Below are positions 1-64,000 of a stretch of 64,000 bases of DNA, piece by piece. A program made the position numbers and the translations under genes. The DNA is from Trichosphaerium sp. ATCC 40318. Lineage: Eukaryota > Protista > Tubulinea. The first letter of the stretch is position 1, and every line of letters begins with the position of its first letter. The notes below the pieces were generated by a model that searched no databases, was not told where the DNA came from, and was given only the letters and a program-made list of their open reading frames with translations. The stretch is taken from positions 1 through 64,000 of the forward strand of contig JALMLS010000042.1 of NCBI GenBank assembly GCA_038496445.1, given 5' to 3'.

Positions 1-270
1 GTATAAAAAAGTGGTATATAAGTGGTATATACCTAAAAAAAGTGGTATAAAAAAGTGGTATATTTTTTTTTTTCTGGTGAAAAAAAGTGGTATATTTTCT
101 GTTTTTATACCTGTTTTTTTTGGTATATTGTTGGTATATTTGGTCAATATACCACTTTTTTTGGTATATTTCAGTCAAAATATACCACTTTTTTTGGTAT
201 ATACCATAAAAAACTGGTATAAAAAAGTGGTATAAAAGTGGTATATACCAAAAAAACTGGTATATTTTTT
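1..270. repeat. Low-complexity direct and inverted repeats of AAAAAAGTGGTATA / TATACCACTTTTTT
   Basis: The motif recurs many times in both orientations. The 74-aa ORF here is only its translation. Confidence 0.85.
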
Positions 271-279
271 TAGACCTGC

Positions 280-497
280 AACGTATCCAACAAGTCAACG
301 TATGTAAACATACGTTCCGAGCTCGGAACGTAACCAAACAGGTCAACGTATGTAAACGTACGTTCCAAGCTCGGAACGTATCCAAACAGGTCAACGCATG
401 TAAACATACGTCCTGAGCTCGGAACGTAATCCAAAAAAGTCAATGTATGTAAACATGAGTTCCGACCTCGGAACGTATGCGTACATACATTGACTTG
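280..497. repeat. 48-bp tandem repeat (about 4 copies) with an internal 22-bp palindrome
   Basis: GTCAA anchors at 294, 342, 390 and 439. TACGTTCCGAGCTCGGAACGTA (311-332) is a perfect palindrome. The array ends in an inverted partial copy. Confidence 0.9.
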
Positions 498-712
498 TTG
501 TATTATTAAAAATTTAAAATAAACCCATCAAAAACACATATATGCCTGTACACGATAAAGCACATAGCTAGCATTGATACACATAGAATATGTCCTCAAA
601 TGCTTTGCTATGGTGACCTATCGTTACATGCGTATACATGTGTGACAAGGTTCAACAAAAAAAATTCAAAGAAAAATTAGAGATTTAAAAAAAACCTTTA
701 AAATCAAAAAAA

Positions 713-757
713 CCCTTCCATTAGGCTTTATTTAATTAATAAAGCCTAATGGAAGGG
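713..757. repeat. Perfect 20-bp inverted repeat with a 5-nt loop
   Basis: CCCTTCCATTAGGCTTTATT (713-732) / AATAAAGCCTAATGGAAGGG (738-757). Confidence 0.9.
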
Positions 758-1036
758 GTTAAAAAAAAAAAGGAGGAAGGTGGTACCTTCTTTCTTCTTG
801 GGTATTCTCCTAGCATTTATAGGCTTTTCAGAGCCCTTAGATGTAGGAGAGTCTTCTGTGTTGTTGCTCATCCTGTGTTTTGATAAAGTCAAACTAAGAC
901 AATATCACGTGACGGCGATTGAATCACACATGCATATGTATGTCAATACCAGGGAACACCTACGTTCTTTGAAATTGATTAATAATTATAAAAAAAAAAA
1001 AAGTGTACATACATTGTTATTTATCAAATAATAAAT

Positions 1037-1198
1037 AAACATGCACTTTAGTTTTATTATGTCAATTTCATTGAATCTCTTCAAAGTTTTTATAATTCAA
1101 ACATACACTTTAGTTTTATCAAGGCTATTTCACTGAATCTGCTTAAAGTCTTTGTAATTCAAACAAACACTTTAGTTTCATGCACAATTTCAAACATG
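1037..1198. repeat. Diverged 62-bp tandem repeat (about 2.5 copies)
   Basis: CACTTTAGTTT at 1044, 1106 and 1168. Confidence 0.8.
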
Positions 1199-1399
1199 CA
1201 ATTGACATTGTTGATGACAATTGTGTATGTGGACAATAGTAAGAAAATAATGAGAAAAATGCAAAATTATGACAAGGACTAATCTTTATGACCCTTGTAA
1301 CATACGAAAATTCCTACATGCAATAGCATGTGGCAAAATTAGCTCAGAACGTTACTAACAAGCAAATGTAAGGTTTGAAAAAAAAAATAGTAGCAGACT

Positions 1400-1571
1400 C
1401 CTAAACCCTAACCCCTAACCCTAATTGGCTTTTAGGATATAACTTTAATCGTTATTTTAATCTATTAGGGCTAGGGTTTTTGGCTGGAATTGCAATCTGT
1501 GATTTAGGGCTAGGGTTAGGTTTACAACCCTAATGACTTTTGGGATCTTCTGTTAGCTAGGGTTAGGGTTA
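1400..1571. repeat. Degenerate telomere-like (CCCTAA/TTAGGG) repeats in both orientations
   Basis: CCTAAACCCTAACCCCTAACCCTAA at 1400-1424, TTAGGGCTAGGGTTAGG near 1504, TAGGGTTAGGGTTA at 1558-1571. Confidence 0.7.
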
Positions 1572-1922
1572 AGAGCAAACTTCAATCTATTGGAATGAAG
1601 ATTTTAAGTAAGATTATTTTATACTACCTTGCATTGACTATAAAGTTTACACATAATAGAGTACGCATTAGGGTAAACAATATTTTTCCCTATTATTTCA
1701 TCACTATACTTGTATTCCCATATTTTACTTTATTTTGCATAATTTAAAATTAAAGCCATTTATTAAATTTTAGTTTCTGTTATTAGGTTTATACAAAGTT
1801 GTTGGTAAAACCAAATTGTAATTTTTCGAAGTTAAAGTTTACTTTTACTCAAAGCTGGTTTATTAAAAGTTACACAAAAGCATCCAATTTTATTTCACAT
1901 GGTATAACCCAACAAATACTTT

Positions 1923-4253
1923 CTATTCTACATATGGTACAGGCCTTACATTAATATGGAAAAAATAAACTTCTGGTATTTGTCCCTGAAGTTGATGTGT
2001 TAGTATGAAACCCAATCCTGTGAGGCTGTACCTGGCGCACATCTGTGCCATTTGTTGACGCAGGGCTGTCTTGGAATGTAAATGTGACATCACCAACTGT
2101 CACTGATCCCTTACCACCCAAGTCAATAAAATAAGTTTTACCACCTGCGAATGTGTTGGTAAGCCACACTTATTAAGACATGAAAATATTAACTAGGCCA
2201 TCTATTCTAACCTGATATTGTAGCCTTCGCTGTGTATCGCTTTCCTGGTGAAAGACGTAATTTCTTGTCAAAGAATATCTGTTGCACAGCAGTGTCGCCA
2301 CTGTTGAATTCTGTAGATGTTTTATACAATATCTGCCACAACAATTAGCCATCTTGTTGCTACAACAATGTGTACCTTGGTTCCTGAACGCAGTTCCACA
2401 TCAACAAGATACTCACCATTGCCACCTACAATCAACACCTGTTAGTAACACTGTAAGGCAGTGCCAGTCAAGTACCGAGCAATCCAATGCCTGCTATTGT
2501 GACCGGTTTATCAACAACAATGTCTATGTAATGTAAGAGATTGACAGCGCAAAATAGCGGGAGGTACATACCTATCGCATCTGCAGATGCACCGTTGTGG
2601 TACCAATTAGCAGTTCGTGAAATTTCGCCACCTGTTGAGTAGCATGTTACAAAAATGATGTAATAGATTGGTTTGTAAAGAATGGATAAATCCATCCAAC
2701 ATGTACCTCTGTTTATAGTCAAACAAATACTCTTGCGGCGCTGTGGTTTACGAATATTCGCCAAGGGTATGTTCTCAATAGATGACTGCTTGTAGAAGAG
2801 AGCCTCACACAAACACTTGTACACTTGCGGATAATCTTGCAAGTACCTGTTTTGATACACCAGCGTCCATAACTCTTCAGTGTCCATAAACGCAAACCTC
2901 ACACATGGAAGAAGTTCAGGAAGATGCTCCATGCGAGTATCCTTAAATAGATATATTAACAACAATACAAACAGAGAAATATACTATTTGGTGCCATACC
3001 AAATCTGCTGTAAGCCATTTAATGACAGCATTGAACACAACGGCCTCTGATGATACAGATAAATCATCACGTCTCAGGAACTGCTTTAGACTCTCGCAAT
3101 CAATATCCGCAAAAAATGTTCCTTCTAACAATTCACCAAAACGATCTGCGATGAACTTCATAGCAACCTCCTTCAACTTTTCTGTTCCATCTATTTGACA
3201 GCTAAATGCAAAAGTAAACAAATTTGGGGAAGGTAATAGCGATAGTACGTACCTTAAGGAGAAGATAGAGCAACAATTAACTGGATTGATAGCCTTTGAT
3301 AGGTACTCCAAGCTCACCGACATTAAATCTGAAACCTCATACTACCAACCAGTTTAGTAATTGGCAGGAATAAATAACATTCTGCACAACTTTGTGACGG
3401 TTTTTTTTTGTTCCGGTGAAAAAACAAACCAAAAAACCGCGTACCTTGTTCGCTAGGCGTATTAAACCGAAGGCCTGCTCTAAAGGAAAGGTGATTTTGC
3501 CTGTGTACATAAAATTGAGCATCATTTCAAAGTCATCGTAGTCGTCTTCGGGCAGTTCTATTCGCTTCTTCTTTGACTCAATCATTGCTAAAATATATAA
3601 AGTCATTACACGCGAAAAGTAGACAGAGGAACTCGTCGTTTAGTGAACAAAATGAGAATGCTGTTAAAAAGAGAAGTTCGCAAAGCAATTGGGCGCGTTA
3701 TTTGCAAAGTACGCACAAGCCATTACCACAGCACAAAAAACGAGGTTTAGACAAATAATACAAAAAAAACGAAGTAACACGTGCACCAAGAGGCGCGCGA
3801 GTAACGTGTACCAATTAAATACAGTTTTGTTATAAAAAAAACGGCAGCCAAATTACAGTTTTCATATCACGTGTTGGTTTACGCTGCCCTTACGGTCGCC
3901 TACAAAGGAGCGCCGTAGGATAAAAACCCATGGTTCAATTTTTTAGTTTTCAACGTACTGGACGAAAACATGGCGTGGAATACTTTAGAGTGCGCCGCCA
4001 CTATTGCGCGATGAGCGTAGAGATTTTGGGACTGTGAATCATAGTTGGGAAAGGTAAAGATAACGTCAGCGAATTCTTCGTGGTTGAATATCTTGCTGAT
4101 AGTTTTTTGAAGCGAATTAGGAACTTCTATATGAATTGGTTTTTCTTCTTCGTCTGGATCTGCTGCGATTACATCAACGGGTACCTGTGACTCCAATTAC
4201 GACCTTCAAATGCTAATTTTCCTTGTTTGTACCTCATTTTCTTCCTCTGCCAT
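1923..4253 (-). CDS. BTB-BACK-PHR domain protein (BTBD1/2/3/6-like Cul3 adaptor), multi-exon
   Basis: BTB (FADVIFTF...AHRAIVAAHSKVFHAMF), BACK (LRRDDLSVSSEAVVFNAVIKW, LLPCVRF) and a spliced C-terminus STNGTDVRQ|GQIPEVYF typical of PHR. Confidence 0.85.
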
Positions 4254-4495
4254 CTTGGGCGTAACTAACGACGTAAATATACAATCTTGGTTGTCGTAGT
4301 ACAGTTAGACTGTGTTTTGATGAGTTGTGACTCAGCCAGGAACTAAAATGTAAAAAACAATAAAAACGGTCCGCCAAAACCAAAAATATCCAAAAAAAAA
4401 AAAACACATCAAAAAAAAAGCCATACACCACCGATTCGAATAATCAACGCCTACACAACGCTCGTACGTGAATACAAAAGCCAAAGCAAGTGTTT

Positions 4496-5560
4496 ATGGG
4501 CGTTGCAAAGAGCAAATTTGAACGGGTCACGATTGACCCCAATACCCTCGAGTACCAACTGAACATACCTCTAGAAGTACTACAGAATGACGTAGCCGGT
4601 AAACTATTGCCACGTGATCTGAGCAGCTTCAGAACCGCCTGTAAACAAGCGTATGCGGCAGTAATGGGCTCTTATCACTGGATAAAGGCGTATGGAGTTC
4701 CAGTAGAACATGTTGCAGGTGGAACTTCAGGTGATCAGTGTGGGCCGCTACAAAAAGTTAAATTAGGCCCTGTTATTGGAATGGACGCAGATTGTAGCGG
4801 TAATATTGCTCTAGTGGACAGAAGTGAAAGCTCTCCAAAGTATCTTGTTCTGAACACGCGAATTTCAAGACAAAGCGTCAAACAATACGAAGTTCCAGAC
4901 ACTGAACGACAGCACAGTTCAAACCCATCGACAGTGGCCACCCACCCAACAGAAGCGTTGGCGTATGTTGTATTTGGCAGACGAGTGTTGTGCGTTAACT
5001 TCGCTGACAAAACAGCTGAATTTATTGGATTCGTGGACATGATGCATGCTCACATGGTTGTAACTCACGATGGTAAGCATTTGTTGGTGTTTGGAGGAGC
5101 ATGGAAGAACACGATTGTGTTTAGGCAGACAACAAAACCGTTCGGCAATGGTAAAGACACTCAGTTTCAACTACCTACAAACACAATCATTGAAAGTATA
5201 TGCAGAGCACTAAAAAAAGACGACTACTATGTTGTGCACAATGGACCCAAACAACGAGGTCTCTGTGATGCGACCATATCAAGACTGTCAAATTTCAAAT
5301 ATCCACGTGGTGAAGATTGTAGTTTAGATACTCTGGCAACCATTAAAAACATTGATGGCGCTGTAAAGATTGCTGCAGATTCTGCCGGAAGAATTTATGT
5401 TGCAACGAGAAGACGAGGTGTATGGATTGTTGACGGAAGGAGAACGTGTCAGATCACAAAACGTGTCAAAATGATACAAAATCTGACATGTGTTAATGAT
5501 ACATGTTATTTTGCGTATGGAAGTACACAGACAGGTGTTATTGCACGTATTGCTGATTGA
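4496..5560 (+). CDS. Intronless F-box plus beta-propeller (NHL/SMP-30-like) protein
   Basis: F-box-like LNIPLEVLQNDVAGKLLPRDLSSFRTACKQ; blade-like IAADSAGRIYVAT. Confidence 0.6.
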   Translation: MGVAKSKFERVTIDPNTLEYQLNIPLEVLQNDVAGKLLPRDLSSFRTACKQAYAAVMGSYHWIKAYGVPVEHVAGGTSGDQCGPLQKVKLGPVIGMDADCSGNIALVDRSESSPKYLVLNTRISRQSVKQYEVPDTERQHSSNPSTVATHPTEALAYVVFGRRVLCVNFADKTAEFIGFVDMMHAHMVVTHDGKHLLVFGGAWKNTIVFRQTTKPFGNGKDTQFQLPTNTIIESICRALKKDDYYVVHNGPKQRGLCDATISRLSNFKYPRGEDCSLDTLATIKNIDGAVKIAADSAGRIYVATRRRGVWIVDGRRTCQITKRVKMIQNLTCVNDTCYFAYGSTQTGVIARIAD

Positions 5561-5699
5561 CTATGAAACAGTTGCGAGGTTGTATTTTTTTCTAACAACA
5601 GCTATTTTGTTAATACATATACGACTGTTTATTAATGTAACATATATAAATTCTAATTCGGGGGTGGATTTTTTTTTTCGTATCATCTTTACTTGCGTG

Positions 5700-6553
5700 T
5701 CAGAGTAGTGCGCAATTGCAATATGATTCTTGTTTCTGGTATTCGTCTTCATTTGTATCGGTCTTTTTAAAAAAAGTTGTGTCCTACAAAAGTATGCGTG
5801 AGTCCCCTCCACGTGGGTACAAACTTGAGTTTGTACAAATGTAGCGTACTTGTGAACGGTCAACGGCTATGGCCACAATCTCTGTAGTCTGCAATAACTC
5901 AGTTATGCCATGTTTTGAAATCTCTGATGAATCGCTGACTTGTTGTTGTATCATTGATATTCGATCAGCTCTCGAATCAAAAGAAAAATACCGCTATCAA
6001 AATGCATCAGTTAGGATACAATAAGTAGGTGTGCAACAAGAAAAGTCCAAAACAGCGGTATCTAAATGACATTTTGAAGCTGGTTGGTGACTAGCACACT
6101 GCGTTGTGAAGAACGCAAACGCCATCAATAACAAAAAAGCGCTCCCCGAAAGATATAAAGTCGAATACGTACCATTTGTTGTTGCATTATACGACTGAAA
6201 TCGTTATTCATTTGTAGGGCTTTCGCTGTCTCTATGCTACCACCAAAAACGCTCCCAAACTGTTGACTTATTTGCCAAAGGAACCCAAAGTTACGCTGTT
6301 GACCTAAAGATGCATCGCTCAAGCATAGAAACGCAATATTGTCCTCTATTCTGATGCAAAACTTGTATTTCTCGTTGTATGTGTAAACAAGGTTCTTTGT
6401 GCCGCCGGCATGCTGTCCAAACACTTTTTCTACAATCATCAACGCAACTTGCGGAAAATTGCCTTGAGCTTCAGCATGCTCTGCGAGGACTACAGTGCGT
6501 CGAGAAATCGCAGAGTAAATAATTGCCGGCTTTGGTTGCGTTTCCGTGGCCAT
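5700..6553 (-). CDS. VAMP7-type longin protein with a degenerate SNARE motif and C-terminal CaaX (3 exons)
   Basis: Longin domain (IIYSAISRRTVVLAEH...KALQMNNDFSRIM). The spliced product ends DTTFFKKTDTNEDEYQKQESYCNCALL-stop. Confidence 0.8.
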
Positions 6554-6741
6554 TGGCTGAAAGTAATTGCAAATTTGTTTACTTTCCTTTTTGGTTCAAA
6601 ACATTGGAACTATCAACAACAAATTTTAATCACATACACAATAAAAGTGTCACGATCATAGTTTCGACGCTCGTGTTCGGAAAAAAATACAATAGTGTGA
6701 CTACTTTTTCTTTGACTTTAAAAATTTCTTATTAGTTTTAA

Positions 6742-8606
6742 TTAGTTCTCTTTCTTTGCCTTTGGTTCTTCTGAGCTCAATACTGAGGCTTTATTAGCTA
6801 ATAGAAACCCAACTGAAAGTGCAAGTATCTTGTGAATTGGGTAAGTTAGTGAGTAATTGAGTACGATTTGGCATACCGAAAATACGTAGAACGGCACTTG
6901 AGGATAGTGCGCCAATGACCATGTGGCCGCAATTGGACCAATAATAGCACCACCATTCATCAAGCTCTCATTCAAACCCATAATCTTTCCTTGTGCAGCA
7001 GAAGAGCCTCGCTTTGATATACAACCTACACAGAAGTTAGCCATTGCATAGAGCGATAATCTAATACTCACCAAGGACTATTGGTTGAAGTAGGAAAGCA
7101 AATGCCATTCCAACGGCTGTAAAGGCGGTGAAGAGTGTTGTATCTTCGCCAATAAAGAGGAGCATAATATTACTCACAGACACTATTGCTGTACTGAGCA
7201 TGACTGTTCCCCAAGTACCAAGAGTTGACAAAAAGACACCCATGCAAGCCTAATTCCTTGTTTGTCTCTGAACTGGAAAAACCAATATCATACCTGTGCT
7301 ACTGTTGCAGATAATCCTCCAACAACAAACACAACACTAAGAATTAGAGAGTTAGCCGTACATAGCTAAAAGCAATAGAGAAATACCTTCGGTCTTGAGG
7401 TGTCATACCAAGAGCTACACGTCCATATTCACCATACACTGTTAATGTACTGACGCCCAAAAGCATAATGAACACGTGTGCAAGCATCACTGGTCTAAGG
7501 GCACCATTTTCAGCCTTCCAAAGACCTGAAATAGCATCTGCTATGCTTATAGACTCGACTGGTTTGGCTGGCCCACCACGTATACTCTCATCACTCTTCT
7601 ATGTCACGTGGTTAATTGCTTTTGTTACTTCACCTTTTTATTTATGAGAAAACCCATACCTTTGATTCAGGAACCAGAATCAACACGAACAAAAACGCAA
7701 ATATCTCCAAACAACATCCAGCGCCTGAGATCGCTCTAAGAGTTTTGATTAAAATCTACAACACTTCCACTCAACTTGCCTGAATGAATAGTATTTAGTT
7801 GCCCATCCAGAACCAGCAACAGCAAGAATAAAACCAATACCTGAGCTTCAAAGTGAACACAATGATTTAGAAATTATGACATACTTAGCATAGCACCATT
7901 AATGCTAAAGTACATTGTACGCTCTTTGGCAGATGCTGTAATATCGCTTATGTACGAATTTGACGAAGACACTAACAAGAAATTTACTACCACTGACACG
8001 TGCTCCAAAACGCATCAAATACGTACAACCCAAACGCGTAAAACCATATATGATTCTTCCAATGATGTAAATGTACACTGAAGACGTAACAGCCTGTAGT
8101 TAAGTTTCGATTAGCAAAGGTTACGGGGAAATGGGTCTACCTCTATGCCTAATGCGATCGCTCCGCCGGCACACAATAAAAGTATAACCTATGCAACGTG
8201 AGTGTCATTTTGAAAGTACAGAAATAGTGCCACGTACTGGCTTTCTGCCAATCTTGTCAGACAAGCTGCCAATCACAGGCGACGCGAGGGTAGTTACGAG
8301 AGCTCTTTAGTTTGTATTTTAAGTAATCTGACATCTATTTTCAAACGTACCGCATAGAAACCATATAATTCGCTTGTAACGCAGTTAGACCTGAGTGTTA
8401 GTGAGTTATTAAAAGTTACACGTTGTAATTGTCACTAAAACAGTCTAACCAAGGTTTTTCATTAACATATCAACCTACATAAGTGAGAAAACGCTCTATT
8501 GGGTTATGTTATTGATACTCACATAAAATGGTACTGTAATGCTCGCGGCAATACATTCTATCAATAAATAGATAGAAATCAAAATCTTAGGGCTGATAAA
8601 GGCCAT
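6742..8606 (-). CDS. Major facilitator superfamily transporter (TetA/MFSD14-like), multi-exon
   Basis: Motif A GSLSDKIGRKP, SYISDIT, QGKIMGLNESLMNGGAIIGP; many hydrophobic helices. Confidence 0.85.
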
Positions 8607-8904
8607 GATGGGGTTTAACGGCTTTAATACAAACCAAATATTCAAACAAAGTAAAAACGACTGATTCGCGAAGCACAAACAATAAAGAGCGATATACAAC
8701 TTGTAGGGTAATGATTATTTTATTTTAAATACAAGGCAGTCTGCCTGTGTTTTTTGCAAAAAGCAACTGACACATTATTTATTGAATAATTATGTCACAA
8801 CTGTTGCGTTTTGTTCGCTCTCTTAGTGGTACTGTATGACCTAATCACATTAGTACAACGTCCCGAAATGATGAGAAGGGTTGCAAGTGTTTTGATAAGG
8901 ATAA

Positions 8905-9008
8905 ACGTCAGAGTAACTATGACTATAATCGGTCGTCACGACTTTTGGCAAGATAGGTCCCAAAAAACTTGGGTTATACATGCTCGGAATAGTAAAGGGT
9001 CATCACGA
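8905..9008 (-). ncRNA. Box C/D snoRNA, snR63/SNORD46-type (LSU rRNA Am, yeast A2256 equivalent)
   Basis: Box C GTGATGA (9006-9000), C' GTGACGA, and a 13-nt guide AGTCATAGTTACT directly before box D CTGA. The guide is complementary to conserved LSU AGUAACUAUGACU; the D+5 rule selects the A before CUAUG. Confidence 0.85.
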
Positions 9009-9239
9009 GAAGGTAAAATGTTGTGCAACAAACAAAACTTGAGAAAAAATTTGCAAGGAAAAAAAGGAGTAAATGGCCTGTATGAAAGCGTACCATAAAA
9101 TAGCTGCGAATTGCAAGGGTTTCCACTGTTCAAAAATTTTGTAGCGTTGACAAGTGTCACTTAGCTCTTACTCTAGTCTGATCGATAAGTAAGTAGGCGT
9201 CGGTATTAAAGTAAAAAGAGCTTTTGATTGCTTGTTTGG

Positions 9240-9311
9240 ACCTCAGCAATGTGAAAAATCAACATGATCCTTACAGATGGTAGTAGTAGCTTTTCAGTAA
9301 CATCATATGGT
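9240..9311 (-). ncRNA. Candidate box C/D snoRNA
   Basis: Terminal stem ACC/GGT, C-like ATGATGT, D'-like CTGT, C'-like ATGTTGA and D CTGA within 72 nt. Short rRNA complementarities (TCACATTG to LSU CAAUGUGA; TACTACCAT to an SSU AUGGUAGUA variant). Confidence 0.55.
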
Positions 9312-9658
9312 TTTGAAAGAAAAAACGGAACGAGCAAAGAAAAATATCGTACCAAAGAAAAAGAGAAGAAGCGAGCTTGTTATAAATACCACTTGCGTAG
9401 CGTGTCGCGTAAGGAATGGGTACGGCAGCAACTATGGTCATCTAGATTAATGCCTTGTTGCTTTACCACATACTACTAGGCTTTTTACGCATTTTGCGCT
9501 CTTTCTTGCCTTTGCAGGAGTGCGAGGTGTTGTGTTGGAGAAAGAAGCATTTTGAGAATGAAAGTTGAGCAAAATTCGGTCAGAGTTGAAAAATATGTAC
9601 CGGATTTTTTAGGAGTCAGATACTCAAATTAAAACCAATCTACAAACACTTACATCAT

Positions 9659-11310
9659 ATGGAGGGACGTAATTTGCTATCCGGGATAGAAGTTAGGCAA
9701 GAAGACCAACCTGAGATTGTAGAAAAGGTACGGTTGTTAGTATTAGCCTTGCTCTACGCGTTGGATACAGTTTTTAACTGTTCCTTTGCCAGGAAGAGGT
9801 TGTTCGCACCCGACACGGACCCGTCAAAGTAGTCGTTCAAGGAGACAACCCTAAAGATACTATCATAACGTATCATGACGTCGGCTTGAATTGTACGATA
9901 ATTGTTAAAAACGTCGTGTTAAAACGACGACACGCTTGGTTCTTTGTTAACACAAGCCGTCTTTGTTGTTGACTGTACTTACTTGCAACTATAGATCGTA
10001 CATGCTTCAAGCCGTTCGTGAATCACCCAAAGATTCAACATATGTTCGCTCACTTCCGTGTAATCCATATAAACGCGCCTGGGCAAGAAGTACGCTAACA
10101 CTTGGAAAAAAAAGACTGTCTTTTGTCTTTTGTTAACGTTTCTCTTTTAAAGGATGAAGCGGAGAAGACAAAGTACAGGGACAAATATCCGAATATGGAA
10201 GGATTGGCAGAACAAGTTGAAGACATTGTGCAGTATTACGGGTATGTTTGAATCGGGTAGATGCGCTCAAACAAGTTGTACTGATAGACGAAAAATAGTG
10301 TGAAGTACATGGTAGGCATGGGCGTAGGAGCAGGCGCAAACGTTTTGATGCAACATGCTGTATGCATTAGTAAATGCAACCTCTATTTTTGACACTTAAC
10401 AGGTCAAGTATCCAAAATATGTAAGAGGTCTTATTTTAATCAGCCCTGATGAGGTACGTACTTGGTCAAGTTTAAAAAAAATCCTGGTTAGTAACAAGGT
10501 CTTTAGCTTATACCAAATTGGCTTGAATGGTCATTCTTGATGGTGCGTGTTTCGATTATACCTTAACAATTAATAACTTGCTTTAAGAGCTCCTTGTCTG
10601 CGCTGAGTTGGGTCGGTGTAACGAACTATGTAACGAACTACTTGTTGCAAAGATATTTTTCTATTGTATGTTACTTTTTGGTTTTGTTTAACAATTGAAG
10701 CTAACTGCTTCACACAGAAGACTTACAACACAAATACTGATCTATGTGAATCAACAAGGAGGCACATAAAGGGATTGAAGGCTAACAACCTACACAAGTA
10801 CTTGAAGGCCCACGCATAGTACGTCCTAGTACCACTTCGCAATTAGTTATTTTTTTTCTTTCGTTCCACCTCGTGAATAACATCATTGTGTAGCAGGAAG
10901 GATTTGACAAAAGAAATTAAAGACTTCAAGGGACGCACTATGGTTTTCGTCGGTAAAGGTAGCTTACAAGAAGAAGGTATGCTTAACTTCGCTGTCATCT
11001 GATTTTGTTGCTAAAACCAAATTAATTTAGGTGCTATTGATATTAACTCTGGCATCGGCAGGCCTGGGGATTCGTCTCTCCTAGAGATAGAGGATAGAAG
11101 TGGGTTGATTACAACAGAAGATCCAGAAGTACTTGCAGAGCCTCTCATGTTGTACTTTGGTGGTCTAGGGTATTAGTCCTTGCTCTGTTTTTTGCTACAG
11201 ATTCTTACAATGTTAGATACTACTTGAGACCAGCTGCAGTTCGTAATCCTGAAGAAGAAGAAAAAGAACAAGATGAAGAAGACAAATCAGACGAAGAGGG
11301 CGAAGAATGA
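9659..11310 (+). CDS. NDRG/Ndr family alpha/beta-hydrolase-fold protein, many short exons
   Basis: VVRTRHGPVKVVVQGD..IITYHDVGLN, HINAPGQE, GMGVGAGANVL; acidic tail. Confidence 0.85.
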
Positions 11311-11530
11311 ACGTGGTTGCGCTAGTATTATTTGTAAATAATAAACTTTTTTTTTATTCTTGACACCTTGTTCGAGTTCTCAGTGTTTCTTTTGCGTCCG
11401 TGGCCCAACATAATCTTTGCTTCATGATTGTGGGGTCGACTTTGCGTTCAGCAAAAACCGTGATGTTAAGTCCACTCAAACGAAAGCAAATTGTTTAAAA
11501 ACTCATTGAAACGCCCACACTACGCCAAAA

Positions 11531-13159
11531 ATGAGTGCGGACGAAACTACAGCAATGATTAAAAAGGCAGCAGATGGTTTGACTGCTAATGGATGTAAGG
11601 CGCATGTCCTGGACAAAGCGCAAGGTCTGAAGCAAATGTTACCACTATTGGCTGAAAACAATCTGGCTGTAGCCTTTGATTTCGACCAAACGCTCAAAAA
11701 GGTATTAAAACCATGTAATTACGCGGAAAAGGCGCATCACAGTTATTTTTGACGAAAAAAGTGGAGCATTTCATTTAATCAGTATTTCAGGTCGAAAAAA
11801 AAGGCATTAAAACCACTACAACTGTACGTGGAGAAGCTAACACATTTGAACTGCTGGACGAATTGCACAAAAGAGGTGTGCCAATGGCCATTATTACAGG
11901 TAACGTAGCTGTTTGTAAGCCGATCACGTGACTGTATTATTTCCACAGCACAACCGACTACTTTGGAAGCAGTGAAAAATTTAAGGAGAGAGTGTGTAAC
12001 ACTTGGACTTGATAAATATTTTGATGTTGAAGAATATACGCTTGAGGTTGTATACAAACACTTAAAGACTTTTGGCAAAAATGCGGTTCGTGGTTGACAC
12101 GTGTTTGGCTCAGCTTTCTAAACTTTGAAAAGGATATGTCTATTGATAAGTTGACAGCAAAGCTGGCAATTTTACTTTGTCATAAAAGTCGCTTCCCACA
12201 TGACTTGTGTATGTCGTTTTTTAACTTTACAACATGAAGCCTAACAAACCTAGCACGCTTAGGATATTCAAACTTTGAAATCAAAGATAAGGTGATTACA
12301 TACTACTTAAAGGACATGAGAGATATAGCTGCAGAGGATGATTGGTACACTTCACTAATTTAGCACTTTGGGTGTAACTGTTATTGAGAAGGTCTGCGAG
12401 GCAAACAATAAAGGCAAATGAAGACACAGACTTATGTCCAGTTTCTGCATGGAAAGCGTTCATTGAGGTAGTATACAATCCGTAACACTGCTGTTTAACA
12501 GACCTTCAGCGTACTAAAGAGTGGCATACTGATAAGAGTCCAGATAGATTGTTCCTGGAGGGGTCTGAACCTCACAATGCATACTCTGAAACTGCACTTA
12601 CTGAACTAGTAAAGGCAATTCTTGAGGTACGAGTCACAATCAATGGCACATTGCTAACATACTTGAAGGAATCCGGTTTGGAAAAAACTTATGTTGGATA
12701 CACACTTGAAAATCCAGCTCAGGTTCGCGTGTTATCCAATGATGTAAGGTTGGCCACTTATGGCATCAACTTGATAAGTGCGCGGTACAACAAACCAGAA
12801 GCCCTAGAGCTCTGGTTAGAGCAGCTTGATACTAACATTACACATGTTGCATTTGTTGATGATAACTCTGACAATGCAACTAATGTACTGGCTTACTTTG
12901 CAGCATTCAGTGATGCAAATAATGCAAAGTACAATAAGGTTAGAAAACTTCGTACTTCTTTTTCAAGTGTACTCACCTCTTGGTATTAGGATATGCCAAC
13001 AGTATCAAGCTTTTGGTATCCGGCTCCATCAGACGGTATGTCACATGCCAGATGACACGCTATCGTTATATTAATCATATACAAATAGGTAAAGACGAGC
13101 ACTTTGATGAAACCACAAGGAGGCTTTTCCGTTGTGCTGCAGGTGAAAATGATTTTTAG
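11531..13159 (+). CDS. HAD-superfamily hydrolase (DUF2608-like), multi-exon
   Basis: Motif I AFDFDQTL, NKPEAL, motif IV VAFVDDNSDN. Confidence 0.7.
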
Positions 13160-13376
13160 CTCTTCGACTAGTCCTAAATCTAGTATTGCACGTTTTCTTG
13201 TAACAATGTTTCCTAAAAATAAAAACACTATCGAGAAATCGTAGAAACAAACTCGTAACTCATACTCGCGTGACGTCACTTGAGTTGACCACTCAACAAA
13301 TTGTTGCAAGGATGGTCTTCAGAAGTCTTCAGATATTCAAAGAACCCCACGTTAATCAAACCAGCGTGTAATTCCA

Positions 13377-15130
13377 ATGGAGGTACCGCAAGAAGATCAA
13401 ACACCTACAGTGCTTACGTACGTTAAATGCGCACTTCATCCGCGACTGATTATCTCCAGAGAACCCCCTGTGGATCCGGCGCTCATAAGCGACTCTTGTG
13501 TCGCTCTTAAGAACCCCAAGACTGGTATATTTAATAATTACGCTTTCGTAGACTAAATCATTGTAGGTGGCTATGTTTACGTCGTAGGAACAGCGCACGT
13601 ATCAAAGGCAAGCGCAGATGAGGTCCAAAAGGCAATTGAACTCGTCAAACCACAACAAGTAGTTATTGAGTTGTGTCCGAGCAGAATTTCGGTTCTATCT
13701 CTACCAGACACAGTTCCAAAGTGCGTAAGAATTGTCAATCTGAAAAAAAAAGTAAATGACGTCAGGTTTTTATCGTAACTCGAAAAACCTCTGTACCATT
13801 GGTTCTAGTTGCTGACGCCACGTCACATTTTTCTTTTATGACATTTTTTTATAAATCAGCAAAAAGCGTTGTTTGTTACCTCCAATTTACAATACAAAAG
13901 GCCAGAACCAGTGGTAGAAACAACCACGTCTAAATGGATAAAATTCTTTACTTGGCAAGGTAAGTTATTCTCGCTTAAATTCTTCCTCTATCTGTCCTCT
14001 AACACGCTAAAAAGTACTGCCAATTGCATCTGAGATAGGCTTACTTGCATTTTACAGTATGGGAAAAATCAGTGGTCTTGTGTACGTGTCACAGGAAGGA
14101 AATCTTTCACCAAATACGCGTATGAACATTTTTGCTAACTCTTACATTCTAGATTGGGCGTCAGTTCACTATTGCTTGTATTGTTTTACTTTGTTGTCAA
14201 GCCCATTCTATCAAACACATCTGATTCATTTGCGAGTCTATGGAAGGTAGCTACAGCCAAGGGATCTACAGGAGGACCATTTGCTATCCTAATGATGTGG
14301 TTTTACGCTCAAGTTGTAGACAAAGTAAGTAGCACATTAGAAATGACATCTGAACACGTGTTAAACCATTACTAGATTGGTGTTGTCCCTGGCGCAGAAT
14401 TCCGTGCAGCTCTTCGTGCAGCTCAGAGTATAAATGCTACTGTAGTATTGGGTGATCGACCAGTACATGTACGTTGTTGTTGTGATGTGAATCAATATGT
14501 CATTCTTCACCTCTTTTGACAACAAGCTTAACCTCTGTTTAGATAACAACAAAGCGCACGTGGCATGCTCTATCTCTATGGGAGAAAGCAAAACTTATTT
14601 TCTCGCTGTTGTGGTCAATTAATGATATTTCTCTTGATGAAGTTGAACAGTAAGTGTTTGATGTTTTAAAGAAATGCTAAAAAAAGTTGCCTTGTAGAAT
14701 GAAGCAAAAGGACTTTTTAACTGATGCTTTTGAACAACTATCCCAAGAATATCCATCATTGGCAGAACCTCTAATTTATGAACGTGATAAGTTCCTAACA
14801 CACTCACTTGTACGGCAATCTTGACCATTTTTTTACCGCTAGTGAATCTTGTTTTTGAGTTTTCATGCATTCACTTTACTGAACTTTGTTGTAACGCCTC
14901 TTTAACTTACGTATGTGTAGCGTTCTTGTGTCGGACCAATTGTCGTTGGTGTCGTTGGATTAGGTCACGTGAACGGTATACAAAAGTGGTGGGACAAAGA
15001 GTTCGGTATTAAAGAAATAATGCAATTACCACCAAGTAAACCTTCATGGTTATGGTGGATTACAAAATGGGGTAGTCTTGGTGTAGTTTTGTCTATATTG
15101 GGCTATAATATGTATAGTTACTTCATGTAA
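13377..15130 (+). CDS. TraB-domain protein (TRABD-like) with a C-terminal TM helix
   Basis: VYVVGTAHVSKASADEV..IELCPSR, PGAEFRAA, VLGDRPV, LIYERDKFL, VGVVGLGH. Confidence 0.9.
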
Positions 15131-15219
15131 AATTATAAACACTTTGCAATAAGCGCAAAACAAAGACATTTGTTGGTATAACTTTTTCTGTTTTACTTCC
15201 ACTTTACAGTTTTTTTGTT

Positions 15220-16997
15220 CTACTTCTTCTTGCTTTGCTTTGCTGCGGAATTTGCTTCGTTTTGAGAAACAAGGTATGCAGTAACATCAACACCAAGCTC
15301 TTTTAAGCTTGTCAAGAACTCTAATTGCTTTTTGTACCCGAGTTCTTTTATTTCCAAGTCTTGCTTTAACTTTGCTTGCAAACGTTCATTCTATAAATAA
15401 AAACTTAGCCACGTGATCGAAAATAAACGGTTTCAAAATGACAAGAACATACCTCTAATTGCAAGTCCATCTTCTTTAATTCAATCTTATGACGTGCTTC
15501 CTCTGCGCGCAGAGTGTTCTCTCTTTGAACTCTAGCTTGTTCACGTTCCAACTAAATTCAAGTCGTCAGTATCACTTCAACTCATGGAGCAACAAACATG
15601 TAGTTAACTTACCTTAAAGTCAAGCATTTGTTGATGTTGTTTATCCTTATCTGCATCCAAAGCAAGTTGGGCACGACGAGCGATACCTTCATCCACCATC
15701 TTTTGTAGGGCTTGTCCAGCTTGGAAACCTAAGAGGAAGATATTTAGCCATGGTTTCATTTTAAAGCCAAAAAGATCATACCTTTAAACACGACTTTATT
15801 TAAATCATAGCCTATTCGCTTTGCCATTTCACGTGTTTCTTTGTATGTTTTGAGGTCATTGAAGGCCTCAGTAGTTCCCTTAAACTTTATAAAGATTGTC
15901 TTTGCAACAGCTTGAATGACATCTGTAGCGACAGCGTTTGACAAATCAGATATTGGATCTTGTGTAGCATCAATCATTTTTTTTACATCTACAAGAAAAA
16001 ATGTTAGAAAGTGAAAGCAAGGGCACAAAACTAGAGCCTGAACGTACTTGCTATTTGAAAAAACACTCTCAAGTTAACATTGAGTAGTGCGTCATCAGCT
16101 GTACGGACATATTCAACATCAATATCCATGGTATCAGGCGTAGTTCTTAATTTATAGAAAGAGGCACTAATCAAGGAAAAAAAAGTGTCAACGAGAATAG
16201 GTCACTAATGATTGCTCGTACGTTGTCTCATCGTTCTTCCATGAGAACTTGTGTATCCAAGACTTTGGCTCTGGAATATAGAGTTTAGGACCATCGATAA
16301 TCTTACGCTTGACGCCTTCATCTGTCTCGTAGTATATGATAATACACTAAAGAAGTAAAACAAGTCAGTATGGAAAATTCAACAAAAAATTAACGGATTG
16401 TGTTGAGAAATCTCAACTAACCTCATTTTTGTCTACAGTCACTTTTTTTGCGACTGACATATTCTTATGCCTTGAAGGATCGAACCACAAATCGTATGGT
16501 CCAGGTTGAACCTCTTTTTTACCGTTTAGGTATTCAATGTCCATATACTCTTCGGGAGCTGCCGTGTGATGTTTCTATAAGTACCAATTGTTAGTTCAGA
16601 CTTGTTAGAGTTATTTCGTTCGTACCAGCTCTATATATTCTGATTTGTATGCGGACTCTTTCTTTGGACCCTCTACGATACGGAAAGTACCTTTACAGAC
16701 ATTTTAGCGTTATAAATCAAACAAATGCTATTTTAGGTTTTGTACCTTCAGAATCCCATATTCCAATCTTTTTACCTTGTTCGACCTTTATGGTGCCCCA
16801 ATAGATACTTTTACGACCACTAGAATAAGTTGTATTTGAGTATGAGCGTATAGGCGCTTGTTGTATCGTCTCTGCTCTACTGTAGTTCTATTTGTACCAT
16901 TAGATCGTGATACACCTTCTCTGTAGCTACTGAAAAACAAGAACTGGTCAATACGTACACCCCAATGTGCTCTAGCCTTGACTTTCCTTTCCATCAT
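15220..16997 (-). CDS. SPFH/band-7-like protein with major-vault-protein-like N-terminal repeats and a coiled-coil tail
   Basis: Three GP-containing beta repeats (RIVEGPKR, EVQPGPYD, KIIDGPKLYIP), then VRTADDALLNVNLRVFFQIADVKKMIDATQDPI and a long charged helix. Confidence 0.55.
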
Positions 16998-17158
16998 AAT
17001 CTGTTTTATAAGTTTTTGGCAACGTTGAAGTTTGGATTTTACGGTCTTTAATTATCTGAAAACAAATTAACGCCTTGATGGTTCACTAATGGTCTTTATT
17101 TGAAATTGGGTTAGCGAAAAGGTTTTTTTGATTATGCAAACACCGATAGCTCCTTTAC

Positions 17159-18466
17159 CTCCTTAAGTGTAAATCGAAAAAAAGTTAGAGGTGTAACAAA
17201 AAATCACAATATCAAATATAAAGCGTGCCAACAGCCCGTAATGTACCTAAATAGACAGAAATAGGTATTTATATGCGAAAAGAAGCCTTAGAAAAAGAGA
17301 ACACTCAGAAGATAGGAGTACACTCCTTGTATTACTATTGAAGTATTATCCTACGCTTAAACAGCCATAAAACCATAAAATGTCAGAAACAGACACAAAA
17401 CGCCTTAAAGTTTAAAACAAAGGTTGCGTTACCTTGAATGCGCCAAATAAAGCTTAGTTTGGTGTATAAAAAGCGATGAAATAGGTTCTGGCGTGCAATC
17501 AAGATACGTTTCATTGAAATTGTGGAATGGCAGTTCACATATTTACCAGCGATGATACCACACACGACGCAATACTCTGTTAATCGTATTGTATAGTGTA
17601 TACACGCGTAGAATAATCTCCTCATAGAGCTTTCACTGCTAGAATTCTTCTTTAAACTGTGTGACATATCAAACTTTGCTTGAGGAAGGTAGTAGCACTT
17701 AATGTAACAGCCTAGGCAGAGATGAATAGCCAGAATTTTGTGCCGAGTTTGGTTTGAAAAAAAAATCCAAAGTGCGAAGGTTTCAAAATTCTGTGACTAG
17801 GAACCATCTAAAATATGCACCTTTCACGTTTTTGCTAAAATATACCATTAGAGCCAATAAAAAAGGTACAACTGTAGGTCATGGGTACATTTTTAGAGCA
17901 AAATGGTTAATTTACGAATGTTAAAAAAAGCAAAAATCCACCAAAATAACTTTGCTTAGAGGCTCTGTAGAATAGTAAAAGTTCGAATAGTACAAGAACA
18001 AATGTTTTTAAGGTAAGTAAAACACAAAAGAACAATATAGATGATAGAGATCCAAGCCAGTGAGAAGTTCAAATTTTGAAAAATTGACAAATGTATTTTT
18101 AGCCAGCTTTTCTGTGTTGCAACTGTGAACGTTCACAGAGTATATATAAAATTCTTATACGCTTCAATGTTCGTAAATATTGTATTTAAATAGATTAGGA
18201 ATGTCAAAACTGCTTAAGTGCATAATAGGGAATCACTGGCTATGAAAGGTTGATTTCATCTTAAAAAAGCCGTTTTGCCACTTTTAGTGTTAAGACTTTT
18301 TGATAGTACAGTTGTTTCAATACTAAGTCATAATTACATATATACATGCTAAGTATACTTAGTACGTACGATACTGTTTTGGCACATTTCTGATTACACT
18401 CAATCCCAAAAATGGGTCAGTAATATTTTGTTACACCTAACTTTTTTTCGAGTTACACCTAAGGAG
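17159..18466. mobile_element. Non-autonomous DNA transposon (1308 bp) with about 45-bp imperfect TIRs and a 5-bp TSD (TTTAC)
   Basis: Left end CTCCTTAAGTGTAAATCGAAAAAAAGTTAGAGGTGTAACAAAA matches the reverse complement of the right end, CTCCTTAGGTGTAACTCGAAAAAAAGTTAGGTGTAACAAAA. TTTAC lies at 17154-17158 and 18467-18471. No transposase ORF recognised. Confidence 0.85.
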
Positions 18467-18864
18467 TTTACCAAACCTCTACGTGGAGATGGTCTTTGAC
18501 ACGTGGTGAGAAAATTCTTGAACATTCAATTTTGAAGTTGAAGTGGACGCGATAGTATACCATAGCAAATAAAGGGATGTACTAGATAACGAGCTGATGT
18601 ACTTTCCATGAACTTACATTGACCATTATCATTTCCAATTATCAAACATTTTCTACAAAGAGCAATAGCAAGTTGCTTTGCGAGTCAATACTTCTGTCTT
18701 TCAATTTAAATATTCAATACAAAGTTTCCGTTTTACGTTCAAGGTCTGTAATAATAATGTTTGACAAGTTGCTCGTAGACTACAAGCATACAAGTTATAC
18801 GTATCATTGGTAGTACGCTACGCTTTGATAATATTTTAACAGGAGCCAACTCAAGGTTTTGTTT

Positions 18865-19873
18865 CAGTCTAAAAAACATAAACAACACATCAATTTTGTG
18901 GGCGTCACGCACTTTCTTTGTTGATTACTGAAGTACCACATTGACAAACCTATTTATGGAATATCAGATTGCTAATAAACAAAAAAGTACTGTTACCATT
19001 ACAACTGGCTTGACATAAACCTGCTATCAGACCTGATGTTAGGTATAACGGTATACCATCTTGCAAAGGTGAATGTTTTGTAAATAAGTCCTTTGAGTGG
19101 AAGTATAATGTTATAGATGCAACATTAGAGAAGAAATACCTAAAAGCAGTATTAACCAAATCACTTGTCTTCGACTAAGGATGCTGTTCTTTTGTCTATT
19201 TAAAACATACGGTAATGTATATATGTTGAATCTCCATAGGCTCAATATACCTATTACAGTGATTGAGAAGAAGTGGTGCTTCTTGAGCCAGTGGTACCTT
19301 CCTGTTGCACACTACGTTTAATAAATTCGCAGTAATTGCGAATTACTTGAGTAAGCATTAACGGTTCACGTGTTCGTGACATACGAATGCTTACTGTTCG
19401 AAGTGGTCCGCTAACAATAATACCCAGAGCTACACCAAGTGAATTGGCTGTTATCTTCTCAGAGATGGTTAGAGTCCTAGATCCGTCCGTCCATTTATTT
19501 TCAAAGTACTTTTGTAAAACCATTAATAAGGGTCAAAACAAACTTGATATCGTTGCTCACGTGATACATCCATAAATGCGGACCAACTTGTAGGCTTGAA
19601 CGAACAAGAACGCCTGGTACGGTGCTAGAAAAGACGAAAGTATGACAAGCTTGTTAACTCTAGAAGAGTGTAAAATACGCTGACAACTTACCGTATAAAC
19701 TCTTTATATGGTTTGGAAGTGAATTGGTAGTCAACTAACTAAATGGCTTAGAAAAACGATCAAATAACTATTATTTCGTTACGCACATATGCCAGTGAAG
19801 TTGCTATGTAATTAGCAGTAACTGCACCACCAAACACAATACTATTCTGGTACAAAGTCATATCTTTGGCCAT
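18865..19873 (-). CDS. Divergent mitochondrial-carrier-like (SLC25) membrane protein; 3' end uncertain
   Basis: Carrier-like helix plus a Px..x.R motif (GVALGIIVSGPLRTVSIRM; YLTSGLIAGLCQ); multi-exon. Confidence 0.45.
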
Positions 19874-20187
19874 CTGCTATGCTATAGTACTCTTTAACCC
19901 TGATTCCACGCTTTTGTACAAGTTTTAACGTTTTTGGGTAGCCTTAAACTGCACAACGCGTTGTGACAAATTTCATTGAACAGAATTCAATATTGTGGTC
20001 TTGCTGCGCCAGTGAAAAAGCAAACACATATGAAATAACGCTAGCATCTTGAGAAAAGAAGGAAAACCAAGTTACATCTAAATCGCACGTGATAAAAAGT
20101 GTAAATCATGGTGGTTTTGAACAATAACGACTGTCTTAGTTTTTAATTAGTTGCGGTTTAGCAAGCTTTGCTTCACCGTCATCCTCT

Positions 20188-21396
20188 ATGCAATCATCAA
20201 GCGGATATTTAGTGCACGTTGATGGTATCAATCTTTTAGACATGCCCACAGAGATAATGGCTCATTTGCTGTCGTTTGTGGACCCATACAATCGATTTCC
20301 CGTTTCTCAAAGTTGTAAACTATTATCAGACGTCATTCACCATCACGTAGGATACCATGAAATTTTTGTATCAAGCGCAAGTTGTTCTCTTCTTTACGAA
20401 AGTCCTCTTTTAAAAAATACCAAAATATTGCTAAGACGTGATGTCACCAACAGAGACCTCTTTCTACTTTCTGGTGTTCACTCTCTCGTAGCGTATGTGA
20501 ACACAAACATCACAGACACGGGATTACAGTACATTTGTGGAGTCCGCCGACTAACATTGAATCGGTGTCCAAAGATTACATACAGGGGAATAATACCTCT
20601 TGTTAAACATCTCAAATGTATTCGGTTGTCAAGCGGTTTCAACATAGCAGAGTCAGATATGAAAGTGCTCGCTGGGATACCAAATATACATCTGCCGGGC
20701 TCTAAAGTAACAGATGATGTATTGTCCGTGTTATCTGGAGTGCATACCATAGTATTACTATCGTGTTGGGACATAACAGACAAAGGTATTTCAGCATTGG
20801 CCGGTGTACATACCATAAACTTGGCGCACACTCACATGACAGATAAAGGTGTCTCTGCGTTAGTTGGTGTACACACAATAGATATAAGTCATTGTTTACT
20901 TGTAACAGACTCAAGTATATCAAAACTAGACAATGTACAAAAAATCTACTTGTCAGGTTGTCTAGGAATCACTGGATCATGTATGAAAAGTCTTGCCGGG
21001 GTAGAAACAATTGATTTGTCTCTTACAAATGCAACAGATGATTGGATAGTCCCACTTGCTGGTGTTAAAAACATAGATCTATCAGCTTGTAAATATATCA
21101 CTGGATCTTGTATGAAAAGTCTCTCTAGTGCAAAGATCATTTACTTGTGTGATACAAAAGCAACTGATGATTGGCTTGTTCCACTTTCTGGTGTCAAAGC
21201 AATAGCCTTAAAAGGTTGTTCAAAGATTACAGACAAAGGTATTGAATCACTTAGCTTATGCACAATCTATTTGAAGAGAGGCATAGGAGATGAATGTAGA
21301 AATACTCTGAAAAGAAAAGGCGTAAAAATAGTGCAATTAACAAGACCTTCTTTTCTACAAGCAAGTGGTTTATTTTATTTACAAAACAACCTGTAA
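20188..21396 (+). CDS. Intronless F-box/leucine-rich repeat protein
   Basis: F-box LLDMPTEIMAHLLSFV..VSQSCKLL, then tandem LRRs of type ITDKGISALAGVHTINL. Confidence 0.9.
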   Translation: MQSSSGYLVHVDGINLLDMPTEIMAHLLSFVDPYNRFPVSQSCKLLSDVIHHHVGYHEIFVSSASCSLLYESPLLKNTKILLRRDVTNRDLFLLSGVHSLVAYVNTNITDTGLQYICGVRRLTLNRCPKITYRGIIPLVKHLKCIRLSSGFNIAESDMKVLAGIPNIHLPGSKVTDDVLSVLSGVHTIVLLSCWDITDKGISALAGVHTINLAHTHMTDKGVSALVGVHTIDISHCLLVTDSSISKLDNVQKIYLSGCLGITGSCMKSLAGVETIDLSLTNATDDWIVPLAGVKNIDLSACKYITGSCMKSLSSAKIIYLCDTKATDDWLVPLSGVKAIALKGCSKITDKGIESLSLCTIYLKRGIGDECRNTLKRKGVKIVQLTRPSFLQASGLFYLQNNL

Positions 21397-21483
21397 AAGC
21401 AGAAAAAAAATAAAAAAAAACTGACAGTGAGTGATAAGTGTTTAACCAAGTAACAAAAAGGTGATAAAAACAATTGAAAACAA

Positions 21484-23444
21484 TTATGCATCTTCAACTG
21501 TAACATCTGGGTGATAATCACCGCTACCTTCTGCAGGTATTATAGGTTTATCAACCTCAGATTCTTTCTTATCACCATCACTGGTACTTTGTTTTTCTTG
21601 ACCTTTATCATCACTTTCACGTCTATCTTTATCGTCTCTGTCTCTATCCCTATCATCGTGTGTATCACGCTTATCTCTATCATCATCTCTATCACGTCTA
21701 TCTTTATCATCCCTATCATCTCTATCACGTCGGTCTCTATCGTCTCTGTCATCCCTACGTCTTCTACTACGCCTATCACGACTACCACTTCTGCTACGAC
21801 TGCCTCGTCTGCGTCTATTAAAAACCAATAAGCAACAACCTTCTTGTTATTAAACTACACATACCTCTTATGACGAGAGTCTCTATCACGTCTGTTCTTC
21901 CTCTTGCGATCATCACGATCATCGTATCTATCTCGATCACGATCTCTACGTCTATCACCACGATCATCATCACGATCACGGTCACGTCTGCTTCTTCTGC
22001 TAGGATTCCTATCATTGTCTCTGAAATGACGTAATGGCCGCTCCTCTTGGCGTGTTTTAGTGCGCTTTTCATAGTCCTTTAACCTGTCTTTGTAACTACT
22101 TCCGACAGTGTACTGATGGGCATTGTCATTATTGTACTCAGAGTCAATAACGTGCCTATATTAAAATTCAGCGAAACATTCCTTCCTAAGTAACAAAAAA
22201 CCCAGAACAGTGTACGTACCTATTGCGCGGTTGAGGAGCTTCTAATCTAACGGCCATATCTTCGCTAGTTTTTTTCTCATGCATGAAATTGCAGTTTTTT
22301 CCACGCCTTCAAAGAAAAAAGTGTCAAAAAAAACCGAAGATAGATAGTAAAGATTACCTGCATTCTCCAAGTTCGTACTGCTTACAAATAGCTTCTCTAA
22401 AATCTGTAACAGGAGAAAACTCGACTTTAACTTCCTTCCCTATTAAATCATAAGCCAAACAAAGAGAAAAGAAGAAAAAAAGAGGAAAATAAATTTAAAA
22501 TGTCACAATGTGACACATTGACATACCTGCATAAAATCGGCCATTTATCGCCTGATAGCATTTTATAGCATCAGATGCCTCTTTGTATTTTGCATAAACG
22601 TTACCCTTCATATGTTCACAGAGGTTATCTACACAAACAAGCTCTTCTAGATCACCAAAGTTGCGTAATTCTGTAAGTACATCTTCATAGAACTCCTCGA
22701 AATGTTCTTGAGGGTCTTGCATATGCTAAAAGACTGTTACAACGGAATTCGGATTTTTGAATAAATTAATACACTACAAAAATGGGTGTGGCCCTTTTGG
22801 GGTTACTATTACCCTTTAACCTAAAGATTTTAAGCAAAAAAGCGGCAAAGTAAGCTCAGCAAAAAAAAAATCAACAAAAATTAAATTACAGCGTTTGAAA
22901 TCAATAAAAAAATTCTGAGAGGTTCACGAATCGATCAGATTCATAATATACTAATACCAGGCCATTTTTTTGAGATGTTTTTGAAAAAAAATAAAAAACA
23001 GGTCGTACGTTTGGTGCCATGCCAGCAGGGTAGTATGCTGCTGGCGGAGGTGTGTACATTCCTACGAATAGTACTGTTTCACTTTGTGGAGGTCTAGACG
23101 AAAAGTAAATGCTTTGGCTATTCTAAATGTAATAGTACCTGTTATGTCTTCTATTACACGTTTCGCCGTGTCTGCAAGACCCAATTTTGAAAAAGAAAGG
23201 GCAGTTAGACCTAAAGCGCTGATCAGAATACTTGTACGATAATTAAACTCTGCACGGTAATATAGTTGATAAACGGTAAAAGATTATGCCTGGGCGAAGA
23301 AAACGCATTTTTTTTGCACGCTGCTGGTAAAACAGCTGTAGTGCTTATCGTGTGTTCTAAAGACTATATGCCTTACCTGTCTTGTTCTGTACCATAAATC
23401 GAAGCAAGATATTCTGCCCCGCCTGACGGGCCGTCGTAACTCAT
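21484..23444 (-). CDS. U2AF1: Splicing factor U2AF small subunit (U2AF35) with an RD/RS-rich tail
   Basis: AEYLASIYGTEQDR|SNCPFFFKIGSCRHGETCNRRHN (ZnF1), UHM (HFEEFYEDV..DNLCEHMKGNVYAKY), FSPVTDFREAICKQYE (ZnF2). Confidence 0.95.
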
Positions 23445-23550
23445 GTTGTAGAGGTAAAAGCAATTGATTTATGAAACGTACAAGAACTAACAAGACCAAA
23501 TAAAGCTGAAGGAAAAATCTAGCCTCCCAGAGAGAGTAGAGTGGGTTGCA

Positions 23551-23895
23551 ATGAACCCCTCAAGGACGCGCAACAACAAACACGCCAACAAATTGAAGCA
23601 CAAAGGGTTTATAGATGAAAAACCACCTACAAGACAGCCAACGAGATGCTATTTACCTGGGATGCGTAAATTAGAGCGTAAAGTCCTCAGTGCAAAAGGT
23701 TGGAAATTTGGGGCTGGTGCTGAGGTCCTTGCACCTCCAGGGTGGCGTGTCGAGAAGGTTGAACGAGGCGAAAATGATGGTTACTCGTTTAGAATAAATT
23801 ACAGTATCTTTTCACCAAACAATAAACTGTTCGCAACAGGTGTTCTTTATTCCACAGGCGATGGTAGTTGGGCATCGTATACCTTTGACGTTTGA
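23551..23895 (+). CDS. Hypothetical intronless 114-aa protein, head-to-head with U2AF35
   Basis: Clean ATG ORF with protein-like composition; no family recognised. Confidence 0.45.
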   Translation: MNPSRTRNNKHANKLKHKGFIDEKPPTRQPTRCYLPGMRKLERKVLSAKGWKFGAGAEVLAPPGWRVEKVERGENDGYSFRINYSIFSPNNKLFATGVLYSTGDGSWASYTFDV

Positions 23896-24141
23896 GTACT
23901 TTCCGTATTATTCGTTTTGGCATGGTCAAACTTACTACAACTCTGATCACGCACTCAAAAACTGTGACAGAAGTGCGAGTGTAAAATAAAAAAGGAAAAC
24001 TAATGTACAAATATGACCAGTTTTCTATATCCCATAACCAACTTAACGTTACGCACTTTGAGCAATTCTTGGCAGTATTTATGGAGCGCTTGGTTATTTT
24101 GATTAGCTGCTGAACCTCTACTACATAAAAAAAGCCAATTG

Positions 24142-27100
24142 ATGGCGGAGAGTAACCTAACGCTTTCAACTGGTTCGCTGGAGTCCGACTCAGAAGATTC
24201 CAGTGAAAAAAAGCCAGACCAGCAGGATCTGCGCTCAATACTTGCAGACACAGCACTAACGGAGAAACAAGTGAATGCTGTCATTAAAACACTGAAGGAG
24301 CATAATATTCTTCACGCCTCTGATTTAGCATCATTTCCTCTTTCAAAGATACGATCGCTGGGCCTAAAGCCTAAATCACGGGCCACCTTGAAGGAAATTA
24401 TAAAGCAATTAAATAGTGCGTAAAATATACACCTTCCTAACAGCGCACAAGCGCTAAAGGTGGTATGAGAACAGTAAATGATGACACTGACATGCAATTT
24501 TAGCTTCGTTTCGTTTAAAGGAGTTGTTTGGTGTTTTAGACTGCTTTGCAGATAAGGAGGTAAGTAATGCGAGCGTTTGTGCTACTTTACAAAATTACTG
24601 GTAACATTTGCCTAAATTTAATTGTTCTTAACGTGATCTCCGATTTTTTATATGCGCGCCCGTTTCCTACGTTATGGTGACTGACAAGTTAATTAGGTTG
24701 GTGGACTTTTGGCCGATTACGAAACAGTTTACAAAGTAATAAAAGACGAGCTCGAGGTTGATACTTGGGACGCTTTTTTAGAGCTTACAGGTGAAGGTAC
24801 AGAAGAAATTTTATCACGAAATTTAGATATTCATTTTTGATCGGTTTTTTTTTCTGACTTTTGTGGTGTAGACATAGACGAATGTCAAGAGCTTGGTCCT
24901 GTAAAAGCAGAGATACTAGAATTGATAGACTTTGCAAACAATTTTAACAAAACTAAAATACTACATGAGATTGGAGGTGTGTGAACAACAAGTTCTAGTT
25001 AATTTTGTTCCTCTCTAAAAAGCTTTATTTTTACAGAACTTCGCAAACGTCGTGTGAATGCTCCTGGTGACTTGAAAGATATATTGGATGGGTTCACTAA
25101 GGTTAGAGATACGCTCAACAAGTACGTTAATAATCAACACGTGGTTGTTTGTTGCCTTTTATGTGGAGTTTGTGTAAACAAATTTGCCTTTTTAGTTTCT
25201 AACTCTTTTTAGGGCTTTGGCTATGGTATCTCAAGGCGTTCCATTACCGAGTAGTGAGACGGAGCTTGAAGCTACTAAGAAACAGTTAAAACGAGATAGG
25301 CGAGTTTTTGAAGAGCAGGAAGCGAATGAAGAAGAATTCGATGATACTAGCGTGCGTGTTTTTTGGTTACCATTACATATTTTGGCTAAACCTTTTCTGT
25401 TTAGAATGAATTAGTATCTTTTGATGAGAATTTTCAGCTGTATCTAAATGAAGTACTATTGTCCCGCCTTCGTGGTCGTGCGCCACCATCTCAACCATCT
25501 CATGTGGTTACTTTTGTTGGTGCTACCCATGTAGGAAAGAGTTCAATGATACGAAAGATAGGTATGTGTTTTTTTCTTTTTATGTTGCTTACAACGTACA
25601 GCAAAATCCGGTACAACGCTCCCTCAAGTAGCTCAAACGGGTAATTATTTCCCTACGACTGGAAACGTTCACGTGTACCAAAGTGACATGAAGACATTGA
25701 ACCCGGAACTAAAACCTGAACATGTTCATCTAATCGATATTGAAGGTATTACATAAAATACCTTAATCTTTGTATTAAAAATCTTAGGTTCTAACTCTCC
25801 GAGTGTACCAAAATACGTTCTTAATTCTTTCACATCTTCTATAAAGAAGCTCATGTCTGACCATCATATGGTAAACAAAAGACGTAATGCAGTTGGTGGA
25901 TTATTACCTCGCTTTGCATATGTTGTTAGGTAAACTGTTGTACTTGATGTATTATATTGACTATTTTTTAGCGATGTTATTGTATATATTGGTGAAGGCA
26001 GTTGGGCTAATGCTGAATATCGTGATAATGTTGTAGAGTTCGCCAACGCTGCTGTAGACAACGTAGCTTCCGCTATTAGGTATGCATGGGGAAACAAAAG
26101 TTTGTTTTAATGGTTTTGTTACAGACCATGTATTATCATTGTTCACAACAAGTGTAATCCACGTGAACCAATGGATGTGGATGTAATGACAAAAAAGTTT
26201 CTTGAGCTACATGAACCCGCAGATAATCCAGTACTGACATCACTTTACGATCAAGTACATTAAGCACACGTTTGTATTTTGATGGTAACTTTTTTTTGTA
26301 GTTTAAATGTATTTCAATTCCTGACTGGTTCCATGACCAACAACTTTTTGATCAACAGATTACTAAGTTTAAAGTACGTTATACAGAAGGGTTCTATCAC
26401 TCTAATACCCTCAGCGTATTGTAGCAGAGATGTGCATGTCCCAAATACGCAAGAGACAAAGGCATGTCGAACTGAGTGGGTAGTCTTTTAAGCTAATTCA
26501 GAACTTAGATTGGGATGTATTTTGACCAACTTCCAGTGGTGTGAACTACTCAAGTATGTAGTCAGGAACTTCACTAGTGATAATTTACGTATTGGTACTT
26601 TCGTTGGTGAGTTAGTATCACCAGAGAATTCACTTGCTAAGAACGCGTAAGTCATCTATATACTATCAAATTTTTTTGGCTTAATTTCTTTTAAAAAACC
26701 AGATTTCACTTTTTCAATACAATTTATGATGCAGAGCGTTTCGAACCACACCAAAGCCGTAAGGAACATTACCTCAAGTACGTATAGTTGTTTTATATGT
26801 ATGTGGCTACTCTTCACACTCTTGCTTTTAAAGATGCCGTGATTCAGCAGTATCAATGCTTGCTGTACTGTTACTACGTAACCTTAAGCAAGAAGAGCAT
26901 ACTGCTCTTATTTTGGCTCAGGTAGAAATAAAAAAAAGCTACAAATACTGACTATGACTGCAATAGGATGATTTAAGCGAAAGTGCTAGCTTACAACAAC
27001 AAGAGTTCCAAAAGGAAGTAATGGAACGATACTTAAAAAAGTGGTATCATATCCTTGAGGTTCTAATTGGTTTTGTGAACAACCGTGCGCCTTGTTGTGC

Positions 27101-30100
27101 TATTTATAATGGTAAGAGAAGTTCTTTCATAGCAAGTTTGGATGAACAATCGTTAACCTTTTGCTTAGGCATCTTGGATGAAAACGGTAATCCTGTGCGA
27201 TGTACTCAAGAATGTGGACAGCATGATGCTCACAGAAGTCCTATTAAAGTACACTGTTGAATGTGACAATCCCTGTAGCTTCTAATTTGGCATTCAGATC
27301 TATGCTCCAGCACGAAAAGGAATGTCGATGATTGAGAAAATAATCAATGGTGTTCGACGTATTCTTGGTATTAAGCTTCCGTCTGTATGGGAAGGAGAGT
27401 TTTCTTTTGAAGGATCTCTTCCTGAGTTTAATGCAGATGTGAACTTATTAAGAAGCAAGATATCATCCTTGAACATGGTGCGGTTCATTTATCATGCTCA
27501 TTGACCCATTTAAATTATGTAGCTTACGTCTCTGGATTTTTGGAAAGAGAACCTGAGTATTGTATCGAAGTCTCTTAATGGGAAGAAACTAGCCCGTGAT
27601 AAGCTACCAGAAGATAAATGTTACCTATGTCAAGTCAACCCTTGTAACCGCCGGTTTATGAGATGTGGCCATGCTTTTTGTCGATACTGTGTGCAACGTC
27701 TACAAGCTATCAAGTGCCACGAATGTCCTATTTGTGGTGAGAAAGTTGAGAATATCGTAAAATACGTATGGCTTTCTGGAAATCAAGGTGTTTTAAGTTT
27801 AACGTTTGCTTACTTTGTTGTTTACTTTAGGAAGAACTTGGAGGTATATCTGGCGTTATTGAGAGGAATACTCTTGATAGAATACAAGAGGAGTTGACTT
27901 GTTTGGATCTCACTCCTGATGCTATTATTTCTATAGTAGGGAGAGTGAATAATAAGTTAAAATACTCTTTGATGACTCTGGAAAACCAAAAATCTAGGTA
28001 AGGAAAAAAGGAGGTTAAGCTGGGTGGGTGTTTTCTCAAAGACTATTCTTCTTTTTTTCTTTTTTTTTTTGCTTTGTTTAATTCTTTTGTTGAAGGATAA
28101 CTATGAAACAAAAATTAGTGCCTAGGGTATGCTATGTATACAGTATAGCCAAAGCATCATAACTTATTTTTTTTAACCTTTTTGTGTTTGTTCTTATGCT
28201 GTTTTGTTTGTTTCATACTTTCTTCTAGCTCGCAACTCACAGATGCCGACAATCCGAATTTAGACAATACTCTATCAATTAAGAACACGTACAGCAGTAA
28301 ATATTTATTGTATTATTAACCTATTGTCTTCAGAGAGCATCCATTTCAGAACTTTGCGTTCTGTGTAAAATATTGCCCAAGAAGTGCTGTCTATGTCGAA
28401 ACAAGGTCTGATGGCCGTAGCAGAATACTTGTGTATTATGCTGTCGACAGATACCACGGAAAGGTAGAATCACAAAACAAAGAGCGAGTAAAGGACGGGG
28501 TACCTTGCGGTAGCTATATGTATCTAGTTATAGAGCTCGTATTACCCACGTCGGTTGCTGTGTAATTAATTATTGACAAGAAACACTAAACAAAAAAACC
28601 AGTCAATAATTTTTTACCAGCACCTAGTTTTGAGCTACTGTTGCTTAGGAAAATGACCTTGTAGTATTCTTACTAACAGTTTCTTGTTATAGAGATGTTT
28701 GTATCCATTTGTCACATCTCATTACGTTATTCTCAATGAACGCTCATATCAACTGGAATTACCTTCTGTGCGCTATTAGAATTACTTCTGCCTTTTCTGA
28801 TTTGTTTTTAGCATTTGAAGTCTTCTGCACGTGTTGTTGAACTTGTATCCCGTCGCGCTAAATCAACGCGACGTTTGACTATTGAGGACATAAGCAATGA
28901 AGTTGTAAAGGGGCATGCCATGTAAAACATATCCAAATCTAACTGTCGTGCTTAGAGCATTTGTATCAAAGGTGGAACCGTTGAGTAAAGATTGTGACGA
29001 GTGGAGTCTAGCTATGAAAGATATAAGGTACTTACACCATCCGTAATTCATTGTTTCCTAACTGTGGTTTGTCTATAGCGACGTATCTCATACTGGCTAT
29101 ACGTTTCAGTTTGTTCACGGTGTTGATAATATGATCAAAAAGAGAGTTGACTATTTTGTACATGGCTCAGTAATTTTACGTGGTCTCAACCTTTGGCAAA
29201 TGGCCGAGAAGCATTGTGTTAACATATTCCCTCGCTTTATTGCTGCACAAACCCTTCTACTGATACTTGAGCAGCTCTGGAATAACAACATAAAGGCATA
29301 AAAATCTCCTATTTCCTTTTGAATTACCAAGAAACATTTTCGTTCTAATAACTCTTATAGGTTGTTAAGAGTGTTGAACACTGGTCACAACGAACGCTTG
29401 ATATATGTAAAGTATTCTGGAAGCAAATATTAAAAGACGCTGTTGATTACAATGGATCTTCTGTGTCTGCTCTGTTCACACGAAATAGAGAAACAAGAGT
29501 AAAAGAACAAGTTCTTTATGAATTTGGATTGCTCACTATTGATAACTTGAAGAGCGAGAACGCATACATATTTGATTTAACAGTACGTTAAGCTTCACGT
29601 GTAGCTCTATAAACACAATGAGTTCTTGTCCTCATGCATGCAATCCTGACGCAAATTTTTCGTTTAGAAGACTTTAGATGATAATCCTCGTACAGCATTT
29701 ACCTTACGTCGGTTATCTATATTTTCTTGGTTCCGTAAAGCTTTGAAAGAATTGGAAGGAGAACAAGACTTCTTTGGGTTAATATCAAAGTCACTTGCTA
29801 TTAAAAACACTGAACCATTTTGTTTACTTTGTCTTGATCGTCTTGATGTAAGTGTACATGTTTTTTGGGTTTACTCACTCACCTCCTATTTTAGTATGAA
29901 CCAAAACTTCCAGCTTGTAAGCATGTTGTTTGTACACGATGTAGAGATTGTATTGCACATATTGAAACCAATAGTATTCCTGTACCTAAGGTATTATTTA
30001 GACTGTCTTTAAACCAGCTTTTATACCAACTAACTGTTTAAAGGTGAATGTAATGGACTCGTCAATTGAGCCTGTAAGTGAAGCCGGAAATGATGCGCAG

Positions 30101-31466
30101 GCTGATAACATGGCTGAAGCAGAAGAATTGTCTAGAATGACTGAAAAGAGTTCAAAGACTGAAGACACAAGCACAGAAGAGGAAGAATCTAAATCACCAA
30201 AGAATACAGCAGATCCACTATTATTCTTAAAATGTCCAGTTTGTCATGAAGTTCAACGTAACCGTATAGTAGAGTGGTTACAAGAATGCGCAGAAGATGC
30301 ATCAAGGACAAAGGAGGTCAGAGGTAACCACTTCTTTTCTTCACTTCTGAAAAAACTACAAAACAATCGATTGATTCTGACAAATCATTAGATCGTTTGG
30401 GCAAATTGTTCCGAGCAGCTAAGTCTGGAACGGTAACTATTCATCGGCAGTTCAAACCAAGTGAATTGGTGTACCTTGAGGCCCTTCAAGAAAATACAAT
30501 ATACGCAGCAAAGATACCTAGCGAGGATAGAAATGTTATTGTTAAATTTTTTCAACCATTTCATATTGGTTTTGATTGGCATAAACTCCGTCGTGAAGTA
30601 GCTATTATGGGGTACGCATTATCTCCCTATACTTCCTGGTAACTGATTATCTTTATCATAGTATCTTGAAGCATCCTAACGTCGTCACATTCCATGGTGC
30701 TTTCTTGCCTTCTCAAGATGTTATTGAAAAAAGCAACTGGGAAGATGAATCATCAACTCTTCGTCCTTTTATTGTTACTGAACGTATGAGTAAGTCTTTG
30801 GCTACAATAATTAGAACTGAGCATCAAACAATGAGTCTATACGCTTGTCTTAAGTATGCGTTTCATATATCAAAGGCTATAGCATACTTGCATTCAATAT
30901 TATTAATACATCGTGATATCAAACCAGAGAACGTTGTTATCAATGCTATGTCTGGAAGAGAAATAGCAAAACTTATTGATTTTGGAGAAAGTATACTTGT
31001 TAATGAAGCTAATGAGCCAAAGACACGTGATAAGGTTGGAACACCTTTCTATGAAGCTCCAGAAGGCAAGTTTTGTTGTATTTGATCTTTTCTAAACTAA
31101 TATTTGTGTTTGCTTTAGTGAGTGAAGGCAAGTATTCTTTTAAAGTTGATACATTCAGTTTCGGCCGAATGGTATATGAGATGATGATAAAGGCACAACA
31201 CCCAGAACTTCTACGTTCTCCCAATTTTTATGAACAAGTTCCTGACTTGACACGTGAGATTACAGGTAAAAGATCCAAAGTAGTAATTTTTTTTCCTACA
31301 CAATTTTTTGTTTAAACCACTGTATTCTTAGTACCTTTTTTTAGGCTGTCCTAAGGAGCTTATGAACTTGTTTAATCTCTGTGAAGGTGATATTGATGAT
31401 AGACCTATTTTTAGGGATATAGTTGAGCTATTTCAGACTATTGCTGATCAGTTCCGGATAAGATAG
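24142..31466 (+). CDS. Large multi-exon protein: SAM-like, P-loop GTPase, RING, RING-like, protein kinase
   Basis: SAM-like DLASFPLSKIRSLGLKP; GTPase motifs GATHVGKS, LIDIEG, VHNKC; RING CYLC..CGHAFCRYC..CPIC; second RING-like CLLC..CKHVVCTRC; kinase HRDIKPEN, DFG, GTPFYEAPE. Not every junction was verified, so it could be two genes. Confidence 0.75.
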
Positions 31467-31927
31467 ACCGAAATAAAATAAAAAATAAAGATTTATCACC
31501 AAAGGGAGAAAACGAAATACCAACGTTCTATCAAAATAGTTTTTTACCATCCACAACGTCCTAGTATTTATCCGAAATGACAAAACCCACGTGATATTAA
31601 AAATAAAAAAAAATCAGCTTTATTTGTCCACGAATTCCAAAAAGAACGTTATATTGACACTATCAAAGAAGGTATCAAACTACGTTGCAGTTTTCATGGT
31701 CAACACCATTCAGTTTAAAATAACAATTGTTGATTCACTTCCCAGATCTCCAAACTTACAGTAATACTCGCCCACGGTTTATTTAGATCTATGAGAAAAA
31801 ACGTGAAAGGAGTAACAGCGAATCAAAAATTGTTCATTGAAGGATAAACTTGAAGCCACTTAAGGAAACTTCGTTAGCGAAAAACGAACCTGTTTAAGCG
31901 CAAAAAACATTAGCAAAGTTTGCCACT

Positions 31928-32551
31928 ATGTACGAGCGCCAAGAAAAGAAGTATGGTGTTAGAGTACAGTTGGAAAACGGGAAATGGGTCCCAGCTCATA
32001 GCTACCAAGAGGAAACCTTGATTAAATACCTAGAAGCAGAAGGAGGCAATAGATCAGAGGCAAACGAACCAGTAGTTTTTAATAAATGCGACATCAAGTT
32101 CACAATCAACAGAGAGACTGATAAGAAGCCTACACACAGGAGTGGGCATACCCCAGTGTACCTTTACAGGCCAAATGGAACGAAAATGCCGATTGCGAAC
32201 TTCGACGATGTGATGTATTGTTTTGTTTCAAATTTCGGCAAACCAGCATTGCACGAGGTGTGGGCTTACTACCACTTTATGTACTCGGACAAAGGGAAAG
32301 AAAAGAAGAGGGTTATACGTTTTAAGAGCGGGAAAGGACTCTCTGGAGGCAAGCGTTGTGTCACCATCCCATCCGAGTTCATAGAAGGAAACTTGGTTGA
32401 TGAAGAATGTTGCTTTGAAATTAAACGTGAAGACGGTGACTTGTACATTGTCAAGGATGGAAAGGAAGGTAGAGTTTTCGATAATACGTTGGAGATTATG
32501 GGACATATGAATTGGATTGGCAGGATGACGCAACAATCACCTTGCTATTAA
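31928..32551 (+). CDS. Hypothetical intronless 207-aa protein
   Basis: Long uninterrupted ATG ORF in AT-rich DNA; no family recognised. Confidence 0.65.
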   Translation: MYERQEKKYGVRVQLENGKWVPAHSYQEETLIKYLEAEGGNRSEANEPVVFNKCDIKFTINRETDKKPTHRSGHTPVYLYRPNGTKMPIANFDDVMYCFVSNFGKPALHEVWAYYHFMYSDKGKEKKRVIRFKSGKGLSGGKRCVTIPSEFIEGNLVDEECCFEIKREDGDLYIVKDGKEGRVFDNTLEIMGHMNWIGRMTQQSPCY

Positions 32552-33286
32552 CTCTGTTTTTTCATACTTTGAACACTGATTCAGACAGAGAGTGTTATGG
32601 TTTGCGAAAATCTTGACATTAAACGAAGTCTACGGCTTACAGTTACGCCAAAAGGTGGTCAAGACTACTTCATCACATTGATCAATAAATTGTTTATTGT
32701 TGCAAATTTATTTTTGACTGCGTGTACTCTAGTCTAGGCCTGGCAAACGTGTTACTACAAGGCCCTAGCATTGCGTTATCAAGCAAAGCTTATTAACAAA
32801 CACGTGAATATGGGTAGGCATAGATTTTCCTGGATTTTGTGCTCATCGTTCTTTTGCAGCGTAAGTTAAAAGTAAGTAATAGGAACAAGTTTAACTTGTT
32901 TTTTTGAATAATTCTGCACGTGCCACAAAACGGCAACCTAGGCTACTTCATACAAAAAAAAAGAACCAATATTCGCACCAATGGCTGACATTGAATGAAG
33001 TCCTGACTATAAGCAAACAACGCTCTGTGCTAGCTCGTATTTGCTTCCACACACTCATATTCGAATAAACGTGAACTAGAGCAGAAGTTCCTTTTTGTTG
33101 AAAAAAAACTGCTCGGGCGATTAATATTCTCCGATTACTCTGAATAGCCAACACTTCACAAACTTAAAAACGTGTGTTAAAAACGTTTGAAAAGATTCGC
33201 TGGATAGGAAAGATGTAGGAAGGGGTTAAGTTAACCTCGGATGAATTTAAGGTTGTGACAGACTTCAGTTAAACAAAAATTGAACA

Positions 33287-34526
33287 ATGAACACGTTAAC
33301 AGCAATAATAGCGAACCGTCACTCTATTGCATGGACTCTTCCTGCCATTGTAGGAGTTTCACCAGTTCTCGCTTTCTTTTCCAACAGATATGCTCCAAAC
33401 AAGCTCTATCGATGCGTCTTTGCTAGTCTTATATCGCTACCTCTTCTATTGTATCCTATAGGAACTCCACTACGTACTGCAGCTGCTTTAATGGGATCCA
33501 GCCTTTCATTCATGGTAGCAACACGTGTTTTATCCTCGGCGTTTCTATCAACTGAACAAACAAAGAAAAAACCGTTCTGGTCCGATTTCATCTCTCAACT
33601 ATGTGCTTTTGGATTCTACGCATTCTCCATACGTAAAACGAAACAGCCTAAAGAGAAAAAGGAAGAAAAAACTAAAAAAGAATGGTCACCAAATCTTTCA
33701 AAAAGCTCTTCTAGAGTTGGCATCTTGTGCTTTTAAAATCATCGCCTCTGGAGTTCTAGAACGTACTCTTTTCTATCTCACGACAACTGGCCGCCAAGCA
33801 GCTGACTTGGCTCTATCTACATCACTCGCTCCCAATACTACTAGCGTAGCTTATCCTGTCATCTGTTTGGCAGCATACGCTACTAGATACTTACACACTT
33901 GCTCTGAGACTATTGTTTTTGCTACCTCTGTAGCAGCGCTTTCAAACGCTTCAACAGATGCAATGAACGCAGTTCTTCGTATAGCATCAAGAGGAGAATA
34001 TGAGATAATGCCGTTCAATAACTGGGTGGTGTTATCAAAGAGTCTAAGAGAATTATGGGGTAAAAGATACAATCTTCTTATAAACCATTGGATGAGAGAA
34101 AACTTTTATGATCCTCTAAGGAACAACTACAGTATATCAAATACACTTGCTGCTAATACTTGCTTTGCAGCTAGTGCTATCCTTCATGTGTATGTTACGT
34201 TTATAACATTTGGTGGAGGTTTATCAAAGTCACTACGATCTCTTTCTTTCTTTATTCTTCATGGGTTTCTTTGTACATACGAAAGAAAAGTTGTTAATGG
34301 ATTTAAGAAAATTATGAGATATGAAGATAATGGGTTAACGAGTAGAGTTTGGACATGGACTGTTATGTTTCTATCGTTACCTATTTATCTAGGCCACTTC
34401 ACTGAGAGTTATCCTAAGTGGGGTATCACAAATCCCGCTGCAGTTCATGATATATCTAACATGTTTTGTGATGCTATTGCGCCTTCATCCAACCAATTTT
34501 CGTTGGCACAAATATCACAATTGTGA
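33287..34526 (+). CDS. Wax-synthase/MBOAT-family acyltransferase split across two frames
   Basis: PFNNWVVLSKSLRELWGKRYNLLI and FAASAILHVY (catalytic His region). The N-terminal TM ORF (33287-33736) and the downstream ORF differ by +1 near the A-rich tract 33635-33705. Confidence 0.75.
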
Positions 34527-35102
34527 CTACACATTAGACAGCATAATTCACTTATTAAAACTCGCAATGATGCAATCTCCAACGAATACCACGTACTTCA
34601 CAGTGATGCTTCAATTTTGGTTTTCAATGCAATTTAAATAAAGACTTATTAAGAAGTAACAGATTTCAAATACTTACACATCAGATATATCAATTCGCAA
34701 GCTGAATGCACTTAACTTTACTTATTGAAGAGTAAATTACATTCAATTAAAGCTAAGTGTATGCCAGTTGACCAAAAAAAAAAATGACTATATAAAGTTT
34801 ATGACACGATTTAATTTTGGTACATCTAAACACATAAATGTGGTAGCAAATATGCAACAGCTCTATACGCACAACCCATACCATTAGCTAATATATAATC
34901 TTAGATTAATTGTGATACAGCTATTCTAACAAATAGGTTGTGAATCAATACTTATGTAGGGACATTGGTATTTGCAAATAAGTGTGTAAACAACATTTAC
35001 TATTTTTAGTTGTACAAAACGAAAGCCTCAGGTATGAGGAGTTTGAGAAAGGAACCCGAATCTAGTTATGGAGAATATGATCAATCAATCAGAGATACCA
35101 AT

Positions 35103-37290
35103 TCACGACTGTTGTTCGCCGCTTGTATCTTCACCGCTTTCATTCTCCTCAACACCACTGTCGAAATCCTGTTCGGCTTCCAAAAACACAATAGTACGGG
35201 TGTACCCAGGAGTTTCGGAAATATTAGCCATGCGCTTTCCTACACCTTTGAGCTTTACTGTTCTAACGCCAGATTCCATAGATTTGCATGCCATGTACTT
35301 TCTAAGAGATGTACGTAATTTCCTGAGAAAAAAGACATGAGTATAAGTTTTTGTCACGTGATTTGTACTTACGCTTTGATGAGTTTGTTAAACTCAGGGT
35401 TAGTATAGACCAACTCATTATCTCTATCAACCATACACACAGGGAATGCAAGACATTTGAGATGTGCCTCTAGTGTAGTAGAAGGTACATAGTATCTCTT
35501 GTGAAGTTGTACTCTCAAAACCTCCGAACGAAGTGAAGATATACAAGCCTTACTAAGCACAAAGTATTAGATGGTAAAACTTACGTATGTATGTCTAGGT
35601 AAATACTTACACATCACCATCCTGTTCTAGACTATGATTTGGTGCAATCATTAGCATTTGTTGCTTATAGTGACGCTCAATTTTTCTGCGAAGGCTTTTG
35701 ATATTAGCTTTCTTAGCACGCATCCTAAGCGATTAATAAGACTTTTGACTATTTGCTATATCGTACTGGAATATCCAAGGATCTTCATCTTCCTTATAAT
35801 GGCATTTGATAACGAGTTTACCGTCTAATAAAAAAAGTCAGCGACCGAGAACAAAACCCAACGACGACTTTACCCATTTTTTTCTTCGTCCAAAATGGTT
35901 TTTCCTTTACATTAGTTGATGGTAGTAGAGTCTGAGGAGACTCCACGTAAGCTTTGACGTCAGTGTGATCGGCATCAAAAGCGTTCGTAGGCTTAGCGAT
36001 GAGACTCTAGTTGTCAACGTGAGCATGTTTTGTGATTATATAAAGCGTTGATATTGATACTTTCTCTGAATAACACGAACGTACATTCAACGCATTTTCG
36101 AATGTCTTGAGATCATCTGGATCAGTAATGATTTTCGAATAAGTTTCCTAGGAACAAGTAATCAGGAAAACAGTAACAGTAAGTCACCAAGAGTGAGACG
36201 ATCTTGTAAACAAATTGAAAAATACAAAAAATTTCACAAGGTAAAATGACAGTTTTTGAATTATTATGTTACCTTTTTCATTTTTAGGAGTGATCTTCCT
36301 GTTATATTAAGCTTAAAGAACTCTTGTACGTAATCACCGAGTCCAATATGATCCAGCCACATAGCAACTTCGGGTTTAATCCACAACTTCGCGTGTTCGC
36401 CGCTTTTTTTCATAACGGTTACATCTTTCTGAATTGCAATAAAGTATCTAGCCGGCCCAGAGTTTTTCCTTTAAGATACGAATAAAAAACCTTGCAAGGG
36501 AGAAAAAAAAACCAAAAAAAAAAGCCAAAAAAGTAAAATGTTACGACGGGTTTCTAAATTAAGCTTGAGAAATATAAATACCTTTTTTTATGCACAGGCA
36601 ACATAACGAACTGATTCCAGAAGGGTACACCTGTTTAAAAACATTAATAAACGAGAAACCGAAAATAAACGGAGAAATTAACCTCCATCGTTTTTCTAAA
36701 GGTTCGCACCATCTTTACGGTAATTTAAGAGCTCTACATCCAACGCCTCACAATTCTCTATTGAGTCGCGTATTTGCTGGACACTTTCGCGGTCTGTAAG
36801 AGGACCCTACGCGCTATTAAACAAAAAAACCGCTAAAAAGTTAAAAAACTCTTTGCAATGAAAGACGCACCTGTAAAAACCTACAATTTTGGCCTATAAT
36901 CTCTTCCTAAACGTTGCGTGTTATTACCGTTTTGGCAAAAAAAAATCCAACAATAATCCAAAAATAACCGTGTAGTCAGAAATGACGGTTGGTTTTCGTT
37001 ATCACGTTATTCTGCGGTTGTTACGTACCTTTGGGTAATGGGTCATACGTTCAAACTGCTCATTACAAAATATTATCGGTTGATCGTCTTGTTGCATATC
37101 TGCTACAACCATAGACTCCCATATCGACTCAAGGAAAGGGTACTCAAACACAATCTATTCGAATAAGATGTTTATTTCAAAGAGCGTTTTTGTTCATTAT
37201 TGAGCTTACCTGAGTGTGTATCTCCTTAGCTATCTTACTACTGAAACCTTTTTGAAGGTCACTGGCCTTTACACCAGCTGCGTTGCCCAT
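35103..37290 (-). CDS. LOV-SAM-(Ubl/PB1-like?)-PAS protein with an N-terminal MGN myristoylation motif; blue-light sensor candidate
   Basis: Exons 37290-37210, 37154-37029, 36906-36871, 36806-36710, 36630-36582 and 36468-36273 splice in phase to [65 protein letters not shown], then SAM (WIKPEVAMWLDHIGLGDYVQEFFKLNITGRSLL). A later PAS-like segment reads PVCMVDRDNELVYTNPEFNKL. Confidence 0.88.
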
Positions 37291-37822
37291 TTGGTTGGTT
37301 GCAAATTAGAAAAACCTCCGTGTTGCAAAAATAACAACAAAAAACTCACATTGACTTCTATTGAAATATGAAACGGTATTACGAAAAGGTATCACTTTTT
37401 TAGGTTAAAATAACGGGCGAAGTATTACTTCCTTGGTACAGTTCTATTCGTTCAAATCCTCCGCTTTTCCCACCACGTTGAATAACACTCGTTTTATAAG
37501 CGAAATAAAACGTAACCTCATTCTGTGAGGTGCAAAAAAAAGAAAAAGACACATGTGAACTAGAATTGTAATTTTGAAATGGAGTTAATTTTAGAACATT
37601 GTTGCGAACCGATAAAAGAAAATAAGCGCACTCGTCTAACGTTGTCCATACGCACAATTTGACGCTTCAGTGGAACAATGTAACAGCTAAGTATAGTGCC
37701 AAATTTGTTTATTTTACAATAAGGTAAAACCTAATTCGAATTAGCAGTAAGCCAGTCAGACTTCCTGTTGGAATATTTGTTTTTGCTTAAAAAACGAACC
37801 TATTCATTCTACAAATAAATGT

Positions 37823-38759
37823 TCAATAGCAGCATGAGTATGGCGTAGATTTGCCATTTTCATGCACGTTTATAACGTCTGGTATTGTTGATGGCGTATC
37901 GTCGTACTACAGGAAGTAAATGTCATATAAATGAAAGAAAAAAAGCTCTTAATGTTTTTGGTTGTTGTCGGAAAGTTAAAGGCTTGCGCTACTGCGCTTG
38001 TCTTTCCAGTAGCGTCAACTGTATTGCCACTTTTGGATAATCAAAAAGAATGATAGCAGGAAAACTAGAACGTGCTAAGTATGTTTTTTCTTGCTGCAAT
38101 TTTAGCGTTCAAAAATGATGCGGTTATACCTGTTCATTATCCAATCCCACCTCAGCTGCAGCTATGAATAGTTCTTCAATACCTGTGGCATCTTTTGCGG
38201 ATGTTTCAAAGTACAACATGTCCTTTGATTCACACTCTTTTAAAACAACATCTTTGTCCACTTCTCTTTCATATTCCAAGTCTGCTTTGTTACCAACAAC
38301 AATAAACTTAAACTTCTCTGGGTATCTATATGTTATATTCATAAGAAGCTCATCGCGCCAACGCTCTAAAGCATGATACGACTCTCTGTCATTGATTGCA
38401 AAGATCAAAAGACAAACATCAACACCACGATAGAATGATATTCCTAAACCTTGAAACCTCTCCTGTCCAGCAGTATCCTGTAGAAATCACGTGTCAGAGA
38501 ACATCAATGCATGTGAGTTAATCTAACGTACCCATAACTGCATTGTCACCAATTTATCGCGTACAACAGCTTCTCTAGTTAACATATCAACGCCAATTTG
38601 TGCTTTGTAGGGATGTGGGTGTTGCTGTTTGTGGCTTACGTTAAGTAAACTTGTTTTACCTTTTACTGCGTTATATTTGTTTTTTCGTGCGTTGACAATA
38701 GTACCTACACCTGCGGAACCCAAAGCGACTACTTTAAGCAATATTTTACGTCGTGACAT
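37823..38759 (-). CDS. Divergent Rab7-like small GTPase
   Basis: RKILLKVVALGSAGVGKTSL, WDTAGQERFQGLGISFYRG, NKAD, ETSAK; C-terminal SCCY. Confidence 0.9.
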
Positions 38760-39429
38760 GATAGCTCACCAAACAACTCCTGGTGTGTAGTACAATATTC
38801 TGGGTTAGGAACTTGAATTAGATAGTCACTAAAGCAGCATTGAAAAACATCGAGATCTGATGATTAAGTTTTTGAGGTTAAGCTAGCTACGTTGTCTGGT
38901 TGATTTGTGTAATCAACCTACCTCAACACACTTGCTTATACACTTAAACCAGATTCTACACCTGCACCTGCTTAATACATCAAATCGCAGTGATGACTTT
39001 CGGTTGATGCATTCAAAAAAGAACAATATTCTTAAAAGCCTTTATTCCAATGTACAACCTTCACTGAGGTTTGAAGCACAGCAAAGTAAATTGCCACGGT
39101 TTGTATGTTTTTGATTGGTTAAGAGTTGCACAAGTTCATATAAACAAGAACATTTAGCTTCTGTGAAAGCAGAGCAAAGTGTGCTGCTGAATTGGTCGGG
39201 CAATGTCAATTCATTATCCAGTTTGACAATTTGTGCCAGAATGTTTTTGCAAGCTACAGTAAATGAATCTGACTCAATATAGCTCAGTTATAAATTACTG
39301 TACCACCCAAACTTTTGCACTACTAACAATGATCCTGCTATTGCGTAAGTGACATGCTAGTACTGATATGTTCCCGGTGTTGTTTCATCCTGAGGGTTTG
39401 CCAAAAAAGGTATGGCTCACTTAGCAATA

Positions 39430-41548
39430 GACTACGTAACATTTACTATTGTTTCAACTGATTCTGGTGACATTGTCGCATGACCTAGCCAAAGATCAAT
39501 ACAAGATAAACATTTGGAGAAAGTTAAAAAAAACCCAATACGCACGTGACATCATTTCTCTCTTAGGCATGTCAATTAGAGGTTGTACGCCATGTATTAA
39601 GTTAACCGGTATTTCAGGTACGTAGTGCTTAATAGTAGCTGCAACAGATGCAACAGTGCCATCCCACCAGTAAGGTATTGTTACAATCCGTAAGCCTATT
39701 CTTGAGTTAAAGTGGTCAAATTACTGACTGTAAGTTGTCCACTCCGTAAATGTCATTGGAGATAAAATTGAGACAACAAAAGAGAAGAGTACAAAAGGAA
39801 TTACCTGACTCGTAGCATAGTTCAAGTTTTTCTTGATCTCTCGATTGTATTATGGCAGTAGGTGGCGTATGTGGTGTTCTTTGATCATAATGCATCTCAC
39901 CTTGTTTAATAAAAATATAAGAAAGAAGGGAGATATGTAAATAGCTCAGTTGAGTTCAAACCTTGATATTCAATAATAAGGTTGTATTTTGGAACAAACA
40001 TATCAACAATGATCGCTGCTCCACTAGATGGACGTAGTCCTATGAAATGCTCCTCTTCTACTTCTGTACTATTTAATACTTGCTTAACAATATCAAATAG
40101 TAATCTAGTAGACAAAGGGTTTAACTAAAAAGTCAAGAGGCATCAACTTACTTTTGTTTAGATTTTTTTGCCAAATGAGCGAATTGGTGCCATTGCCATT
40201 TATATGATGAACTAACAAGGTTCAAAGCAGCTGGAAAAAACTTTAAAAATCCCTGACCACCCAATCGTGTTATATCTTCATAAGAAACGCGGTACCTGCA
40301 CAACTAAGCCTAAAAGAAAAAAAACAGATAAAAATAAATCAAGTACCATTTGTCAAGACTTGTTATTTGCTCTGCCTCTGCAACACGATTCAAAAAAGTT
40401 AACTGGTTTTCAGTTTCATTCCAGTATCCCCAAGGCATCCGATTCCTTGAATAAAAGTAAGAAAACAACAAAAGAGAAGAAGAAGAAACTCAGAATCAAA
40501 GAAAAAAAACACGTGCTTGAAATCCCAAGAGTACTCAGAGAAAACAGTCTCGAACGTCTTTGACAATGAATAGTTATTCTTCTCCAACACAACTATACCT
40601 CCAGCAAGCCTTAGCTGCTCAAATTGAATACTCTTCCAATCCTCAAGTACTTTAATATTCAACTCCTGTCCAATTATGTTAAGTCTATCTCGTTGATGCT
40701 CAACATAATCCCAATACCAGCTTGGCTTTCTTCTGTTTTGAGTCAAAAAAACTAAGAGACACAACAACTATACGTACGCTTTGAAACGCCATGATTCCCA
40801 GTTATATTCTGGATATATTGTACGCAATGCCTCGACCATTGAAGCGCCATATCTGCGGTTAAGTGAAAACGATAAATAAGGCAATAAAATTATTAGTTGT
40901 AAAAGACGAACTTGAATCGGATTGCAATGCCTCCATGTCGCTCTATATCCTTCCACGTCAACGTATACCAATCTGATAGATCCTTTACATCAAGTTTCTG
41001 AGCAATAGTATTGAATTGAAGACGCTGATGACTTAACACATTCCAATATCTTTGTGGCGCATTCCTAGAGTATTTAAATTAAATAAGGCCAACGTAAAAC
41101 AGTAGACACTAATCGTACGCAAACTTTGTAGGCTCCCAACGATAATTAGGAAATACTTTAAGTACAGCAGACGCCAATGAATGATTAAACCTTCAAGAAA
41201 AAAAGTCAACCGAAAGATTATGTTTTGTATCATTTGACACGATGACACGTACTTTTCTAACGCTGCGCTGCCAAAGTATCGTCTTATTTGAGGTACTGTA
41301 ATACGATACCACCCAGATAAATCAGTTACACGGAATTTTTTTGCTATTTTGTTGAAAAACGCCTTGTCATCCTTGTAGTGAAGTAACTGGCGTAAGAATA
41401 CGCGTTGCTGATATTTAGAGCGTGTTCTATGAGATGATTGTACAGCGTGTTGCTTTGTAGATTTATTTGTTGTAAATCGCCGTTTGCGCTGTAATTGGAG
41501 CCTATGGGTGCTTGAAAATAAAATACTAACGAATTTATTAGACAACAT
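39430..41548 (-). CDS. Trp/Tyr-rich helical-repeat protein with a C-terminal RAP/PD-(D/E)xK-like domain and a probable mitochondrial presequence; 3' end uncertain
   Basis: Basic/Ser-rich N-terminus; repeats like YWDYVEHQRDRL..EDWKSI..GG..SLSKTFETVFSEYSWDF; VDMFVPKYNLIIEYQGEMHY...IVTIPYWWDG. Confidence 0.6.
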
Positions 41549-41744
41549 TATTTAAACAAGCAACAAACCATTTAGAACATCCACCAAGCGACTGGGAACC
41601 GCTTTTTAGCGGTAACATACAGAAACTGTCGTTTGGTATTAACAATGGATAGAAAATCTATATGACGCGTGTAATACACTTTGCGCGTCTATTGGTACTC
41701 GCATAACCACTCCTCATTAATAGTACAAGTCGTTAGCAGTCAAA

Positions 41745-42589
41745 ATGTCAATTTATCGTCCAACTGTTCCTATGACCTTTCACGCCTATCTTTTTGTTCT
41801 ATTGATGGCCATCACAGTGGTTATCTGTCAGGTTGACATCACTGTGTATGGAGAAGACGATTGTATGGGATCTAACACTCAAAAAAAGACGTTTAATCTT
41901 GACACGTGCTACAAAGGAGGTATCGATTTCTTTGGGCCGTACTTCAAAATTATTGGTTGTAATGAGGTTCGTTGTCAACAACGAAACGCTAAATAGCTTA
42001 CCTTTGGCGTATGTAGGAGTCTCTTCAAGTATTAGCTTACAGCGACTCGAATTGCGAAACGGCACCACTTGCCTCACGTGTTTCGTCTTCGAACACATGT
42101 GTAACTGTGTATCCATACTCGTACAGTGCTGTATGCCCAACGGCGCCAAAACTTGAAGTTCAAGTACAAGGATGGTTTAATGGTGATGGATGTACTGGCA
42201 GTCCAACAGAAACTCAAACCTTCGCCAATGGTATGCTCGCAGAAGGAAGAATCGTACTTATCTTAATTTTTTTAAAGGAAACTGTTACACTGAGCATAAT
42301 AAAACAGATGTATCTTATTACTGCCAGGGAGGTGTACGTTGTATACCTTGTATATAAGTGTGTTGACGCCATATTAAAGGAAGTGGTAAGACAGACGTGG
42401 TTGACTTACAACGGCGGTTGCAAATATGCTCAAAAAAAGACAACGTATGTACTATGTTTTAGCCTTTGTGCTGCATTTGCCATTACAAGATTATAATTGC
42501 TGTTTCAAGGTACTCACTAGAGACATGCTATCATGGATTTGGATTGTTCTCTGCGCAATGGAAGTGCAAAGTGTCTCAGAATTAAATAA
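41745..42589 (+). CDS. Secreted cysteine-rich repeat protein, multi-exon
   Basis: Signal peptide (YLFVLLMAITVVIC); repeated Y/F-x-x-x-x-C-x-G units (YGEDDCMG, YSDSNC, FNGDGCTG). Confidence 0.65.
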
Positions 42590-43224
42590 ATCAGGAAGGC
42601 AACTGTTTCGAAATTTGAAAATCTCAATGGCTTTACACCCAGCTCATTTATCATACATTTTCACAAATAATATTAATAACTCCAACAGCGCATAGCGTGA
42701 TGAAATATTGAACGTTTGTATCCGATATACTCATAACTGCTACTCTACCTTGTTGAGTTTCCATTGTTTTCCACTGTAACTGGTATTCCCGATAAAAACG
42801 ACGATATTAGGGAACGTATCTGTTCTATTCACGTGTTGGAAGGATACGTTATCTTAAAGCTGTTAAGCAACAATAACGACAATGAGTTTCGAGTTTGTTG
42901 AAAATTAGGCTTTGCTGCCTCATAAGGGCAGCCTTAAGGCCTCTAGACAAAAATAAAGGAAGTTTGTAAACTAGCTGGGGTGTTTAACTGACATGTGCTT
43001 GTGCACGTTATCAGAAATCGCTTTTTGCTAAAAATATAGAGGCAACAATTTTGGTCTTAAAAATTGAATGAAAGTTGATTTGATCGCTGCCAGTCTCACA
43101 CTTCGGATACTATCTCAAACCTTATACTAACCTAACCTACTGTCCTATCTACGCTGGGTAGCGAGACTTGAAGTTTTGTATTCTCAAAGACACGTTGATG
43201 CAAACGGAGAACTGTACTCAGTAG

Positions 43225-46200
43225 GATAGCGCATCCAGCGCTTCAAGCCTCAATGTAAATTGTGAACTTTGTACAAACAACTGCTGGCCGCTGTGGAAGG
43301 AGGTTGCGCAAATGAACGTCTATAGATGTTGTCTAACTGCTTTTTATTACTTTGACAACGATCGTATGTACAATAGTCTTTTGTTCTCACAAGTTTCCGA
43401 AAAACCAGCAACGTGTCCCACTATACACAAAAACACGCAGGGACAGTGTTACCACTATTGAGTTCTCCTCAATCCGTTTGTTTATTGAGAAATAACAAAC
43501 TGCATAATCGGGTTTCAAGACCAAATTGTACAATTTGGGTCAATTTCAATAAACTAAACCTTTTTTTTTGTTGCATTTCGCCAAGCCTCAAGCACCATGT
43601 GGGGTTCTGTGGGTGAACCGAAGTATAGAAAGAAACGTAGTTGTAAGTATTGTTGCTGTAATCCAAGTTGGATTATTTGCGTTGGTACGTTTGTTGTTGC
43701 GCATTGGTTAAGCGGTTTAGATGTTTTCATAACGTTTCAGACGCGTTTCTGACTAAATATGTACTACAATAGATCTGACGGGCGATGCTACACGTAGTCG
43801 CGCTGCCACAGTAATTGTTAGCGCGTACATGTTCACGCTAGTGTTTTTTAGCCTTTTGGAAAGTGGACTCAATTCTATTGGCGGTAACAGCGCCCCAAGC
43901 AGCCCAACACAAGCTCCAGTTGCTCATGGAAACGCATACAGCCGGTTTATGGAAGGTTTGCTTCATGTACAGTGTTAACACCTAACAACGCCGTAGCGTT
44001 TATTCTACATATTTTTTCTCCTACAACGATGCGTTTGGCGATATACGCACTATTTTGTACGTTTGTCGGTTTAAACTTTTTATTACTTACATCAACAGCT
44101 ATTCCATTCTACCTTGCAAATTCTCTTTACCAACACTGGTTTCTTGTACGTACACGAGTTTATAGGCAAAAGCACCTTTCGTAGTATCTGAAATTATGTT
44201 GAACAAAAACATTTTTAGGAGATTGGCTGTGGCGTAGTTTTGCCAGTGATAGTGTTAATTGTAGATATTCTTCTCAAACATTCACTGTTAAAGGTGCATT
44301 TTCGCCTTCTGTTTTCACCGGCTGCAGAGGTTGAAATATTGCCAATCATGTATACGATGACACCTATAGTATGCATGGTTGCTCTTGCAATTGTAAATAG
44401 TTATAACCTGCACGTGCAACGCTTCATTTTTTCCATCTGTTTTTTATTAATTTTATGCTAACACTTTACTGCTGTAGTACCATGAGATACTTTGGATACA
44501 GACATACTTATTATGAAGAAAGATTAAGGAAATATAGAGACCTTGTTCGACGACTTCTTGATCCTGATACACCTGATATCTACATGCACGAATAATTCTT
44601 GTTAGTGGAGTTTTGATTGTTTTATGCATAGGAGGTTGAAGCATGGGTCCAATGGTAACGCTTCATACAAGAGAATAACACAAGTTTACATTGATGACAG
44701 TGATGATGTTGATACTAGTATAAACAGACTTGATAACGGCGATAAAAAGATTACATGGCGTGTTGCATTCCACGCTCTGACGAAGCCATTTTTAAGAGTT
44801 TATAAAAAAGGTATTTAAGTTTGTTCAAATTCGATTATTTAAGTTTTCTACATAGTACGTAAGTCTATGAGGACTATAGAACCTGTACACGCTCCATACG
44901 AAACTACAGACGACTTTTACTATCCTCAACGCCTCGTTATGACATTTTGGGTAAGTCTACAACATTGGCTTAAATGGGGTAACAATTTAAGGTTAATATG
45001 ATATTTCTTGCTGTAACTGTAGTAATAAGCCTGATACTGTTCAATTTACTGTGGGATTTAGTACCTCCAATAGGTATGTCATAGGTTTGTACAAGTTCTA
45101 AACAAGACACTAGTCAAACAACTGACACACAATGCCAAAACTGCTGACATAGTTAAAAAGATAATCCAAGGTGCTGGTTGTGGTGCTACCATTGTATGTA
45201 GGTTCATCACTTTTTAATTTATAACAAATACATATTTAGATGGCTTACTTGTTTGTAATTTTCAACTGGATACAAACGTTGTTAGGCTACAGAAAAGCTG
45301 TACGTCATTCAAAAAAAAAGCACAAAGTTATTTTTTGAACATGACGTTCTGACTCCACTATTGTCTTAGATAATGTTAATGAGGCAGGGTCGGTACCCTT
45401 TTGATAAATCTAAATTTGTAATATCTAAAGCTCAATACTATTTTGGGTATCAATTGAGGTACAATCAAGAATAAGTTTAAACTCTTATTGTACATCTAGC
45501 CATATGATTTTTGGATTTATTCTCATGATAATTTTCTGGATTTTCATTGCTGCTATATGCCTAATACTTTACTTCTGGAAAGCTCTAAGGTGCTTAAAAC
45601 TATGTGGACGTTAGGCGCTAATTTTTTTTAGGTTGAGGTTCTACGTATTCTTGCAAACAACAGTTCTGATTGGCGTTATTTTTTTTGTCATAAACACACT
45701 GTATCCGCAAGTTTATCTTTTTTTTCACTTATTTATATTATCTACACCTTAATTCTATTGAGCATGACTAAGCTATTACTGACATCACATAATGGAAAGG
45801 TTATTCGGTTTAGAGGGTTCTTTAGTTTGATGGATTTCATAAACTTATTCATCAATACGTACAACAAAATTTTGCTTCAATGATTTTTTTTTCTTTTGTT
45901 TATTGCGTTTATCTAGAGTAACAGGTTTTATCATATGCATAAAAAGGGCTGTAATGTCTATATGTGTTGTTCTTATAACATTTGGACGTTTGGATATGAG
46001 CATATACCCACAGGGCTGGCACGTTAAGCCCTGGTATTTTTCGCTAATAATTTTCTAACAAGGGAAACAATGGATTCAGCTTACGCATCCTACGGTACCT
46101 AATTTTTTCAACTACCAGTATTTTAACCTCTATTAGTTGGGATGCTGCTTCTGGACCATTCTTTGAACAACCCGATTGTTATTGTAGCTGGTGACATATT

Positions 46201-46569
46201 TACAAAAAGTATGACTTAAAATCGCTTATGCTAAAAAAGCGAAAACTCTCTAACTCTTTGATCTTCTAGAGCTACATGAACTGCAACAAAAAGAAGAAGA
46301 CAACTACCAACGGAGAACTGATGAAGTATATACACAGAAACCTAAAAAGAGGAACACTCCAGAGCAGAGTAAACGAGCACTGTGCGTTGTGATACAAAGT
46401 CGAGCAAAAGTGAGTTTTGTTATTTACTATTTTCTTTAGCGCTAGGTGGCACCTATTCAGCTTACTTGCTAGAAACCCATCTCTTATAAAATATCGTAGA
46501 CATAGACTTATAACGTCAACAAGAAATCAAAGCGACAATCTTATCATTCCTCTAACAACTATTTCATAG
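43225..46569 (+). CDS. STRA6-like (RBP-receptor family) polytopic membrane protein; 5' end uncertain
   Basis: DDFYYPQRL, FGRLDMSIYPQGWETMDSAYASY..LLLDHSLNNPIV, and RARWHLFSLLARNPSLIKYR match the conserved STRA6 C-terminal blocks. Includes a GC-AG intron (46019-46062). Confidence 0.75.
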
Positions 46570-47181
46570 CCAAAAATAAAAATGTTTATGTATTTTGATC
46601 ATATCATTTGACAATCCAGGATTCCGGCGAGCCATATAATGCATGTATTTCACATGTGTTTATTGGCTTTTCAATACTGCCAACTATGAGCAATTCAACG
46701 GATTTTTTGAGTTGATGCCAAAAAAGTTGATTAATCTCATAGTGTCCAATGATGATCAGCTTGCTCGCCATACATAACATCTTCGCTCATATAGATAATC
46801 GGAAGGTGTGTTTTAAGGTTACATTTCTTGTAGGGCTTTAGTAATCACGTGATAGTACCTTCAATTTTGTTGCTACTTTCAACAAAACGACTATCAAAAA
46901 GCAATTATTTGAAAAGTTAGCGAAATTTCTAGTTAAGTTCGGCTTATCGTATCTTTTGAAGACTTTGTGTGCCACCAAAGGTATGTACACGTTTCAACAA
47001 AAATTCTACCACTATTCCTACGTTCATTAAACCCTGTTTTGATCAAATAATATTTAACTATTCCTGTAATCACTCTATTACGCTTTTAAACTTTGCTTAC
47101 GTGCGAAAGAAGGAAATAAAAGTGAATAACGTCACTTATTCGTGACTTGTTTACCGAAAAAGAAACTTTTAATTTGACGTC

Positions 47182-50100
47182 ATGACAGACGACGCAACAC
47201 CTCTTCTTTCGTTTGTACAAGATAAACCACGTACTCTAAAGAACGCCAAAATAGTTGAGAGGGTCGTTAAGCAGACATGTAATTCAAAAGACAGCCCAGA
47301 ACTCAAAGTCATCAAGAGTGTCTCAATAACAGCTTGGTATGGTTTTTTCCATTGTCACGTTTTTGAAACCAAAATGTTGACTACTTTTCTAGGTTGGGAT
47401 CAGATTCGAGATTACTTGCTTGTTGTATTTTTTTTAGTTTAACATACTCTCTTCTTTGTCTTGCTATGCCTTCATTATTGACAAATATCATTGACCTAAT
47501 TTTAAAAGACCCAACATCTCCAAAGCTGAAGGTACGCACGTGGCAGAGTTCTCTTTTTTTTTGAAATTAAAATATCTTTATTTACGCTTCTTGCCACTTA
47601 CTCGAACTTCATTTTATACTTTTTAAGTGAAGCTACTTGTGATTGCGGTATATTTATTAATACTGATTTTAGTGGATCATTGGGTATTGGTTTGGTGTTA
47701 TAATGCTAAGAAGGTTAAACAGAATGTTATGCGATAGCATAAAAATGTACTTGGCAACTCAAGTTGAAGATTCCTGGCGTTATTGTGGATTACAGCGTTT
47801 TTACAAACTCCCAATTGATTGGCATGATAACACCAATGCAGGTACTAAGAGCCTCCGTTGTTAAATCAAAGAAAAAACACAGAACGCTCCCAAACTTAAA
47901 TGCTTTTTAGGTGAAATAGGTGCTAAAATGGAGAAAGGCGCAGCAAATATCTGGGTGCTAATACACGAAATGTTTGGACAATATTTATTATTAGAACTAT
48001 TACCTTTCCTTATGGCATTATCCTCAGCGATTATGATAGCTCCTTGGTGGCTTTTTGTACCAACAATAGGCATCAACTTTTTTTTTGGATACTTTTGGTA
48101 TGGTGCCCGAAAGAAGCTTCATACTCTGCAACACCATTACTACAAAGGAGCAAATCAAACACTATATGATGGTGTATCTAATATTCGATCTGTTAAATCA
48201 TTCGGAAGAGGTACAAAACAGCATCAAAACAAGCAATTTTTATCTTGATTTTTTCTTACTTTTTTAATCTCAGGTACTGCTGAAGTTTTTCGCTATGTTC
48301 AACGGTGGCATGGTTATCATTTAACAGAATACAAAGAAGACTCTTTAATGTACAATAGAAACGGATACCAAAAACTTGTAGAGGCAGCAACTAAAGCTGT
48401 CGTAATTCTTTACGGTGTATCACAGATAAACAATGGAAACATGACTGTTGGTACTTTGTTGCTATTGATAAGATACCAAGACATGACTCTTAACCCTTTA
48501 AGTACGTACTAATAGAGGAACCCCTTTTGATTCAGCGCTTTTAACAAGCACTTTTGTAATATTTTAAGTCATTTATTTGTCTGCACGTGTTTGCAATAGC
48601 TTCGTAGTTTTGAGAACATTCAAGCTCACTTTTCTGATTATTTTTAAACCAACCTTTGTTTTAGATAAGTTCGCTGGTGGTTACAGTCGAATGATAAGAA
48701 GTATTAATAAGATAACACATTTATACGATATTATTGCTACAGAAGACACTCTCAAGGATGCCAAAAACGCAAAAGATCTTCCAGAGTTAAACGAAGAAGT
48801 AGAACTTAGAGATGTTTCTTTCACTTACAATAAAATGAAAGGCTCAACACCAGCGATTCAACGTGTACGTATACTCACGCATATAAAGGTAAATAATAAA
48901 TTTAATATATTTATAGATTTCATTTACTATCAAAGCGGGAACAACAACAGCTCTTGTTGGTACGTACTTTTTGTAACACTTTCTGCAACCGAAAAACATA
49001 AAACACAAAATCCCGAAAAAACAAGACGCACTTTTTTCCATAAAAGGCAAAATCTGAAAAGCATGATGGAAGTGCTTTTTCTCGCCACATCACCTATAAA
49101 TATTCCACATAATCTTCCTTCGTGGAGGACCAGGGTGCTATAGCCCACGCCCGGCGACTGACTCAATTTGTTGATGGTGGTGAAAAAGCACTTCCATTTT
49201 ACTCCCAGATTTTCCCCATACTTGACCAACCAATCAACTTCACGTGTCTTCTTTAGCATGAAACACCCTTTTAGAGGATTATGTACTAACAATAACTATT
49301 TAGGTCATTCTGGTTCTGGAAAGACTACTCTAGCTAATCTCTTGCTCCGATTTTATGATCCTCAAGAAGGATCTATACTATGGGACGGAATTAATCTAAA
49401 AGGAGCCAAAAGGAATTCTCTGAGACGAAAGGTTGCTATTGTGATGCAAGATAGTAGTCTATTTGATAGATCTATCGCGGACAACATCGCATACGGCAAA
49501 CCAGAAGCAACAATGGAAGAAATCATTACAGCTGCAAAACGGTATTAATTTCTTTACAGTTCTTGGTTTCTCAGTTACTAAACTCCTTTCATCTCAGTGC
49601 TAATGCTCATGATTTTATTATAAAAGCGCCTAAGGGATACCAATCGTTAATTGGAGAACGTGGCATCAAGTTGTCAGGTACAGATAGTTTTTGTTGTTTT
49701 TGTGGTTTTGATACTCTTTTCTTCTTCACTCATTGTCTTGATAAGGTGGACAAAGACAGCGTGTTGCTATCGCTAGAGCGTTAGTTCTGAAACCTTCCTT
49801 ACTAATACTTGATGAAAGCACAAGTTCTCTTGATAGTATCTCTGAAAAGGCTATTCAAGACTCAATACAACAACTCCATCATAATGTAACACAAGTAATA
49901 ATTGCACACCGGTACATCTCACGTGTTTCTAGTAAGATGACATATCACCTGATCCTAAAAATCTTATAGGCTTTCAACAGTGCTCCATGCAGATCAAATA
50001 GTTGTTCTAGAGGAGGGACAAGTAATAGGAAAAGGAACACATAAAGTAAGTCGCTCAAAGATATTAAAAAAAAAATTGAACCAAATACTAAAATTATTAC

Positions 50101-50187
50101 TAGGAGTTACTCAGAACAACACCTGCCTATTCGAATCTTGTAGAAACGCAATTTGCTGTAAGAGATGAAGAAGCTGTAAATAAATAA
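47182..50187 (+). CDS. ABC half-transporter, ABCB type (TMD-NBD)
   Basis: Walker [11 protein letters not shown]-loop IVMQD, signature [15 protein letters not shown], Walker [19 protein letters not shown]. Confidence 0.92.
49066..49197. other. Intronic long hairpin (candidate ncRNA or MITE)
   Basis: ATGGAAGTGCTTTTTC (49066-49081) pairs perfectly with GAAAAAGCACTTCCAT (49182-49197) and extends imperfectly inward, inside the 344-nt intron 48960-49303. Confidence 0.7.
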
Positions 50188-50381
50188 ACAATCATCCTTA
50201 TCCTTGAAGGACAGTGACATCCAACAGGTTTCAAAAGAAATCTAAAACAACAAAAATACTCATCTGCAGGAATAACAGTTAAAAGTGATAAAAAGTGGTG
50301 ATCGCATCACGTTGTTATCAGTAATGCCTTATTATTGCTTTGATTTCAAAGCGCTAACAGGTATGTAACGAAGAATTTAAA

Positions 50382-50464
50382 CGAGTGAGAGTCGGGAATC
50401 TTACCACTAGACCACCGGGGATTTTTTATAATTCTCCCCAGGCAGGAATCGAACCTACGTCTCC
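50382..50464 (-). tRNA. Circularly permuted tRNA-Glu(CUC): 3' part (nt 42-73) at 50464-50434, 12-nt spacer, 5' part (nt 1-41) at 50421-50382
   Basis: Rejoined: TCCCCGG TG GTCT AGTGGTA AGAT T CCCGA CT-CTC-AC TCG|GG AGAC GTAGG TTCGATT CCTGC CTGGGGA G. All four stems pair, and U8, A14, G15-C48, D-loop GG, U33 and TTCGA are intact. Confidence 0.88.
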
Positions 50465-51019
50465 AACAAATTTTTTAGTTGTGATAACATGTTGACTATT
50501 TACTGCACCACATGATAGTTGATAGCGTAGACAAGAAATCACACAAAAAGTGTCTATCTCAATAAGTTTTTCGTTACAGTAATTGATACTAGATAGTAAA
50601 TTACGAAAAAATTAAGAAAATCAAAGAATCGTGCAATGAAATTGCTTGAAGAAAACTGGTGGCACAACAAGTAATTCTTGTTTATTGATAATTGCTACCC
50701 CTCTACATTATTGTCGTGGCCAAATCACTGCAAAACCTCCAGTTGGCTCGCTAACAGAAGCTCCTGACTTCAATTCAATGCGACTTTTGCTACACTTATC
50801 GCCAAATCCAGATGAAACTCGAACCAGCTCGTTGTATAGCTTGTCTTTGTGTTGTACTACACGTGTTAATTCTCTTTGCTTACTTTTTAAGGAGCTTTCA
50901 GTTGTAGTTATCTTATTTTTAGAGCAGGTATGTGAATTAACAACGAGCGCAATTAATTTCTCATGAGTAGCAGCTGTACGTTTCGATTCATGCCTTGCCA
51001 ACTGATTTTTTAAATAATA

Positions 51020-52000
51020 AAGTGTCTTAAGTGATCAAAGTCGATGACTTAATTTGTGGTTAATAAAGGTACATACTATGTTTATCAAGTCCTACCATAG
51101 AAGCAACACAGGCTGATACCCCAGATCAATATAGCCTATCAGGATAAACGACCAGAAACTCCAAATCAACAATTCACTTTAAAGCAGTTCATCCACTTCG
51201 GGATTATCTACAATTCCTTTCCTCCAGAATATGTTGTAATTCATTTGCTTCTAGGTGATTGTACTATTTTCATTGGCTGCCAGGGCTGCTAGACTTATAT
51301 GCGCTGACATGAAGACAGCAATAAGAACCACGAAAACGATACGAAAAATGGATTAAAGCCAACTGTTACAATATGCATTGGAGGCTGTGGAGGTTGTAAA
51401 ATCTTAAACATAAGGCTATTAAAACACGCCTAAATTCACATTAACATCAATGCGTATATATTGGACTATGTCAAATCTCACAGCCATATAAGAACAAACT
51501 TTCAAATGGATTTCGACAAGTTGCAAAATGAAAACAAAAACAACTGTTTCTACCAGGCTATAATATTCTTTGTGTGTACCACATGTGCTCTTTTGAACAT
51601 TCAGTTTTAATCGCAAAACCCTAGCTTGGTTTTGGTGCTGTTTTATTGTATGACACAACGATGCGCTACCAATGATTCTTCTTTGTTTTTTTTCCATTGT
51701 CGTACTTTTTGACTTTTTGACAAACAGTCTTAGGGATAACATTATTAAACACTACTAAAGCTACATCAGTTTCTACTCCACAAAATTGCTAGTGAGAAGT
51801 AGGTGATAGAGTTGTTGGCTCTATGAGAATAAAATGAGAACACTACTTTTCCAAGAAATGCAACAAAGAGCAACATCTTCTGGGCTTTGATATTTATGAG
51901 TAGTAGTGTGAGCTATTAGCTACAGTATAATCCAAACTATGCAAATGGCACGTTTCTTTGTCACCAAAGATACAGCCTGTTGTTAAAATAATATTATTAT
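51020..52000 (-). pseudogene. Possible decayed membrane-protein gene
   Basis: One frame gives hydrophobic protein-like text (IFRIVFVVLIAVFMSAH..IFWRKGIVDNPEVDELL..LLIWSFWSFILIG) broken by several TAA/TAG codons. Boundaries are approximate. Confidence 0.25.
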
Positions 52001-52416
52001 GTGTAAGCTTTGTTGTTTTTTTTATCTTAATAGCCGCTATGATAGGCTTTTCGCATTACTACGCACCCAACTAACATAGGCTACAATACATTTTGGGACT
52101 CTTCATGGCGATTTCTAACGTTTTGCTAAAGTCAACGTGCACAATTTCGCGAAACGAATTGAGTTCAGAGAATGCCGTTAACGCCCTCAACGATTAACCG
52201 CGGAAGCAACAATTATAGAACGTGCAAATATCTTTGTGCATTGCTAGAATGTCAAAATGACTACGTCTGTAGGTTAAACTTTAGATGTAGCTTTCTTTGC
52301 TACCATTTGCCCAAACTTTTGTAAAAACATTCGCCTTCACTATCTAACACCGGCTGCACAAATACAACATTGTTACAGGAATGCTTAATTTAGTATTTTT
52401 TTCATATTTTCAGAAT

Positions 52417-53641
52417 CTACATTTTTTTCACGCACACCTCCTTTATACGTTCTGCCAGTATTATAGAAACACGATCATAGAATTCAGTAGTTGCATGAAT
52501 ACCATCTACAGTATTTTCATACTGCGATAACTTATAAAAATCGAAAAAGATGTCTACCATTTTCTGGAAATTTTTCGTAATAATATCGTTGTATTGTTTT
52601 GTCTCTTTCAATGTAATATATCTTTCCTTTAACTCATTTCCACTCTTTGATGATTCTGTATGAATAATTGTTGATACTACAATACAAGATGACCTATTAT
52701 TATTAATAAGAATCTTCTATTAATAGAAAGCGAAGCAAAAACGCAGTTTTTTGGTCAGTGCAACAGAAAATAGCTTACTCGCAGTTTCTAGTTTTTATAA
52801 CATTGGATAACCTCTCTACATCATGCCCGTATTTGAGACTATGATGAACATGAAGCATATCCCTATATAGACATGAGAAAATGTGAAACAGAAGCGAAAA
52901 TAAAGACAAATGTTATTAAAATTTTAAAGTCTAAAAATAAGGTACCAAAGGCCTCCTGGCATTACAAAAATAACTTGAGGTGTATCATCACAATTTGAAT
53001 GCCTTTAAAACTTAAGTTAAACTCATGGCCTCGTGTTGCAGGGAAGGGTTTTTTTTTATGTCTTTACCAAACTGACGCTGCCGATATGTTCTCTACTTAA
53101 CGCGTTAATAAAATGTTAAGCGTAAAAACAACCTTTCAAGTCCATCACGTGGTTTAAAAAAATCCAAAAATACATACGCGCTAAGAGCTTGTATTAGCAA
53201 CATACCTGCAAAGGGAAGCCATAAAAAACGAATATCTTTATCTTCTACAGTGTATTGATTGTCTTCGTGGTGTCCCATGTCGTAGATACGCTTTCCTAAG
53301 TTCAAATTACACAAAATTAAGAAACAAGGCAAAGCGCCACCGCTCACCAGTGAGGTCCTCGATAATCGCTCTAAATATATTCCGCGCCTATTCACGCAAC
53401 GTTAAGAGTAAAAGATAGCAACGTAGAGTAATTGAGTTAATTTATTCCGCCCTTCACGTGCCTGAGAGTCACCTATAAATGCGATAGATTTAAACCCTTC
53501 AAGTGTTTCTTTCAAATAAGAACGGTGTTTTGATACTAATACACGGACTGTACTGCCACTAGGGATTGAAATAAAGATTAAAAACGCCAAGAGAGATAAC
53601 CCCACTATCAAATATAAAATGCGACGGTGTTCAGGTGTCAT
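52417..53641 (-). CDS. PC-esterase/SGNH-like (GDS...DxxH) O-acetyltransferase or esterase, type II membrane protein
   Basis: N-terminal TM helix, IAFIGDSQARE, C-terminal VDGIH. Confidence 0.7.
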
Positions 53642-54675
53642 AGAAACCAAAGAATAACAAAATTACAATGTCTTTTTGGGTTTTTTTGTGTACAAATTAC
53701 GTTGTACTGCTTTTGAGTAAAGTCTTTATCTCTTCGCTGTTGCATTCTATACCTCATAGACAGTTTTTTTGTAGCACAAGGGGTGTAGCACTTTGTACGA
53801 CTGACCCAATTCGAAAAACACGTACTTCCTAGCCTGATAGTTCATGAGAAACAAAAGTCTGCGGACATGGTGGCTTTGGTAGGTACAAAACAGACCTTAG
53901 GCTTTCCGAACACCCCTGACAACATGCGCACAGGACAACAAGCACTTGCAGAAACAAAGGATCCGCTCCTGCTGCATCACATTTCCCGATTCACTTTTAG
54001 ACTTTCCAAATCACGAAAACAAGACCCGTAAAGTTGGTAGCGTGATACACCATTTCTAGCTGTTGACGTTAGTGATGTTGCTATGATAGGATATGTTACG
54101 GTACGACTCCAAGTCAAGAAATACGAATACATTGCGAAGTTGAACCATTTGACTGATTCTACAAAACCTTCCCGGTGCTCGTCTATGTTGTCTTAGCGCT
54201 TCAGTAACATGTGCAACCACTTTCAGCCAAGAACAAGCCTGAAAACAGCTTCTATATTGCCTATTTTGTATCACCACAAAACTGGCCACACATACGTTCA
54301 TCAATTTCGTTGTAAACAACTGTCCGCGTGTAGAGAATAATTCCGTTGTTCGAATTCTGAAAACCAAAATAGCAATCGATCAGGTCCAATTGCAAGGTTT
54401 ATGTGGTGTAGACGCCTACGCAGCAAGTATAGTCTTGAAAGCGTATTTAAGTTAGTCCGCCCTTTGTATTTAGAAAACAGTTCAACGCGTTCTATTCCTT
54501 TAAATTAACGTTAAAAACAGCAGACGTATAAAGAGAGAATACAACGAGTTGGTTTCTGGTTTTCAGAACTAGCTTGTTGTGGTTTATTTACAAAAATCTA
54601 CAATCGTTCGTCTAAAACGAACATATACAGTCTGTGGTATCAAAATAGAATACAAAATGTCAGAATACTAAAGTG

Positions 54676-55548
54676 CTAAAGCTGCGTAAAAGCGGTAGGT
54701 CCAGTTCTCAATAGGACCTTTGGAGAAAACGCCTTACCAGGCGAGTGAACTATCGTATTTGCTCGATGAGCACATTGTTGTTGAGACAAAAGATTGTTGG
54801 TTGAGGTTGGTCTAGGTTGTACATGTCGTTGAGAGAGAGACACCAGCTTAGTTCTCGTTGTTGCGCTGCGTGCTAGAGCTTGATTGTTTTTAAAAGCACG
54901 TCGTTCCTTAGCGCGTCTGTTTTGAAACCATACTTGTACACGCCTCACTTCCATGCCTAGCTCGATCGCCAATTTTAGTTTTAGTTGTTTGCCTGGCAGT
55001 TTTTGAGAATTGTAAACTGCTTCAAGTCTTTGTAGTTGATGTTTATCTACGCGTAAACGGCTTTTCTTCTTGCTAATACGACAATCTTCAAATGTGATCG
55101 TTGCATACTTTTGAGGCTTTCTTACACCTCGAAAAACAGAAGATTGCTCAGACTGACCTACAAACCTCATTCGTGATCTAGGTGCTTGTATTTTGAAGGG
55201 TTGCGAAGTCTCCACTGTTGGCGGTTGATTGTAAATTTGTTTTAGCTTATTTGGGTACCTAGTAATAATAACGTTAGCGTCTATATAAGGTGCATATTGG
55301 TAGTTCTAATAGCGTATAAAAGAGAAAGCTTGCACAACTAGCGTAAAAAGTGCTAAATTGCACAGTTGTTCATCTAGTGTCCAGCGTGTAATTCCTTACG
55401 CCTAGAAGTATCGAACGTACGTTGTTCCGGACCCCGGATATGTTTTACAACCGTTCATCGTATCATTAGCGCTTGTTGTAGCATGACGTTGTGTAGTTGC
55501 TGCGTTGAAAGATCTATTGTCTGAGCAAAGGATGTGTTTAATGTCCAT
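54676..55548 (-). CDS. Homeodomain transcription factor (2 exons: 55548-55421, 55258-54676)
   Basis: QLQRLEAVYNSQKLP..LAIELGMEVRRVQVWFQNRRAKERR. The upstream exon MDIKHILC... joins in phase 2 via a GTACGT donor and a CTAAC..TAG acceptor. Confidence 0.9.
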
Positions 55549-56303
55549 TTGTTGTTTGTATTGAAAAAACGAAAAGGAATAAAAAAAATCAATAACTTCC
55601 TTATTCGTTTCCTATTCCTTATCATAGTTTAAAGTACTACTATCATAGTTTGTATACTCCTAGTAGTATCAATAATGTATTTATAGAGTCAATACAAATG
55701 CAATTCATGTATAATTACAGAACGGGTCATCTAGAAAAACCCGTAATGATAATTTTAAACTCTTTTGGATATAATAAAACAAAAATATCTAGGACACTTA
55801 TTTATAAGACAACATTGTTGTATTACTAAAAAAGTAGATCACACTATCTTTACGCTATATCTCACGTCCTAATCAGGCAATAGTCATACACACAAAGTCT
55901 GAAACGCTCGTACAAGGGTCGCTAATGTCCAGAGAACGTATACTGATACTATAACTTAATCTACGTGTTTATTTAAATTAAAACCCGCAACTTTCGGCCG
56001 CGGTGATACCAGAATATTAAGTTACAACTTTTTCATGCGTTTCATGCGTCATTGAATATAATACGTATAGCTAGATCATGTTTATAACAGGTTCGGAAAA
56101 TACTCCATTTAAATAGGGCGTAGTGGCCGCTTTTTGTGAGTTGTTTTCACGACTTATTACTACCAACAAACTGACGCTGTTTTCTTTATCCGTAGGCCAA
56201 AATGATGAAAATTACACCAAGGGATATGACAATAGGTACTATTTATCATCTCTTTATTTTTGTAAAGTATTTTCAGTCAGTTGAAAACCGACGTGTTTTT
56301 CGT

Positions 56304-58784
56304 CTAAACAGAAGGCGCAGACGGCCTTGTAATCGTCTCTTTTTTGTTTGGTACGCTAGGTACAACATTGCAAGCACATTTTTGTGTCTTAGCAACATTA
56401 CTGGACAACAAGAATCCGCGTTGTACTAATGGTGATTTTGTCAACCCTCTGGGCGTTGTAGCTTCATCATCACAACTTTCTGTGTACCACTTGTTCTTCA
56501 TCAATAATCTTGGACTTGTTGAATACCTATCAGCCACATCACTGGCTCCCGTTAGACCAGTAACAAATGCTTTGGGAATGAATCCTAAACGATTTTTCAG
56601 CAACTCATTTTCACGACCAAGCAATCCAAAATTAGAAAAAAGGTATGGCGTCATTTGTTTCACTAACCTATTCGCCCATTTAGTGATACTTGGAGCCACT
56701 CAGTGTCAACCTCTGCTACAAGTGTCATCTTGTCTCCTTGGCTAAAACTAACCTCCTGAAGTGCCTTGTAAGAACCGAAAAAAAGTCTTTTTTGCTAGCG
56801 TCGGGTTTCTAAAATCCCGAATTTCTTCTAAAAAACTTGAAAATTGTACTTCAAGTTGCAGAAAACGAAGAGCCCGTTCTCACGTACTGCGTCATCCTTT
56901 TCTTTGTAATTATACAATGCAGTTAATATACATGCTGTACCGCTCTTTGTACGGTGGCTATTAGCAAATATTGTGGGTCCACCTTAAAAAAGAAGTTAGA
57001 AGAGAATAATTTCCCTTTTGAGAACAAAAGTTCTGAACAACTTTCTAGCTACTAAATCGTTTTTAAGGATACATTGTTTATGTGTTGTTTGAAAAGGAAA
57101 GGTAGGGTTTTGGGTAGCAGTCTTTTTTTTCTCAACAAAAAAATGCAAGAATTTCCGCGTTACTACTTCAAACTGCTTTTAATGTTCTTTATCAATTTGT
57201 ACCTCTAGGCTGAGAGCCTTGGCTTTCGCTACGTTTGTGCGCTCTTTTTTTCTTGCCTTTCGCCAGTTTTCTGCTTGCTGAGTGCAAAGATACCTCAGTA
57301 GACGAGGATTTCTTTGTTTTGTGATTCTTCTTTAATGAAAGTGAACTTTGATACTTCTTTTGATTAACACAATCATCTGGTACTTTCTCATAGCAAAACT
57401 TATGTGCTGCAAAGTTACACTCTTACTACGGGTAAGAGATATAGTGTAAAGAAGAAAGAAAATCGACAAACGTTTTTGGTTAAAATGTCATTTTTTTTTT
57501 TTTTCGAAATTGCCTTTTAGGGCACGTACGTTTGCATTTATAACCTACAAATAAGCGTTACTACCACTGAATTTTTTTTCTTAACGATTTGGGTAATTTA
57601 TGACAAAAAAGAAAAAAATCGATTATTATCACACTGCGTGCCTTGTTTATTTGTAACTCCCCATATAAATGATGTACATAAGTTACACCATCTAGGTTGC
57701 TTGAAATACACGAGTCTAATTGAGTTTAAGCTTCCAAAAACAAAAAAAAAGGAAAAACTGATACTCCGAATTTTGTTATGACGCGTACGCAAAATTATGT
57801 GCACTACGAGGTTGTATTGTATCTGCAGCATATATAATACACTTCTCTAATGACTGTACCCATAGCTCAGCTTCGGATAAATTATCTGCAGGAATGTTAT
57901 TACGAATAAAAAGTTAACATGAATAAACCAAAAAGAAAGTTCGAAAGAGATTTGACTGTGGTTTCCCTCGCACGTTTTTTTTGTTTAGCTAACACATAAA
58001 TTATTTTCATAAAACTAAAAGGGAGAAGGAAGGATCGTACAAGAATTTTCTTAAAGCCTTTAATTACTTAATAATTCCAAAAGAAGAAATATGAAATACG
58101 TTTTAAGCAAACATCAAAATACAAGCTGCATGGTACTCCTGAGGTTGTTCAATGTTGTAAACACGATATAAACAACCACATTGTTAGTTTGACGCAACTT
58201 GTACCCAGACCAAAGACGCTGAGTGCGTTTAAAAGATTTCGTATGTTTTTTTGCTGTATGCCGTTTTTGAGGTTAAAAAGCGAATAAACAAGCGCACGTA
58301 CGACCATAGAGTGATATTGAAGAGAATTTACCACTTGGATGACGCATAAACACTATAAAGTTGTTTATTTGCTTTCCTGGCTTTATATAGCGGAAATATT
58401 GCGTCTGGAACGTTGCTACAAGTTTCTTTGTTGTGTCAATTGTTGTTTTCTCTTTCGCCTTGTCTTTTTCTTTCTAGTACTTTGCGTCAGTATTAACTGT
58501 CAAGGCTGTTGTTTGTGTCAAATAAAATCGTTACGGCACCAAAACCGACGCCTGTTAGCACTTCTATTTAAACCAAACCAACACTGTACGGTGTTTACGA
58601 GAGTACTAGCTACGAATAGTGTATAAAGCACAAATTTGCGTACCTTCTCGCTGTAGAAAGCGAACGTTGACTGCGTCAACGTAAAGTAGTAAGGGCGTAT
58701 AGTGACGTGAGTTCTAGATTTACTAATCTTAGTCTCTTCTAACTCTAGTACTCCCTCTTTGATTACTTGTTCAAGGGACGTCAT
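56304..58784 (-). CDS. PH-C1-SH3 signalling adaptor, multi-exon
   Basis: PH (VIKEGVL..YYFTLTQSTFAFY..EAELWVQSL), C1 (HNFALVYFKQPRWCNLCTSFIWG..CNFAAHKFCYEKVPDDC), SH3 (ALYNY..EVSFSQGDKM..EWLQVSLNGRIGFIPKAFV). Confidence 0.75.
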
Positions 58785-59796
58785 TATACCAGCACGAAGA
58801 CTATTATCTTCGAATACATTCACAATTTGCCTGTTGAGGCGTACGTTAGTTCGCTATGATCATAGAGCGTGCTGTGTACTATCTGTACAAATTTTTTTTT
58901 TTGGATTAATTTGTGCGGTCTTGTAACGTCATGATATTTACATCTATCTTCACTCCACGCGTTCTGCAGCGTCGCTAGTTGTGGATTTAAATAATTGAGA
59001 GCGTTTAATACAAAAAGCAATACTAAGTGTTCTATTCTAACGTATTAGATGCGTTAGGTCTTCACTACACTGAGTTTCCAACGCGAGTAGGTTTGGCTGG
59101 CGTTTTCACTAAATTATTGACGTTTTGGCGTTGCATTTCCGTTTTTAGAGCGGTTTTTCACACAGCTAAACTAGCAATGAAGCCTCAATTACGCTAAAAA
59201 GTGCTTTTCATGTGTAATTGTATCATTGTCACGTTCTGAAAACGTTCTCATGAGAAAACTGTTTGGTACGCAAAACCTTTACAGTACTCAATTACGTTTA
59301 GGGTTGAATTCAATTTGTTTCAGGGCTTTGGACGCGCTTCTATACTTTATGCGCTTTTATTGGCACAAATTTTGAAATGAGGCTTGTTTTTAGTATGTTC
59401 CACGCGTAGGCAGATCGTTTTGGTCACTTTTGAAACTACATGCTGAGAAAAGTCATCTCAACATGCTGAAAATGCTCAAGGGAGCTTTTATACTCGAATT
59501 CAGTACGTTTTGAGCCTTTGGTTGCGATTAAGGAGGTAGAATTCTTGTTTAGTTGTGCACATTAGCTGTTAAACGCCGTAACCCTTTCAAGACGTTACTG
59601 CACTGCTATCTATAACGGCACACAAAAATACTATTCTTAGTTGTGCGTAGGTTATCTTCTTTCACAAGGCTATCTGTCTAGATAACAATCAAGCAGCGTG
59701 AACAAATCCAAAACCCGAAAATAGCTATTATTTTCTCCTGAACTCGTGTTTCGTTTGAAAACCATTTACCACTAGAAACCAACTCCTAAGAATCAA

Positions 59797-61106
59797 ATGG
59801 CACAAACAAACACAAATATACTTTATTGCGGCGGTGATGACGACTATCGTGGCATCTTTTCTGCTTTTGAGTTAAGTTGAGATAAATACGAGTTGTAGTT
59901 GATAGAAGTACCTCTAATAGGTAGTAAAAGAAGGTCAAGACGTCAAAATAACAGAAAAAGCAAGATTTGATGACTATAAGCACCAAGGCGCACCAAGGTT
60001 TTGCGTTCAAGAAACAAGTGACGGAAAAAAATATCTCGTTCATGGCAACCAAGATCTTCATATTGGTGATCTCTCCAATCCACTCGTATCCCCTTTTTCG
60101 GTAGTAGGAGAACCTGTAACAGGTCATGCAAAGGAACTTAAATCAATGTAAGCCAAAAGAAGAACGTTACATTTGCAACTTGCACTTTTTTTTTTGTTTT
60201 TTTGAGAAATACATGTCGCTCACTTTTGTTTATCAGGTGTCGCTTGACGAATACTTCGTTTACTACAGCATGTAAATCTAACGAATTAAAAGTATGGCAG
60301 TTCATACAAGGGAAAGAGGGTGAATTACCTACGATTAAGTGCGTGCAAACTATGTCACTACAAGATGAACTAGAAGACGAAGAACCAGAAGTATTATCAG
60401 ATATGATGAAATTGTTACTAAGCAGGAACTGTACAGTATCGATTATGGCATTGAATGATAACTGCTTTGCAACAATTAAGAAAACGGGTGAGTACGCATT
60501 GGCATGGAGCAAGAATAAAGAAGGAAAGTATGTAAATACAGATAGAATCCTGAAGCATAAAGACGAACCAAAAAGTATGTGTACCTTCGAGATTAAGGAC
60601 AAGACATACTTGATCACGTGTGCCAACCGTATTTACGTTACAGAATACGTTAAGGGCGCAGGTGGTACTACAACCTTTAATGTACAAGAAGAGGTAAAAA
60701 TCGCACGTGGAATACTATGTATTGAAGCTTTTGTTACAACCGATGGAAAAGAAACAAATGTACATGCGGTTGCTGGTGATTCTCTTGGAAATATTATTGT
60801 ATTGAGAGCGCTTGTTAAGGAGTCTGAACGTGCGTATACTGACCATTGCTTTCAATAAGTTAACTTCGTATAGCTCTTTGCTTTGAGATTGTTTCTAAGA
60901 CCGAAAAAGCACACAAATACAAAATAACAACATTGAAGATTATTCGTGACAGTGAGAATCCATTAAATTCAGTTGTTATAACTGGCGGATATGATGAGAA
61001 GATCAGGGCTTGGAAATCTGTTTTCACTGGTGAACCAAGTCTCATTCAAATGATAGGTATTAATGACGACTTTCAGATTGAACAGCTTGATGTTCTACGT
61101 CCTTGA
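59797..61106 (+). CDS. WD40-repeat protein; 5' end uncertain
   Basis: GHAKELKSM|CRL..TACKSNELKVW, AVAGDSLGNIIV, VITGGYDEKIRAW. Confidence 0.7.
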
Positions 61107-61407
61107 TTTCAAAATTTTGTTGACTGTTAAATAAACATCAACAATATTGCCATAATACAATCGCAGTGAGAACCATGTACAGTGAGCTTTGCATAATAAG
61201 CAACCCTGTTAATACCTGTAGCGGTGTTTTTCTATTGGGTGATAGAGCCAAAAAATCTAATGACAATTTGTGATTACAATTTTGTTTGAAGATCTGTCCT
61301 CGTACAGAAGATACTTAATTGGCATTGATTATCGCCTGAAGGCGCAACGTCTTCGTTCAGTGACTTTCACTAAGGCAACATTAGTGTTAAACCAGTGTTT
61401 TGTAACA

Positions 61408-62699
61408 ATGTCTTCTGGAATTATCACGTGTCTTTTAATCGCCTCCATGGTGTTTGTAATGTCTCAAAAATGTCAAAAGATAATAGCACCAGGTTATTGG
61501 TACCCAGGGAGTCAATGGAACAAAACAGTAGCTGGTACAATAAACAATCATTCATCAACTGCTTCTCAACGCTTTTTAGAGTCAGGAGTAGCTAATACGC
61601 TCGTTATGAACCCTAACAGCGGTCCTGGCACTACAAAGGTACAAACGACATCAAAACCGTTGTTATTTATCTAGAAATTACTCTTCAGGACAGCGTATAC
61701 GCTGCGTATGTTAAATACGCGCAAAGTAATGGTGTAGCGGTTATTGGTTATGTACACACGAGGTACAAGTGTTACTCAGAATTTTCCGTTCTTTTTTTTG
61801 CTAAAGACATATCAAAGCTACGGACAAAGAGCTTCTGCAACTGTTCTAAACGAGGTTGACATTTATTATGAATGGTCAGTTTTTTTGGTTGGTTTAGTTT
61901 GTAAGTTTTAATCACTTGACTTTCCCAAGGTATGATGTCGATGGTATATTCTTTGATGAAGTATCTAATTTGGCTTCAGAGCTCACTTACTATAAAACAA
62001 TTTACGACCACGTGAAATCGAAGACAGGCAAAAAGATTTTTAAATAAACTGTGCTAACAGTTTTAATCATTTAGGTCAGCGAACTGTTGTTATTAATCCA
62101 GGAACAATCCCTGATGCTGGTACTGTTCCTTTTTCGTTCAAGGTTAATTTCACGACTACCAACAACAGTATTCCCATCGACTCTGCCACGTTTGGATACT
62201 TGTTGTTTTTTGATTGTCTCAGCTTTTCTTTTTGTGCTAGGTTGATTTTTTTTGATTGTTAACAAACTTTTAAGGATACGCTAATGTTAGTGATGTTGCA
62301 TGTATTTTCGAAAGTTCATGTGCACAATATCAAAACTATGTACCACAAACATGGACTTTAAATGAAGATAGCAAAAAAGTAAGCACAACAACAGTTTTTG
62401 TTGCCAACTTCTTTTTTGTTGTTTGAAACTACAAAATTCGACGACACTTTGTACAACACGTCACAAGTCTATTGATTTGTTTTGAATCTCTGTAGTAATC
62501 ACACTTTTTTCTTATACTATAGTAGCTCTATCATATAGTGTATGATTGTACACAAGAAGAACTAACAAACGTACTTACACTTTCAAAAAAGTATAATATT
62601 GGCAATGTCTACATAACTCAACTGACACTACCTAATCCTTACTCTTCCCTACCTTCATACTGGACGACTGAAGCGAACTTAATAAAATCAGAGTGCTAG
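61408..62699 (+). CDS. Spherulin-4 / GH135-family secreted glycoside hydrolase
   Basis: Signal peptide, PGYWYP, VMNPNSGPG, GYVHTSYGQR, VDGIFFDEV, VINPGT, LPNPYS.LPSYW. Confidence 0.88.
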
Positions 62700-62793
62700 T
62701 AACAAACATTTAACAAGCAAAAGAAGGAAATACATCAACGAAGTTGTCTAATCTTTGTTCTTTATTGTACTTTTTTTCACTGAAGAAAACCGT

Positions 62794-63744
62794 TTACTTT
62801 TGTTCATCTTCTATTTTCGTTCTTTTCCCACCTGCATCAGCGTCAGATGACTTACGTTTTCCACTGTTACCTTTTATTTCATCTCCTGGAGTGTCTTTAG
62901 CACATTTCTTATCTCCAATCTGAAAGGACAAATCCTTTATGTAAGCAGTAACTGGCTTAACAATAAGAGACTCATTAAGTTTCTTTAACGTTTCAGGTGT
63001 AATCCCAGATCCATCAATAAGCATCCATTCTTCTTTCAACTCGGGGTAAACAGTGGAAGTACCTTTAACAAGGTTCTTTGCCTTATCATTATTGCCTGAC
63101 CCGTCGTCCTTTGGAACAAAATTTGGCTTGATTGTTACAGAATTTACTGATGATCCGTTCACACATCCTTGAAAATAATCGTGTCCTCTTGTTTTCTTAG
63201 CATCTCCAAAGTCAATACCAAGTATTTTTCCTACTTCTTTAGATACTTGATTCAGGGTTGAAGAAGTTTCAATCACGTGTAGATCTTCAGGTTGAAGTAC
63301 TAGCATGCCCAAGTACTCTGCAAATGTCGGTGCAATTTGTTGATTGAGTTCGAGTTCAAGGTCAATGAAGCAAACGCTTGGGCACGTGGGTGTTGTTCTG
63401 TAGTCGAAACAAAAGTAGTAATGGCATCCATCACCATCGAAGGGTATAACATTGTCAAGAGAGAACTCCACCTCGGCATCTTCAAAACAATTGTCACTAA
63501 AAAGTGCGTTGCCTTGCTCAGCGATTCCATAGATTTGTTCAACTAAACCGCCTCCCGGTGCATCTTCTGGTAGGTTGAAGCGTATATAACCTCCGTTTTG
63601 TTGTTTTAGCAGTTGTTTGTACTCCTCAGGCAGTTTGTAACCAATTTTCTTTTCAGCTTTGTCTATCGCTTCTTGAGTTATCGGAGAAAGAACCCCTTGC
63701 ATATATATAGGCGCAGACCATATTCTTGATTTAATTGTTGCCAT
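62794..63744 (-). CDS. Intronless SMI1/KNR4 (SUKH) domain protein with a basic C-terminal tail
   Basis: ITQEAIDKAEKKIGYKLPEEYKQLLKQQNGG..IPFDGDG..FCFDYR..IAPTFAEYL. Confidence 0.88.
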   Translation of the reverse strand: MATIKSRIWSAPIYMQGVLSPITQEAIDKAEKKIGYKLPEEYKQLLKQQNGGYIRFNLPEDAPGGGLVEQIYGIAEQGNALFSDNCFEDAEVEFSLDNVIPFDGDGCHYYFCFDYRTTPTCPSVCFIDLELELNQQIAPTFAEYLGMLVLQPEDLHVIETSSTLNQVSKEVGKILGIDFGDAKKTRGHDYFQGCVNGSSVNSVTIKPNFVPKDDGSGNNDKAKNLVKGTSTVYPELKEEWMLIDGSGITPETLKKLNESLIVKPVTAYIKDLSFQIGDKKCAKDTPGDEIKGNSGKRKSSDADAGGKRTKIEDEQK

Positions 63745-64000
63745 ACTTATCTTTTTGCTGTTTTATTGATGTATTGTCACTCTAGTATATCCAGCGACAG
63801 TATGGAACTGTTTACGCTGTGTACAAGTATAGTCGTTTTGCTATTAAGCTCCGCAATTGACTTAAGTACATGTCTTTTTTTCTTTGATTCTAATTGCCAC
63901 TTACTGGACTCACACCTATTGAATGGCGGTGTTTAAGCTTTGACTACGCTAAATAAAGTTAGACAACCGAGAACCACGTGATCCCGTTTATTTTGTTCAG

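Follow-up and report, generated by a model that had tools for sequence, protein, structure and literature searches.

A complete tRNA-Glu(CUC) is encoded in permuted order on the minus strand of the window, by which we mean the whole stretch of 64,000 nucleotides analysed here. The unit spans 83 bp and consists of the 3' part of the tRNA, a 12-nt linker and the 5' part, all on the same strand. A preliminary description of this DNA had proposed the same order (nt 42-73, a 12-nt spacer, nt 1-41), and it can be seen directly in the sequence. On balance, we favour the interpretation that this is a working, circularly permuted nuclear tRNA-Glu(CUC) gene, whose product would be matured by a BHB-independent route. 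The parts of the unit are the following.

50434..50464, minus strand: 3' part of tRNA-Glu(CUC), nt 42-73, GGAGACGTAGGTTCGATTCCTGCCTGGGGAG, read from the sequence
50422..50433, minus strand: linker (intervening sequence), 12 nt, A/U-rich, AATTATAAAAAA
50382..50421, minus strand: 5' part of tRNA-Glu(CUC), nt 1-41, TCCCCGGTGGTCTAGTGGTAAGATTCCCGACTCTCACTCG, read from the sequence
50387..50389, minus strand: anticodon CTC, nt 34-36
50445..50455, minus strand: B box / T-loop consensus GGTTCGATTCC, the sole such motif in the window
50404..50414, minus strand: A-box consensus TGGTCTAGTGG, nt 8-19

Read along the minus strand from 50464 to 50434, the 3' part is segmented as GGAGAC-GTAGG-TTCGATT-CCTGC-CTGGGGA-G and comprises the last two bases of the anticodon stem (GG), the variable loop AGAC, the T arm, the 3' acceptor strand and the discriminator G. 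The 5' part (50421-50382, minus) is segmented as TCCCCGG-TG-GTCT-AGTGGTA-AGAT-T-CCCGA-CTCTCAC-TCG and provides the 5' acceptor strand, the D arm, the 5' anticodon-stem strand and the whole anticodon loop CUCUCAC, together with UCG, the first three bases of the 3' anticodon-stem strand. This part has 40 nt and yet extends to standard position 41, since it lacks position 17. The 12-nt linker joins the discriminator G73 to U1, so that it forms the loop that caps the acceptor stem in the precursor RNA. CCA is absent from the DNA of the unit, where G73 is followed by AAT, and the B box lies upstream of the A box, in inverted order.

When the halves are joined with the 5' part first, the resulting 71-nt sequence is called as tRNA-Glu(ctc) by ARAGORN, and its unconstrained MFE fold is the cloverleaf (-26.1 kcal/mol). 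In the native order, ARAGORN and Rfam make no call at the gathering threshold, and Rfam reports nothing at the locus at E values up to 10. ARAGORN is permissive on artificial joins: at each locus tested, between 352 and 887 of them were called a tRNA, given a genuine acceptor stem and T arm, and at the tRNA-Glu(CUC) locus 819 different joins were accepted. This makes ARAGORN invalid as a test, and it was therefore replaced by a strict parser, which demands an acceptor stem of 7/7 bp, a D stem of at least 3 bp, anticodon and T stems of 5/5 bp each, U33, R37 and a variable loop of 4-5 nt. ARAGORN calls on hand-joined permuted candidates warrant a re-check with such a parser.

Over all combinations of end points, the strict parser gives one solution only, with the junction after standard position 41. 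This junction, 41/42, sits within the anticodon stem, where the preliminary description had placed it, and the joined product reads ...CUCACUCG up to the junction and GGAGAC... beyond it. Every stem of the joined tRNA is paired, the two parts abut without gap or overlap, and the invariant and semi-invariant bases are all there (U8, A14, R15, G18G19, A21, U33, R37, Y48, G53, T54T55C56, A58 and C61). The sequences following the D arm and preceding the T arm were also exchanged for random pieces of the same window (n = 2000). Even with the acceptor, D and T arms supplied and any anticodon allowed, no more than 2.2 % of these 2000 randomised flanks produce a strict join, which makes a join by chance unlikely. 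The T-arm motif GGTTCRANNCC has a single occurrence on both strands of the 64 kb, which is the one in the unit, and neither half matches anywhere else in the window when up to 3 mismatches are allowed, the chance expectation being 0 matches. Aligned with ordinary tRNA-Glu genes from metagenome loci, the join is free of gaps across the junction and identical at up to 54/71 positions (76 %) among the matches listed; the motif GGAG(A/G)C, which is common to the ordinary genes and the join, spans the junction. The GC content of the halves is 59 %, versus 30-33 % in the flanks.

The RNA data consist of two runs, which are assemblies of spliced mRNA contigs; their coverage corresponds to neighbouring genes, with none in 50061-52424. 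The genes defined in this way are the following.

48154-50028, plus strand: ABC-transporter gene, defined by mRNA contigs, with a 15-residue stretch (letters not shown) and PF00005-type relatives
52526-53389, minus strand: neighbour gene, defined by mRNA contigs

The ABC-transporter gene is normally spliced and ends about 350 bp from the unit. According to the mRNA contigs, the introns of the neighbouring genes are of the GT..AG type, 52-163 nt long and spliced out, which bears out the earlier impression of an intron-rich protist. Since the mRNA contigs define the flanking genes only, the unit lies between genes of an intron-rich eukaryote. The neighbouring gene makes use of GAG codons. We also looked for the same locus in other assemblies by means of the neighbouring ABC exon; the best match is 64 % identical, and all matches are generic ABC domains. 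Two further observations concern the genome rather than the unit. At position 53048, in the minus-strand neighbour gene, the window and run X1 have T9 and the RNA contig of run X2 has T10; the whole contig is open in neither version, and this is likely UTR together with a trivial polymorphism or a sequencing error. An F-box/LRR protein of this genome has best relatives that are 41-49 % identical, one of which is an MMETSP transcript.

Two candidate transcription signals were found around the unit.

50496..50502, minus strand: TATA-like TAAATAG, a candidate upstream promoter element by analogy with PMC3978253, 38 nt upstream of the 3' part
50290..50294, minus strand: T5, a candidate Pol III terminator, the first T-run of at least four downstream, 88-92 nt past nt 41

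Directly 3' of nt 41 there is TTT alone. T-runs of four or more are absent from the unit and from the linker, so there is no Pol III stop in the linker. The linker holds a perfect TATAAAA (50424-50430, minus), 3-9 nt ahead of the 5' part, which is probably merely a consequence of an A/U-rich linker and could matter if the parts were transcribed separately. Two small hairpins are found at 50298-50310 and 50335-50352 on the minus strand, GTGATgcgATCAC and GCTTTG-aaat-CAAAGC within GCGCTTTGAAATCAAAGC. Both lie in the 90-nt stretch that extends from the 5' part to T5, and they would be parts of the trailer if Pol III reads that far.

Permuted tRNA genes reportedly occur in Cyanidioschyzon merolae, prasinophytes, the Bigelowiella nucleomorph and Thermofilum pendens (Soma 2007; Maruyama 2010; Chan 2011; reviewed in PMC3978253). 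Table 1 of PMC3978253 holds 34 such genes, from red and green algae, a chlorarachniophyte nucleomorph and Thermofilum. The published junctions are 15/16, 20/21, 37/38, 50/51 and 59/60, with linkers of 1-74 bp; in the published maturation pathway leader and trailer form a BHB, splicing endonuclease and ligase produce a circle, and RNase P and tRNase Z remove the linker (PMC3978253). These genes have been argued to rely on an upstream TATA-like element (PMC3978253).

The unit described here shares its layout with the published genes and differs from them in junction position and BHB. Like them, it has its 3' part upstream of its 5' part on one strand, with a 12-bp linker that falls in the range of 1-74, and it joins to a normal cloverleaf with consensus bases and without an encoded CCA. 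It also has a TATA-like element less than 50 bp upstream, a linker without a terminator, and A and B boxes in inverted order. Its junction, in contrast, lies at 41/42 in the anticodon stem, a position which the preliminary description did not recognise and which is indeed absent from Table 1 of PMC3978253. Its T-stretch is 88 nt downstream, whereas theirs is adjacent, and its host is a non-photosynthetic-looking intron-rich protist rather than an alga or archaeon. A search of the literature gave no paper that describes such genes in an amoeba or in another non-algal eukaryote. The split tRNA genes of Nanoarchaeum equitans and Caldivirga resemble the unit in that two encoded pieces need to be joined at the RNA level. 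They are found at separate loci and in separate transcripts and form a BHB from complementary flanks, whereas the unit is one 83-bp piece with swapped order and no BHB.

A scan of metagenomes with a generic pattern returned at least 120 loci, composed of ordinary adjacent tRNAs and classic 37/38 permuted tRNAs; among the matches listed, none is related to the tRNA-Glu(CUC) unit. Loci L002, L008, L075, L082 and L112 (tRNA-Pro CGG/AGG/TGG), as well as L089 and L091 (tRNA-Gly GCC), all on metagenome contigs, are classic permuted genes whose anticodon-loop junctions agree with 37/38. The published table (PMC3978253) contains no permuted Pro or Gly(GCC), and these environmental genes may be unreported members, their source probably being marine picoalgae. 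Two other loci, L071 and L087, carry near-identical permuted-looking units with an unusual ATC anticodon and a 76-nt product. In both units the strict join is located at positions 27-32, on the 5' side of the anticodon stem, and neither locus yields an ordinary tRNA call. At L092, a permuted-looking unit with complementary acceptor strands and a 5-nt linker is flanked by two ordinary tRNA-Glu genes, one UUC and one CUC; the strict parser finds no cloverleaf for it.

Four of the environmental genes served as positive controls in a test for BHB geometry. They have the permuted layout in common with the unit, and their linkers are 12-16 bp long. In the strict geometry, L089 and L091 (Gly-GCC) reach 11/12 helix pairs, while L002 and L112 (Pro) reach 10/12, and these scores coincide exactly with the anticodon-loop junction that the strict parser gives for each of the four. 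The same test at the 41/42 junction of the unit finds 6 of the 12 possible pairs, and variants with bulges of 2-4 nt or mirrored geometry at 41/42 do not rise above background. Scores of 10-11/12 in the controls mean that the test detects real BHBs, and there is none at the junction of tRNA-Glu(CUC): the controls have an anticodon-loop junction placed in a BHB, and the unit has neither. This agrees with the preliminary description, in which a clean BHB could not be built and which took this as a hint that the endonuclease might recognise its substrate in a relaxed or different way. An open scan of the locus yielded an off-target BHB that would leave a 12-nt insert at 41/42; it was rejected, as an open scan reaches 10/12 by chance.

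Other processing signals were sought in the flanks and in the fold of the unit. When the RNA is folded in native order, the stable elements are the T arm and the linker-closed acceptor stem only, and the folds contain no stable terminal helix between leader and trailer. The pairing AAUUU/AAAUU suggested earlier for leader and trailer does exist, over 5 bp, but it is a weak pairing that the MFE folds do not include. No ribozyme or other known RNA family was found in the flanks (Rfam, E up to 10). With neither a BHB nor a known ribozyme or RNA family in the flanks, no known maturation route applies, and the absence of a BHB excludes, as the joining step, the classic splicing-endonuclease reaction by which algal and archaeal permuted tRNAs are processed.

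From the arrangement of the unit, we infer how it might be transcribed and processed, and by which enzymes. A single transcript would contain the leader, nt 42-73, the 12-nt linker, nt 1-41 and the trailer. Given the inverted order of the B and A boxes, the upstream TATA-like element is the probable driver of this transcript. The tRNA body would fold with the linker closing the acceptor stem, and leader and trailer would exit at the break in the 3' strand of the anticodon stem. Both would then be removed and G41 joined to G42. At that point the two ends would lie side by side on the continuous 27-31 strand (C27-A31), in the manner of a nick in a helix, which could be sealed by an RNA ligase. 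Sealing would give a circular intermediate, and precursor and circle would retain the linker AAUUAUAAAAAA; RNase P and tRNase Z would subsequently excise the linker, and CCA would be added.

The sealing of a splinted nick by a duplex-specific ligase is, we assume, within the general abilities of Rnl2-family enzymes. Members of this family have roles in repair and in editing ligation (PMC3400036). We put forward, as a tentative proposal, a second, BHB-independent mode of assembly, in which the precursor would be opened in the 3' strand of the anticodon stem, trimmed to the helix and its nick sealed by a duplex-specific RNA ligase, or in which the nick would never be sealed and RNase P and tRNase Z would leave a two-piece, base-paired tRNA.

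Several observations support the reading of the unit as a permuted gene: the exact abutment of the halves, their gap-free homology to tRNA-Glu, the null of 2.2 %, the GC island, the intergenic site and the use of GAG by the neighbour. Further support comes from the linker length, the absence of CCA, the TATA-like element and the terminator-free linker, as in C. merolae. Against a working gene we count the absence of a BHB, the fact that a T-run of at least four is found only 88 nt downstream, and the lack of a stable leader-trailer helix.

The same observations bear on the possibility that the permuted DNA is real and a dead by-product, either the recent remnant of a rearrangement, such as a tandem tRNA-Glu dimer whose outer halves have gone, or a copy of a processing intermediate, which would be untranscribed or never joined. 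We consider this unlikely. It would be compatible with mRNA contigs that leave 50061-52424 uncovered, with a locus that has no BHB or other known processing signal and no nearby Pol III terminator, and with the consideration that a young relic would look intact still. For a dimer to have decayed in this way, two independent truncations must meet at one nucleotide, without gap or overlap, and must leave the outer halves traceless and the inner halves flawless. Decayed outer halves were sought in the flanks, and neither comparison is significant (trailer against the 3' half, TTCGttaCaTaCCTG, p = 0.12; leader against the 5' half, p = 0.49). Flawless inner halves next to traceless outer halves are compatible with selection acting on the inner halves or with an event in the very recent past, and not with uniform decay. 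If a circularised mature tRNA had been copied, the expected linker would be CCA or nothing, and not 12 A/U-rich nt. That the unit yields a stable non-coding RNA of tRNA shape whose parts stay unjoined, such as a YrlA-type mimic with a protein-binding or regulatory role, seems to us improbable. In such a molecule the acceptor stem would be permanently closed by the 12-nt loop and the ends would lie in the anticodon-stem region, and the native-order fold, with its T arm and loop-closed acceptor stem, would suit it, as would the absence of a joining signal. The YrlA-type Y RNAs of bacteria and phages are indeed similar to the unit in their loop-closed acceptor stem, their D and T arms and the position of their ends on the anticodon-stem side. 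They have no decoding anticodon loop, however, and carry a long Ro-binding stem in place of the anticodon arm, whereas the unit has no long terminal stem between leader and trailer and keeps a perfect anticodon arm. The full anticodon stem-loop (U33, CUC, R37) and the exact two bases that complete the stem would be needless for a mimic, and there is no Rfam match.

The two remaining explanations concern the origin of the DNA itself. The unit could represent the DNA between two site-specific insertions of mobile elements in adjacent tRNA-Glu genes, or a SINE, with the missing halves displaced; we think this very improbable, and within the window it is largely refuted. Neither half has a second copy at up to 3 mismatches in the 13.5 kb upstream or the 50 kb downstream, no direct or inverted repeats bracket the unit, no part of its 660-bp neighbourhood is repeated in the window, and the nearby ABC-transporter gene is a normally spliced host gene. 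We give least credence of all to chance resemblance or an assembly artefact. The permissiveness of ARAGORN on joined sequences would speak for chance; against it stand the unique strict solution with its low null, and the 76 % identity of the join with real tRNA-Glu genes. At 83 bp, the unit fits within a single sequencing read, and the collapse of a tandem array would not give a permuted unit in unique flanking DNA. Ciliate-style germline scrambling was considered separately and rejected, there being no pointer repeat at the two ends of the unit.

The permuted tRNA genes known so far come from a handful of algae and one archaeon, and have been explained via the BHB and the splicing endonuclease. 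Should the unit described here give rise to a working tRNA, its two parts must be joined by a pathway not yet described, which would be either an undescribed recognition mode of the eukaryotic splicing endonuclease or a different cut-and-seal machinery that makes tRNAs. Since ARAGORN and Rfam/Infernal call nothing in the window, the tRNA set of genomes with such genes would look incomplete. The unit is a concrete candidate substrate for eukaryotic nick-sealing RNA ligases. If the sealed-nick or the two-piece reading is true, its tRNA would be produced by a maturation pathway undescribed in any organism, and permuted tRNA genes would be extended to a non-algal eukaryote.
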